DNA of 56,742 nt, the filler included, from Platydemus manokwari (taxonomy: Eukaryota): NCBI GenBank assembly GCA_037951405.1. It is 5 parts of 5 records of this genome, joined end to end, with 100 filler letters (N's around TTAATTAATTAA, not from the genome) between each part and the next. Parts side by side here need not be neighbours in the genome. Positions count along the whole stretch, not along the records: positions 14,394 to 24,313 come from JBBMOY011189212.1; 4 more parts are not named here. One strand, 5' to 3'. Position 1 is the first letter of the stretch; each line of letters begins with the position of its first letter. A program made the position numbers and the translations under genes. Positions 1 through 56,742 of the stretch are shown one piece after another. A model generated the notes under the pieces. That model was not told where the DNA came from and ran no database searches. It saw only the letters and a program-made list of their open reading frames with translations.

Positions 1-49
1 TCATAAGATCTTCAATTTAATATTTAAAAATGAAAAGCCAATTTAAAAA

Positions 50-77
50 AGGCCATTATTTTTGCACCAACCTAATA
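50..77. mobile_element. Right-hand terminal inverted repeat of a cecropia-subfamily mariner (Hsmar1/MADE1-like); element extends beyond window start
   Basis: Reverse complement reads TA-TTAGGTTGGTGCAAAAATAATGGCC, matching the Hsmar1-type TIR TTAGGTTGGTGCAAAAGTAATTGCGG, with a flanking TA. Confidence 0.7.
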
Positions 78-199
78 CAATTCATACAAATAAATCAAAT
101 TTTTACAAGTAGCAAATAAATCATAATCAATAAAAAGTCAAAATATAAGGAATATTCATAAAAATATAAAATTATATCATAATCAATGAATTCAGTTGT

Positions 200-1828
200 C
201 AAAAATATTCACCAGAATATCAAATCCATTAAATGCTCACAAATGTTCGATTTTCACAAATATTCAATTATTGGTATTTGAAAGCAGTACCAGGTCTTTT
301 TTGAATCACGTTTTGTTTTGTTCTTTTATTTCTCCAATACCAATTAGATTTCTTGACATTGTACACTGGACCTGGTCACTGTGTGGCTATGTCCATTTAT
401 CGAATTATAATTTTCCATTTAAGTCGGCTGGGATTGATTGTGTAGGCATAGAAATGTTTGGAGTGGTAAAATAAGGGTTCCAAGGTGTAAATTTGTTTTC
501 ATTTTGTGAGATTGATCTGTGTCCAATAAATATTAAAAATCCCACAAACAATTACTAAATTATTAAATGTAAACAATATTTTATAAAAAATTTCTAATTT
601 GTGAATAACCAAAGTCAAGAATTTTGATAATAAAATATGATGACAAATAAAAATACAGACACAAATAATACAGCGTTCTTTAATCATAACTTTAGGATAA
701 AAGTATGATCTTTGTTTCCCATTCTATTATTGATGTTTGGCCAGTTTTTTCAGGTTTTGAATATATTTAGAAATTTGAAATTTACTCTTTACAAATAATA
801 ATAACAATTGCATTTTTACTTTGTTTCTTTTGGCTTGGCAGTCATGTAGAATATTAAAACTTTTCCAGTTACTGCTTGGCATATAACAATAACTTGAAGA
901 AAATCGGTAAAGGGTTCGAAAAAATATTTAGATCATCGCTTCGTACAGATTATTCTTGGCTAATAATGGACTCTTACAATTTAGTATCTGCTAAAATGTT
1001 ATAGTTAATTGAGTAGATGGAGATTCAAACAATGATCTGATCCAAATGAGAATAGTAGGTTGCGTGTATAATTCGAGTAGTATAATAAGTAGTATAAGTA
1101 TAAGTATAATTGTAATAGTATAATAGATTAATAAAATAATGAAACAATGATATGAGTACTTTTATTATAATATAAAATTATCGAATGTGTAATGCTAAAA
1201 TATTAACAGAGGCTTAGTGTTTGCCCTGAAGATGAGAACAGCCGACATAGGGAACTAGGGGCCACCCTACTTCGACAATAAATTAAAGAAATGCATTTAG
1301 ATTGCAAACACTTTCGGTTTTACAATTAGTTTTTTAGCCCTGAAAATTTCATCGAGCTTTATGAGGGGATGAGTGAAATTTAATTAATAAAGTTTATCAT
1401 TGGCAAGGATTTGGAAAATTAATTGATTGTAAATATATAGAAGAATAATAGGAGGATGCTGTCCCGAGCTTAATGGTGAAGAATATCCCTAAGCTCATTG
1501 AAAATGACTGATTAAAAAATTCCGCTGGATTGAGGCTAATCCGAAAAGAATGTCGTCGCGTATGAGCGTAGATAATGCGCAGTTAATATACCAAATCAAT
1601 GAGCTGAAGTTTTCGCAAATTGAATGTGCAATTGAATTGCTGAGGAAACATCGTTCTGAAGTTTCTCCCAGAAATTAATGTACATATTCCCCATTTTGAG
1701 CCAGGGTTTATATACCCGGATTGTTTGTGGGGATGATGACTAATTTTTCTGCTAATTATGTTCTTCCTTAGTAAGTTACTTATTTTCCATGGTGATTCAA
1801 ATTTACTAATCCTCTCACCTTAGTAACA
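200..1828 (-). mobile_element. Decayed LTR retrotransposon 5' end: LTR (about 997-1828), PBS-like site and degenerate gag
   Basis: Segment 997-1828 is bounded by TGTTA...TAACA. It has a minus-strand TATATAAA (about 1707-1714) and AATAAA (about 1161). On the minus strand it is followed by TTTTAGCAG (PBS-like) and a broken zinc-knuckle-like stretch (NYN..NGH / ATQ, about 375-410). A related sequence occurs at about 34260-34420. Confidence 0.35.
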
Positions 1829-3347
1829 TATATATCACCACTGTGATGTGAATTAATTTTAAAATAGCCACGGCAACTCGAATTTAAAATTAATTTTAGA
1901 GTTGGCTTATTAATCTTATTATTCATATTATTCGTGTGAGCTGAATGTACCCAACAGTATTGTGAGGAACAACCCGAGTTGATTGTAATGATAATTCGAA
2001 GTACACATAGAAAACAGTAAACACTAAAAATAAATTCTAGAAATTCTCGAAAGGCAGAAAATCATAGTTTTCTGTAAAAAATTAACATTTAGAATTTTGA
2101 GATAGGCTGCAAATTTGAATAATTTCTGAATTAGAGACTCCAAGATATCTCTTCACCCTTTAAATCTTTTATTTCCAAAATTATGTCGCTTTTCCATTCA
2201 AAGTCAGGCTCACAAAAAATTTTCTGGTATCAACTAACAATGAAATCTAAAAATTATTATTTAAACTACAGACTCACAAGTTCGACACGTCAACATGCAC
2301 AATTAAAATCGTATTGCAATACAAAAGTAAATTATCGCTCAAGATGATAATTTGCAGAATGATACAGATAAAATGCAGATTGACAATCAGAGAAATCACA
2401 CAAAGTCAAAGAGCACAGTGAAATAAGAATAAATTCTGTAAACACATAGTGTTCATAGAATAATGATAACATAAATAAGATAAATTTTATAAGATAAATA
2501 CTGAAATAATTTTAAATAATAATCTTCTAAACAAAATATCATTTAAAATATCAGTAGTCATTATTCGTAATTATTTTTTCATCAAAATTAATTGACGTTA
2601 AAACTGTTGATCAAATAAATGAGGTTTGGTGGCTTAAATGATTTTGGTTGCATATTGTACAAATCTGAATTTAGAATTTAATAATGAATTAACTGTAAAT
2701 TTTAAAGGATAATGAATGTATTGCACAATTTCAAAACACAATCACCAAATCAAGACATAAAACTAACAATTGGCAAAACTCTTCAACTTTTTATTTGGAT
2801 ATTGGAAAGTGCTTATTAATTTATGCGTGGATCCTGTTCAACCGTATTATTTTGTATTGTTTGAAAATTGCTCAAATATAAATTATAATTATTTAAAGTA
2901 AATGCAATAAACAATTTATATCAAGTGTTGGTGAAACTTAGGTGATATTCAAGGTATACCTTTATCAAGTGTGATATTGCACAATTGAAACATTTCACAA
3001 TTTTTACAAATTTACTCAAGGAATAAATTTCTAAACCACTATATTTTAACCGAATGAGTTTCCTTCATAAATCACAGTACTTGGGTTGAATCGTTGATCA
3101 AAGCTAAAATGAACATTTAAATTAAACTTGAACTAACAGTCCATCCATATTTACTAAGATTTCAAAATAATTCTGAAATTATTGTAATATCTTTAAAATC
3201 TGTTTAAGGCTTTTGATAAGGCATCTATAGCTTAGTTTCATAAGTTAATTGTAATTGATGCTTAATGAAAAATATTTTAACGACATTATCGTATCTTACT
3301 TTTGTTTTATTAAATTAATATTTATTTATTATCTGTATAATTTTAAA

Positions 3348-6300
3348 ATGGATTTAAGGAAAGACGGTATTTAATTTCATAATTCATATTTAGCCTATGT
3401 ATAATTGATTTTTAATTTAGATACCGAACGGGCTGTTAATTTGCTTAAATTTTATAAATCTAAACTTAACAAGTCAGATGAAAAATCATTACGAAAAGCG
3501 ATGGATAAATTAATTGATACTCTCGAATCACCTTTGTTTTCTGCTTTATTGGGTTAAAATACTTTTATTTTAATATCAAAAAAGAAATATCTTTTAATTA
3601 GACATCCAAGAATTTTACGAAGTGTCTCTGTCAACAGCAATTGATGGCAATCAACCCAAAACACAACAGATTGTCGAGGAAATTCACGAGCCGGAACACG
3701 AATCTCCAACTAAAGTAAAAAAAGAACGATCGAAAAAAGTAGCGTATTTATCATCATATTTATAAATACATCGCTTTTTTCTATTTCATTATTGTTAATT
3801 TTTTTATTTTCAGTCGAGACGACATCATAAATCGGAAGAAGATGATGAACCGAATGAAATAGAAGTTCACCGTCAAACTAAAGAAAATTCACCTGGTAAG
3901 TATAATAAAATTGTTAAAGGGAATATTTAACATTGACAGTTTTAATGCGAAGTATATAGATTTATTAAAAATTATTTGTTTTCAGTACATCTTGTAATCA
4001 TAGTTCTTAATTTATTTTTAAATGACATAATAATAATAATTTAATTTCTGTTTAAAATTTCATCTTGATCTGGTTCCGTATTAAATGATAAATGCTTAAC
4101 ATGCAGTTTGGGTTCTGATAGAAAATTGAATATGATTATATAATTATTCACGGTTATGTAATTTTCTACCCGAAACAGGTCCGGTATCACCAAAACAAAC
4201 TCATCACGACTATCAAGATTCCAAACCGACACACCAGCAAGAAGAATATGCAATACAAGACGATCACGAAGATGATAGCCAAAACCCTTGGATCACCATG
4301 GAAATTAATTTGGTAAAAGGCAAAAAGGGTTATGGATTTGCCGTTGCTGGAGGTTACAACAAACCTCACTATGAAGGTCACAATGGAATATTTGTGACCA
4401 AAATAATACCGGAAGGTGCTGCCGAGGTCGATGGGCGATTAAGGTAGGTCATGAAGATCATAGCATATTTCATACAATGATATTCATGATCATGTTTTGT
4501 TTTTATAAATTATCTTTGATTTATTAGCATAATTCTATTTTTTCTTTTTGACATCGCTTGACCTTAAAATGTTGTCTATTAAAAATCGCTTTAAAAATTG
4601 AAACACATTTGCAGATTTTGGCGTTGTCCGAGATGAGATATCATTTTGGTTGCTTTGTTGGTCATTTTTGGGTGTTATTTTCTACAATTTAATCGTTTAG
4701 TTGCGCGCATCTTATTGGTTATTCTTTGATTGTGTGCTGTTTTGAAGATAGAGCATTTTCACAATCATATGGTTGGGCTTAACAATTGAAAATTATCAGC
4801 TACAATATCATTAGGAAATATTTCATTATTCTATCAAAGATTTATGTTTTTGTGATTTATTTGTTATATATTTGCTATATGTTTGTCATTTTTCTCATTC
4901 GTGAAATTTATCTTTAAATTTTCGACACGCACCAGTGAATTGCTTCATATCATTTATTTTTTAAATTATTATCCATTGTTATTTCATTACTAAAATGCTA
5001 TCTATTGTTGTTTCATTTTTTTTTAAATATTGTTTTCCAGTTTTCCCTATGATTTTTCTCGTTCTTGAAATTTATCTTTAAATTTTCGACACGCATCAAT
5101 GAATTGCTTCATATAATTTATTTGTAAATTATTACCCGTTGTTATTTCATTACTAAATTGCTATCTATTGTTGTTTCATTTGCTAAATATTGCTTTCCAC
5201 TTTTCCTTGTGATTTTTCTCGTTTCTAAAATCTATCTTTAAATTGCCGACACGCATCAATAAATTGCTTCATTCGTTATTGTTAATATATCCATTGTTGT
5301 TTTGTTGCTAAATATTGCTTTTTACTTTTCAAAAGTGAGGTTCATTGTGATTTTTCTATTTATCCTTAAATAGTCGACACGCACTAATGAATTGCCTCAT
5401 TCTTTAATGGTAAATATTTGCTCTTCACTCTTCTTTGTGATTTTTCTCGTTTGTAAAATTTATCTTTAAATTGTCGACATGCACCAATGAATTATTTCAT
5501 ATCATTTATCTTTAAATTATTATCCATTGTTATTTCATTACTAAATTGCTATCTATTTTTGTTTCATTGCTAAATATTGCTTTCCACTTATCCGTGTTAT
5601 TTTTCTCGTTTGTGAAATTTATCTCAACTATTGTCTTCAATGAATTCCCTCATTCTTTATTGGTGAATATTTGCTCTTCACTCTTTTCTGTGATTTTTCT
5701 CGCTTGTGAAATTTATTGGTAAGTGCTCGATAAACATTAATGAATTACCTCATATTCTTTATTGCTAAATTCTTATCCATTGTTGTTTCATTTGTTTAAT
5801 ATTGCATTTCACTCTTCAAAAGCTGGTTTCCTTGTGCTTTTTCTCGCTTGTGAAATTTATCTTTAAATAGTCGACACGCACTAATGAATTCCCTCATATT
5901 CTTTATTGCTAAATTATTATCCTTTATTTCTTAATTTGCTTATTATTACATTTCACTCTTCAAAAACTAGTTTCTTTGTGATTAACTCTTGTATTCGTTA
6001 TGATAAAATCATTGATTATATTCATTATGATGCTTCATTTTGTAATTAATTAGAATTGACGATGTGATTGCGTCGGTCAATGATGTCGATCTCGAATATG
6101 TAACACATGAAACTGCAGTGGAAACATTGAAAACTGCTGGCCAAAATATGACTTTGGTAATCCATGTTTAAGAATAAAACCATATTTAATTATGCAATAA
6201 TCAGATCATAAATCGTTTAAAAGACGAATATTTCGCCAACGATAATGTCCATCTTGAAGAAGCGCAACCAACTTCATCGAATGCTGGCTATTATTCACCA

Positions 6301-9300
6301 GAACATGATGCATATCAAGAAGAAACGGGTGAGGTGACAAATTTCCAACAATTTGAAATAACATTGGTTAAACGAGCGGGTGGTGGATTGGGAATTAGTA
6401 TTCAAGGAGGTTATGATCCTGATAATCATCAGGATGATTCTTACATATCAATTTCGAAATTGACTCCCGGTGGGGTGGCAGATACCGATGGACGACTTCA
6501 AGTTGGAGATTTCATTTTGCAGGTAATTGTTGAAATTTTCCAGCACCTTGACAGTTTATTAAAATTTTATATTTGATATTAATTTGAAATTAAAATTTAT
6601 ATTTTTTATCAACAATATTGATTGATTTTAATAATATTGATAAAAATAATAATTTATTCCAATCAATAAATTACATTATTGATAAATGATTGATTTTTTA
6701 CAAGGTTGATGATCAACCTCTCAATGGTGTAACACATGATGAAGCTGTTAATTTGATGAAAAACACTGGCAAACAAGTCACTTTATATGTGGGACGATTT
6801 ATTGAAAGTTAGTTTATTATTCATTATATAATATATAATGCTGTTTTTTATGTTTTTCCATTCATAAGCATCTCTAATTTATGACATTTATCATATATTG
6901 TTTACAAATTATTTTTGTATATATTATCATTATCATTACAATCAATATTTTCACAAAATCTTTTTATTGTTTTCTTTCAATTTAAAAAATTAATTTCAAA
7001 TCTAAATATAATACAAAACAATGTTGGTTAATTTCACAATCATATTAAGTTAAGTAAATCTTAGATATTTTATTTGTTAAAATATTCGAAAAAATGCGTG
7101 TTATTTTTAAAACAATAATTTTTTATGCAAACAAACGATGGTTTTACTGGCAACCACGTCGAATAAATTCTCTTACAAGAGTCAAAAGAGAAGAGAGACA
7201 AATTTTTTTGCGAATCTGCTCCAAAACACCCAGGAGTTATTGATTCCGAAATCGTAGTTCTTCGATATATCAATCCAAGATGCTGACAAATAGTTCCAGA
7301 CAACCAAGGATTTCGCCACATTTGATAAAATGAAACTGTCATTTGCATTTTGCAAGGATATAGTAGTTTCAAAAAAACTTTTTCGAATGAAGAGAGAGAA
7401 ATAGTTTATGGAAGCTTTCTAACATACCAAGATAGTGTATGACGAGGTTTTTACATAAAATCTTTTCATTGTTTTCTTTCTAGTTAAAAATCTATTTCCA
7501 TCAAATTAAAATTATTATTTTAATGTAATTTAAAATCTAATTATAATACAAAATCATATTATATTGACTATTAAAATCATCTTCAAAATCGGTAATTTTA
7601 TTAAAAAATATTTGAAATATCTGATGTGTGTTATTAACAAAATATTATTCATAAACCATCAATGTAAGCCGCTACTATTTTATTAAACACGCATCGAAAA
7701 CGAACTGAAACGACATGATATCAAATTATATATATTTAAATACAATTATATAAGCAAATTATAGGATTGGAATGAAAATCTTGTCCAATAGAAAATAATA
7801 TTTATTTAATCAAATGAAGACAATATGCGAATTGAGAAATGTAAACAAATCATTAATCGTCTGTAAATATAAACAAATTCAATATTTTATGAGGAAATAT
7901 ATAGTTTAAATCCATTTTTAAATCCTTTTGTCAATGTTAAATTTCTATCTTATAATTAAATAATTGTTTCAGATAGCTATCATTTAAAAACTTATTATTT
8001 TGTAGCATACAAAGAAGTTTAAGCGAAGTGACTTGACAAAGCTGACGTATTTTTTAAGTTTTTAAAAGTTTCATTTCCTTTACTAAGATCGGTTTTACGG
8101 TAAAAACGCATCCACCATACTTCCCAGACTTTGCCCCTTCAGATTATTACTTGTTTTCTCCTAAGAAAAACTCGCTTCAAAACCTGCGAAATTTTATGAA
8201 AACGGCATAAAACAACTCCCAGAACACTGGAAAAAGTGTGTGGGCCTTAATGGTGACTATTTTCAACATTTCAGATTTACGGACGAATGATGTTTGGTTT
8301 ATATTTCTCAATTTACATATTTTCTTTATTGGTTAAATAAATATTATTTCCTATCGGTCAAGACTTTCGTTCCAATCCTATAATATAATTTTATATAAAA
8401 TCCAATTTTATCAAATTAAATATTTAAAAATCTAATTTAACTTAATGTTCTCGCATAACTAATTAACATAAATTATTAATTTAGATTCTCCTATTTTATA
8501 TTAATATCTATTAAAAATATATTTTCTAATGTTTTATTAATTAAAACATTCATAACTAAATTTGATAGCATTGATGAAAGCAAAACAAATTATTTATTCG
8601 ACTTATATTTGATTATTTCAGTGAATCAAGATTTGGAACAGGAACCTGAAGAGCCAGTTGTGGAAAGAACTGGTGAGTAATAGAAAATATAATATATTAC
8701 TTAATTATATTGCATCTTAAAATCCAATATTGCTGTTATCAAATTTCCTAAAATAACAATTTCAATACTCTGATGTTCAATTTTGTCATCCATTTGAGCT
8801 ATTTGAGCTACTGATAGTTAAGAAGCAGCGCACTTCAGCCAAATGATAGAAATATCGATTTGTTGAAATAGAAATCTTTAGTTTATTTGATTGATATTTA
8901 TAATCAATAGTTTTGTGTATTGTTTAGATGAACATTTGTATTCAAACACATTCATTTTTTCAAATGATTTTACAATTGGTTTAAGCTCAGTTAAAATCAG
9001 ATCGATTTTGCGATAACTATTGATTATTGATGAATAAAATATAAACAATATAAATGGATGATATTATCATGAATATTTAGAGAATATTGGGATAAATTTG
9101 AAATTCATATTTCTGTAGATTTTAATCTAAAAAAAATTTCAAGTAAAAAGCAAAATATTTGTGTTCTTGATTAGTAAAACGAAAAGAAAATATTGGAAAT
9201 CAATATGATTGCATTTTGAAAAAAAATACAAAAATATTTCTGATATACAGCGAAATATGTAGCAATTAATTGCTTTCGATTATAATTAAATTAATTGATT

Positions 9301-9382
9301 GTTGGTTGTCATCATTGATATTTATTCTTGATATTCAGAAAAGAAAAAGAAAAAGAAGCATCGAAGGGATAGAGAAGAATGA
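3348..9382 (+). CDS. dlg1: Discs-large (DLG/SAP97)-like scaffold, truncated architecture L27-PDZ-PDZ-polybasic tail, 417 aa, 10 exons
   Basis: Exons 3348-3366, 3421-3552, 3602-3738, 3814-3895, 4179-4443, 6054-6156, 6205-6522, 6705-6807, 8622-8672, 9339-9382; all GT-AG, phase-consistent, 1254 nt. N-terminus MDLRKDDTERAVNLLKFYKSKLNKSDEKSLRKAMDKLIDTLESPLFSALLDIQEFYEVSL aligns with the DLG1 L27 (MPVRKQDTQRAL...LFQALIDIQEFYEVTL). PDZ1 GYGFAVAGG...IFVTKIIPEGAAEVDGRLR...VTHETAV. PDZ2 GLGISIQGG...GGVADTDGRLQVGD...VTHDEAV. Ends EKKKKKKHRRDREE*, with AATAAA about 85 nt downstream. The last two exons are less certain than the first eight. Confidence 0.88.
4885..5985 (+). repeat. Diverged intronic tandem repeat (satellite-like, units about 100-240 nt) in DLG intron 5
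   Basis: Recurring motif GATTTTTCTCG..TGTGAAATTTATCTTTAAAT.GTCGACACGCA..AATGAATT.C.TCAT at about 4890, 5050, 5210, 5350, 5440, 5600, 5690 and 5835. Confidence 0.8.
7081..7185 (+). repeat. Dispersed repeat fragment (copy 1; copy 2 at about 39151-39250)
   Basis: Shared core CTGGCAACCACG(T/C)CGAA(A)TAAAT plus collinear upstream TTTTTAAA..AATAATT..T.ATG.AAACAA at both loci. Confidence 0.6.
7762..8380 (+). mobile_element. Internally deleted mariner element with long (about 110 bp) terminal inverted repeats, in DLG intron 8
   Basis: TA-flanked. 5' TAGGATTGGAATGAAAATCTTGTCCAATAG... is the inverted copy of 3' ...CTATCGGTCAAGACTTTCGTTCCAATCCTA. Internal transposase remnants HPPYFPDFAPSDYYLF (YSPDLAP motif) and GIKQLPEHWKKCVGLNGDYFQ. 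Confidence 0.9.
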
Positions 9383-10414
9383 AAGTCGTTGAATTGAATT
9401 TTATCACCAAACTTTTATATTTCATATCATTATTGGCTGTGTAAGAAATTTTTAGAATTTTTCATAAATAAATTGATTTTTATATTGGGTTTATGTTTTT
9501 ATTATCGCTTAATTATATTTTCTTGTTTTTAATTTATTTATTCATAGTTAACGGAAAAAATTAATTTTTCAATAACTTTATTTGGAATTTATGAGATGCT
9601 TTCAAATTTTTCCAACAACTACTCGGTATTCCATTTTTAAACGATTGCCTTGTTTTGAACACCAAATAATCTCGAATTTGATTTGACCAAATAAGTATTT
9701 GATGTGGTGAAATATCGCATTTTTACAGATAAATGGGAAATCTATTTTCTTTTCGGTATAAATCTGAAAATTTGATGAATCTTTGTGAAATATAGTCAGC
9801 TAAGACATCTTATATCGTTATCAAATTAGAATTGCTTTCTTGAAGTTTTATTTATTTAACTTATCATGGATAAAGTTATCATTTCTGGAATATCTTACTA
9901 AATTTAAGATAAAATTTTTATTAAAGACTTTTTCATTTTCAAAAATATAACTTCTTATTTCTACAGATATCTTCCTCACTATAAATGAGTGAAATTTGTT
10001 TTCGCTACCAGTATTTGTTTGATATCATGACAATTATTCTAAATTTGTGCAGCAATTGCATTTCTTATTTACATCTATTCTTTATAATTGTGATTTTGTT
10101 ATCTTACCTCATATTTTTTATATATAAAAATGTCGGGGGTACATCTGGACCCATAAGAAATCTATCCAGCATATAGCCATGACTAGCCAAAATTTTTCAC
10201 CATGTCAAATGACTTGGTTTCCATCTTTTATTTATTGTAAATTTCCTTATTTATTGTCAATAACACAACTTAAAAAAACAACTTCTTACCCAGTAATGTT
10301 TCCACGATAACATATTTTATCTAAGCAAAGTAAAAAACTGAAAATTGAACTGAATAAAATTTTATTATCTAAACACACTACAATATCAAAATAAAACAAC
10401 ACAAACAAAAAACC

Positions 10415-10700
10415 CATCGTACCGGGTGATCTGTTCTAGTTCGACTAAACCGTATCGGCCGAATTCGTTGTCAATTATTTAAATCATTTTATTAAAAAAT
10501 CAATTCAATGCACTGGAGTAGAATACAAACTCCTTGATGACTCTGGAAAGTCATGATTTTACAATTATTGTACTTATTGGCCTTCTTTGATTCTGATTTT
10601 CATTTTGTACTTGATCCAAAACATTATACTTTATCGCATTGAATCGGTACTGACTGCTTAATCTTTGTGGGAAAGTTCAAATAGAAGTTCAATCTATGCG
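10415..10700 (-). mobile_element. Highly degenerate Ty3/gypsy integrase fragment
   Basis: 10420-10465 resembles 35347-35395 (GTAC..GGTGATCTGTT...TCGGCCG), the SPAEVIFGRKINRSP integrase segment. Upstream VPIQCDKV*CF resembles the integrase IHxDxG motif. Confidence 0.4.
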
Positions 10701-12699
10701 GAGTGTAGCAATATTCGAATCACTTTACAGTTGTATTTCAATACATAAATAGTATTCGATGGAGAGTGATATCTAGTAATCTTTGTTTGAAGGAATCAAT
10801 AATGAAAGGGGTACGGTTTGAATAGAGAAGGAAGAAAGTGTAATCCAACAATAACATTAGAAATTCTATTTTGACTATTCTGTCAGTGTTTAGAATTTTA
10901 TTAACTAATAGGTAATCTCATTAATTTTAAATTTTTTCTTATTTTTTCTTCAAATAAAACGAGGTTTGAATAAAAATGTTTTCGTTTACTTTGTTGTCGA
11001 TTGTTTATTTGTTGACAATGTTAGACATCACTGTCAATTAATTTATCGATTGATAATCAGTAGTCACAAATAATGGTGACGAATAACTTATTAAACATTT
11101 CGATGATTATAACGACTATTTCCTAATGAGACGGATTAGCAATGATTACTGAGAGAACCAGTAATCACAACAAGGATTATTATTAACTATTAGTGAACCT
11201 TTGAGCTATAATCGTCGAGAGCAAAAATAGTATAGAGCTAATCACATTTGTTTACATATAGTCATATTCGATAGGTATATTTTCATGATCAAAACCAACC
11301 AATACAACATGTCGTGTTTATTGTGGTATTTTGTATGACACAGAAAATTATACCGTGTACGTATTGGGTTATAATAAAATAAAATCGAAGATTTGGTGTT
11401 ACCTGAATACCTGAATGTTGAAAAATGAACAATTAAAGGTCACGATTTTAGTTCCCATAATAATTTTATCCTTTCAGAAAACAAGGTGTTCGATTATAGC
11501 ATTTATAATATTTACAATATAGCTAATCAGTGATGATTACGATTTCCTGAAAATAATGAAAGATGCAACTCTAAATTAAATTCAATAATCTGAATGATAT
11601 ATTGCGAATTAATATATGTATAATTTTCAATATTTACGAGGTACAATGTACTATTGTTGACGAATATACCCTTCAATTAAAGAATCAAGTGAGTCCAATT
11701 AAATGAAGAAGCGTTTCATATGGAAAAAATTGAAAGAGGTAGACGTAATGACTGGCAGTCTTTTCTATTTAGAACAACCACACAGCTATGGGCGCATTAT
11801 CAAAATAAAATTTAATCAACTTATCTTCTTTTTTTCTTTTGATAATTTAACTATAATGCTTAACAGTTTCTTCGAACGAAATCACGAGATTTTTGTAAAG
11901 TTAACTGCAAAATTGTGTTAAGGCACTGTTTATAGATCATTTCACTTTGATGTCACATGCCTTGTTGATGAGTAAAATTATTTTGTTAACTTTTGTATCT
12001 AATTTTAGTAACTCTTAATACTCCAGTTACTAAATTTATCAACAGTCTAGTGTTTTTACTGATGTTTGTTTTTAAACTTGGTTTTGCTATTTTAAGTAAT
12101 GATGTAGTTAATAAAAATAGATTGATTTTATTAATATCTTCATCCTTAAGATATTTTGTTGATAACCTTCAACTCACTTTTTATTGTGTTAAAACAATTT
12201 TTAGCTTTATTTAACTTAAATAATTTTGTATATACCTTTTTCATTCTGATTATTTTATTTTTTAATGTTTTAAATAAGTTTTATATTTTATCTATTTATT
12301 GTTTTTTGAGTTTTGTTTTATTTCATATATATTTACTCTCTAAATTAATATGTCACTATGTCTTTATATATTTGTATTGCAAAGAAGGTGCTTATACAAT
12401 AATTAAATAAATCTTTTATTTAATTTAAAGACATTTAATAATAAAATAATAGAAAATGAAAAAAAATAGCAAAATGAAGATATGAAAATTAGATGAGAAC
12501 GAATAACAGATAATTGTTTAAAATATATTGAAGCCATCAATCTTGTAGCCTTTTTATTATAACAGAAAAGCTACGTAACGTATGAAGTACGTCAACATCA
12601 TTTAACCCATAGAACTTCAAAAAATTTTCATACATCCTTACACATTAAAAAAAATCAGAACCGATATTAATTTCACATCTTCAGGACTGATATAAACAT

Positions 12700-13800
12700 T
12701 ATCATAAAGTATTTGGTTATAACGTGTGGGTTGCTGCGGCTTATTTTATGAGTTGCTTCTGGAGGAGCCTCAATAATTTCAAATTATGACGAAACTATCG
12801 AAAATTTACTGAAATTTAAATGTAAATTAAAGCGGATCCCAACAATATTGATCGGTTTTGGGGTCAGTCTCTTTTTTATTAATTGTATTTTATGGTTATT
12901 TTATTTTTGGTTGAGCAATATCACAGTCTTATTAGTCTCACGGAGTTCTTATAACCCCAGGTATTGATTAAATATATTGTTTTTATGATCTTTCTTTGCC
13001 TTGATCGTGTCAATCCTCGTATGAAGACGAGATGAACGGCTCAATGATATTGCTTTGGATTTTATCAATCTCAAATTATCATATTTATGGTTATTATTTG
13101 CCTCTTTACACCTTCCTAAAAAGATGGTGAATTGACAACGAAATGATTCTTTACAGATAGTGAAATGACGCTTAGGGCACTCGCCAAATTTAAAACCAAC
13201 TAGTTGACTATTATAAAACTTTATTGTTATAAAATTACAAATAAAAAATGACTACTTTTATACAATTAATGGAGTTATAAATTACTACTTTTATGTTTAA
13301 ATACAACGATACTTGTATGCACAAAACAACAAGAGTTTGGGCACAATTCGGTACAAAGCTCCATTTAACACTGCTCACAAGAGAAGTAGAACCGTTCCCA
13401 CATATACGCTTTTCATTGTAAATTATCGATGATTTTACAAGTACGATTTCTTACTCGTTTCGGGGCTTCCTATTGAACAATTAGAGTATCAATATTTATA
13501 TTGATCTACCAGATAAACTGGTCATATAATTGGCCACAGGAAAAATTGGCTTGGGCTTTGACTGTCTTCGGCAACGAATTCGAATAGTTGATTACGGGCT
13601 CACTAGTGGTTTCTAAAAATGGGGCAAGGCCTATTGATTTTAAGGGTCTATTTATATAGATTTTTATTGGGGCTGAATTTTTATTCAAATGCGGGTTCTT
13701 TTCATTTTTATTCGAACGAATTTCTTTTCAATGGTGGTTGTCATTGCATTGTATGGGTAAAAACTGGTGTTCATTATATTTTTATGAAAGGGAATTTATT
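12700..13800 (-). mobile_element. Degenerate LTR retrotransposon pol remnants
   Basis: Minus-strand fragments LPKTVKAQANFSCGQLYDQFI (RT-RNaseH connection-like) and NLASALS (NxxADALS-like) amid many stops. Confidence 0.3.
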
Positions 13801-14220
13801 TTTATCTTGTTAGCTGTCAAGCTTCTATTATTAAAAATAGGGGTAATTTCTTTTTATGTGGGTATTATGGATATTTGTATATTTTTAAAAAAGGGGTAAT
13901 TTTTAGTTGTTGGGTAAAATATTGGATTATTTTTCGGGTTAATCATATTCTTTTAAGTAAACGGTTCTAAATTATAAATTTAATTTTATTTCTAAAGTTA
14001 TTTTATTTTAAATTCTGCTTTATTATATTAACTTTTAAAAGAACCTGTCCAGAATAAAACGAATAAAATAAAAAGATATTATTGATAATAAAAATTACTA
14101 CTAATATACACCAAATACAATAATCTAAAACTTTCATGCATAGGAAAAGAAAATCAGATGTCATTGTTCCAAAAATCCAACAATATTATCAAATTGTTGT
14201 AGCGGACTATTACGAAAATA

Positions 14221-14293
14221 TTAGGTTGTCCCATATGAAATGTCCGATTTTTATATATTGAACTTTAAATCAAAATTTTTTAAAAACTACTTA
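14221..14293. mobile_element. Mariner terminal inverted repeat, truncated by assembly spacer
   Basis: TA-TTAGGTTGTCCCATATGAAATGTCCGATTTT mariner-type terminus immediately before the N spacer. Confidence 0.6.
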
Positions 14294-14393
14294 NNNNNNN
14301 NNNNNNNNNNNNNNNNNNNNNNNNNNNNNNNNNNNNNTTAATTAATTAANNNNNNNNNNNNNNNNNNNNNNNNNNNNNNNNNNNNNNNNNNNN
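14294..14393. other. Artificial assembly spacer N44-TTAATTAATTAA-N44
   Basis: Identical 100-nt spacer occurs four times; its core has stop codons in all six frames. Confidence 0.97.
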
Positions 14394-15751
14394 TATATTG
14401 TTATTATCATTGTTTTTATTGGTTATTATTATTAGTTATTAATTATTATTATTATTGTTAATATTATTGTTAATATTATTATTTATTACATTTGTATAGA
14501 TTTATCATTTTAATTTATGTTTATATCTATGGTTTACTAATATAGCTGATGACTTAAATCACAAAGCAACTGATCATAAGCTACAAGATTTTGGAAGAAT
14601 TAATTTTTATCTAAAATCATTTGACATTATTATAAAATAATAATTTTTATCATTAATGATCATTATATTATTATAGATTTTTTATCATTATTAAAATCCT
14701 GATTAATATTGTAGAGTTTTGATTTATATTCTGATCGATATTGATAAATAGAAAGAACAATCAAACCTCTGTCTCTAGACGATTTGTTGAATTTAATAGA
14801 TACATTTTTTCTAGATGTAATGGGTTTTATTATTATCAATATGTTCTTAATACAGCATATTGATTATCCTATCAAAAACTACATATAAAATCACCAACGA
14901 AGTTTGATGAACGATTTTATTCAAAATGAGTGTGGAAATCCGAAGAACCACAATCGTTTTTTAAAGAAATCTGATCAGAACAGCACGTGTTCTTAAAATA
15001 AAAGCTATAGGTATGATAGGCAAGCGTTTTGTGCACCAGATTCTGAAATTAAAACAAGATTTTTGCATCTCAATCAGGATCCCCAGACTCCGATGATGAA
15101 ACAAATCAATGAATCCAAGTAAAATAAGATATGATGTTTATAACAAAAATGAATATACGATATCCTGTGGTACTATAGGTTTATGTAAGCTTTGATATTT
15201 AAATGATAGAACATGTCAAACTCGATAAATTATGTATAGAAATTTAAAACTAATATATTTTTCAATACAAAAATTCACCTCTTTACAAAATTAAATAAAT
15301 GAATTCAAAATCAATAAAAAGATTAATAAAAGTAATCAATAGTATATTCATCTTTATTATAAACATCATATATTATTTTATTTGGGTCCATTTTTTTTTG
15401 CTTTATCACTGATGTCTGGAGAATCCTGAAGGAGATGCGAAAATTGTTTTGTAATTTCGACATCTGGCACCAAAAACTGGGCTATCATTCTATTGCAACC
15501 AAATATTTCTGATTATTTTGTAATGAACAGTTAAAACTTTAAATTTGGAAAAAATGCTGTTCGGATCAAGAAAATCTCGTGTAATTCCTAGTATTTGTAG
15601 TTTGTATCTGCTATTCTTATTCCACTATTTCTGACCTCATTTTATCGGAAAGTTTCTTTAGTTTTCTATTTTTTATATTCTTCATACATTTCAATTAGAG
15701 GTGTCGAAATAATTTAATAATGCCACTTATAATTTAAATTACTCTATTCAG

Positions 15752-18700
15752 ATCTTTATATTCCATAAAGAAATCATTTTTATATGATTCTGTCGATTAC
15801 AAATCATACATCAGCAACGATTCTAACATTGATGAGACCGGTTCTTTTCATTGGGTTCCAGAAACAAATTTCGAAGAAATATGCCTAGTAAGTTGTAATA
15901 AATTTGCAGTGTTTTTCTTGAGGGTTATATTAAAATTACGAAAGTAAATTCAAAAAGTTTTTGGTGATCAAACATATTCCAGAGATCTGGATATTAAATC
16001 CTAGCCAGCTAACCTTTATTATTATTAAGATTTATCATCGTTAGTACCACAGTCCCATTCGTTATTTCGCTTTCCATATAAATCCTTTGGAATTTTACAC
16101 AGAGACAGCTATAACACAACACGATAATTCAGATAATCGATGTATGGTTATTGAACTAAGGCCATTTTGTAAATGCACTGCCGAAGTAATACAAACTCAA
16201 CATTTTCCTGTCAAATAAACAGAAAACAAAATCGCCACTTAAATCTACCACCAGAACTGAACGCATATTATTTTATCTTAACGACTAATAAAAATCAAGT
16301 ACAAAAGCGAAAACAAGAATCAATTATTGTAGATACTGATTGTAGTCAACGGTATATTATCATATAATCATTATCATTTCTTCTGATCTTTAATGATTCC
16401 ATAACGCACTAATAGTGATTTAATTTAATATTGATTTTATTGATCTAAAAAAAATCAAGATTGATTTTTATTATCATTAATGCTGTGTTTAGTATTATGA
16501 ATTTATATGTACTCCTCAGGATATCCAAGATGCAGAATCTCGAAATATTACCGATCATATTTTAGTGTGTATTTGTGGATCTGGAAATGGGACGATTGAT
16601 TTTTGCAATTTTATGATGCCTTTACGATCTCGAGCTTTGACGGGTAACAACTTGAGACAAATTGTATTTTTAGGAAATAAAAAATATTTCCTGGGACAAA
16701 AATGGCGAAACATAAAAAACTTCCCAAAGTTCCTGATAATAGATGTAAGAATGAAATTCTTCTCTTTATTTAGAAATTTTATTTTCAAATATTTCAAAGT
16801 CGTCATTATTTGATATCATTCAATTGGATTGTATCATGATACACCAACACCCAACACACTCATATTATGTGAAAAATCTGAAATAGTTAAGGCAACACAA
16901 TAACTTAAATAGCCAATCAAAATTCAGTAAAATCAAATGATATTATTGGATCCTTATTATCCATCTACATTTGTTGATTTACAGTAGAAATTGTTTTCTT
17001 CACATTGCACGTCATCTCATTTATTGTGTCTGTAAATATTGAACATTTTTCTGATACATATTTCAGTCAACTCATTCTGAATAAAGTGACAAAAAATTAA
17101 CTATTGGAATAATCTTTAAAATGTTGACGTAATACGACACACACTTTCAGCCAATAGGATACGAAAATATGAAAACTATCAAAGCATGAAATCTCTAAAC
17201 TTTATAAAGCACGCACTAAAAACGAGCAGAATAGACATAACACCAGAATTACACAATTTTTTTAAATAAATCAATATTTTATAAAAATCTGGTTTAAAAG
17301 CTTGCGAAATTTCAATTCATTATAATTCCTCGGAGAATCTGTTTCTAGTTCCTAGAGATTCATTGATCAATAGATTTTACAAAAGTTCAAAAACCATTGA
17401 GTTACCCATCATTGGTTATCAGTTACTGAATAAAATCAGATACCATGAAGTCTAATAGACTGTGATATTAATAGAATCTTGGACAAAATATATGAAAAAG
17501 TATCCGCGACAATCGGAAATCAATGCCGTTACAATTTATTTGAAGATATTTTCCGGAAACTGTTTCAATAAATTTAAATTAAATTAATTAATTAATTATT
17601 ATTTTAATTAAATAATGACTTTATTTGATGAAAATTTATGCCGTAGGGATCACCGATCCAAGCAAAAGATTTGAAATCAGCAGGATTACTCAGCTGCTTT
17701 GCATGTGTCATTTTAAATGTAAATGACAATACGGGGTCAATAACCGATAAAAATTCGATAATTTGCTCCACTCTTGTCAGATCCATGAAAAATGAACAAG
17801 ACGTGGATTTCAATATCATCACGGATATAAGTTATTTTTAATATTCTAATAATCATTACCGATATTATCACCAATAAAATATTATCATCAATATTATCAA
17901 TAAATTTGTTATTTATTAATATCTTATTTTAGATGATGATAGGTCGGCGTATCATCTCAGTTCCACTGATTCTCAGATGTATGATAGCAGCGTATCAGTG
18001 CAACATACTGAGCCATTTGCTCGGGGAATAATATTTGCAAATTCTTTTCTTTATAGCTGCATAAGTGCAGTAATTATTTTTTATATTCATTATATTCTCC
18101 ATCTGTCAATTTAATACTGAAGTATCATGACATGATAATCATGACAATAATAATAACAATAATAATAATAATAATGTTGGGTTGGTGGATAAATTCGTGC
18201 GGTTTTTTACAATAAGGAAAAATGCATACTGATCAAGAATAAAACCATGCAAAAAACCATTTCTCATCACCTATTACGATCCTGGAAAGGAAAGAATAAT
18301 GTTAATATTAATAACGAACGAGTAAATTTGCAGAAATCGAAACATGTTGATTTTTGTGACTTTCTTTGAGAAGTTGAGATAGCCATGATCCAAGCTTTCG
18401 CACTTTTCCGATTTTCTTGAGATGTCGAGAAATAGTGGTGTGATCACAATCCATATCTTGTCCAAGTGCTCGGGTCGATTGAATCATTGATTGGATCATC
18501 ATGAATCAGTTGGTTCAAACATCTTCATCAAAGGCCTGACCGAGGTGTATTGTTCGAATCAAAATTTTCAATGTTAAATTTCAAAAACCACTTTTGTGTT
18601 GTTCGTTCACTGACTGCCTTTTCTCCATAAACGCAACTAATCATTCTGGTGGCTTCTGCAGCGTTTAAATGTTGATTAAAATAGAATAGGAATAGATGTC

Positions 18701-19979
18701 GGAAATATTCATTTTTATATACCTGACACTCCATTTTAATGAGGATAATGAAAGTGAGAGTTAGTCTAAAATGATTTAATTAGATAATTCAGCTGAATGA
18801 ATAACTCAAATCAGTTGAAACAAGAAGTTTGTGTGTTTTCTGTGCAACAAATAAAACCGTACCAATTTATGCACCAACCCAATCATGATAATAATTATAA
18901 TAATAATTATTATTATTGTTATTATTATTAAAATTGTGAAGAGTTGTTTAATAGTGCACCGGATGGATTCCGTGAAGGGCTTATTTGAGTAAAGCGGTGG
19001 TTTATTCTAGTACAAAATTATAAAATGGTGGAATTGACACTCTATCAAATGATATTTATTGCAAGAAACTATCGTTGGAATAACTGCTGAAGTCAAAAAA
19101 ATATTTCATCACCGAACTCTATTATACAATACATTAATCTTTATAATAATTATTAATATTATTATTTGTATTGGTTGAAATTAGAAATATATTTTCAATA
19201 TATTTTATGACGAGATGAAAATTTCTTAGATAATTATAGTGTACAAAAATGTGGTTAAAACCCACAGATTGATATAATTCTTTGAAACAAAACCATTCCG
19301 CTATAAATTATTACCTCTAATAAATAATATGTACCTAAAAATTTCAAACGTAAGCACTTCTAAATCGCAGTTTAAATATATAACAAATTAAAACATTTCA
19401 TTTAAAAATTAAATAACGAAAAATTCATTCTAGATATCTGACAATCCGGAAATAAGTTCTTTTCTCAAAGTTCTACTAAATGGACCACAAGTAGACAGAA
19501 TTGAAACAATGTTTGGGTCTGGATTAGGTTGATTTATTATCGAGTTGAAACATAAAAATAATAGCATATTCTAAGTCAAGGATTAGCTCCTAACACAGGC
19601 AATTGTCCATTTCCCAGAGGACACGATGTTAAATGTCATCTCATACCAATCACTCAACCTCCTTTCAATTTAATTTCCAATCTATATGACGAAGTAAGAT
19701 GTGATTAACAAGACGATATTAATGAATAAATTCTATTAACAGACTTTAACATATGATATCCTGTTCAAGTGGGCTTTGATTGAAAAAAGAATTCTCTGCT
19801 TGGGTCTGTATCGATTAAACTTTTTAACTTTTGGTTATGTGTTTACACATCCTCATAAATCGACGGAAATCTATCAATCAGATCAGGTATCGATTATTTA
19901 TGAATTTTACTCTGATCTGGATTTATTGATTTTTTAGATTTATTGTTTTCGATCCACCAGATGCGATTCGGAACAATAA
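15752..19979 (+). CDS. slo: Slo/BK-family potassium channel, divergent paralogue; 3' portion (RCK1-RCK2 linker, RCK2, C-terminus), 5' exons not resolved
   Basis: Exons 15752-15887, 16520-16744, 17647-17830, 17933-18069, 19434-19527, 19581-19693, 19743-19886, 19938-19979; GT-AG, phase-consistent, about 357 aa. Motifs versus Slo1: DETGSFHWVP (DSTGMFHWCA), DHILVCICG...NFMMPLRS (GHVVVCIFG...NLVMPLRA), WRNIKNFPK, GSPIQAKDL, NIITDINDD, TEPFARG (TQPFACG), YDILFKWAL..ILCLGLYRL (YGDLFCKAL..MLCFGIYRL), YVFTHP...DQIYCF. Confidence 0.88.
18177..18882 (-). mobile_element. Internally deleted, inactivated cecropia-type mariner transposon in a slo intron
   Basis: TIRs TTGGGTTGGTGGATAAATTCGTGCGGTTTT and (reverse complement) TTGGGTTGGTGCATAAATTGGTACGGTTTT. 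Transposase pieces MECQVYKNEYFRHLFLFYFN...VYGEKAVSERTTQKWF...PRSG, TISRHLKKIGKVRKLGSW and FLSRIVIGDEKWFF, broken by stops and frameshifts; catalytic C-terminus deleted. Confidence 0.92.
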
Positions 19980-22614
19980 TATTATTATACTGATTTTAGA
20001 ATTTGTTTTAAAAATTATCTTTACTGGAAACAAAATCCTGATCTTTATTGTCATTGGTGTGTGTTATTATCAATATTATTTCCCAATAAAGACGAACTTA
20101 ATCTTTGATGTACATGAATCTTTAGCAAATATTCTATGATGAGTTTTATTTTAAAAATTACAGTTTCGATTTTATAAATTTTAATAACATATTAAAATCA
20201 TAGCTATCGTTATAAAAATTTAAAAAAAATTATTATTAATTTTTATTAATTTTTATAATTATTATCGTTAAGATTTTGGTGAATTTTATATTTTATCAAA
20301 GCTCCATTTAAAATATTAGTTGGATTTGCTAAAAAACCAAAGACTTGATAAATACATCGACGGTAGTCTTTATATATTTAGCTAGGAACGAATGCTCTAA
20401 ATATCGGTATTAGCTCTTTAGAGATTCACTCAATGCGAGTAATATTTATGAGGAATATGATACTGTGAAACCAAAAAGCAATTCCAATAAGTATCATTGC
20501 AAATGTGAATCAAATGAGCATCAATTATTGGAATTTATTAAAGAGTAAATTACTTAATGATCGACAGGCTAAGAACCTGGTATATCTTTGAACTACGAAT
20601 TGTGATCATCAATGATTGAATAACCAAATCTTCGCAATTTTAAAGGCTTAGTTAATAGAAAAGCATATTAAAAAAAAATTAATTTTGAACTGAAATACAT
20701 TTAATGATTGGTGTTTATGAAATCAATTTTAAATTATTGAATGATATAAACAAAACCTGACGGTGAATTAATGAGATTTCGAGTTCTGATATGAAATCGT
20801 CTTTATCAGAATCAGAATATAATTATCAATTTTCAACGATTATCAATTCATTCGATCCTAAAGATAATTTGCAAATTAATTTATTAAGTTAAATTCATCT
20901 ATATTTTCATTGCTTTTAATGTGCTTTGATATTTGATTTGTAATTCTAAAATTAATATTAATCTTCTNNNNNNNNNNTGATAAAATATTTGATTTTTGTA
21001 AACAATTTAATTTCTACACATGCAGCTATCTACTAAAAGAAAAATGAAATGATAAAATTATTAATTGTGACGAAATTATCAAAGATATTAAATATAGGAA
21101 CTATAGTGCTGGAGATAGATCTATTGTGGTCCTCAGCACAATTGGTAGATCAATATTTCAACTAAATTCCGTTAATTTTACCTTAAATAAAATAAAAGTA
21201 AAACATAAATTGAACAATATTCCTCCATCGTTCAAAAGCTTATCAATAATTAACTCATCGAAAACCAAGGTGTTTCATTTTGAACTCTGCAACATTTATT
21301 CAAAAATCTAAATTAATTTTTAAATAGAATTCAGCACTGATTTATTATCAATGAAATGTTTTGTTTCTCTTGCCGCTATTTATGAGATCAATTTTCTTTT
21401 TGTATTGAAATAGTATTTTGAAATTGTTGAAAATAGCATCGATCGATTGTGATCCAAGGTTAATAAATTCAGTGCTCATGCAGCAAAGGAAAAAATATGC
21501 GCGAAGCTAATGCAAACACATTAAAGCATGTCTAACTCCAAATTAATCAGAATTGTGGTCTAAATTAATACCGAAACTTGGTGAATTAGAGATGTTTAGT
21601 ATTAACTTTGAAACTTTACTATAAAAATGAGATAAATTTAAAACATTTTGTTTAAAAAATTTTAATTTTATTAAATTTTTAGCATGTTTTCCTAAAATTT
21701 GTTACAAAAATTTCTATTAAAAATTTTCATACTGGAGGAATATTAAATGGATTAATTATTATTCATTATTCGCGTTGTAAATGCCTTTGTTCCATTGATA
21801 AATTAAACAATTTTGACTGGTTGACGGGGCCAAAGTTGATAACCGAAGCTTGGGATGCAGTTGTAAGATCTTTAATAATCGTATAAATAATTGTTCCAGC
21901 ATTACCCATTTTTAATGAAATATTACGAATACATCAAATGTTTATTTTAGCTTTATCTTGTTATTATTGGCTCTAAGATTGCCAAACTTCAGTTTTCGAT
22001 TTTAGCTTAAAAATTTTTTGGTATGAACTTCATGGCAAATTAATATTTTAGGTATAATCGATATTTGAGGTAAAATAATACATGTAACACTAACACAAAC
22101 AATCAATAACATTGCTTATCTTAATAAAAAATACTTATTTCGTTTTCTTTCAACTTCGGACAATGCACATAACTGGTATTAAATCAGACTGGAACCAAAT
22201 AACTCGGTGATAACCACATGAAATTTATCCGGACAATGTTTTGATGTTAAGCATGGTAAAGTATAAAATGAACATCCAATTAACAGATACGTAATTACAT
22301 TAATTTGAATTCTTAACATAGTTGTGAATATCGATGGGGATCAACACTAACCTAGAGAAATATTAGTTCCTCACTATTCCACCAATAGAATATTTTCAAA
22401 TACATTTTTAGCTCTCCATCATCACACAAATATTGCCTTAATTTAATGATGTAATCACTTAACAAATCATCACATAATAAAATGGTTTGAAATTAAAGAA
22501 AATTTAAGAATATCCCGGAGAGCTTTAAGTGTTTAAACGCTAAAATTCACTTCAATGCAGTAACGAATAAATTATGTTCTCAATTGATTTAAACTATCAT
22601 CACAATTGTTTATT

Positions 22615-22710
22615 TATTTAATTTTATATCTCTAATTATATTTTATATATTTATATTTATATCTCTATTTATATTTTATATCTCTAATTTTATATCTCTA
22701 TATCTATACC
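22615..22710. repeat. Low-complexity TTTTATATCTCTA-type repeat
   Basis: Several imperfect copies of TTTTATATCTCTA and TTTATAT. Confidence 0.6.
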
Positions 22711-24134
22711 TTTGATTTTCCATTCTTTTTCTATGTTTTCGAGATGCATCAATCAGACAGAAATACAAAATAATTTGATCTCTTCTTGAAAATTATATGT
22801 AAAGTAAAAATCAAAATAAAATAAATTAAAAATTTAATAATATCTCGTCAGTTATTTATATAAATCTCAACACATTCGATATTTTCTGGATTTGGTTTTA
22901 GTAAAAATTCGGATTTAAATAACTGCTTTCAGCTATATTTGACTTATTTTCCCGGAATTTCAGTTAAAAATGTTATCATATATCAATAACAACAACTTAT
23001 TCGAAAAAAGGTCGAATTAACATTTATCGAGTGCTCCATTCAAGCGAAAATCTATTTAAGCAAACTAATTTTCACATCTTTTAGTATTTCTCAATTGTCT
23101 TTCGATTATTTCAGAAATCTCATACTTCGATATTGAACTCACAAGTTACTATATATTTCTTAGCGTAAATTGGATCTTCTCAATGACCTTGAATATTTGA
23201 TTCTAATAAATAAAATTATGATATTTTATAATTAAAAAATATTTGTTGTCGAAATCCATAGCATATCAATAACATTAGGTGATCGAGATTTCATTTCACC
23301 TCGATCTAGAATGATTGATGTCGACCAAAATGCAAAACTATGCATATATTAACAATGTCAATAACCACAAAACCCTATCGTATAAAAGATGAAAATAATC
23401 TGTGGAATGACCAGATAGTATTTCATTAGATTTTGTCATTTTAATTATAATATTATTCATAATTTTTTTTTATGTTGGGTTTCTGTATGTCTCTCGATAC
23501 TCGAGAATCTCCGATATATGCTGTTGCAGTAATCCAATAGATAGATTAATCGATAATTTAATATTATTTGAGTTTAAAAACTCAAATCATGATTTTAGGA
23601 TTTTTTATTCATGAACCTTTACACAAAGCTTTCAACTTCTCAGTAATCAATTTAAGTTAAACACAGCAACATGTTTGACCTCTTGCTTTCCAAAAAATTG
23701 CTCTCATGCCACCAGTACAATACTTTAATTTAAAAATTTATTCCTGTCGATTTGAAAAATAATTTTAATAATAATTAAACTGTTAATTTTAAAATGTATT
23801 CAAATTACGATATTTTCATTGGAATTAATTTACCCAATTGATTTCAAAATAAACTGTAGAAAATCAATACAATTTAAAAATATCCAGTCAGTCCAAATGA
23901 TTCAATTGAAGAACGTGTATGTTGACGTTTTGGTGACACTTAGTCTTTTATATGAATTATCTATTAATTAAAATTTTAATTTAATCTAATTCGAGTTGTA
24001 AACAGAATGTGATTTTTCGAAATTTTGATGAAGTATCTGTTAATATATTTGAAATTTTTGGACATATATATGTATATAGTTCTTATTGCATTTCATTTTA
24101 TTTTTATAAAATCAATACTGTTCTAAATAAAAAC

Positions 24135-24218
24135 AATAATATTTTAATAAAATCAATAATATTTTAATAAAATCAATAATATTTTAATAAAATCAATAAT
24201 ATTTTAATAAAATCAATA
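24135..24218. repeat. 20-nt minisatellite (AATAATATTTTAATAAAATC) x about 4
   Basis: Directly visible perfect tandem copies. Confidence 0.9.
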
Positions 24219-24240
24219 CGAAGGTAAGATTATTTATCTA

Positions 24241-24313
24241 CCAGGTTGAGTCAAAAGTTATTCATGTTTTTATGCAGGTATTTTATTAACACAAATTGTT
24301 ATAACGCTGAACA
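24241..24313. mobile_element. Probable Tc1/mariner terminus truncated by spacer
   Basis: TA-CCAGGTTGAGTCAAAAGTT start resembles mariner TIRs; contig ends inside it. Confidence 0.4.
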
Positions 24314-24413
24314 NNNNNNNNNNNNNNNNNNNNNNNNNNNNNNNNNNNNNNNNNNNNTTAATTAATTAANNNNNNNNNNNNNNNNNNNNNNNNNNNNNNN
24401 NNNNNNNNNNNNN
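24314..24413. other. Artificial assembly spacer N44-TTAATTAATTAA-N44
   Basis: Same 100-nt spacer. Confidence 0.97.
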
Positions 24414-25059
24414 ATGTATCAAATCAACAAACCATTTTTCTTATGGCCAGTGACATCTGTTACAAAAACCGGAAAGGAATTACCGACACATCTGGTATAG
24501 TTAAGAGCTGATTTGCAGATTTTTGATTATATTATAATTATCTATTGTACAATTGACATTTTATAGTTCAGAAGTTATTCAACAAATTGTTTTTGTTGTA
24601 ACAATATTAAATTTTTCGGTCAAATTTTTCATTTATTAACTGATATGAATTTTTTAGTTTGGGCGCATTTTCCTGTGATTATAATGCCGCATTAGATTTA
24701 TCAACGTAAGAATCATTGTTCCTTTGCTTTTGGTGTTATATATTGCTTGAGTATTGCATTTCATAACCGATTCATCAATACTAACCAACATTTAACTAAA
24801 AATCTAGAATCGATAATTTCGATCTAGATCATTGTATCATTAAATAACATGGAATAAACAATTTCCGGCAATTTGTAAAGCAATTAAACTTTCTAATGTG
24901 AGACGACACAACATGGTAATTGTAAGTACAATATGCCGTATTAGATGATATGAAGCTAATATTTTATTTAAGTTATTTATTATTCTAATAATTATTATTT
25001 CCTTTTAACCTTGGCTTGCATAACCTATAACCTGTTTAATAATTATGAATTACTATATA

Positions 25060-25262
25060 TTAAGTGCCCCACGATGAAACCATTCAATAATAAATCTAAT
25101 GGAATCCATTGAAAATAGAATTTGCGACACATTCCATGACATTGATGAGGGACTTTGTGAGAAGCGTAATCCGTCTTTGTATTAATATAAACGGGGTTCA
25201 TTTTGAAAATGAATTTTGATAGTGAAAATCTAAAGTGGTTTCTTGGTGAGACACCTTGTATA
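25060..25262 (+). mobile_element. 3' fragment of a Tc1/mariner-superfamily transposon
   Basis: Transposase C-terminus VIRLCININGVHFENEF* (cf. RLxxCIxxxGGHFE) followed by a TIR whose reverse complement is TA-CAAGGTGTCTCACCAAGAAA. Confidence 0.6.
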
Positions 25263-26400
25263 TACAGTCGATGGATGAAAATCCGATTTATATTCCTTAG
25301 TGACTATAATATTAAATTCATACTCTGGTATAAAGCATCTCTTATATATCAATCAGATAAAGCTGATCTTTTTTCTATCCTTTATTTAAGTATTAATTTT
25401 TTGCTCGATTTCTCAAATTTACGTGGCATTTAAGATTTCTAAAAACACATTTATTTAGAGAATTAAATTTTCTTTTTAATGTAAATTCGATATTTCATAT
25501 TATAAATTGTAACGAACTTGTACACCAATTAATATTAATATCAGCTCATCATTTAATCATGATTTATCTGATCTTTGAAAGATTTTCAGATATTACTTTT
25601 AAGCGATTTTGTTTTGTAATTTTTTTTTTAATATTTCATTTTATATACAGCTTTAGTGAATCACAGCAAATAATCTCTTAATTCACCTTGTTAATTATTT
25701 TTTGCTATGAACTTAAATTCACCACATTAATTGGTATCTGATTCGCAAGTACGTCACACCATTGATTATGCCATACATTGTTCGTAAAGTGAAAATTCAT
25801 AAATGCATACAGGAGAATAATATAATATAATTCTAATCTTTTTGGACTCTAAGTCGTAGAACAATGAAAATATTATATTTACTTGCTGCAATTTATTTAT
25901 ATTTTTTTCAATATAATTTTCTCTTGATCTTTTCATCAAAGACTTTAAGTGGTGCTTATAATGCGATAAATATTGATTTTGAGGGAAAAAATTCACTATT
26001 ATATCAAATATGCAATGGTAAAATTTCTTTGAATTTTAATATTTCGTTGAGTGAGAATATGTGTTTATTGATTGAGTTGTCCAGATTTATTAATCTCGAG
26101 TAATATTAGTGATTTTTTTGTGGTATTAAAGCCTTAAAATCTTTTTATAATCCTTCTATTTCATTATATAACGTATGATAACATTAAAATGATCTAAATT
26201 TAAAACTTCGATTATACGTGATATATTTATTCCAAAGTAACAAACATTTTAATTTGAAGAGAACTAGTTATTAGAAATAATATTTCATCATGCATTTATA
26301 TATTATGAATAACTTTACATCTTTATAAAAATTATTATTAAAAGCATGGCATTGTTGTTAGTTGTTTGCATGTGTTTGTCTTTTATTCATGTGCATGTAG

Positions 26401-28064
26401 ATGTTCTCAACCTGTGAGTTCGAATATCAATGCTCTCGCCTTACTTGCCGTAAATGAAAAATTGGGACGTGAAGGCCCTCCTAATCATTTTAACCGAAAC
26501 AATCCATTACGGATGACTGCTGGACCACGATTATTAGCAAGCGGTAATAATAAGCTTAAACCAGCAGAGTAAGTGTTTTTTTTTTCATTTTTCAAACTTT
26601 GCATGTGCTCTTCGATATCGGTTTTATATTACGAAATAAAATTTCTTTGCATCTATTTTAAAATTGCATTTGCATGTAGCATTTTTATGTGTATATGAAA
26701 TGCCTGTGTGGTGGTATTTGGCATGATCCACTTTATCAATCGAATCATATTTGACAGAGATCCACGTTATGATTATGATTCATCAGGCTCAAAAATGTCG
26801 TTATTATTATTCTGACATTGATTTCATCTAATAGTGGAAAATGTGAAAATCAACACTTGTGTTGTTGAGTTGTCATCGTTGATTTGTTAATGGCACAAAT
26901 TTGGTGATATATGGTGGTATTCAATTGCATATGGTAATTATTCAACGATATGCCGTTTCTATGATATTAAAGTGCATTAATCAATGTATCACTATAAATG
27001 ATTTGCCAGTTTTCGATCGACAAAAATTATTTATTCCAGTATTAACGTTTTATGAAATACAAATTGTTTTTTTTTGTTTCTCAGAGCTGCAGTTCAGAGA
27101 GTTTTATCTCTCTCGAATCCGAATCTACAGGCAAATACTTTGCTCCCTTCGAAGAGGTTTGATCTTTTTATCATTGCGCCAGCGATATTTATAAAAAATT
27201 TAACATAAGTTTTGCTTATACAACAAATTATATTATAATTTCGCATTTCAATTTAATTAAATGGAACACATTGTTTTGATTTGAATTGTAGCATTTGAGA
27301 TTTTTTTGTCTATTAACAATTCTATCATCATTTTTATTTTTGGTTTTATTCATTGTTTATATATTCAGTGATTTCAAATTATGGTCAAAGGATCATGTGT
27401 GCGCTTTTTTACATCAGATTGGACTTGGATCGTATGCGAACAATTGTCGAAAATGGTTGTCTAGTGGCCTTCAGTTGGTAGAAGCAACGAAAAAGGAAAT
27501 TGAAAAGGTTTTGTATTGGTTGTTGTGCTTATAAGACGATGATTATTGTATGGAATATTTCTAACCACTTATCTCTCTCCCTTATTACGTAAAAATCATT
27601 TCAATGTATATCTATTAATCAACGTCATATATGTCTATAAATAAGTTCAAACTTCATGTTGATACCAAATAAGATTGGTTTATAAATAAATAAATTTAGA
27701 AACTGTAATATATCTAATCGTTAAATTGTTATCATATCAAATTTTCTGTAAATGTATTTTTAATTGAATGATTTTTGAACTCTTTAACTATTAATTTAAT
27801 TATTAACGTGTTAATTACATCTAAATTTTATTTTAAAAACTTGTCATTTTATAACATTTTTTTTTCAATTAATACTACAACGTTCTCCTCAATGACAAAA
27901 GGTCAGTCAATCCTGTCTTTGATAACTCTAGGCTCTGCTTAACATATAATTTTATTTGAGAATAAATGAACGATTCTGATTGTGTCCTTATCAATAGGTT
28001 TATCATCATAAAATATGAAATTATAGTTTTTTGTCTGCAAACTAGTATTCAAACCAGGAATTTA

Positions 28065-28134
<70 letters not shown>

Positions 28135-31100
28135 TTGTCATCCTAAGAAGTCCAAGAATATCGATGTCACTGTATTATGAATTACTAAGGAAAAGAAAAG
28201 AAGTTTTTTTAATATTTGAATATGAATGACTGTCTGTTGAGGTTTTTTCAAAAGTAGGTTGTTCTTGTACTAAAATATTGAATAAAATCAAACTATAATA
28301 AATTACATTTCGATAAATACTTGACATGAGCCATAGATAATTCTAAAATCTTGCTTTTTATTAATAATTTATTCTAATCATTGTCATATTATTGAAACAC
28401 ATGGCATGTAAAGATTAGCATCATTTTGTGACAAACATTACTCAACTACTTCATATATAAAGTAGATGTTTCCTGCTCTTCAGATGTTTACTGATTTGAT
28501 TTTAATGGATTGATGTGTTTCCCAATTTGGAAAATCATTTGATAATTTACGTTTATATTTTTAATAAAATACTAAATAATTATCATTAAGGTTACGATAA
28601 AAAATTTATTAGGTATTCTCATTGATTTTTAACATTTTCATATCGATTCGTTAGAATTAAGTCTTGTCTAATAGACTAATATATGAAAATAAATAATGAA
28701 ATTACAGCACAAATTTGATATTTCGCTTGTATATAATGCACATTGCATATCGTGTTTACATATCTGCAGAGTTGATAGATTGTTTTACAAGCTGTGATAA
28801 AATCGGTCCAAATTGTTAACGATTAATGATACATGGCTTATATGTATCAATAAATAAGGAGTATCAATATTTAATAAATGATTCACATTTTTTTAACAGG
28901 AGCTCAATATTGCAAACAAAATACATTTGAAAAAGTTGCTGATACACATTCGACAATTAACATCAATGCATGTCACTGCTGCCACTTATTTCAGTTTAAT
29001 AAGACCGAAATTGAAAATAGCAGCAAATTTTAATACTCGTCTGTGGCTTGATGATATTGGATTGTTGCATTATATGAGTCTTTTCACATCAAATTGTATT
29101 GATGGATACATGTTGGATCAATTGACTCTCGTAACATATTTTGATGCCATTATGTATTAGGTATTTAGATATATGATTTGTAGGAAGATCTACAGCATTT
29201 AAAAATATCTAATGAACTACATGTTCTCAGTTTGAAAAGAGGAATACAGTTGTTGCGTGAGATAGATTACGATCTTTCGTTATTGATTAGAAGACCGGCA
29301 GAAAACACATTTAGCACATTCTTAGATAACGGTAGTAACAGTAACCTCGAAGTGACTTGTAGTGTTCATCCAGGTGAGGTTTGTCGTTGGACTCAACACC
29401 AAGTCATGGAATGGTTGAGACGTATCGAGCTTCCAGAATATGCATCTAATATCCGGGGTAGTGGAATACACGGTGCTCTTATTGTACGATTTCGTTCTTC
29501 GATGCTTTGATTTATCTGATCGCCTAGATACTCGAAGACAGGTTTAACGCCAGTTCTCTGGCATCAGTACTTAATATACCTCAAAACAGATCACTTTTAC
29601 GTCGACACCTTCAAACTAAATTCCAAGAATTGGTTGGACCGCAAATTTTAGCAAGAAAGAAAAGAGCTTCAGAAAATCCAGAATTAAGTCCAGTGACGAT
29701 AACATCCAAAATGAAAGTTGGAAAACGATTTATCGCATTGTTTTGTTTTTATTAAAGATTTTAGTACCATAGGAAAAAGAGCTTTTTCAATGTCATCAAG
29801 AGAAAACCAAGTGTCGAAGTCTCTGAAGAACTTCTAGTCCCTTATACTCTGAAAATTGAAGATTTGGATCTTAAGGTAATTTTTCATTGTTTATAATAAG
29901 GCTCCTTTATATTCTGTGTTTATATTTATGTTTTGTTATTTCACAGCTAGATAGCCATAAAAATATTTTTCATGGAAAAATGAAAGAAAATTTGATTAAT
30001 TATCGATTTTTCTTAAAAAAAATATCAATTTTAAAGAAAAACTTGATAAATTGTTGTGGTTCTGAATAAATTTTATATCAAATCATTATCTATAAACTTG
30101 GAGATGAATCTGATATTTGTACAAGAAATCTTTCCAATATCCGTTCATTTGTCATAGTTATGATATATTTCTCTGGAATTTTAATAATAATAATTGTGCT
30201 AATTTCAATTGATTTATAGATATTTGTATGTTTTTACCAGATATTTTATCATATTATATTGGATGAATTATTTCATGAGAATTTATTGAAAAATGAAAAC
30301 ATATTCAACAGCAATGTGGTCATGTAAAAATTATGAATTGTATTGATAAAATGAGATAAATTGTGTTGAAAACATTCCAAAATTATTAAGATTTACTCAA
30401 GAGGAACAATTGTAACAAGTGTTCATTTGTTGGACAGTTTTCAATGCCGCCTAATATTGGATTTAGAATATCAGTATTGATTGATTTTATAAACATCGAT
30501 AATAATGTTTGTGTTGTAGACATAGACAACATATGACATGGAAATGTGCTACATTAATGCCATCAATATTATGAAAATTTGATTGAATATATATATATAT
30601 ATATAATGATGCTTAATAATTATTTAAATTTATTTTGGAACCTTTTATTTTGTGATACTGTGACAGATATGTGATGACATGACAACTGGTTTACGAAATT
30701 TAAGTTTATTAGACTATTACATACATGAATACTGCCAGTGGAATTTTTATAAGCGTGGCCCGGTTCGGTTTTGATGAATCGAAATGATAATCAGTGGTAC
30801 CAATTGATCAATCCACCAACATGAGATTGTCGAAATTATAACATTTTAGTAACAATATTCTAATCATCGTTTAAGAAGTCCACCCACTGCATATTACGGA
30901 TAATGCTAGTCGTCTCATGTTACTACTATGGCGCTTTGTACCAAAGTGCTGTACTATCTGATTATATGTCGTGATTTGTAAATAATGTATCTTAGCATCA
31001 ACAAATAACGCGCGATTGTTCTAAATACGCAACCCATGTTGAAAACAATTTTATTTAAGATTGTCATTAAATTCATTTGATAAATTATCATTATTATTAA

Positions 31101-31755
31101 ATTCATTTCTCTGTTCTATGATTATTGTTATTATAATAATTTTATCGTTATTATTAATTATTATTAATAATTGTAATTGTTATATCGTAAATGTTTCTAC
31201 TCACCAATAGCACATATCTATTCGCATTCGCGACAATTTTACTCACAGTTTGACTATAGCTATCTGATTCAATTGAATTTTATCAGCATATGTTTCACAA
31301 TAATTGTTTCCATGCTTTAATTATTATGAATACTGTAATGATTTTTGATAGCCTCACGAATTATGATAATATTGTTATCATAATTATTATTCTGATGACA
31401 TTATTTAATATCAGTTTAATCTCCTTGGAATTTATGAAATTAAAAATGTCTAGTTATGTAATATTTTTTTAATATTATTAAATTTATAATAAAAATATTA
31501 TCGATTATTATTATTATTGTGATCTGAAATTCTTATAAATAATGTTTTATTTAATAAATCGATAATCTAACGAGTTTGGAGAGATTTTTATGTTTGCATT
31601 TTTCAGTTGAATCAGGAAACCTCATCAGCATACAACACAGATAAAGAATCGGTCAGTATTGGAATTATTATCATCAATAAATAATATATTTATAAATTTA
31701 GTTGCATACAAATGCTTTACCACACACCGAATCGAATTCATTGCTCATTGAATGA
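26401..31755 (+). CDS. PPFIBP1: Liprin-beta (PPFIBP family), 3' portion with three SAM domains; 5' coiled-coil exons outside contig
   Basis: Exons 26401-26568, 27085-27156, 27369-27507, 28900-29130, 29184-29483, 29528-29716, 29765-29875, then probably 31607-31651 and 31702-31755. Motifs: LRMTAGPRL (liprin-beta RATAGPRL); SAM1 FKLWSKDHVCAFLHQIGLGSY..KWLSSG..EIEKELNI..HLKKL; SAM2 WLDDIGL..IDGYML..LKRGIQLLR; SAM3 WTQHQVMEWLRRIELPEYASNIRGSGIHGALIILEDRFN..LLRRHL. Terminal exons uncertain; invertebrate co-orthologue of PPFIBP1/2. Confidence 0.9.
28065..28133 (+). repeat. (AAT)23 microsatellite, intronic
   Basis: Perfect trinucleotide tract. Confidence 0.97.
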
Positions 31756-34700
31756 TGATGATGATGATAAATGATGCTGATTGTGTCATGTTTATTTCAT
31801 TTATTTTCACACTGTATTATTTGAGTCTAAATTGATTGTTATATGGTTAATAGCTCAACCTTTTATATGTTATATTTATTTGTTTTTTTGTGAATACATA
31901 CCATTTATTTTGCAGGTTTTTGTTATTAGAATGAATTATTTTTGTTTATTTTTCGTTTTTTTTATTTCATTAATTTTAGAAACGATTACAATTTATAAAA
32001 ATAATTTTTATATATTTTTGGTTATTGAGCCAACATAATGATTAATTTTCAGTTATTAAAATTGATATTTGAAGAATATTGATTGGGTAATCAATATTGT
32101 TTCGAGAATCATTCAACATAAATGTCTGCATATTCCAGATCAGTGTAATGAAAAATATTTTACGAATATAAAAATGTTAGGTGTTGGTTATAAATCGATA
32201 TCTTAAGCAATTGTCAACAACATTCATAATATAAACTCCTATAGATGTTGAAATTGTTGAGATTCTACAGCCTATAAAAATGATTTTATAATGATAATAC
32301 AGTATAAATTAGAAAATCAAATAATATATGAACAATTTAAATATGTACATTGATAAGATATGTTCAATCAGCAACGAATAACAAATAATTTTAAGCAACT
32401 AAATGATTATATCATACAAATAGGTGAATAAAAAGAGTATTTCTAATATTGATAAAAATCCTTTTGGAACCAAAGAAATTATGTACCTTAAAGAGGGAAT
32501 CTTATAGATGAAGTAAAACCATATGGTCATGGAAACGGCTAAAATTGTAATTTATTTTGGCCATGAACTACCCATAAGATTCAAAATAATTAATTAAATT
32601 TAATGTTGCATTGTAACTAATGTTTTCAATTTTTTGTCATAAAATTGTTTCAGTATTGTGCGAATTATTGATTAAATAGTTTATTTTGTTTAACTCAAAT
32701 ATTTTGTTTCTATAATTGGAATCATTTGTTACCATTTTTCGTCTTATTTTTAATTTTGGTAATAACTTGATTTATTCGGCAACATCAGTTTCAATTTTTG
32801 TCTTTATATTTACTTTTCATACCGAATGTTATTATTTATGTTTTACTTGGTCAATTGACATGTTATTGCCCAAACAAATTAGATAAGCATATTAAACATT
32901 TATTGTTCTGGTTTTCGGACATTGAAAATTTTATAGACTTTTTTATTTGTTTTCTGATTTATATTTTATATTTAAAATATTTTAGATATCGATATCTATT
33001 GAGGACTTATTAACATTTATCGCAGGAAATAATAAGGCGCTCATAAATTAGTCAAAACGTTTCTTTTATAAAGGATCTGCAAATATTAGTCCCTTCAGAA
33101 ATAATTCACGGTGACAAGTTAGACCTTGGGTGGTTTCAGGAATAATAAATCAATTAAGAACAACCAACAGTTGTTTGATTAATCTTGAAATTGGTTGCGT
33201 TTTCCTTTTATCAGGATTATTTTTTGAGAGCATTTTAAAAAGTTAAACAAAAATAATTATAGTTCTTTAGGATTATAAAGTAATATCAAAGCCTTTACCC
33301 AAAAGGAGAATAATAAATTATGAATTATATTTGATAGCGTCTACAGAGGATTTATTGATTTATAGAAGGTTTATGTTCTTGTTTTTATAATGAAATTAAA
33401 AGTGGCCTCAACAAAAGAAACAATTAAATATTTTCGATAATACAAGAGCAACAATAATTTGATTTTAAATCTACACGTTTTAATTGCTTCTTTTTAAAAT
33501 TTTGTCTGTTCAAGCGATTTCTACCCACTCTATCAATTCTTAGATCTTAATATGAACAAAGCCTGGACTATAATTGTAAGGCAAACAATACAATATGCTA
33601 ATGAGAATTTGGATTTTAGTCTGAGCTATTTGAATTATAAAATATATTTTATTACTAATTCGAAAAATAACCACAATTTTAACGCTATTATTATTTAAAA
33701 TAATTATATTACTACAGAAATAATAATTATTATTACTATTAGCAGATCTAACGATTATGATATTAGAAGCTTGTTGTGACATTGTTCTTGAAATTACTTT
33801 CGATTTACTACTATATTAATTTTGCATAGCTGAGTTCATTATTTATCTAAATCATTCATGATTATGCTAGTTAGAAAAATGTTAGATAATTAAAAATGAC
33901 ACCTATAAGTGTTTACAGAATTAGAATAGAATATCTACCTCATATTAATAAAAATAGATGGTCTTTGTTAAATGAATATATGCATTATGTTCTATTTTAT
34001 GTTGTTATGCTGCACATTTCTTATTTTCGGTGTTGCTAATTATAAATATGTTTGTTTTTGTCTTTTAATTCATTTATTATTAATTAATAGTTAATAGTTT
34101 TAAAACACTATTCGTGGAAATTAAAGGGAACTGATTTGATTTATTTTATATTAAAAATTTATTAACAATGATTCGACTATTTTTTATAACTTATAGTTGA
34201 GTAAATAATTGATGTTTTCATGAAAGATATGACAACTAACAGATGATTAGAAATGTGATGATTAGAAACATAATGAACAATATAATAATTTTATTCGCTA
34301 TACTGCAAATTAATAAACGTGTAATGTATAATATTAAAAGTAAGAAGTGTTTTAACCTGAAGGCAAATGAAAAATTGGCAAAGGAAACTAAGTACCACCT
34401 TACTTCGATATAAAAAATGGTAGATATGTTCAGGTTCCGACAAATTCCCCTTGAACTTTGTGGAAAAATGACTTTGAAATTTGTAAATAATCTCTAATTT
34501 TTTATGATATTGTTCGATTATTGCTTTTATTGTTTCTTAATAATTTCATTATCAATGTGAGGATTAATTAAAATAATTAAAAAAAATAACTTTTAAAACA
34601 TTTTGAAATTTAATATTTTTATATAAAATACTCTAAAAGAATTTAAAAAGTTTTGAAATGTTTTAAAAATGTTATAAGTAGAATTTTCAAAATGTTATAA

Positions 34701-34895
34701 TTAAAATTTTTATATATTTAAAATATTTATATTTATATAATCCTGATCAAGGTAAATATTAAATGATAAAGCTTTCCAAATTTGTTTGAATAATGTTTAT
34801 TTTTTTTAATTTAAAAAGTTGTGAAAATCCTAATCATGAGTTCTTTTGATGCAACACCAGTAACAAACGAAGTAGCTGCTACTAACATGGCGAAC

Positions 34896-34995
34896 NNNNN
34901 NNNNNNNNNNNNNNNNNNNNNNNNNNNNNNNNNNNNNNNTTAATTAATTAANNNNNNNNNNNNNNNNNNNNNNNNNNNNNNNNNNNNNNNNNNNN
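34896..34995. other. Artificial assembly spacer N44-TTAATTAATTAA-N44
   Basis: Same 100-nt spacer. Confidence 0.97.
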
Positions 34996-35072
34996 GAGCC
35001 GAACGTCGCCGGTTGTCGTAAAGGATCCATTTCTCGTCACACGTTACAATTCGATCAAGGAAAGGATCATTT
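34996..35072 (-). mobile_element. Cecropia-subfamily mariner transposase fragment (Hsmar1/Dtmar1-like), cut by spacer
   Basis: Minus strand reads NDPFLDRIVTCDEKWILYDNRRRSA, the first catalytic-Asp motif. Confidence 0.88.
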
Positions 35073-35079
35073 GATTGTT

Positions 35080-36230
35080 TTATTCCACTTGTTCAATTAT
35101 TAACCTTGCATCTATTTAGAAACACTTGAAATTAAGTTGATCTGGTGAGAAGAAATTTATTGGAATTATTTTCTCTTTTATTATTTCAATTCCTTTTTAC
35201 TTGGTGATCTCCGAATAATGATACAATGAACATTAGTAGTAGAATGATAGTCGATTTTTTTTAATTAAAAAATGTAATGACAGCAACCTATCAAAGTAAA
35301 ATGGGCCTACGGAACTTTTGATTTACAATAAAATAAAATTTGTTTGGTACCACGGTGATCTGTTTATCTTCCTTCCAAATATAACTTCGGCCGGACTAAC
35401 ATCAATTGTTTTTTGTACTGTGGCGTCAATGTATATTCGATTTCTTATATAATTGAAACCCAATTTGTGTGTTGCCTATCCTTCACCGTCACATTTATGT
35501 AATCTCTTATCGTTCTAAATTGTCGCTCAATCAATTTACTTGTATTATGGTGATATGGACTGGAAAATATTATATCTATTCCCATTCTAAAAGCCATCTC
35601 TTTATATATCTGCAAAATTGGTTTATAATGCGTACTAAATATTTTTCTTCTCTAATCGATTTTTCCCATGGTTTGAATAGTTCGCCTGGTAATAACAATT
35701 TCGTTGTCTCTTTCGTTGGGCTAGTTAGCACTTTCGATTTTTGACACATCTCACATTTACTAATAACATCTTTAGTTATCTTTACCTAATCTTTCATATC
35801 GAAATTATTTCTTAAATATCGTGTTACTTTCTCAGTTCCTGCATGACACAACAACGTGTGAGTATATTCAATCATTTCTTTTCTTTTTATCGATGGCATC
35901 CAAATTTTGTGCTCTTTTATTTTTACTATTTCTTCCTCGAGTATGTAATGACCATTTCGAGTTTTTCCAATTCCGTTTTTAATCATATCTATTTCTTCAT
36001 TCTTTATTTGCCATTCTTTTCCTCCATTCTCTGTCATTATAGTCAATATTCTGGTTTACATTTTTCCTTTGCTTGGATTTTCATGTTTTGTTAAACATTG
36101 TGAACAGGTTTCACATGTGTTTCTTGATAGCATATCGGCATTTCTGTGATTAATACTTTTTCTAAATATCATGTTCATGTCCAAGCTTCTATCTTTTGAT
36201 AATCACTGACACAAAAATTGACATTGTTCT
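35080..36230 (-). mobile_element. Degenerate Ty3/gypsy pol (RNase H end, integrase zinc finger, integrase core)
   Basis: NADMLSR; HHCC finger WMPSIKRKEMIEYTHTLLCHAGTEKVTRYL...CEMCQKSK; DVSPAEVIFGRKINRSPW; interrupted by stops and deletions. Confidence 0.8.
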
Positions 36231-37799
36231 TGAGAGAAATTATCAAGTTCTTTTAGTTTAGATAGTTAATAACATTTGAAAAAGCAAATTGATTTTACCA
36301 TAACGAGACCTTTCAACAATTAACAACCAGAAAGTAGAAATCATCTTTTAATGATTATCAAATTTTATTTTATTATGATTCCAGCCGAAAGTCTATTTTA
36401 TTTATTAATAAAATCATTTACGCTGGTAAGTATTCTAGTTTTCTGATTATATTTCCCATGATGTTTCCCGATCCAATTTTGAATATTTTTCAGTCAAAAT
36501 TGATGAATTTTGCTCTTTTTAAAGTATGTGGATTTTCAATTTATCTTTTATGAAATATTTGTGAAATTCCGTATGATGGGATATCTCATGATGATTTCTG
36601 TCATATAAATCTGTCATATAATTTGTGGTCCTTGTATTATTATAGACCTCTGCATTTTTCGTGATACTAACCATCGGGAACGACTCGTTTGCTTGGTCAG
36701 CTGTTGAAAGGCTCTATAGAATTTGTTTGATCGGAAAGTACGTTCGTGAATTTTGTGAATGTTCGGTTTGAAATTTTTGATTATATGAAATTGTGATGAG
36801 TGTGATTTTATAAATTTTTTGAATTTCTTTATAGTTGACGTGTTTGTTTGTAGATAAATTTGTGTTAACGCTATTCAATTGCAATTCAACCAATACTAAA
36901 TAAAATATTATAAAATCAATTATTACAGTACAATATCAATAATCACAAATAATCATAAAATAAGAATTGTTATCAGTCAAAATAAAATATCTTGAGAATA
37001 TGGTTACAATACATGAATAGCCACTAATATGTCACATGAATTGTATACGCTGAATTGATAATTTTATCTCACTTATACCCACGTTTCTTATACTCTCACT
37101 CATTTTATTATCCTGTAATGCTATTAACCGATCCTTTCCATATTTGTCGTCGTCTGCAACGCCAAACTTACTTTATTTGTTTCATATAATCTTATATTTT
37201 TGAATTTCGGACAAGTTAATGATTTCGAAAAGTTGATTGATTTGCTGTAACTAAAGGTCTCTAATTTAATATTTACTAATATAATTGGTTTATAATCCTA
37301 TGGGCATAAATTTTCGTCAATAAATTGTTCAGTTGTAACTTTATTTATAATTTCTCTTAGCCATGCATGAAATGTTAAGAGAATCCAGTTATCTGAAATA
37401 ATAATTTAGATAAATCCAAAAAATGGTTTTACACGAATATTATCTCTCTGATGTCAGATCAATGATAATTTTTTCATTAAATTGATCTAAAATGAAGGCC
37501 TCAGAAATATTTTGATGCACCAGCCAATTTCCGATAGTTAGTGGTTTGTGAGTTTTATATATTCAAAGAAGAAGAGTGTTTGAGGAATAAAATTTTAATT
37601 CTTAAATTAATTCGATTTCTAATTTTAATGGAATCATTATAGCGATTGTGTAATCGATATTAAATAAAAATATGAACGTAATTGAAGTGCATGCTCGTCT
37701 CCTTACATTATCTGTTGTATGCGACTTACCACGCAAAAGATATTGATAATCTTCTACTTCACATACTTTTTACATCGATTAACGTGTACCACAATAGTT

Positions 37800-38400
37800 T
37801 AGGCATTTTTTTCACTTTTACTGGTTTTATTTTCAAGTTCGTTGGGGTTGTACCTCAAACAATATATGGGCCTTTAAATTATTTAATTTCGGAGACATCC
37901 CGCGGATAGTATCTGGTCTAAACTGATAAACTAAGACCCCTGTTTTAATTTTTTGTCCATTTGCCTTCTATTCATAAGCGACTTTACATTGTTCCTGCTT
38001 GTATTTTATTTTTTCTTATCCCTAAACAAAAAACCATATTTTCTAGAAACGCATAAGTGACTGTTTCTGCTATTTAATTTTTAATTACGAAGGCCTCCGG
38101 TCATTTTGTCATGTAATCGTAAAATACAAGTATATATTTATGAGCGCTTATAGTTTCCGGAAATGGTCCTTCTATGTTCATGGCTTTTATTTCCATAGGT
38201 GCAGAAGGATCTAGCATGGGTATCAATGTTGCTTTAATCTGTACTATAGTATTTCGTCTGGTTATACATATTTTGCAAGATTTACACCTGCATCTAACAT
38301 CCTGTTTCATTTTATCCCAAATTTGATTTAAGATTAGATAATGTCTTTCTAGGAGATAAATGACCACTTCATGAGCCGTCGTGATACTGCATGAGTTAAA
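37800..38400 (-). mobile_element. Degenerate Ty3/gypsy integrase
   Basis: IWDKMKQDVRCRCKSCKIC...PMEIKAMNIEGPFPETISAHKYILVFYDYMTK*PEAF...AETV, and a downstream KGPYIV (GPY/F) motif. Confidence 0.85.
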
Positions 38401-39150
38401 TGTTTATGTTTATAGGTACTACTAATATATATATATATAATACCTTTACCAGTATTATATTTTAATTAATCCTCATGCATACAATACCCGGGTTGTATTA
38501 ATTGTTCTGGGTTTAATAATAAATTTCCTTCTTAGTTAATTATTTACTAATTATTTATTTGACTTAACTTTACCAACAAAAAATTTCTAATAATAATTTA
38601 AAATTCTTTATTCAATTTTTATTCTTATTTAATATTTATTTTAAAATTATTTTTCTTCTGTAGCTTTATTTTAAGCAATATCAGTTTATTTTCGATTTTA
38701 TATTTTTACATTGTAGGCTCTTCACAAAAGCAAAAAATTAAATTGAAAATACCACAATTAATATTGATCACAAATAAAATATTTCATTCAAATTTTTCTG
38801 TATTTACTCTATTCTTCAAACTTTAATTTCATTCGCCCCAACTTGTTGGGACAATACTGATGATATGAATAAAAAATTTCTTTATAAAATAATTACTGTT
38901 CAGGTTACTACATTCGGTACCTTGATGTTTATTATCATTTAATTTTGATTGAATATGTTTGGATAGATTTCAAGGATAACGAAAATTGTGTACAAAATTA
39001 CTTTTACCAATAAGAATATTTTGATACAAGGATTTGATCAAATTAACTTACACATAATATATTTTAAAATATAATATAATTTATAAAGACAATATTTATG
39101 ATTAGTTAATACTATTAACCTTATTTAGATAAAAAAAATAGATTTGTTTT

Positions 39151-39250
39151 AATATTGAAAGAAACGTGACTGATTTTTAAATAAATAATTATTGATGTAA
39201 ACAACTGATTTTAGTTTCTGGCAACCACGCCGAAATAAATGTTCTGACAA
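39151..39250 (+). repeat. Dispersed repeat fragment (copy 2 of 7081-7185)
   Basis: TTTCTGGCAACCACGCCGAAATAAATG and collinear flanks match 7081-7185. Confidence 0.6.
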
Positions 39251-41066
39251 GATAGATTTTACGAAATGATTTTCATCCAAAATTACATTATATAACACAT
39301 AACTGTAATTAAAAATATAAATATTAAGCATAATATAATTTTTAACGACAATATCTATGGCTATGTAATATCATTTACCTTTATTGTTAAATTTCATACA
39401 GCTAAAATATGAAATAAGTCATTATAACCGTTACTCTTTAAATAATGGAATTCGATTTTTAAGTTACCACTGATCCCCGTTTAGGAAGTTCATTAGGCGC
39501 CTGAGCTACACTTCATTTACATTAAATGTTTTCAATATTGAATCTAAAATATATTTTAGTTATATGTTGACCATTCAAAACAATTGGGTTAAACAATTAA
39601 ATAAACAATATCTATTGTTTTGTGAATGCAATGCCATTTATATTGGATTGTTTGAAATCAGTTAGTTTATTTTTAATATCAAGTTATCTTCTAAAGGCAA
39701 ATTGTAGATAATATTTAAAGGGTGTGTTGAAATAGGCATAATGTCATGGAGTACGAAATAATAAAATAATTTCTTTACATTCATTCTCTTTAATCTTACT
39801 CGATATTCTTCTTTCAGTTCACTCACTTGATGAAATTAATCTTCTTTTTGTATTTTATTTAATTTGTAATTTCACATTTTTCGCATTTTGTATTTCTTCA
39901 TCATTTTATTATTATCTTCTGATGATTTCAATTGGTATAAATGTTTTATCAATTCCATGTCTAGTTGCTTCACAAGCACTTCATTTATTTTCTTACTACT
40001 TAATTCAATATAAGAACTTTCTTCAATGTTCTAATTTACTATTTAGTATTAGTTTTTGGAAGTATCACGTGTTTGTAATATGTGTTTAGATTTTTTCGCG
40101 CTTACTTTGATAATGTGGAATTGTAGAATACCATCGAGGATTTTCTGAATTGAAGTTTTTAATAATATATGTATAGATTCGTCATCCTGCACCAGACAGA
40201 TCACCTTTCACATTGAATTGGGTTTATATAAAAATATACATAAAATCAATACATATGTTCACATTCAATCACAACTGTAAAAATGTCAATAACTGGAATT
40301 GCTTTAATAAAATATAAAAATTTGCAAAGTAAAATAATTATTGAAGCGCACATGAGATCCTTTTATATACACTATTTGGTTTCTTAAGTTACAAAATCAA
40401 TATAAAATATATGGAAAAAGTTTATTTTTAAATCTTCTTAATCTCATTTTGAATTATTATACATTTACAATTGTTTTATTTCTTGTAAAATTTATAAATA
40501 TTTAAAATAATCACATAACTTAATTATTGAATTCTGCACGTTAATCAATTTAAAATTATTGATTATTTCATGTGTATTGGTTTATAAAAGATCTTTCATA
40601 TGCAGAATTGTAATATTTTTTTATTGATATGACAAATTATATTAAAAACGGTTAAAAAATTAATAAAACATAAAAAAATGTAAAATATCGATTATCTTAC
40701 ATAACATTAAAAAGAACCAAATTAACTGTAAATAAATGGAGATTTAGCGGCCGCGAATTGAAAAATTCATGCCATGCATTCCTTACTCATCAATTTATTT
40801 ATTTCATTTTATTTATTCCAACTTTAAGGGTGAATGCTGATTGCATACATGATGGATTTTGTTAAGTGATTACGGGATTCTTAAATATTATTATCACTAG
40901 CTCATTATAATGTCAAGAACAAATAATATGAGCATAATAAACCGTGTTTATTGAACATAAGCAAGATGAAATAAGAATTAGCAAGAAAAGAATGTTTGGG
41001 ATATAAAATATAAATAAAATGAAAAATGTTTAACATTGAAACATCATATCGTTCATTGAAAATGGT

Positions 41067-41810
41067 TTATACTTTTACACCATGATATCCTTGCCAGTTT
41101 TTATTTGATTGCTTCCAGTTTGCAGGCAGAGTACTGCTCGTGTACATTACTGACGCACATTGGGTGCTACCCTGGTCATAGAAGAATGATTTGCAATAAT
41201 ATTCTCCAAGACATCTACAAATAAAATTCAATCAATAAGTGAAATTATCAAATATCTCACAGTGATCCACAATGTAGCTTGCTTTTTGAAATCAAACTTT
41301 TATAACAACCAGCTTGACTATCGTCGTTGTTGTAGATATTTAAGTCATCTCTTTTGAAATATTTTGATAGAAACTCAACGGCGTTTTCTCTGACGCAAAC
41401 CACGGATCTTTTAACAAAACACGAAATATCCCATAAACCTTTTGAAGTATATGACAAGCAGTCTTCTCCGAGACCATGATTAGTTGGTTCAATACTATCC
41501 CATAATTTTGTGTTTTCCATCAATAATCCATCAATATTCAACCATTCAGTTTTATTCATTAGTCTTTCGTTTAATAGGTCGGTGACACCTACATAAAAAT
41601 CATCTTTTAATGGAATACAATTCCATAATGATAGAATTTTTGTATCTAAAGCTAATCTGTCTCCGAAAGATTCACACATTTTACATGATTCACAAAATCA
41701 TTCCTAATATCCATTGATTGATGAAAGCAAATCGATTCACATTGTTGAAAATTGATGGGACATGTGGAGAGAGTTGAATACACATAAAAGAGAGCAAAAA
41801 TAAATAGCAT
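41067..41810 (-). CDS. Secreted C-type lectin domain + PAN/apple-like domain protein; 2 exons, one apparent 1-nt frameshift (pseudogene or assembly error)
   Basis: Exon 1 41810-41261: signal peptide MLFIFALFYVYSTLS, then TCPINFQQCESICF, frameshift at about 41694-41697, FCESCKMCESFGDRLA...FYVGVTD...WDSIEPTNHGLGEDCL...LWDISCFVKRSVVC. 46-nt GT-AG intron 41260-41215. Exon 2 41214-41067 completes HCGSLCLGEYYCKSFFYDQGSTQC (PAN-like) and ends GYHGVKV*. Confidence 0.8.
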
Positions 41811-41999
41811 GACGAAAATGACAAAATATTCTGTGTATGAAATATGGACAATTCAAAATCTAATACCAAATGTTAGCAAATAGAAATATCGTAATATTGT
41901 TATACAGAGAATTTAATAATGGTAAAATATTATTGGATTATTTTATGAAAATTATTTATGTCGATATCAGTAATCATATGCATACTTACACGTATGCTT

Positions 42000-43400
42000 A
42001 AAAATTTTTAGGTTATCATCAAGAAAATGGTCGCAGCATGTTAACTATATTATTGGTACGGTTGGAAAAATATTTATTCTCAGCAGTATCTACTAAACTC
42101 CTAATTCATAGAAAATATCAAGAAAATATCAATTACAGTGTATGGTATCGGTACAAAATCTATGTTCTACGCTACAATTATCATACTTCAGAGCGGGCTA
42201 GAATTGTTGGAGCTCATGCTATGATTAACAATGTTAATAAACATGTCAAACCGGTGAACGGAAGGATAGGTATACACCGTGTTTAAGGATAACAAACTCA
42301 GAATCAACTCAATCATCTTCAATCAAAAGAAAATTTCTGAAATAATACACTTTAATCTAGAAATATATGGTAATAATGCCACTGTATTATGAATTATAGG
42401 AACAATACTTTAGCACTTACACATGTGCAATCAAACTACCACTGCTGCAGTAATAATGGTTGAGGTTATACCTTGTGATTATTAAATAGAATAAAATATT
42501 GCGGGTTATTAAAGTACAAATTAGATAATTCAAATTTAGGAAATCTCGAAAATAGGTTGGAGTTCTAAAATTCTAGTATTTAATTCATAAAATACTGCGG
42601 ACGACTACATCTAAATTACACCGAGAAATGAATAAAATAATTAAGAAGACTACTAAATAAATACCCAGAAGCTTTTGCCATAAACGAATTAGATCTAGGG
42701 CAATATAATGTGCTGATACTCTAAATAGAACTTACCAATACATAATAGGTATGCTAAAGCGCTTGCCGAATCCCTATGGATTTAGAAGAAGTTGAATATC
42801 AAGTTAAGTATGCTTAGATCAAAGTTAAATAAGACTTAATACGTATGCTTGTGATGATAAAAATGAAAAAGCACCAATGATACTCTGCAGTTATTATCTA
42901 AAAGTCGATTAACAGGCAAAATTTAATTTTATAAATTGAGGAAATCGCAGATATTCTCAACTCTTGATTAAGAAATTAGTTTCAACAATATCCAAATATA
43001 CAATGAATCCATTCGATATTAATATCCAGTAATGAAAAGTAACTGATAAATTGAACCATATTGGCTTTTGAATTGTAATGTCCCCCATCAATGTATCGTG
43101 AATAACATCTTTATTGGACTAACACATGTTATAGGAATATTGAAAATTAAGCAGTCCTGTTGAAATATGGAATATCAGAAAAAGGCGAAGAGCAAATATT
43201 GACAAAAACAGGTTAAAGAATATAAAAATCGTTAAAATCATCCAAGTAAATTGGTGATAAAATTAGGAATTATAGTGGTAAATGCAAGAATAAATATCTT
43301 CGAGGTTAATACGGACATAGAAAGCAATGTACATAAAAGAGCGACTCTGACATCATGATAACTACAGTCAAAATTACCATCAAATGGTAAAGTTGGAAAT
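42000..43400 (+). mobile_element. Very degenerate LTR retrotransposon remnants (protease/RT region)
   Basis: Fragments such as KYPEAFAINELDLGQYN and an LEEVEYQV-like RT N-terminal segment, with numerous stops. Confidence 0.4.
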
Positions 43401-46260
43401 GGAAAATTTTCATATATAGCATTTTGCATAATATTAAATATAGATATACCTTTATATAGTTTTTTTTAGTTTTTTAGATTCGTTTTGTTTAGACAACTGT
43501 TTTATTTTATTGGTGCATAAATTGCCTTTAATGAACTCCATATCTACATTCTTAGCTTATTTTTCTCAATTTATTGCAGTTGTTATTCCTCTGGCAATTC
43601 CTGCTAATATATCCAAACCAGATAAAATATCTGATAATACCGTTAATTAAGAACCTCATGGTTTTGTTTTTTCTAATCATATATTATAAATGCCCCATAC
43701 CTTGATTTATATTATATTTATTCCTCAACATTATTAAGTGATTTTCGTTTTTTGTTTAATAATTATAAATATTGAACTGATCTCGAATATTATAAATTTC
43801 GCAACACCTTGAATTAATATTACAACATCATTGTTATCGCATATATAACAATATTCTTTATTTTTTAAATAAGGATATTTTTAATTTCTATATTTACATT
43901 TCGTCCTCATGTTATCAATGTCTTGTCTTGAGTATTAAAATCAAAACAAAATATTGAGTAGAACGTTTAGAAGTCTAATATATTCATCTGTGATTTGTTT
44001 TTAAATTTATTTCATAAATTTAATTATTCTAAATAGAGTTCTATTTGGTTATTATTTGTTATATCGAATTGCTTTTTATTTATTGGATATCCGAATTTAT
44101 TTATTTTCACTATTTTAAATTATCTGAATGGATTTTGAATTATTTTCTGTATATTAAATTTAATCTTTGAATCTTAATAGCATATATTTCCCTTTATATT
44201 TTTAATAAAGCTACTTGCCAGGTATAAACTGATTATCTTGAAAAAAAACAAAATTTGAATATCTATTTAAATAATTCACTTGAACTGACTTATCAGTATT
44301 TAATTATTCTAATAAATGTAATTTATTCTCTGAACCAATTCTTTATTAATGAATTTTAACGATTTACTAGTTAATTCCCCTTTACTTTTTGTAATATAAA
44401 TTATTATGTTATAGTATATATTTCTATTTAAAGTTAAGCTTTCTAAAAAATTCTAAAGTTTATGTATGTTGAATAAACTCATTTATTAATCTTAACTGCG
44501 ATAGATATTTAGTTGGAAAATTTTGATATCTTATTTAATATGTAATTTTTACTGTACATTTTGTGCACATATTAGTTAATATAACTTATTTCTCGCTTTT
44601 CTTCTTTATCATTGTTAATACTTTATTATTAATTACTTATTTTTATCATTTATTAAATCTGATATATTTAATAATTCAATTGACATGGTAAATCGTTTTA
44701 TTCCTTTTCATCTTATTACAAAGAACAAAAAGATTTAGCAAATAAAATAAAAACAATCATAAACAGATAAAATGTTTTAATGTTCGTAAATATAATTATG
44801 CAATACATCAGTTAATAATGGCATAAAAACACAAATCCAAATTTAGTTAATTACAATTACTTTTTAAAAATTTGGATTTGAATCTGTGATTTACGAATAA
44901 TTATGAATTTTAAAACAACAACAGCGCAAATGATAATTTTTAGCGACTCAACTGGTACTTTGGTAAAGTTATTTAACTGCAATAATATTTAAAATACAAA
45001 TACAAGTGGGAAGTCTATGATATATTGTGGATATAAATAGAATAATTAAATATGAGGAATGATTTCTTCGAATAATTCGATCACCTGTTAATTTATCGTT
45101 ATTATATCAAAAGAAATAACTTTATTTTATTAAATATTATCCAAAAATATTTTATTATTATCAGTTTTTTTGTTTACTAAAATATTTCGATATTTCTGTT
45201 TGCTATCATTTGCTATTTGTCTAGGGGTCGCTCATATTGTTCTCTTTTACTATCATTCAACTCAATTCACATGTTCGATCAATGTTCAACAATGTGAACC
45301 AATCTGCTTACATCAATCAAAAGGTACTAAAAAATAATTATGTGAATTTTTTGAAAAGCGTTATTTTCTTCTAAGGAGATTACCATTTGAAACGGAAACC
45401 CTATCACTATAGAATTATATGCCTTTAAAAAATATGTCGGAATAATCCTATATTATTATTACATATTAGTATCTATGTTAGTTAATGTTTTATAGGAATT
45501 TTAAATTTTGTTCTTAATTAGGATTTTAATTTCTAGAGATCTGTTAGAGATGGTTTTACATTTAAGATATTCTTCCTCGCATTTATTATATTAAATATAA
45601 ATTGTGGTTAATGATTAGAAATTTTAGATCTTGGAATTTCTTTGTCACAAAATTATTTACTAAGCCTAATATTTATTAGTTTATTATTCATGTATTTATT
45701 CTGAGAAAAACCTTATTTTGAACACCTATAGTAATAAATTGTTAAAATATGTGCTTATAATAACAAGAAATAACCTGATTATAGTTTTTGTTTTATTGGT
45801 ACTAGAACGAAAATTGTTTTAAAGAGACAAAATATCCAAATGCGTTTTTCTTTATGATAATTTTCAAATTAAATTATTTTTGAAAATCTTTATTAAATTA
45901 CTCTAGCTAAATTTAAAAACATTTTTTATACATACAGGCTTGATATGATATAGAAATTCAGCTGTATTCATCATTAAGTGTCATATTGTTCCAACAATTG
46001 TATTCCCTATTTTATGGTGATTTTCATTCAAAATATTCGTTTTATTAAAGTTCTGAAATCGGTGATTTGATGAGCTGAATACATGTCAATAACACAATTA
46101 TAAGAGTTTGCAATGAGTGTCTTTTGATAAATCAAATTGTTATTGATATCACTAAGTCTCCAGCAGTGAATGTATGACAAGAACATCATTATTTATGAGC
46201 CACACATTGAAGTTCTTTGGTACATCATCAATTTCTGACGATAACCCATCACATGGTGGC

Positions 46261-46333
<73 letters not shown>
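46261..46333 (+). repeat. (AAT)24+ microsatellite at contig end
   Basis: Perfect tract running into the spacer. Confidence 0.97.
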
Positions 46334-46433
46334 NNNNNNNNNNNNNNNNNNNNNNNNNNNNNNNNNNNNNNNNNNNNTTAATTAATTAANNNNNNNNNNN
46401 NNNNNNNNNNNNNNNNNNNNNNNNNNNNNNNNN
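46334..46433. other. Artificial assembly spacer N44-TTAATTAATTAA-N44
   Basis: Same 100-nt spacer. Confidence 0.97.
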
Positions 46434-47490
46434 AGTAATGGTGGTAGTAGTCGAATTTTTGAATGTATACAATTTTAATTAACTTGTTCATCGTCAAACA
46501 TGTACCATCGAAAGATATTTTTGATATCATTACTAATATGATTTATTATACTGTTAATCCTAAACAATTTCTGTAAATTTGTTTCAAATTCTACAGATGG
46601 ATAAATTAATTTTCATTTCGTTTCATGAATTTTATTTGGTAGAATCAATGTCAAGAACATCTAATTAACATTCCGGGAGTGAATAGTATCAGTAATGTAT
46701 ACAAGATACAATTTCTGGATTACCGTTTTTATTTCAGAAAAAGATAAATGAAATACTGATAAATGTGAAATAAAGATTTCATCAATCATTTTCAATATAA
46801 AAGCGAGAAATGCATACAAAATTACAGAGCAATATATCGAATTTTTAAAAAAAAATTTTCGAATTTATAATTGATGAAAAATTAGCTTAATGTAAAGGAG
46901 AAAGAATTTTTTGTAATTTATCTAATGATTTTGTTGTCTAAACAAGTTGTCTTGACTTTCAATGTCAGACTTATTTATTTTAAGCCATTGTTAGAGTTTT
47001 ATTCGACATTAAAACCGTTGATATAATATTTCAATGGTGGTTTTGTGAATATCTAATGTTCATATATTGTTTTGTCAAATGTCCAATGGTTATTAAATGA
47101 TTGTGGATTATAGATTCCAGACAATATATAATAAGCTTCACTTGTTTATAAAGCTACGCTAATCAAACTGAAGAGTTTAAATCTAAATGATACGAGGCTT
47201 ATATCTAATAAATCTATTATGATTATTGATCATTACACGTTCTTCCGATCAGGCCGGTGGTACAACCAGCCAAGTATTATTTCATTTACAAGTATGATAA
47301 TTATGGTAAATTGAGGTTAGATTTTTAAGTTTAATCTGATGAGAATTTATAAATTTTAAAACTTATATCTGAATTTTTAATAATTTGCCGAAGAAAACAC
47401 ATTTTCGAATGAGGTATATGAATAAGTTTTTCGTAAAGTAGAATTATAAATAATTTTACATATAATTGTGTATATAATCTCAAAACAAAC

Positions 47491-50400
47491 CTCAACATAT
47501 GTGCCGATCTTCTTATCCGAGAGAAATTGTCCAGATATTATTTTCACCTCACACGTAGCAGCAATGACTCCATCCATGGGTGATTCGGAAAATGGATCAA
47601 ATGCTCTTTCTGATCGACGCATAAATTCTGGCTTCAGCATATAACTGGAATAAAAAATTGTTCCGAATCATTTGAAAATAACAAAATTGATTAACGTGTT
47701 TTGTATTGTAAACAATGTCTTTTATTAATTATAAACAGTTTCTTGAACTGTTTTGTTGTTCATGTTTTGATTATCTGAATCCGCATATAATCTCCAAGCA
47801 AATACATGTGTACGTCGTCTATGTGCTTGGTTCTTTTTGTTGACCTGATTTTTATGCGCAATTGAAGAAAAGCATTTTTCAAAATGCATAATATTGTTTA
47901 ATTTTATGATTTAAATTTATAACATTGATTTTATTTGATTTTAAAATTAATATGTATTATTGCTGTTATTTTTTAGAAAATATGGCTTGAATTTGATGAA
48001 AGAAGTTCAGAAATTTGTACTTTTGGTGACTATGACCAAGATGATATTGTTTCAATACCATTGAATTTATTGTTAAATTTACATCACTGACACTTGTAGA
48101 CATAATATTTATTTAAAAACCTGAACTAATCCGCCAATCAATTATTTAAACAAATACAACGTGTTTGTTTATTTAACCACGTTACTGTTAACAAATGAAA
48201 GCCCGTTAACAAGTCTTTCATTGTTCGTGATAATCCAGTTTAATCAGTGAAATTAAGATAGTTATCACAATTCTTACCCTAACGCTAATAGTTCTTTACA
48301 CACATGTCTAATATAAAATTTATCATATCAACTTAAAAAAAGTGCCTTTTCATGTTATTAAATAAATAAATTTATCAGTATGTTTTGCTCAACAGATTTA
48401 TTATATATAATGCGAATCTATATAGTAGATACATTTAAACAAGCACGTACAAGAATTACTATTCTGTTTAAAAGAATAGCCAATTATAATAGAAAATTGT
48501 TAGCTTTCTCTTGTATGTTATTCATTATATAGTATCATGAAGTAGATGAAAAGCTAAGAAACGGGCTTGAATAGATTAAAGAATTGTCGGTTTCAAAAAG
48601 TTCTTATTTTTATTTGGAGATATAATTTCAAGATATTTATTTTAAATACGCGCTATTATGATACTAATGGATTACAGAAGTAGTTATCCATCATTGAATA
48701 AGAATTGTTTTGTACATAAAGTCAATGTAAAGACAAAGTGATATACTACTGTAAATTTACATGACTTCTATATTTGAATTCTATCCATATGTTTCCTCAT
48801 TTTTCTAACATCTATGGTATCTATAGAGTCATTAGTAAATTGGTGATAGATTTGTCAATATACGTTTATGATTGAGAATTTTATAGCCAATGTCTTGATT
48901 TCTTTTCCTTCTGTCGCTTTATTAATTCGAAGCTTTCTAATACTAAATCAAATTTCGCACCTTCCATTTGTGATATCCATATCTATATTGTTTAGACATT
49001 TATCATGAATATTAGTGTGAATTGAATCATCTCTTAATATTTTACTTGGGAGTTTTCTCATACTTTCTGCCCCGTTACTGTCCTGAGCATTTCTACTCCA
49101 TAAAGTTACTTTAATTTCTCATAATATTGAATCTAATACTCCTGAATATATTAAGGCTATCATCTTTTACTATCATCTTTTGTCAAATAATTTGGTAACC
49201 TTGGTAATCCGAATTTATCTCATTCATTATGGGAAATGAGTCCTGTATACCGATTATTAGATACTACATATACTACCGGAATCTCATATTATTCTCGCCA
49301 TTTGAATAATTCTTCATTGGGACACAGTGAATCCTGCTTCTTTTGTCCCATAAGTGTTGTTAAATTACACTCGATTACCTGACTTATTAAATTTAGTCTG
49401 CTGTATAATCCTGTTTTCATTCTACTACTAGAAGGACTGGGTTCTTTTCAAGATTCTCGAATTGTTATTTTCTGTTCTATTCATTACATATGACTGGTTA
49501 CATTCTCGTTATGTTCTTAATATGATTGTCACCTTATTGAACTATTAATTATGTGAGAAATCTCCCATAATTTTGATATTCGCAATAGTGCCATCAATGT
49601 ATGATTTTTAAGATTGAGGAACATTTATTTAACTTTAGTCGACAGTAATTGATCAGTGTATTGCTTCGTTTTATTAACACTTATTATGTTTCATCAGAAC
49701 TTATTTCTCAATATAAAAGTACAATTTGTAAAAATATTCTGATAATGTGTTGGATTTTTATAATTATAATGATTTTTAATTTGAATGACTTCACTGATTG
49801 GTGTAAAGTTATGATATTTAAAATTATAATGAATATTAATAAATAAGCCAATAGAGCAATAAAATATGATTGATTAATACAGACAAAAAGTAATTTAAAA
49901 TTCTACTAAGATGGATTCTGGTGTGGCTGGGACAATATTTATGTTGAGTGTAAAATCTCTTTTTAGTTTTTCTCAAAATTCTTAATGAAGGTGGTTAGGT
50001 CTACCGTCTTCGTAGCCATTGGTTGTCGCTAATTTTGGAAAATATTTAAGATGAATTAATTAAATTAATGACTTTATTTGTTATCTTATCATTTGTTTTC
50101 TTTCTATTTTCTTGCTTAAAGTATTTCCTTTTCTAGTAAATCATCTATCTGTTGGTTGATTATTTTCTTATCTGGGTCTTTGGGTTTTGCTAGAATATTG
50201 ATTTTTATTAACTCGTAATTGCTCAGCATTCTTCTAAATGTGCTCTTCAAATAATTTCCAAATAAATATAAATGTAAACATGAGATGTTAATGTTAACGT
50301 AAAATCCTTTTGATTCTTCTGCAATATTTTAGACCTAATATAATTTTCTTTTCTTTGTTTTCTGTATTGTTATTCTATTTTTTGGAATTATCCACATTTA

Positions 50401-52157
50401 TGTCGTAAATTCTTTTTAAGGATTATGTAAATTGTTATCGCTAAAGAGAGGTTTAGTAAACCCTCTTAATAGACCCTCGATTTACTATATATTTCATTAT
50501 TTGACAAAGGTAAGCCATTTTATTTCTGAGATGAAGAACGGTTCGTATGTATGTTAATTATATCTTTTTAACTTGTTTAATATCTTTTTAACAATGTTTA
50601 GATTACTCTTACTAATGTTGTAAGGGTTTCTTCTATCGTTTAACCAGTGCCAAATTGTTCGACTTCCTTCTTCATTAACAAAATGTATGCTTTAATTACA
50701 ACTTATTTTTGTGAAAGTGGTCTTCTCATTTATTTTAGTTTTCTTTTCTGAAAGCCATTATCCTAGGCTTTAGCTTGCAATTCTAAAAGAATGATCATGA
50801 ATTGATTAATAATCAAATATCTCGTTTAATTGCCGCATCCAAAACTTTTGATGTACGATAACTTTATTGTCTATACCGAACTTTACCAGTGGTGCTTGCA
50901 ACTTGACTATCATAACAATCTGATTATCTACATTTATAGCCACCCATGTTAAGTTGGTAGACACTATACTGCACATGGTTTCGGAATAAGACGTACATTC
51001 TTTGATCATTTTGTAATATTCTCTCATGAAATTCGAAAGCTCTAATTAATCTCCTACCCTTTACCCAAATATCATCAGTTCTATAAAATTGTTATTAAAT
51101 CTTTTATGGTAATCTGCTGTTATTTCGTTTTCATTGAATTCTTTAGATGTTCGCTTTTGATATTTTACTCGTGTTATTTAGCTTATGATAACTCGTTTAT
51201 TCAAATACTCGATTATTAATACACATTATCTCCATTTTACTCGCTTCTATTGGAAAGATTTTTTACGAATTCTTATTAAACCTCTCCACGAGAAACTAAA
51301 TCCTATATGATTCTATTTTTAATATGCTTATTCTTTTGAAAGTAGGCTTCTCTTTACTTTCTAAACATTTGTGTGCACTTTTCCGACAAAATAAAGATAA
51401 TAAATAAAAGACAACCATTTTCTTATCATTCATCTAAGTTTATGTCCATCAACGGTCCTCTATTACGACTGATTCACAAATTTTTATAAAAAAGTATTTT
51501 ATAAAATATGAAAATGCCGACAAATAAAATAAATATTTATAATAATCATTCCATACATGGAAATTAAGTTGATCATTATTCATGCTTTAAAATTATTGGA
51601 AAAAAAGTAATGTTTAAGATTTATTTACAGTTATTAGGACACTGTTATTATGAAAATACAGGATTTGTAAAATAACTCGAACAATTGATAATAAAAATTT
51701 AATTTGTGAGCTCCTAAAAATTACTTTAAATAATTTATAAGTCGAACCATTTTTATTAGAAAATATCAAACTTCAAAATTAAAATTATCTTAAAACTGTT
51801 AAATCATGAATTAGTTTTCAATACAAAATTCTTTACCAAATAGCAGTAGCTATAATTAGTATTAAAAATATAACTCGACTATATTGTAAGTATTTCAAAT
51901 TCATTTGTCAGCCCTGATCATTTATTGTCACATATTATCAAATAATTCTTACAACCAATCCAATATGACAAAACATTTATCCAAACGAACATTTATTGTT
52001 GATATTATTTTTTTCTTTAATTAGATAAGAAAAAAATGAAAAATTTGAATTACCCGGAATTATTGTTATATTCAAATCGACCTTGGTTTAATTGCATAGC
52101 TAAATCCGAAGTTTGAAAATTTAAAGCCACCATTTGGCATCCAGCATTCCAAAATAT
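47491..52157 (-). CDS. PLCB4: Phospholipase C beta (PLC-beta4/NorpA-like), two internal exons: end of Y domain and start of C2 domain
   Basis: Exon 52157-52054 [34 protein letters not shown](G) and exon 47644-47491 [51 protein letters not shown], joined by a phase-2 GT-AG intron. Closely matches PLCB4 [86 protein letters not shown] (recalled, not aligned by tool). Confidence 0.92.
48800..51100 (-). mobile_element. Degenerate retrotransposon remnants inside the PLC-beta intron
   Basis: Broken RT-like (QDSFPI) and integrase-like ([17 protein letters not shown]) fragments; no intact ORF. Confidence 0.35.
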
Positions 52158-54399
52158 CTACAATATTATTCAGATAATTATATTTATTATTTTGAATGAA
52201 AAACAGCAAAATTCCACCCACGCACAATATAAATTTATGTATTAGATACAAAATTCAATCGACATAATGTTACTTTAGACATTAATTGTGGAGTATATTT
52301 TGTTTATTCATGTAATAATTTCATGTCGATAGTACACACGTTTATTTTTACTCTCAATGAATCGTGAATTATAAAAGAAAAATCATGGGATTCTCATGTT
52401 ATTTATAATATCTACAAAAGATGTATAAAAATAATTCCACGTATAAAAGCTGAATAATATAAGAAAATCTCTCATTGACTCGAAAATCTTATGGAAATAA
52501 TTGACAACGAATTGATATTATTTTTCTCACTCCTGATACAAACAGCTCATTTTAAAAATAGAATTTTCTTCAGTCTTCATAATCGTAACATTACATTTTA
52601 TGCACTGATAAAGAAGAGATTAATGTATGCTAATATGAATTTTAATAAATTATAAAACCAAGCTCACATTTTTTATTTTAATGCGAAGTTTAACAATATC
52701 AATCGATGATTTTGCATGTTCAAAACGATTCTTTAAATAGAACGAGTCTACTTTTAAAATAATGAAACTTGTTTTAACGAAATGAAATTGCAAAATAGAG
52801 AAATGGAAAAATTGAAAATAGCGAAATTGTTTGTAGTTTTAAAAATAGAATTTATGTTCAGACAAAATTCCAATGTAAATTACATCCGAAATTAAAGATT
52901 AATTATAAAGCATTTGAGTTATTTCAGTGATTTTACCAATTAATTTAATAATAGGGAAATATCATTATTAAATTATAAAATCATCCATTATATTATTATG
53001 TAATACGTATCGTTGTTAATTAATAAGAGTTAGGCAAAAAATTTGAATCTTTATTTAAATATTTCTCAAAAATCGTAATTCCGTTTATCTGAAGCTGATA
53101 ATTAAATTCAATAAAAGATAATTTTATTTGGCAATATTAATAACAACAATTATGGTGGTTAAATAAATCATCATCGACATAAATATTGTTCTCTTAGCGA
53201 GATGTATTCATTGTGTAGCTGTGTTGCAAGATCATTTTGAAAAATTCTAAAATTGAACTCAATTGATTTGAGTGACAAGTATGAAATAATTTTAATTATA
53301 ATATTAAATTTATATGGCCTTATTAAAAAGATAGATGTGTACTAATCCAGTTAATGTAACCATGATCGGGAGAATTTTATTTTATAATTTTTTATAATAA
53401 CATTTTTTACATTTTCGAATAAGAAATACTTTATTAAAAACATAAGTTACTTCCATTAAAATTTATTGATTTAAAAATCACACGCGTTTCTTTCAATATT
53501 AAAACAAAACTCATTTTTATCTAACTACTTTTATTATGAACATTAGAAAACCAAAGTTTTTTCCAATTTTCTGAACATATTAATGTTATTTAGTGATCAT
53601 TGCTCTTTCTTGAATTCTTTCAACCGTTTTCCCTTATCTATCAATTTTATTTCTAGTGTTTTAAATCACAAATTTTAGAAAATAACCCAATACGGTGAGT
53701 ATTCGAAAAGATACAATATGATATATTTTTATTTTGAAATGAAAAACACTTTCGAAACTTATAGATTTATTCTTCAACTGATTTCTTACAAATAGTCCGA
53801 TTTTTCTGTACTTTCGTTATGATTAATTTTATTCTCAGCAGTACACAAATCGTTATTGTCAATACTGACGATTTTGTTCAACGGTATACACACTGAAACG
53901 AGATCGAAATTGTAAATTTACACTTGAATCACTTCAAAACCAAACAAATTTTCAATAGCTTTTTCTCTTAATGAATTTCTGGTCGTATTTTTTCGATGAA
54001 ATTGTTTATGTGCTAGAAAAATTGAGATAAATAATTGTATTTTACTTTTTTTTAAAAATTCTTTATTATACTTCAATGGAATTTGAATTTGTTTCTCCTT
54101 TTTTCTCAACACAATTTGTTAAAAAGGAATTTAAAATTAATCTGTCCTGAATTTGAAAATAAAATGAAATTTATAAGAGATTATTCAGAAACTTCGACTG
54201 TGATTATCCAATGGTTTTTACAATTATTATTGAAGTATAATTATCGATAGTACTTATTAATGGGAAAATATTTGATATACAAAACTTTATTTATTACCAA
54301 TTCCCTGTGTTTATAAATCGTTTCATATCTGATATTAATTATGATTATATTGGCAAGTTATAGCTGACAATGAAGCAATTGCACAACCATTATTTAACA

Positions 54400-56100
54400 T
54401 GAAAACAAACAAACATGCCCACACACCCTTACCATAAGAATTCATCTATCCACTAATGAACTTCTCCCACATCACCTTCTTCAACCACTCGATGTTTCGG
54501 ATTGGTGTTGTCCTCACTTCATTTCTGAGCTTAAAACTTCTAACATAGTTTATTTCTATGGATCTTATTTGGTTTGGACTTTCATATTGATATTTCATTT
54601 TATTGCATTCTTCTCTTTATCAATACCCGTTTACTCACTTCTCAGACTTTCTCTCTGACGTTTATCCAATTTTTCTTCAGTTTTTTGCCATTCTTTGTTC
54701 ATATGTCTACCGAAAGTTATATTTGCTAGTGAAAATGTCTTCATCCATTGGATCGTAGAGCTTAATATAAACTGAATCTCGGACAATAAGTCAATCCAAC
54801 ATCGGATATTCGCATGAAGCAGAATTGATCATTTCTTGTCGTAAATGCAGTCTTCATTCACGATTCTTCTTCTAGATCTATTCGGATATAAGGGTTTCCG
54901 AATCATGCTGAAAATTTTTATTTTTTGTATTTAATTTTATTATTTCTTCTACACTCGGAAAAGAAAACAAAGGTCATTCAGTTAATACACGAAAATCTAA
55001 GTATATTCTTACAGCGACCTCATTCTGCTTGGTAATGCACAGTGGTGGGCCTGTTTACATCCATCTGATTCACATTTTCCTTATTATTGGTTCACTAATA
55101 ATGTTCATTTTAACACATTTATCCAAAATAACAATGCATTTTATTACGTTTTTCCAACCTAATCAAAATGGTCTGCCGTTCATAAAAATATTAGACTTTT
55201 CTTTCTTTCACTGGAAAATTTATTAAAATTTTTAAATTTAACAATTATATCAATCTTCTTTTTAAATATAACGATGTCGTAAGCAGTTTCGTCATTAATG
55301 GGAATACAATCACGATTATTCGCAACCAAATTGTCATTCATTCTCAAACAAACATACATACATGTCACATATGCATGTCTCATTCATACATTCATTGTCA
55401 GATAAATACCGATTCAACCAAATTTATGGCTTGTCTTTTAAGAGAGTTTTGTCAGGTTGATTTTCTTTACTTCTTTCCATCTCTTCCTCCTAGGCATTCG
55501 CGGCATTAAACAGTTTCTATTCTCTTGTTTTTGAATAAAATGATCCCTTCGTTTGTGAATACCTTTTTTCGAAGTTCTGAAACTTGTTAAGGTGTAGTAG
55601 TTTGGTTCCCTGGTCACAATTTCTTAATAATAATTCAGAACCGAAATCAATGAAATGGACATTTCTGCATTGAGCTGTAATGTGTCCAAGTTGACCGCAT
55701 GTCAAGAATCGTCGAGCTTCTCTTCATTCTTCTAATATTGTCGATTTAGATATTCTTTTTTTGTTTCTAGCTGATCACATACGTGAATTAACTTCTTTCA
55801 TTGTTTTTGTCATTTCTGCATATGATATTTTCTTAATAATGATAACTCTTCCTCAATTTCTTTTTAAATGTCTTCCAGCTTCTGGAAGACATCTTTGGCT
55901 TGGATTACCATTTTGACCTCCCACATTTTCATTTATTTTTTTCAATTTCTACTTATTTGTTTGTATTTTGAAAAAAAAATCATCCATGACAGCTCAGTTA
56001 ATTTATGCTGGAAGATTTTGAAACAAATATTCAGACAACTTAATTGTTACATCATCTGGAAATATTAGTCTTGGGCGAATTTTTATGGATGTCCAGCTTT
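54400..56100 (-). mobile_element. Degenerate Ty3/gypsy element (gag zinc knuckle, RT, RNase H remnants)
   Basis: LTCGQLGHITAQC (CCHC knuckle, about 55670-55705); VRIYLDFRVL...FPSVEEII (RT N-terminus, about 54930-55020); correct gag-to-RT order on the minus strand. Confidence 0.7.
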
Positions 56101-56742
56101 AAATGCCTATATTAGTAATATGATGCTAATACAAACCCTGTTTATTGATAATACAAACTTAACGTTGAAAAAGTTTGATTCAATGTTTAGACACAAAAAT
56201 TCTTTAAACAGCTTTTGTAATACATATCGTATCATTATTACATTTAAAAACCATCCAATGATCTTTTAATTTTCAGTATCAAAGGTCTTATGATATGTAT
56301 GCTCTAAAGTTTTAAAAATATTATAAATAATGGGGAAATAAATTTATATATTTGGATATATTTTTCATGAGATTTAATTATTTCAAAACATTTATTAATT
56401 TTTGATCATAATCTTCAATATTAAAAGCAGTTCCTTTAATTGGTGTATATATATATATATATACTAAACACATTCTGCAATTCAATCTCTTTACCAGTTA
56501 TTTCTAGTGACCTACTTGTAATCATATTGATATTTCCTTCTGTGATTTTCCTACAAAGTTTCCGCATATGATGCATCTAATGAAATAGCGAAAAAAAGGT
56601 GATTTTCCTAACTAAGAAAAATTTCTCTCCCTTATTGCAATTTACTGATTCATATTCTAATAGGAAAGAAATATTAATTCACTAAAATAATTGCTTGTTT
56701 CTATAATAGTGAATAGCCGTAATTCATACAAATATATATATA

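Follow-up and report, generated by a model that had tools for sequence, protein, structure and literature searches.

The Asp-rich calcium bowl of a Slo channel gene is replaced by an uncharged loop at positions 17933-18069 of the window, the stretch of 56,742 nucleotides of Platydemus manokwari DNA (filler included) that was analysed here. We interpret this segment as a true coding exon of a rapidly evolving Slo1-family gene, in which the bowl loop was replaced and the gating ring is most likely unable to bind Ca2+ at the bowl. Judging from the sequence, we give this reading a probability of roughly three in four. BK (Slo1) is the classic example of a channel in which voltage and Ca2+ signals are combined. 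In its Ca2+ bowl, the ion is coordinated by two side chains, those of D895 and D897, and by two backbone carbonyls. These residue numbers, like those of E535 and D367 in the RCK1 Ca2+ site below, follow the established ligand numbering of human Slo1, which we transferred to our alignments.

The piece analysed covers positions 14394-24313 (9.9 kb), and the gene lies on its + strand. The chain consists of eight exons at positions 15752-19979, which together code for the RCK2 half of a Slo channel:

Exon 1, positions 15752-15887, + strand: last part of the RCK1-RCK2 linker, followed by the beginning of RCK2, with ...IDETGSFHW... as the equivalent of DSTGMFHW in Slo1; AG acceptor, GT donor.
Exon 2, positions 16520-16744, + strand: first half of the Rossmann core of RCK2 (HILVCICGSG...FMMPLRSR...NFPKF).
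Exon 3, positions 17647-17830, + strand: second half of the RCK2 core, ending in ...NIITDI and the first base of an Asn codon (17830).
Exon 4, positions 17933-18069, + strand: loop placed at the bowl position, (N)DDRSAYHLSSTDSQMYDSSVSVQH, up to 18006; TEPFARG at 18007-18027; then the next helix; AG acceptor, GT donor.
Exon 5, positions 19434-19527, + strand: predicted segment ISDNPEISSFLKVLLNGPQVDRIETMFGSGL plus one base; AG acceptor, GT donor, compatible phase.
Exon 6, positions 19581-19693, + strand: predicted variable segment of RCK2 (LAPNTGNCPFPRGHDVKCHLIPITQPPFNLISNLYDE); AG acceptor, GT donor.
Exon 7, positions 19743-19886, + strand: C-terminal subdomain of RCK2, where ...ILCLGLYRL...YVFTHP... 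corresponds to ...LCFGIYRL...RYVITNPP... of Slo1.
Exon 8, positions 19938-19979 including the stop, + strand: predicted last strand (IYCFRSTRCDSEQ, then stop), joined in phase 0; AG acceptor.

An AG acceptor borders each of the eight exons, and a GT donor each of the seven internal ones. The phases are compatible throughout and there are no internal stops, in agreement with the initial annotation, which had described eight exons splicing in frame. Two codons are split by introns: A and AT (Asn) between exons 3 and 4, and G and GA (Gly) between exons 5 and 6. Elsewhere on the + strand there is on average one stop per 13 codons. Hence, the open stretches of 45-106 codons that make up the chain are not the product of chance. 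The short introns measure 49-102 nt and occur alongside longer ones. The piece is AT-rich, with a G+C content of 27% (19-35% in windows of 500 bases).

The borders of the chain are not all equally firm. Exon 1 begins in codon phase 2, and earlier exons must therefore lie upstream of the piece; its 5' border is the least certain of all. A tblastn search for exons of the membrane part, using the N-terminal part of the closest relative (P0001, described below) against positions 14394-15751, gave no match. Exons 5, 6 and 8 are predicted from frame logic and weak similarity only. Exon 5 is collinear with Slo1, with weak similarity only, and reading through its donor meets a stop at 19530. For exon 6, the AG at 19574-75 was considered as an alternative acceptor and produces a stop, leaving the chosen acceptor as the only one that keeps the frame. 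Exon 8 in phase 0 (IYCF...) agrees with the C-terminal ends of relatives. An unspliced 3' end, read on without a break at 19887 and terminated at 19935-19937 (VSIIYEFYSDLDLLIF, then stop; VSIIYEF...), is equally compatible with the data. We also considered frame +1 at 19939-20004 (RFIVFDPPDA...) as the RYVITNPP motif but discarded it, because its phase is incompatible and exon 7 already contains this motif as YVFTHP. The open stretches further downstream, at 20414-24164, have no match in Pfam.

We searched the exons one by one against Pfam and the PDB. Exons 2 and 3 match Pfam PF22614 (Slo-like_RCK) above the cut-off, with E-values of 8.9e-11 (profile positions 2-61) and 1.2e-07 (profile positions 63-114). 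Exon 7 falls just below the cut-off of Pfam PF21014 (Slowpoke_C), with 22.7 bits for a threshold of 24.2 bits (E 1.1e-04), and matches the Slo1 of Necator at 5.8e-05 (tblastn). Among all PDB chains, exon 2 is most similar to human Slo3 (7.5e-09) and to many Slo1 structures (around 1e-07), and the best match of exon 3 is Slo1 (E 0.011). Searched alone, exon 4 has no match in the PDB or Pfam, and exons 5, 6 and 8 have no significant match singly (in Pfam, and for exon 5 also in the PDB). The null outcome of exons 4 and 5 in the PDB is explained by their length, because such short exons carry too little signal. A chance PDB match to a designed repeat protein, obtained when exons 4 and 5 were searched singly, is not meaningful. 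The order of the motifs along the gene is that of Slo1: a DSTGMFHW-like motif, HVVVC..., an MPLRAS-like motif, IITEL, a TQPFACG-like motif, GIYRL and an RYVITNPP-like motif. Scores of individual exons against 28 reference Slo proteins do not separate the families, P0001 excepted.

The Pfam and PDB matches to Slo1 and Slo3 indicate that the piece encodes the RCK2 half of a channel of the Slo1/Slo3 type. One could argue instead that the gene encodes a Slo2-type channel, activated by Na+ or Cl-, which never had a bowl and so lost nothing. Slo2 channels do lack the run of Asp and do have two RCK domains. However, Slo2 (KCNT) chains are missing from the PDB matches of exons 2 and 3 and of P0001, in the case of exon 2 and P0001 up to E = 10, whereas P0001 matches Slo1 at 3.7e-21 and Slo3 at 3.3e-19; the basis here is the comparison with the PDB, since our tree was built without Slo2. 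The match of exon 7 to Slowpoke_C also speaks against a Slo2 gene, and we regard this explanation as highly improbable. Membership in the Slo1/Slo3 branch rather than in Slo2 is thus supported by these comparisons, in line with the earlier suggestion that the gene derives from Slo1.

We then used exon 2 in an exhaustive HMMER search of 1.84 billion representative proteins. This revealed 163 matches at E ≤ 0.001, and a single one below 1e-10: P0001, a protein of 340 residues known only by its UniParc number. P0001 is collinear with exons 1 to 4, with identities of 34% (over 44 residues, by tblastn, in a region that the Slo1 of Necator matches too), 70%, 49% and 49% (over 43 residues), respectively. 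It is equally distant from all other Slo proteins (22-29% identity). A word search with P0001 returned only P0001 itself and P0152, a fragment of 225 residues from a relative, which covers the end of RCK1. Because the exons of the gene are far closer to P0001 than to the other references, we used P0001 as a proxy for the gene in the phylogenetic analysis. The consequence of using a stand-in is that any phylogenetic statement on the gene itself is weakened.

The comparison with P0001 bears on whether the gene is a decaying or unexpressed duplicate, i.e. a pseudogene in the making, in which case the unusual loop would be no more than relaxed sequence. The frame is open throughout and is conserved in this second species. 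The RCK2 core is well conserved and the loops less so, which is the pattern of purifying selection, and the one expected of a selected gene whose loop has been freed from the job of the bowl. The loop is indeed the part least conserved with respect to P0001 (9 of 25 residues identical), as relaxed sequence would be, but the residues in common include two His, a Ser-Ser pair, one Asp and VQH. Other observations fit decay: the branch is very long, and no RNA run with the locus was found. The sole public run found to contain it, X1, is DNA-like, with contigs that span introns and exons alike. This run also holds a second variant of exon 2 and a cluster of differences, so that there may be several copies. 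Against this stand eight open exons, bordered by canonical splice sites, on a strand where stops otherwise occur once every 13 codons on average. On balance, we give little credence to a pseudogene and retain the interpretation of a true coding exon.

The end of exon 3 and exon 4 together read NIITDI-N-DD RSAYHLSSTDSQMYDSSVSVQH TEPFARG IIFANSFLYSCISA, up to the GT donor at 18070. Direct reading thus recovers, between NIITDINDD and TEPFARG, the sequence given by the initial annotation, and the DNA contigs of run X1 contain this exon identical letter for letter. The Slo1 bowl sequence quoted there for comparison likewise matches the Slo1 of molluscs, insects, a nematode and echinoderms, in which the bowl segment ends in (L/M)TQPFACG. 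Exon 4 is placed at the bowl on the basis of collinearity, of its flanks (IITDI here vs IITEL in Slo1; TEPFARG vs TQPFACG) and of the alignment with P0001. HMMER aligns P0001 through the loop segment onto the bowl of the solved gating ring of zebrafish BK, and the loops of P0001 and exon 4 have equal length and align without gaps. Carrying the HMMER/MAFFT alignment over via P0001, the loop ...HLSSTDSQMYDSS... has S at D892, S at D895 and M at D897.

The loop also differs from the bowl in composition. It is rich in Ser and Thr and has 25 residues, vs 23 in Slo1, and its 12-residue core contains 2 acidic residues, vs 7 in Slo1. P0001 has REDEVACHFSSVEAFDIDNKMPVQH at this position, again without a run of Asp. 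These data agree with the loss of the bowl proposed earlier: no Asp run is left, and the positions of the two side-chain ligands are occupied by S and M. The possibility had been raised that an alternative exon supplies an Asp bowl. A scan of the six frames of 14394-24313 for acid-rich exons (at least 6 acidic residues in 10, or at least 5 Asp) retrieved none. There is therefore no alternative bowl exon within these 9.9 kb. Two Asp residues are left in the loop, and P0001 has a D-x-D pair that is one residue out of register. Given these residues, the loop might still bind cations weakly.

To place the gene among Slo channels, we inferred a maximum likelihood tree of 29 proteins (358 columns, LG+C20), which includes P0001 and from which Slo2 sequences were left out. 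In this tree, P0001 comes out as the sister of a second Slo-like paralogue of trematodes, represented by four members in the tree (UFBoot 97, SH-aLRT 96). This grouping joins two long branches and was flagged by the tool as possibly false. When the second paralogue was removed, P0001 remained in the same poorly resolved neighbourhood, adjoining the clade of flatworm BK. The main flatworm BK proteins form a clade of their own that excludes P0001 (100/100) and that is the sister of the group containing P0001 (84/91 support). P0001 also lies outside the clade of vertebrate Slo3, and a tree constrained to group it with the five Slo3-type sequences is worse by 16.5 log-likelihood units and is marginally rejected (AU p 0.044). 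Both results indicate that the gene is not an orthologue of vertebrate Slo3, in line with the independent parallel of Slo3 suggested earlier as a possibility. As a consequence, any likeness to Slo3 must have arisen separately.

We found the second trematode paralogue first in Calicophoron, and a search with this protein retrieved orthologues in Paragonimus and in four Schistosoma species. The proteins (P0305-P0311 and P0175) carry automatic names only. All of them lack the run of Asp. They have Arg, Gly or Lys at E535, retain D367 and keep the TVGYGD pore, and one of the three S4 arginines is left. The fragment P0152 has Leu at E535 and also lacks the Asp run. Other characters link these sequences. 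A Ser in place of the Asp of FLD is common to the gene and the second paralogue, and P0152, P0001 and the second paralogue have in common an insertion of one residue at the end of RCK1. The C-terminal end is ...YCF... in the gene and VYCF or VYCL in the second paralogue, vs FCL elsewhere. The characters shared with the second paralogue are thus found in our alignments, with the missing bowl and the YCF/YCL end seen in the gene and the loss of E535 apparent only via P0152. The likeness to the second paralogue, i.e. the nearest clade to P0001, the absence of an Asp bowl and the YCF-type end, has its limits, as overall identity to P0001 is only about 26% and the loop of the Schistosoma members is shorter than that of the gene.

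A degenerate bowl is also found in the main BK of parasitic flatworms (Echinococcus, Taenia, Spirometra, Fasciola, Clonorchis and Schistosoma), for example ...LDPDHSGG... in Schistosoma and ...LDPEDFETG... in cestodes. This raises the question of whether the gene is the only, ordinary Slo1 orthologue of the organism, having drifted as the main BK did, since the cestode and trematode orthologues are likewise without the Asp run. We consider this unlikely. P0001 joins the second paralogue and not the strongly supported clade of main flatworm BK, and P0152 lacks the E535 that the main flatworm BK keeps, together with the S4 arginines and long insertions. Moreover, exon 2 is just 31-48% identical to any Slo1. 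Our favoured reading remains that of a divergent Slo1-family gene with a replaced bowl loop. The nearest clade shares the loss of the bowl, and the bowl of the main flatworm BK is degenerate, so that the loss is probably older than P. manokwari and not confined to this gene. The term lineage-specific, used in the initial annotation, is accordingly too narrow, given that P0001 groups with a bowl-less paralogue of Schistosoma, Paragonimus and Calicophoron. Similar bowl-less Slo copies, uncharacterised, are already present in the protein databases of flatworms; the gene is a very divergent new member and not a one-off.

What would the replaced loop mean for the channel? Since the RCK2 fold around the loop is kept, a gating ring should still assemble. 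Without the bowl ligands, binding of Ca2+ at the RCK2/RCK1 interface would be very unlikely. In Slo1, neutralising the bowl alone lowers the sensitivity to Ca2+ without abolishing it. The channel would probably be activated little or not at all by micromolar Ca2+, because the related sequences (P0152 and the second trematode paralogue) have also lost E535. This argument on RCK1 rests on relatives, one of which is a fragment of 225 residues; the pore, S4 and RCK1 of the gene lie outside the piece. Gating may then depend on voltage or on another cytosolic factor. Alternatively, the protein could assemble with the main BK subunit into tetramers and modify it.

Among named systems, the gene resembles Slo1 (BK, slowpoke, KCNMA1) in the architecture of RCK2 and the order of motifs, and the best PDB matches include Slo1 structures. 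It differs from Slo1 in the absence of an Asp bowl and in a very short loop between the RCK2 core and IITEL, and it ends directly after RCK2. Slo3 (KCNU1) is the pH- and voltage-gated sperm channel of vertebrates. It is also derived from Slo1 and devoid of an Asp bowl, and its PDB score is close to that of Slo1. Its E535 is replaced by Lys, and this residue is also replaced in the relatives of the gene; the difference is the position of P0001 outside the vertebrate Slo3 clade. To our knowledge, Slo3 is the one studied copy of BK that gave up Ca2+ for another signal.

These comparisons allow a bolder proposal, which we put forward tentatively and regard as somewhat doubtful: the gene could be a very fast-evolving member of a second, flatworm-wide Slo lineage devoid of both high-affinity Ca2+ sites, an independent invertebrate counterpart of Slo3 in which a big-conductance K+ channel came to respond to another signal instead of Ca2+. 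The genome that carries the gene would measure about half a gigabase or more. The basis of this proposal is the loss of the bowl in the gene, the loss of E535 in its relatives and the absence of two of the three S4 arginines in the trematode members. If true, such a separate loss of the Ca2+ sites in an invertebrate lineage would amount to a natural experiment on the re-tuning of the gating ring. If it also holds in parasitic flatworms, it would matter for the use of Slo channels as drug targets. The weight of the finding is limited because similar proteins are already deposited, half of the gene is in hand and its function is predicted from sequence.

Previous work describes Slo3 as a duplication of Slo1 without the bowl that arose in early vertebrates, and found only Slo1 in C. 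elegans, Drosophila and non-vertebrate deuterostomes (PMC5337896). According to a 2014 study on nematode Slo-1, nearly all animals carry just one slo-1 gene, the exceptions being teleosts and trichocephalid nematodes (PMC4270693). Hence, a second, bowl-less lineage of flatworms is absent from the literature searched, and we found no description of one in open-access full texts. The nematode channel SLO-1 is the target of emodepside (PMC4270693).

Bowl-less or bowl-poor proteins similar to Slo1 are not rare in the sequences we compared. Outside flatworms, two tardigrade proteins annotated as 'slowpoke-like' are bowl-less or bowl-poor, and a Slo1-like protein of a nemertean keeps part of the bowl. 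Run X1 comprises 543 Mb of contigs at about 16x, and contains a mariner remnant whose depth exceeds that of a single copy several hundred times.

In parasitic flatworms even the principal BK orthologue has no canonical aspartate run, as the proteins from Schistosoma, Fasciola, Clonorchis, Spirometra and Echinococcus show (P0202, P0059, P0192, P0193, P0144 and P0189). At the bowl position these proteins read ...LDPDHSGG... in Schistosoma and ...LDPEDFETG... in cestodes, and the RCK1 Ca2+ ligand E535 is kept. Judged from these sequences, bowl-based Ca2+ sensing may be weakened throughout Neodermata. Trematodes encode a second Slo paralogue (P0306, P0307, P0305 and P0175), in which S4 reads GFLYFARL, whereas it is GLRFLRALRL in Slo1, so that a single one of the three Slo1 arginines is left. 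The pore motif TVGYGD of this paralogue is unchanged, and the S4 pattern suggests that voltage sensing is altered in this lineage. The Asp bowl is also missing in two tardigrade Slo1-like proteins, P0049 and P0116 (Paramacrobiotus, annotated as 'slowpoke-like'), and only a partial one (DQDDDTE) is found in the nemertean Slo1-like protein P0067 (Tubulanus). On this sequence evidence, the bowl seems to have been eroded in Slo1 copies several times among invertebrates.

Two alternative protein ends are possible for the Slo gene of the window, depending on whether its last intron is spliced or retained. This intron (19887-19937, 51 nt) is open in frame, and its retention would give the alternative C-terminus VSIIYEFYSDLDLLIF*. 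This end, too, resembles the final strand of Slo1 (VFVLMQF).

Exon 2 varies among the DNA contigs of the public run X1. A second exon-2 contig (425 nt, depth 9) matches the window from 16518, exactly the exon-2 acceptor, to 16624 with 6 differences, and its sequence upstream of the exon is unlike the intron of the window. Two of its replacements, T to S and D to N, yield the residues found in P0001, the closest stored relative. Over 16640-16651 a contig of the same run carries 5 bases unlike those of the window; they amount to the replacements T to A and N to D, plus one silent change. This variation (16518-16651) could come from a haplotype that has diverged or from a second gene copy of recent origin.

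Downstream of the gene, 10 N at about 20967-20976 mark an assembly gap or mask, and the open stretches from 20414 to 24164 gave no Pfam match. An internally deleted transposable element sits in the intron that separates exon 4 from exon 5:

18177-18882, minus strand: mariner-type element, internally deleted, about 706 bp
18177-18206 and 18853-18882: its terminal inverted repeats, 30 nt, 90% complementary
18528-18734: remnants of a Mos1-type transposase HTH (PF17906, 9.2e-16)

The run X1 DNA contigs cover this element at a depth of 5,000-13,000 and its flanks at about 16, which corresponds to several hundred genomic copies.
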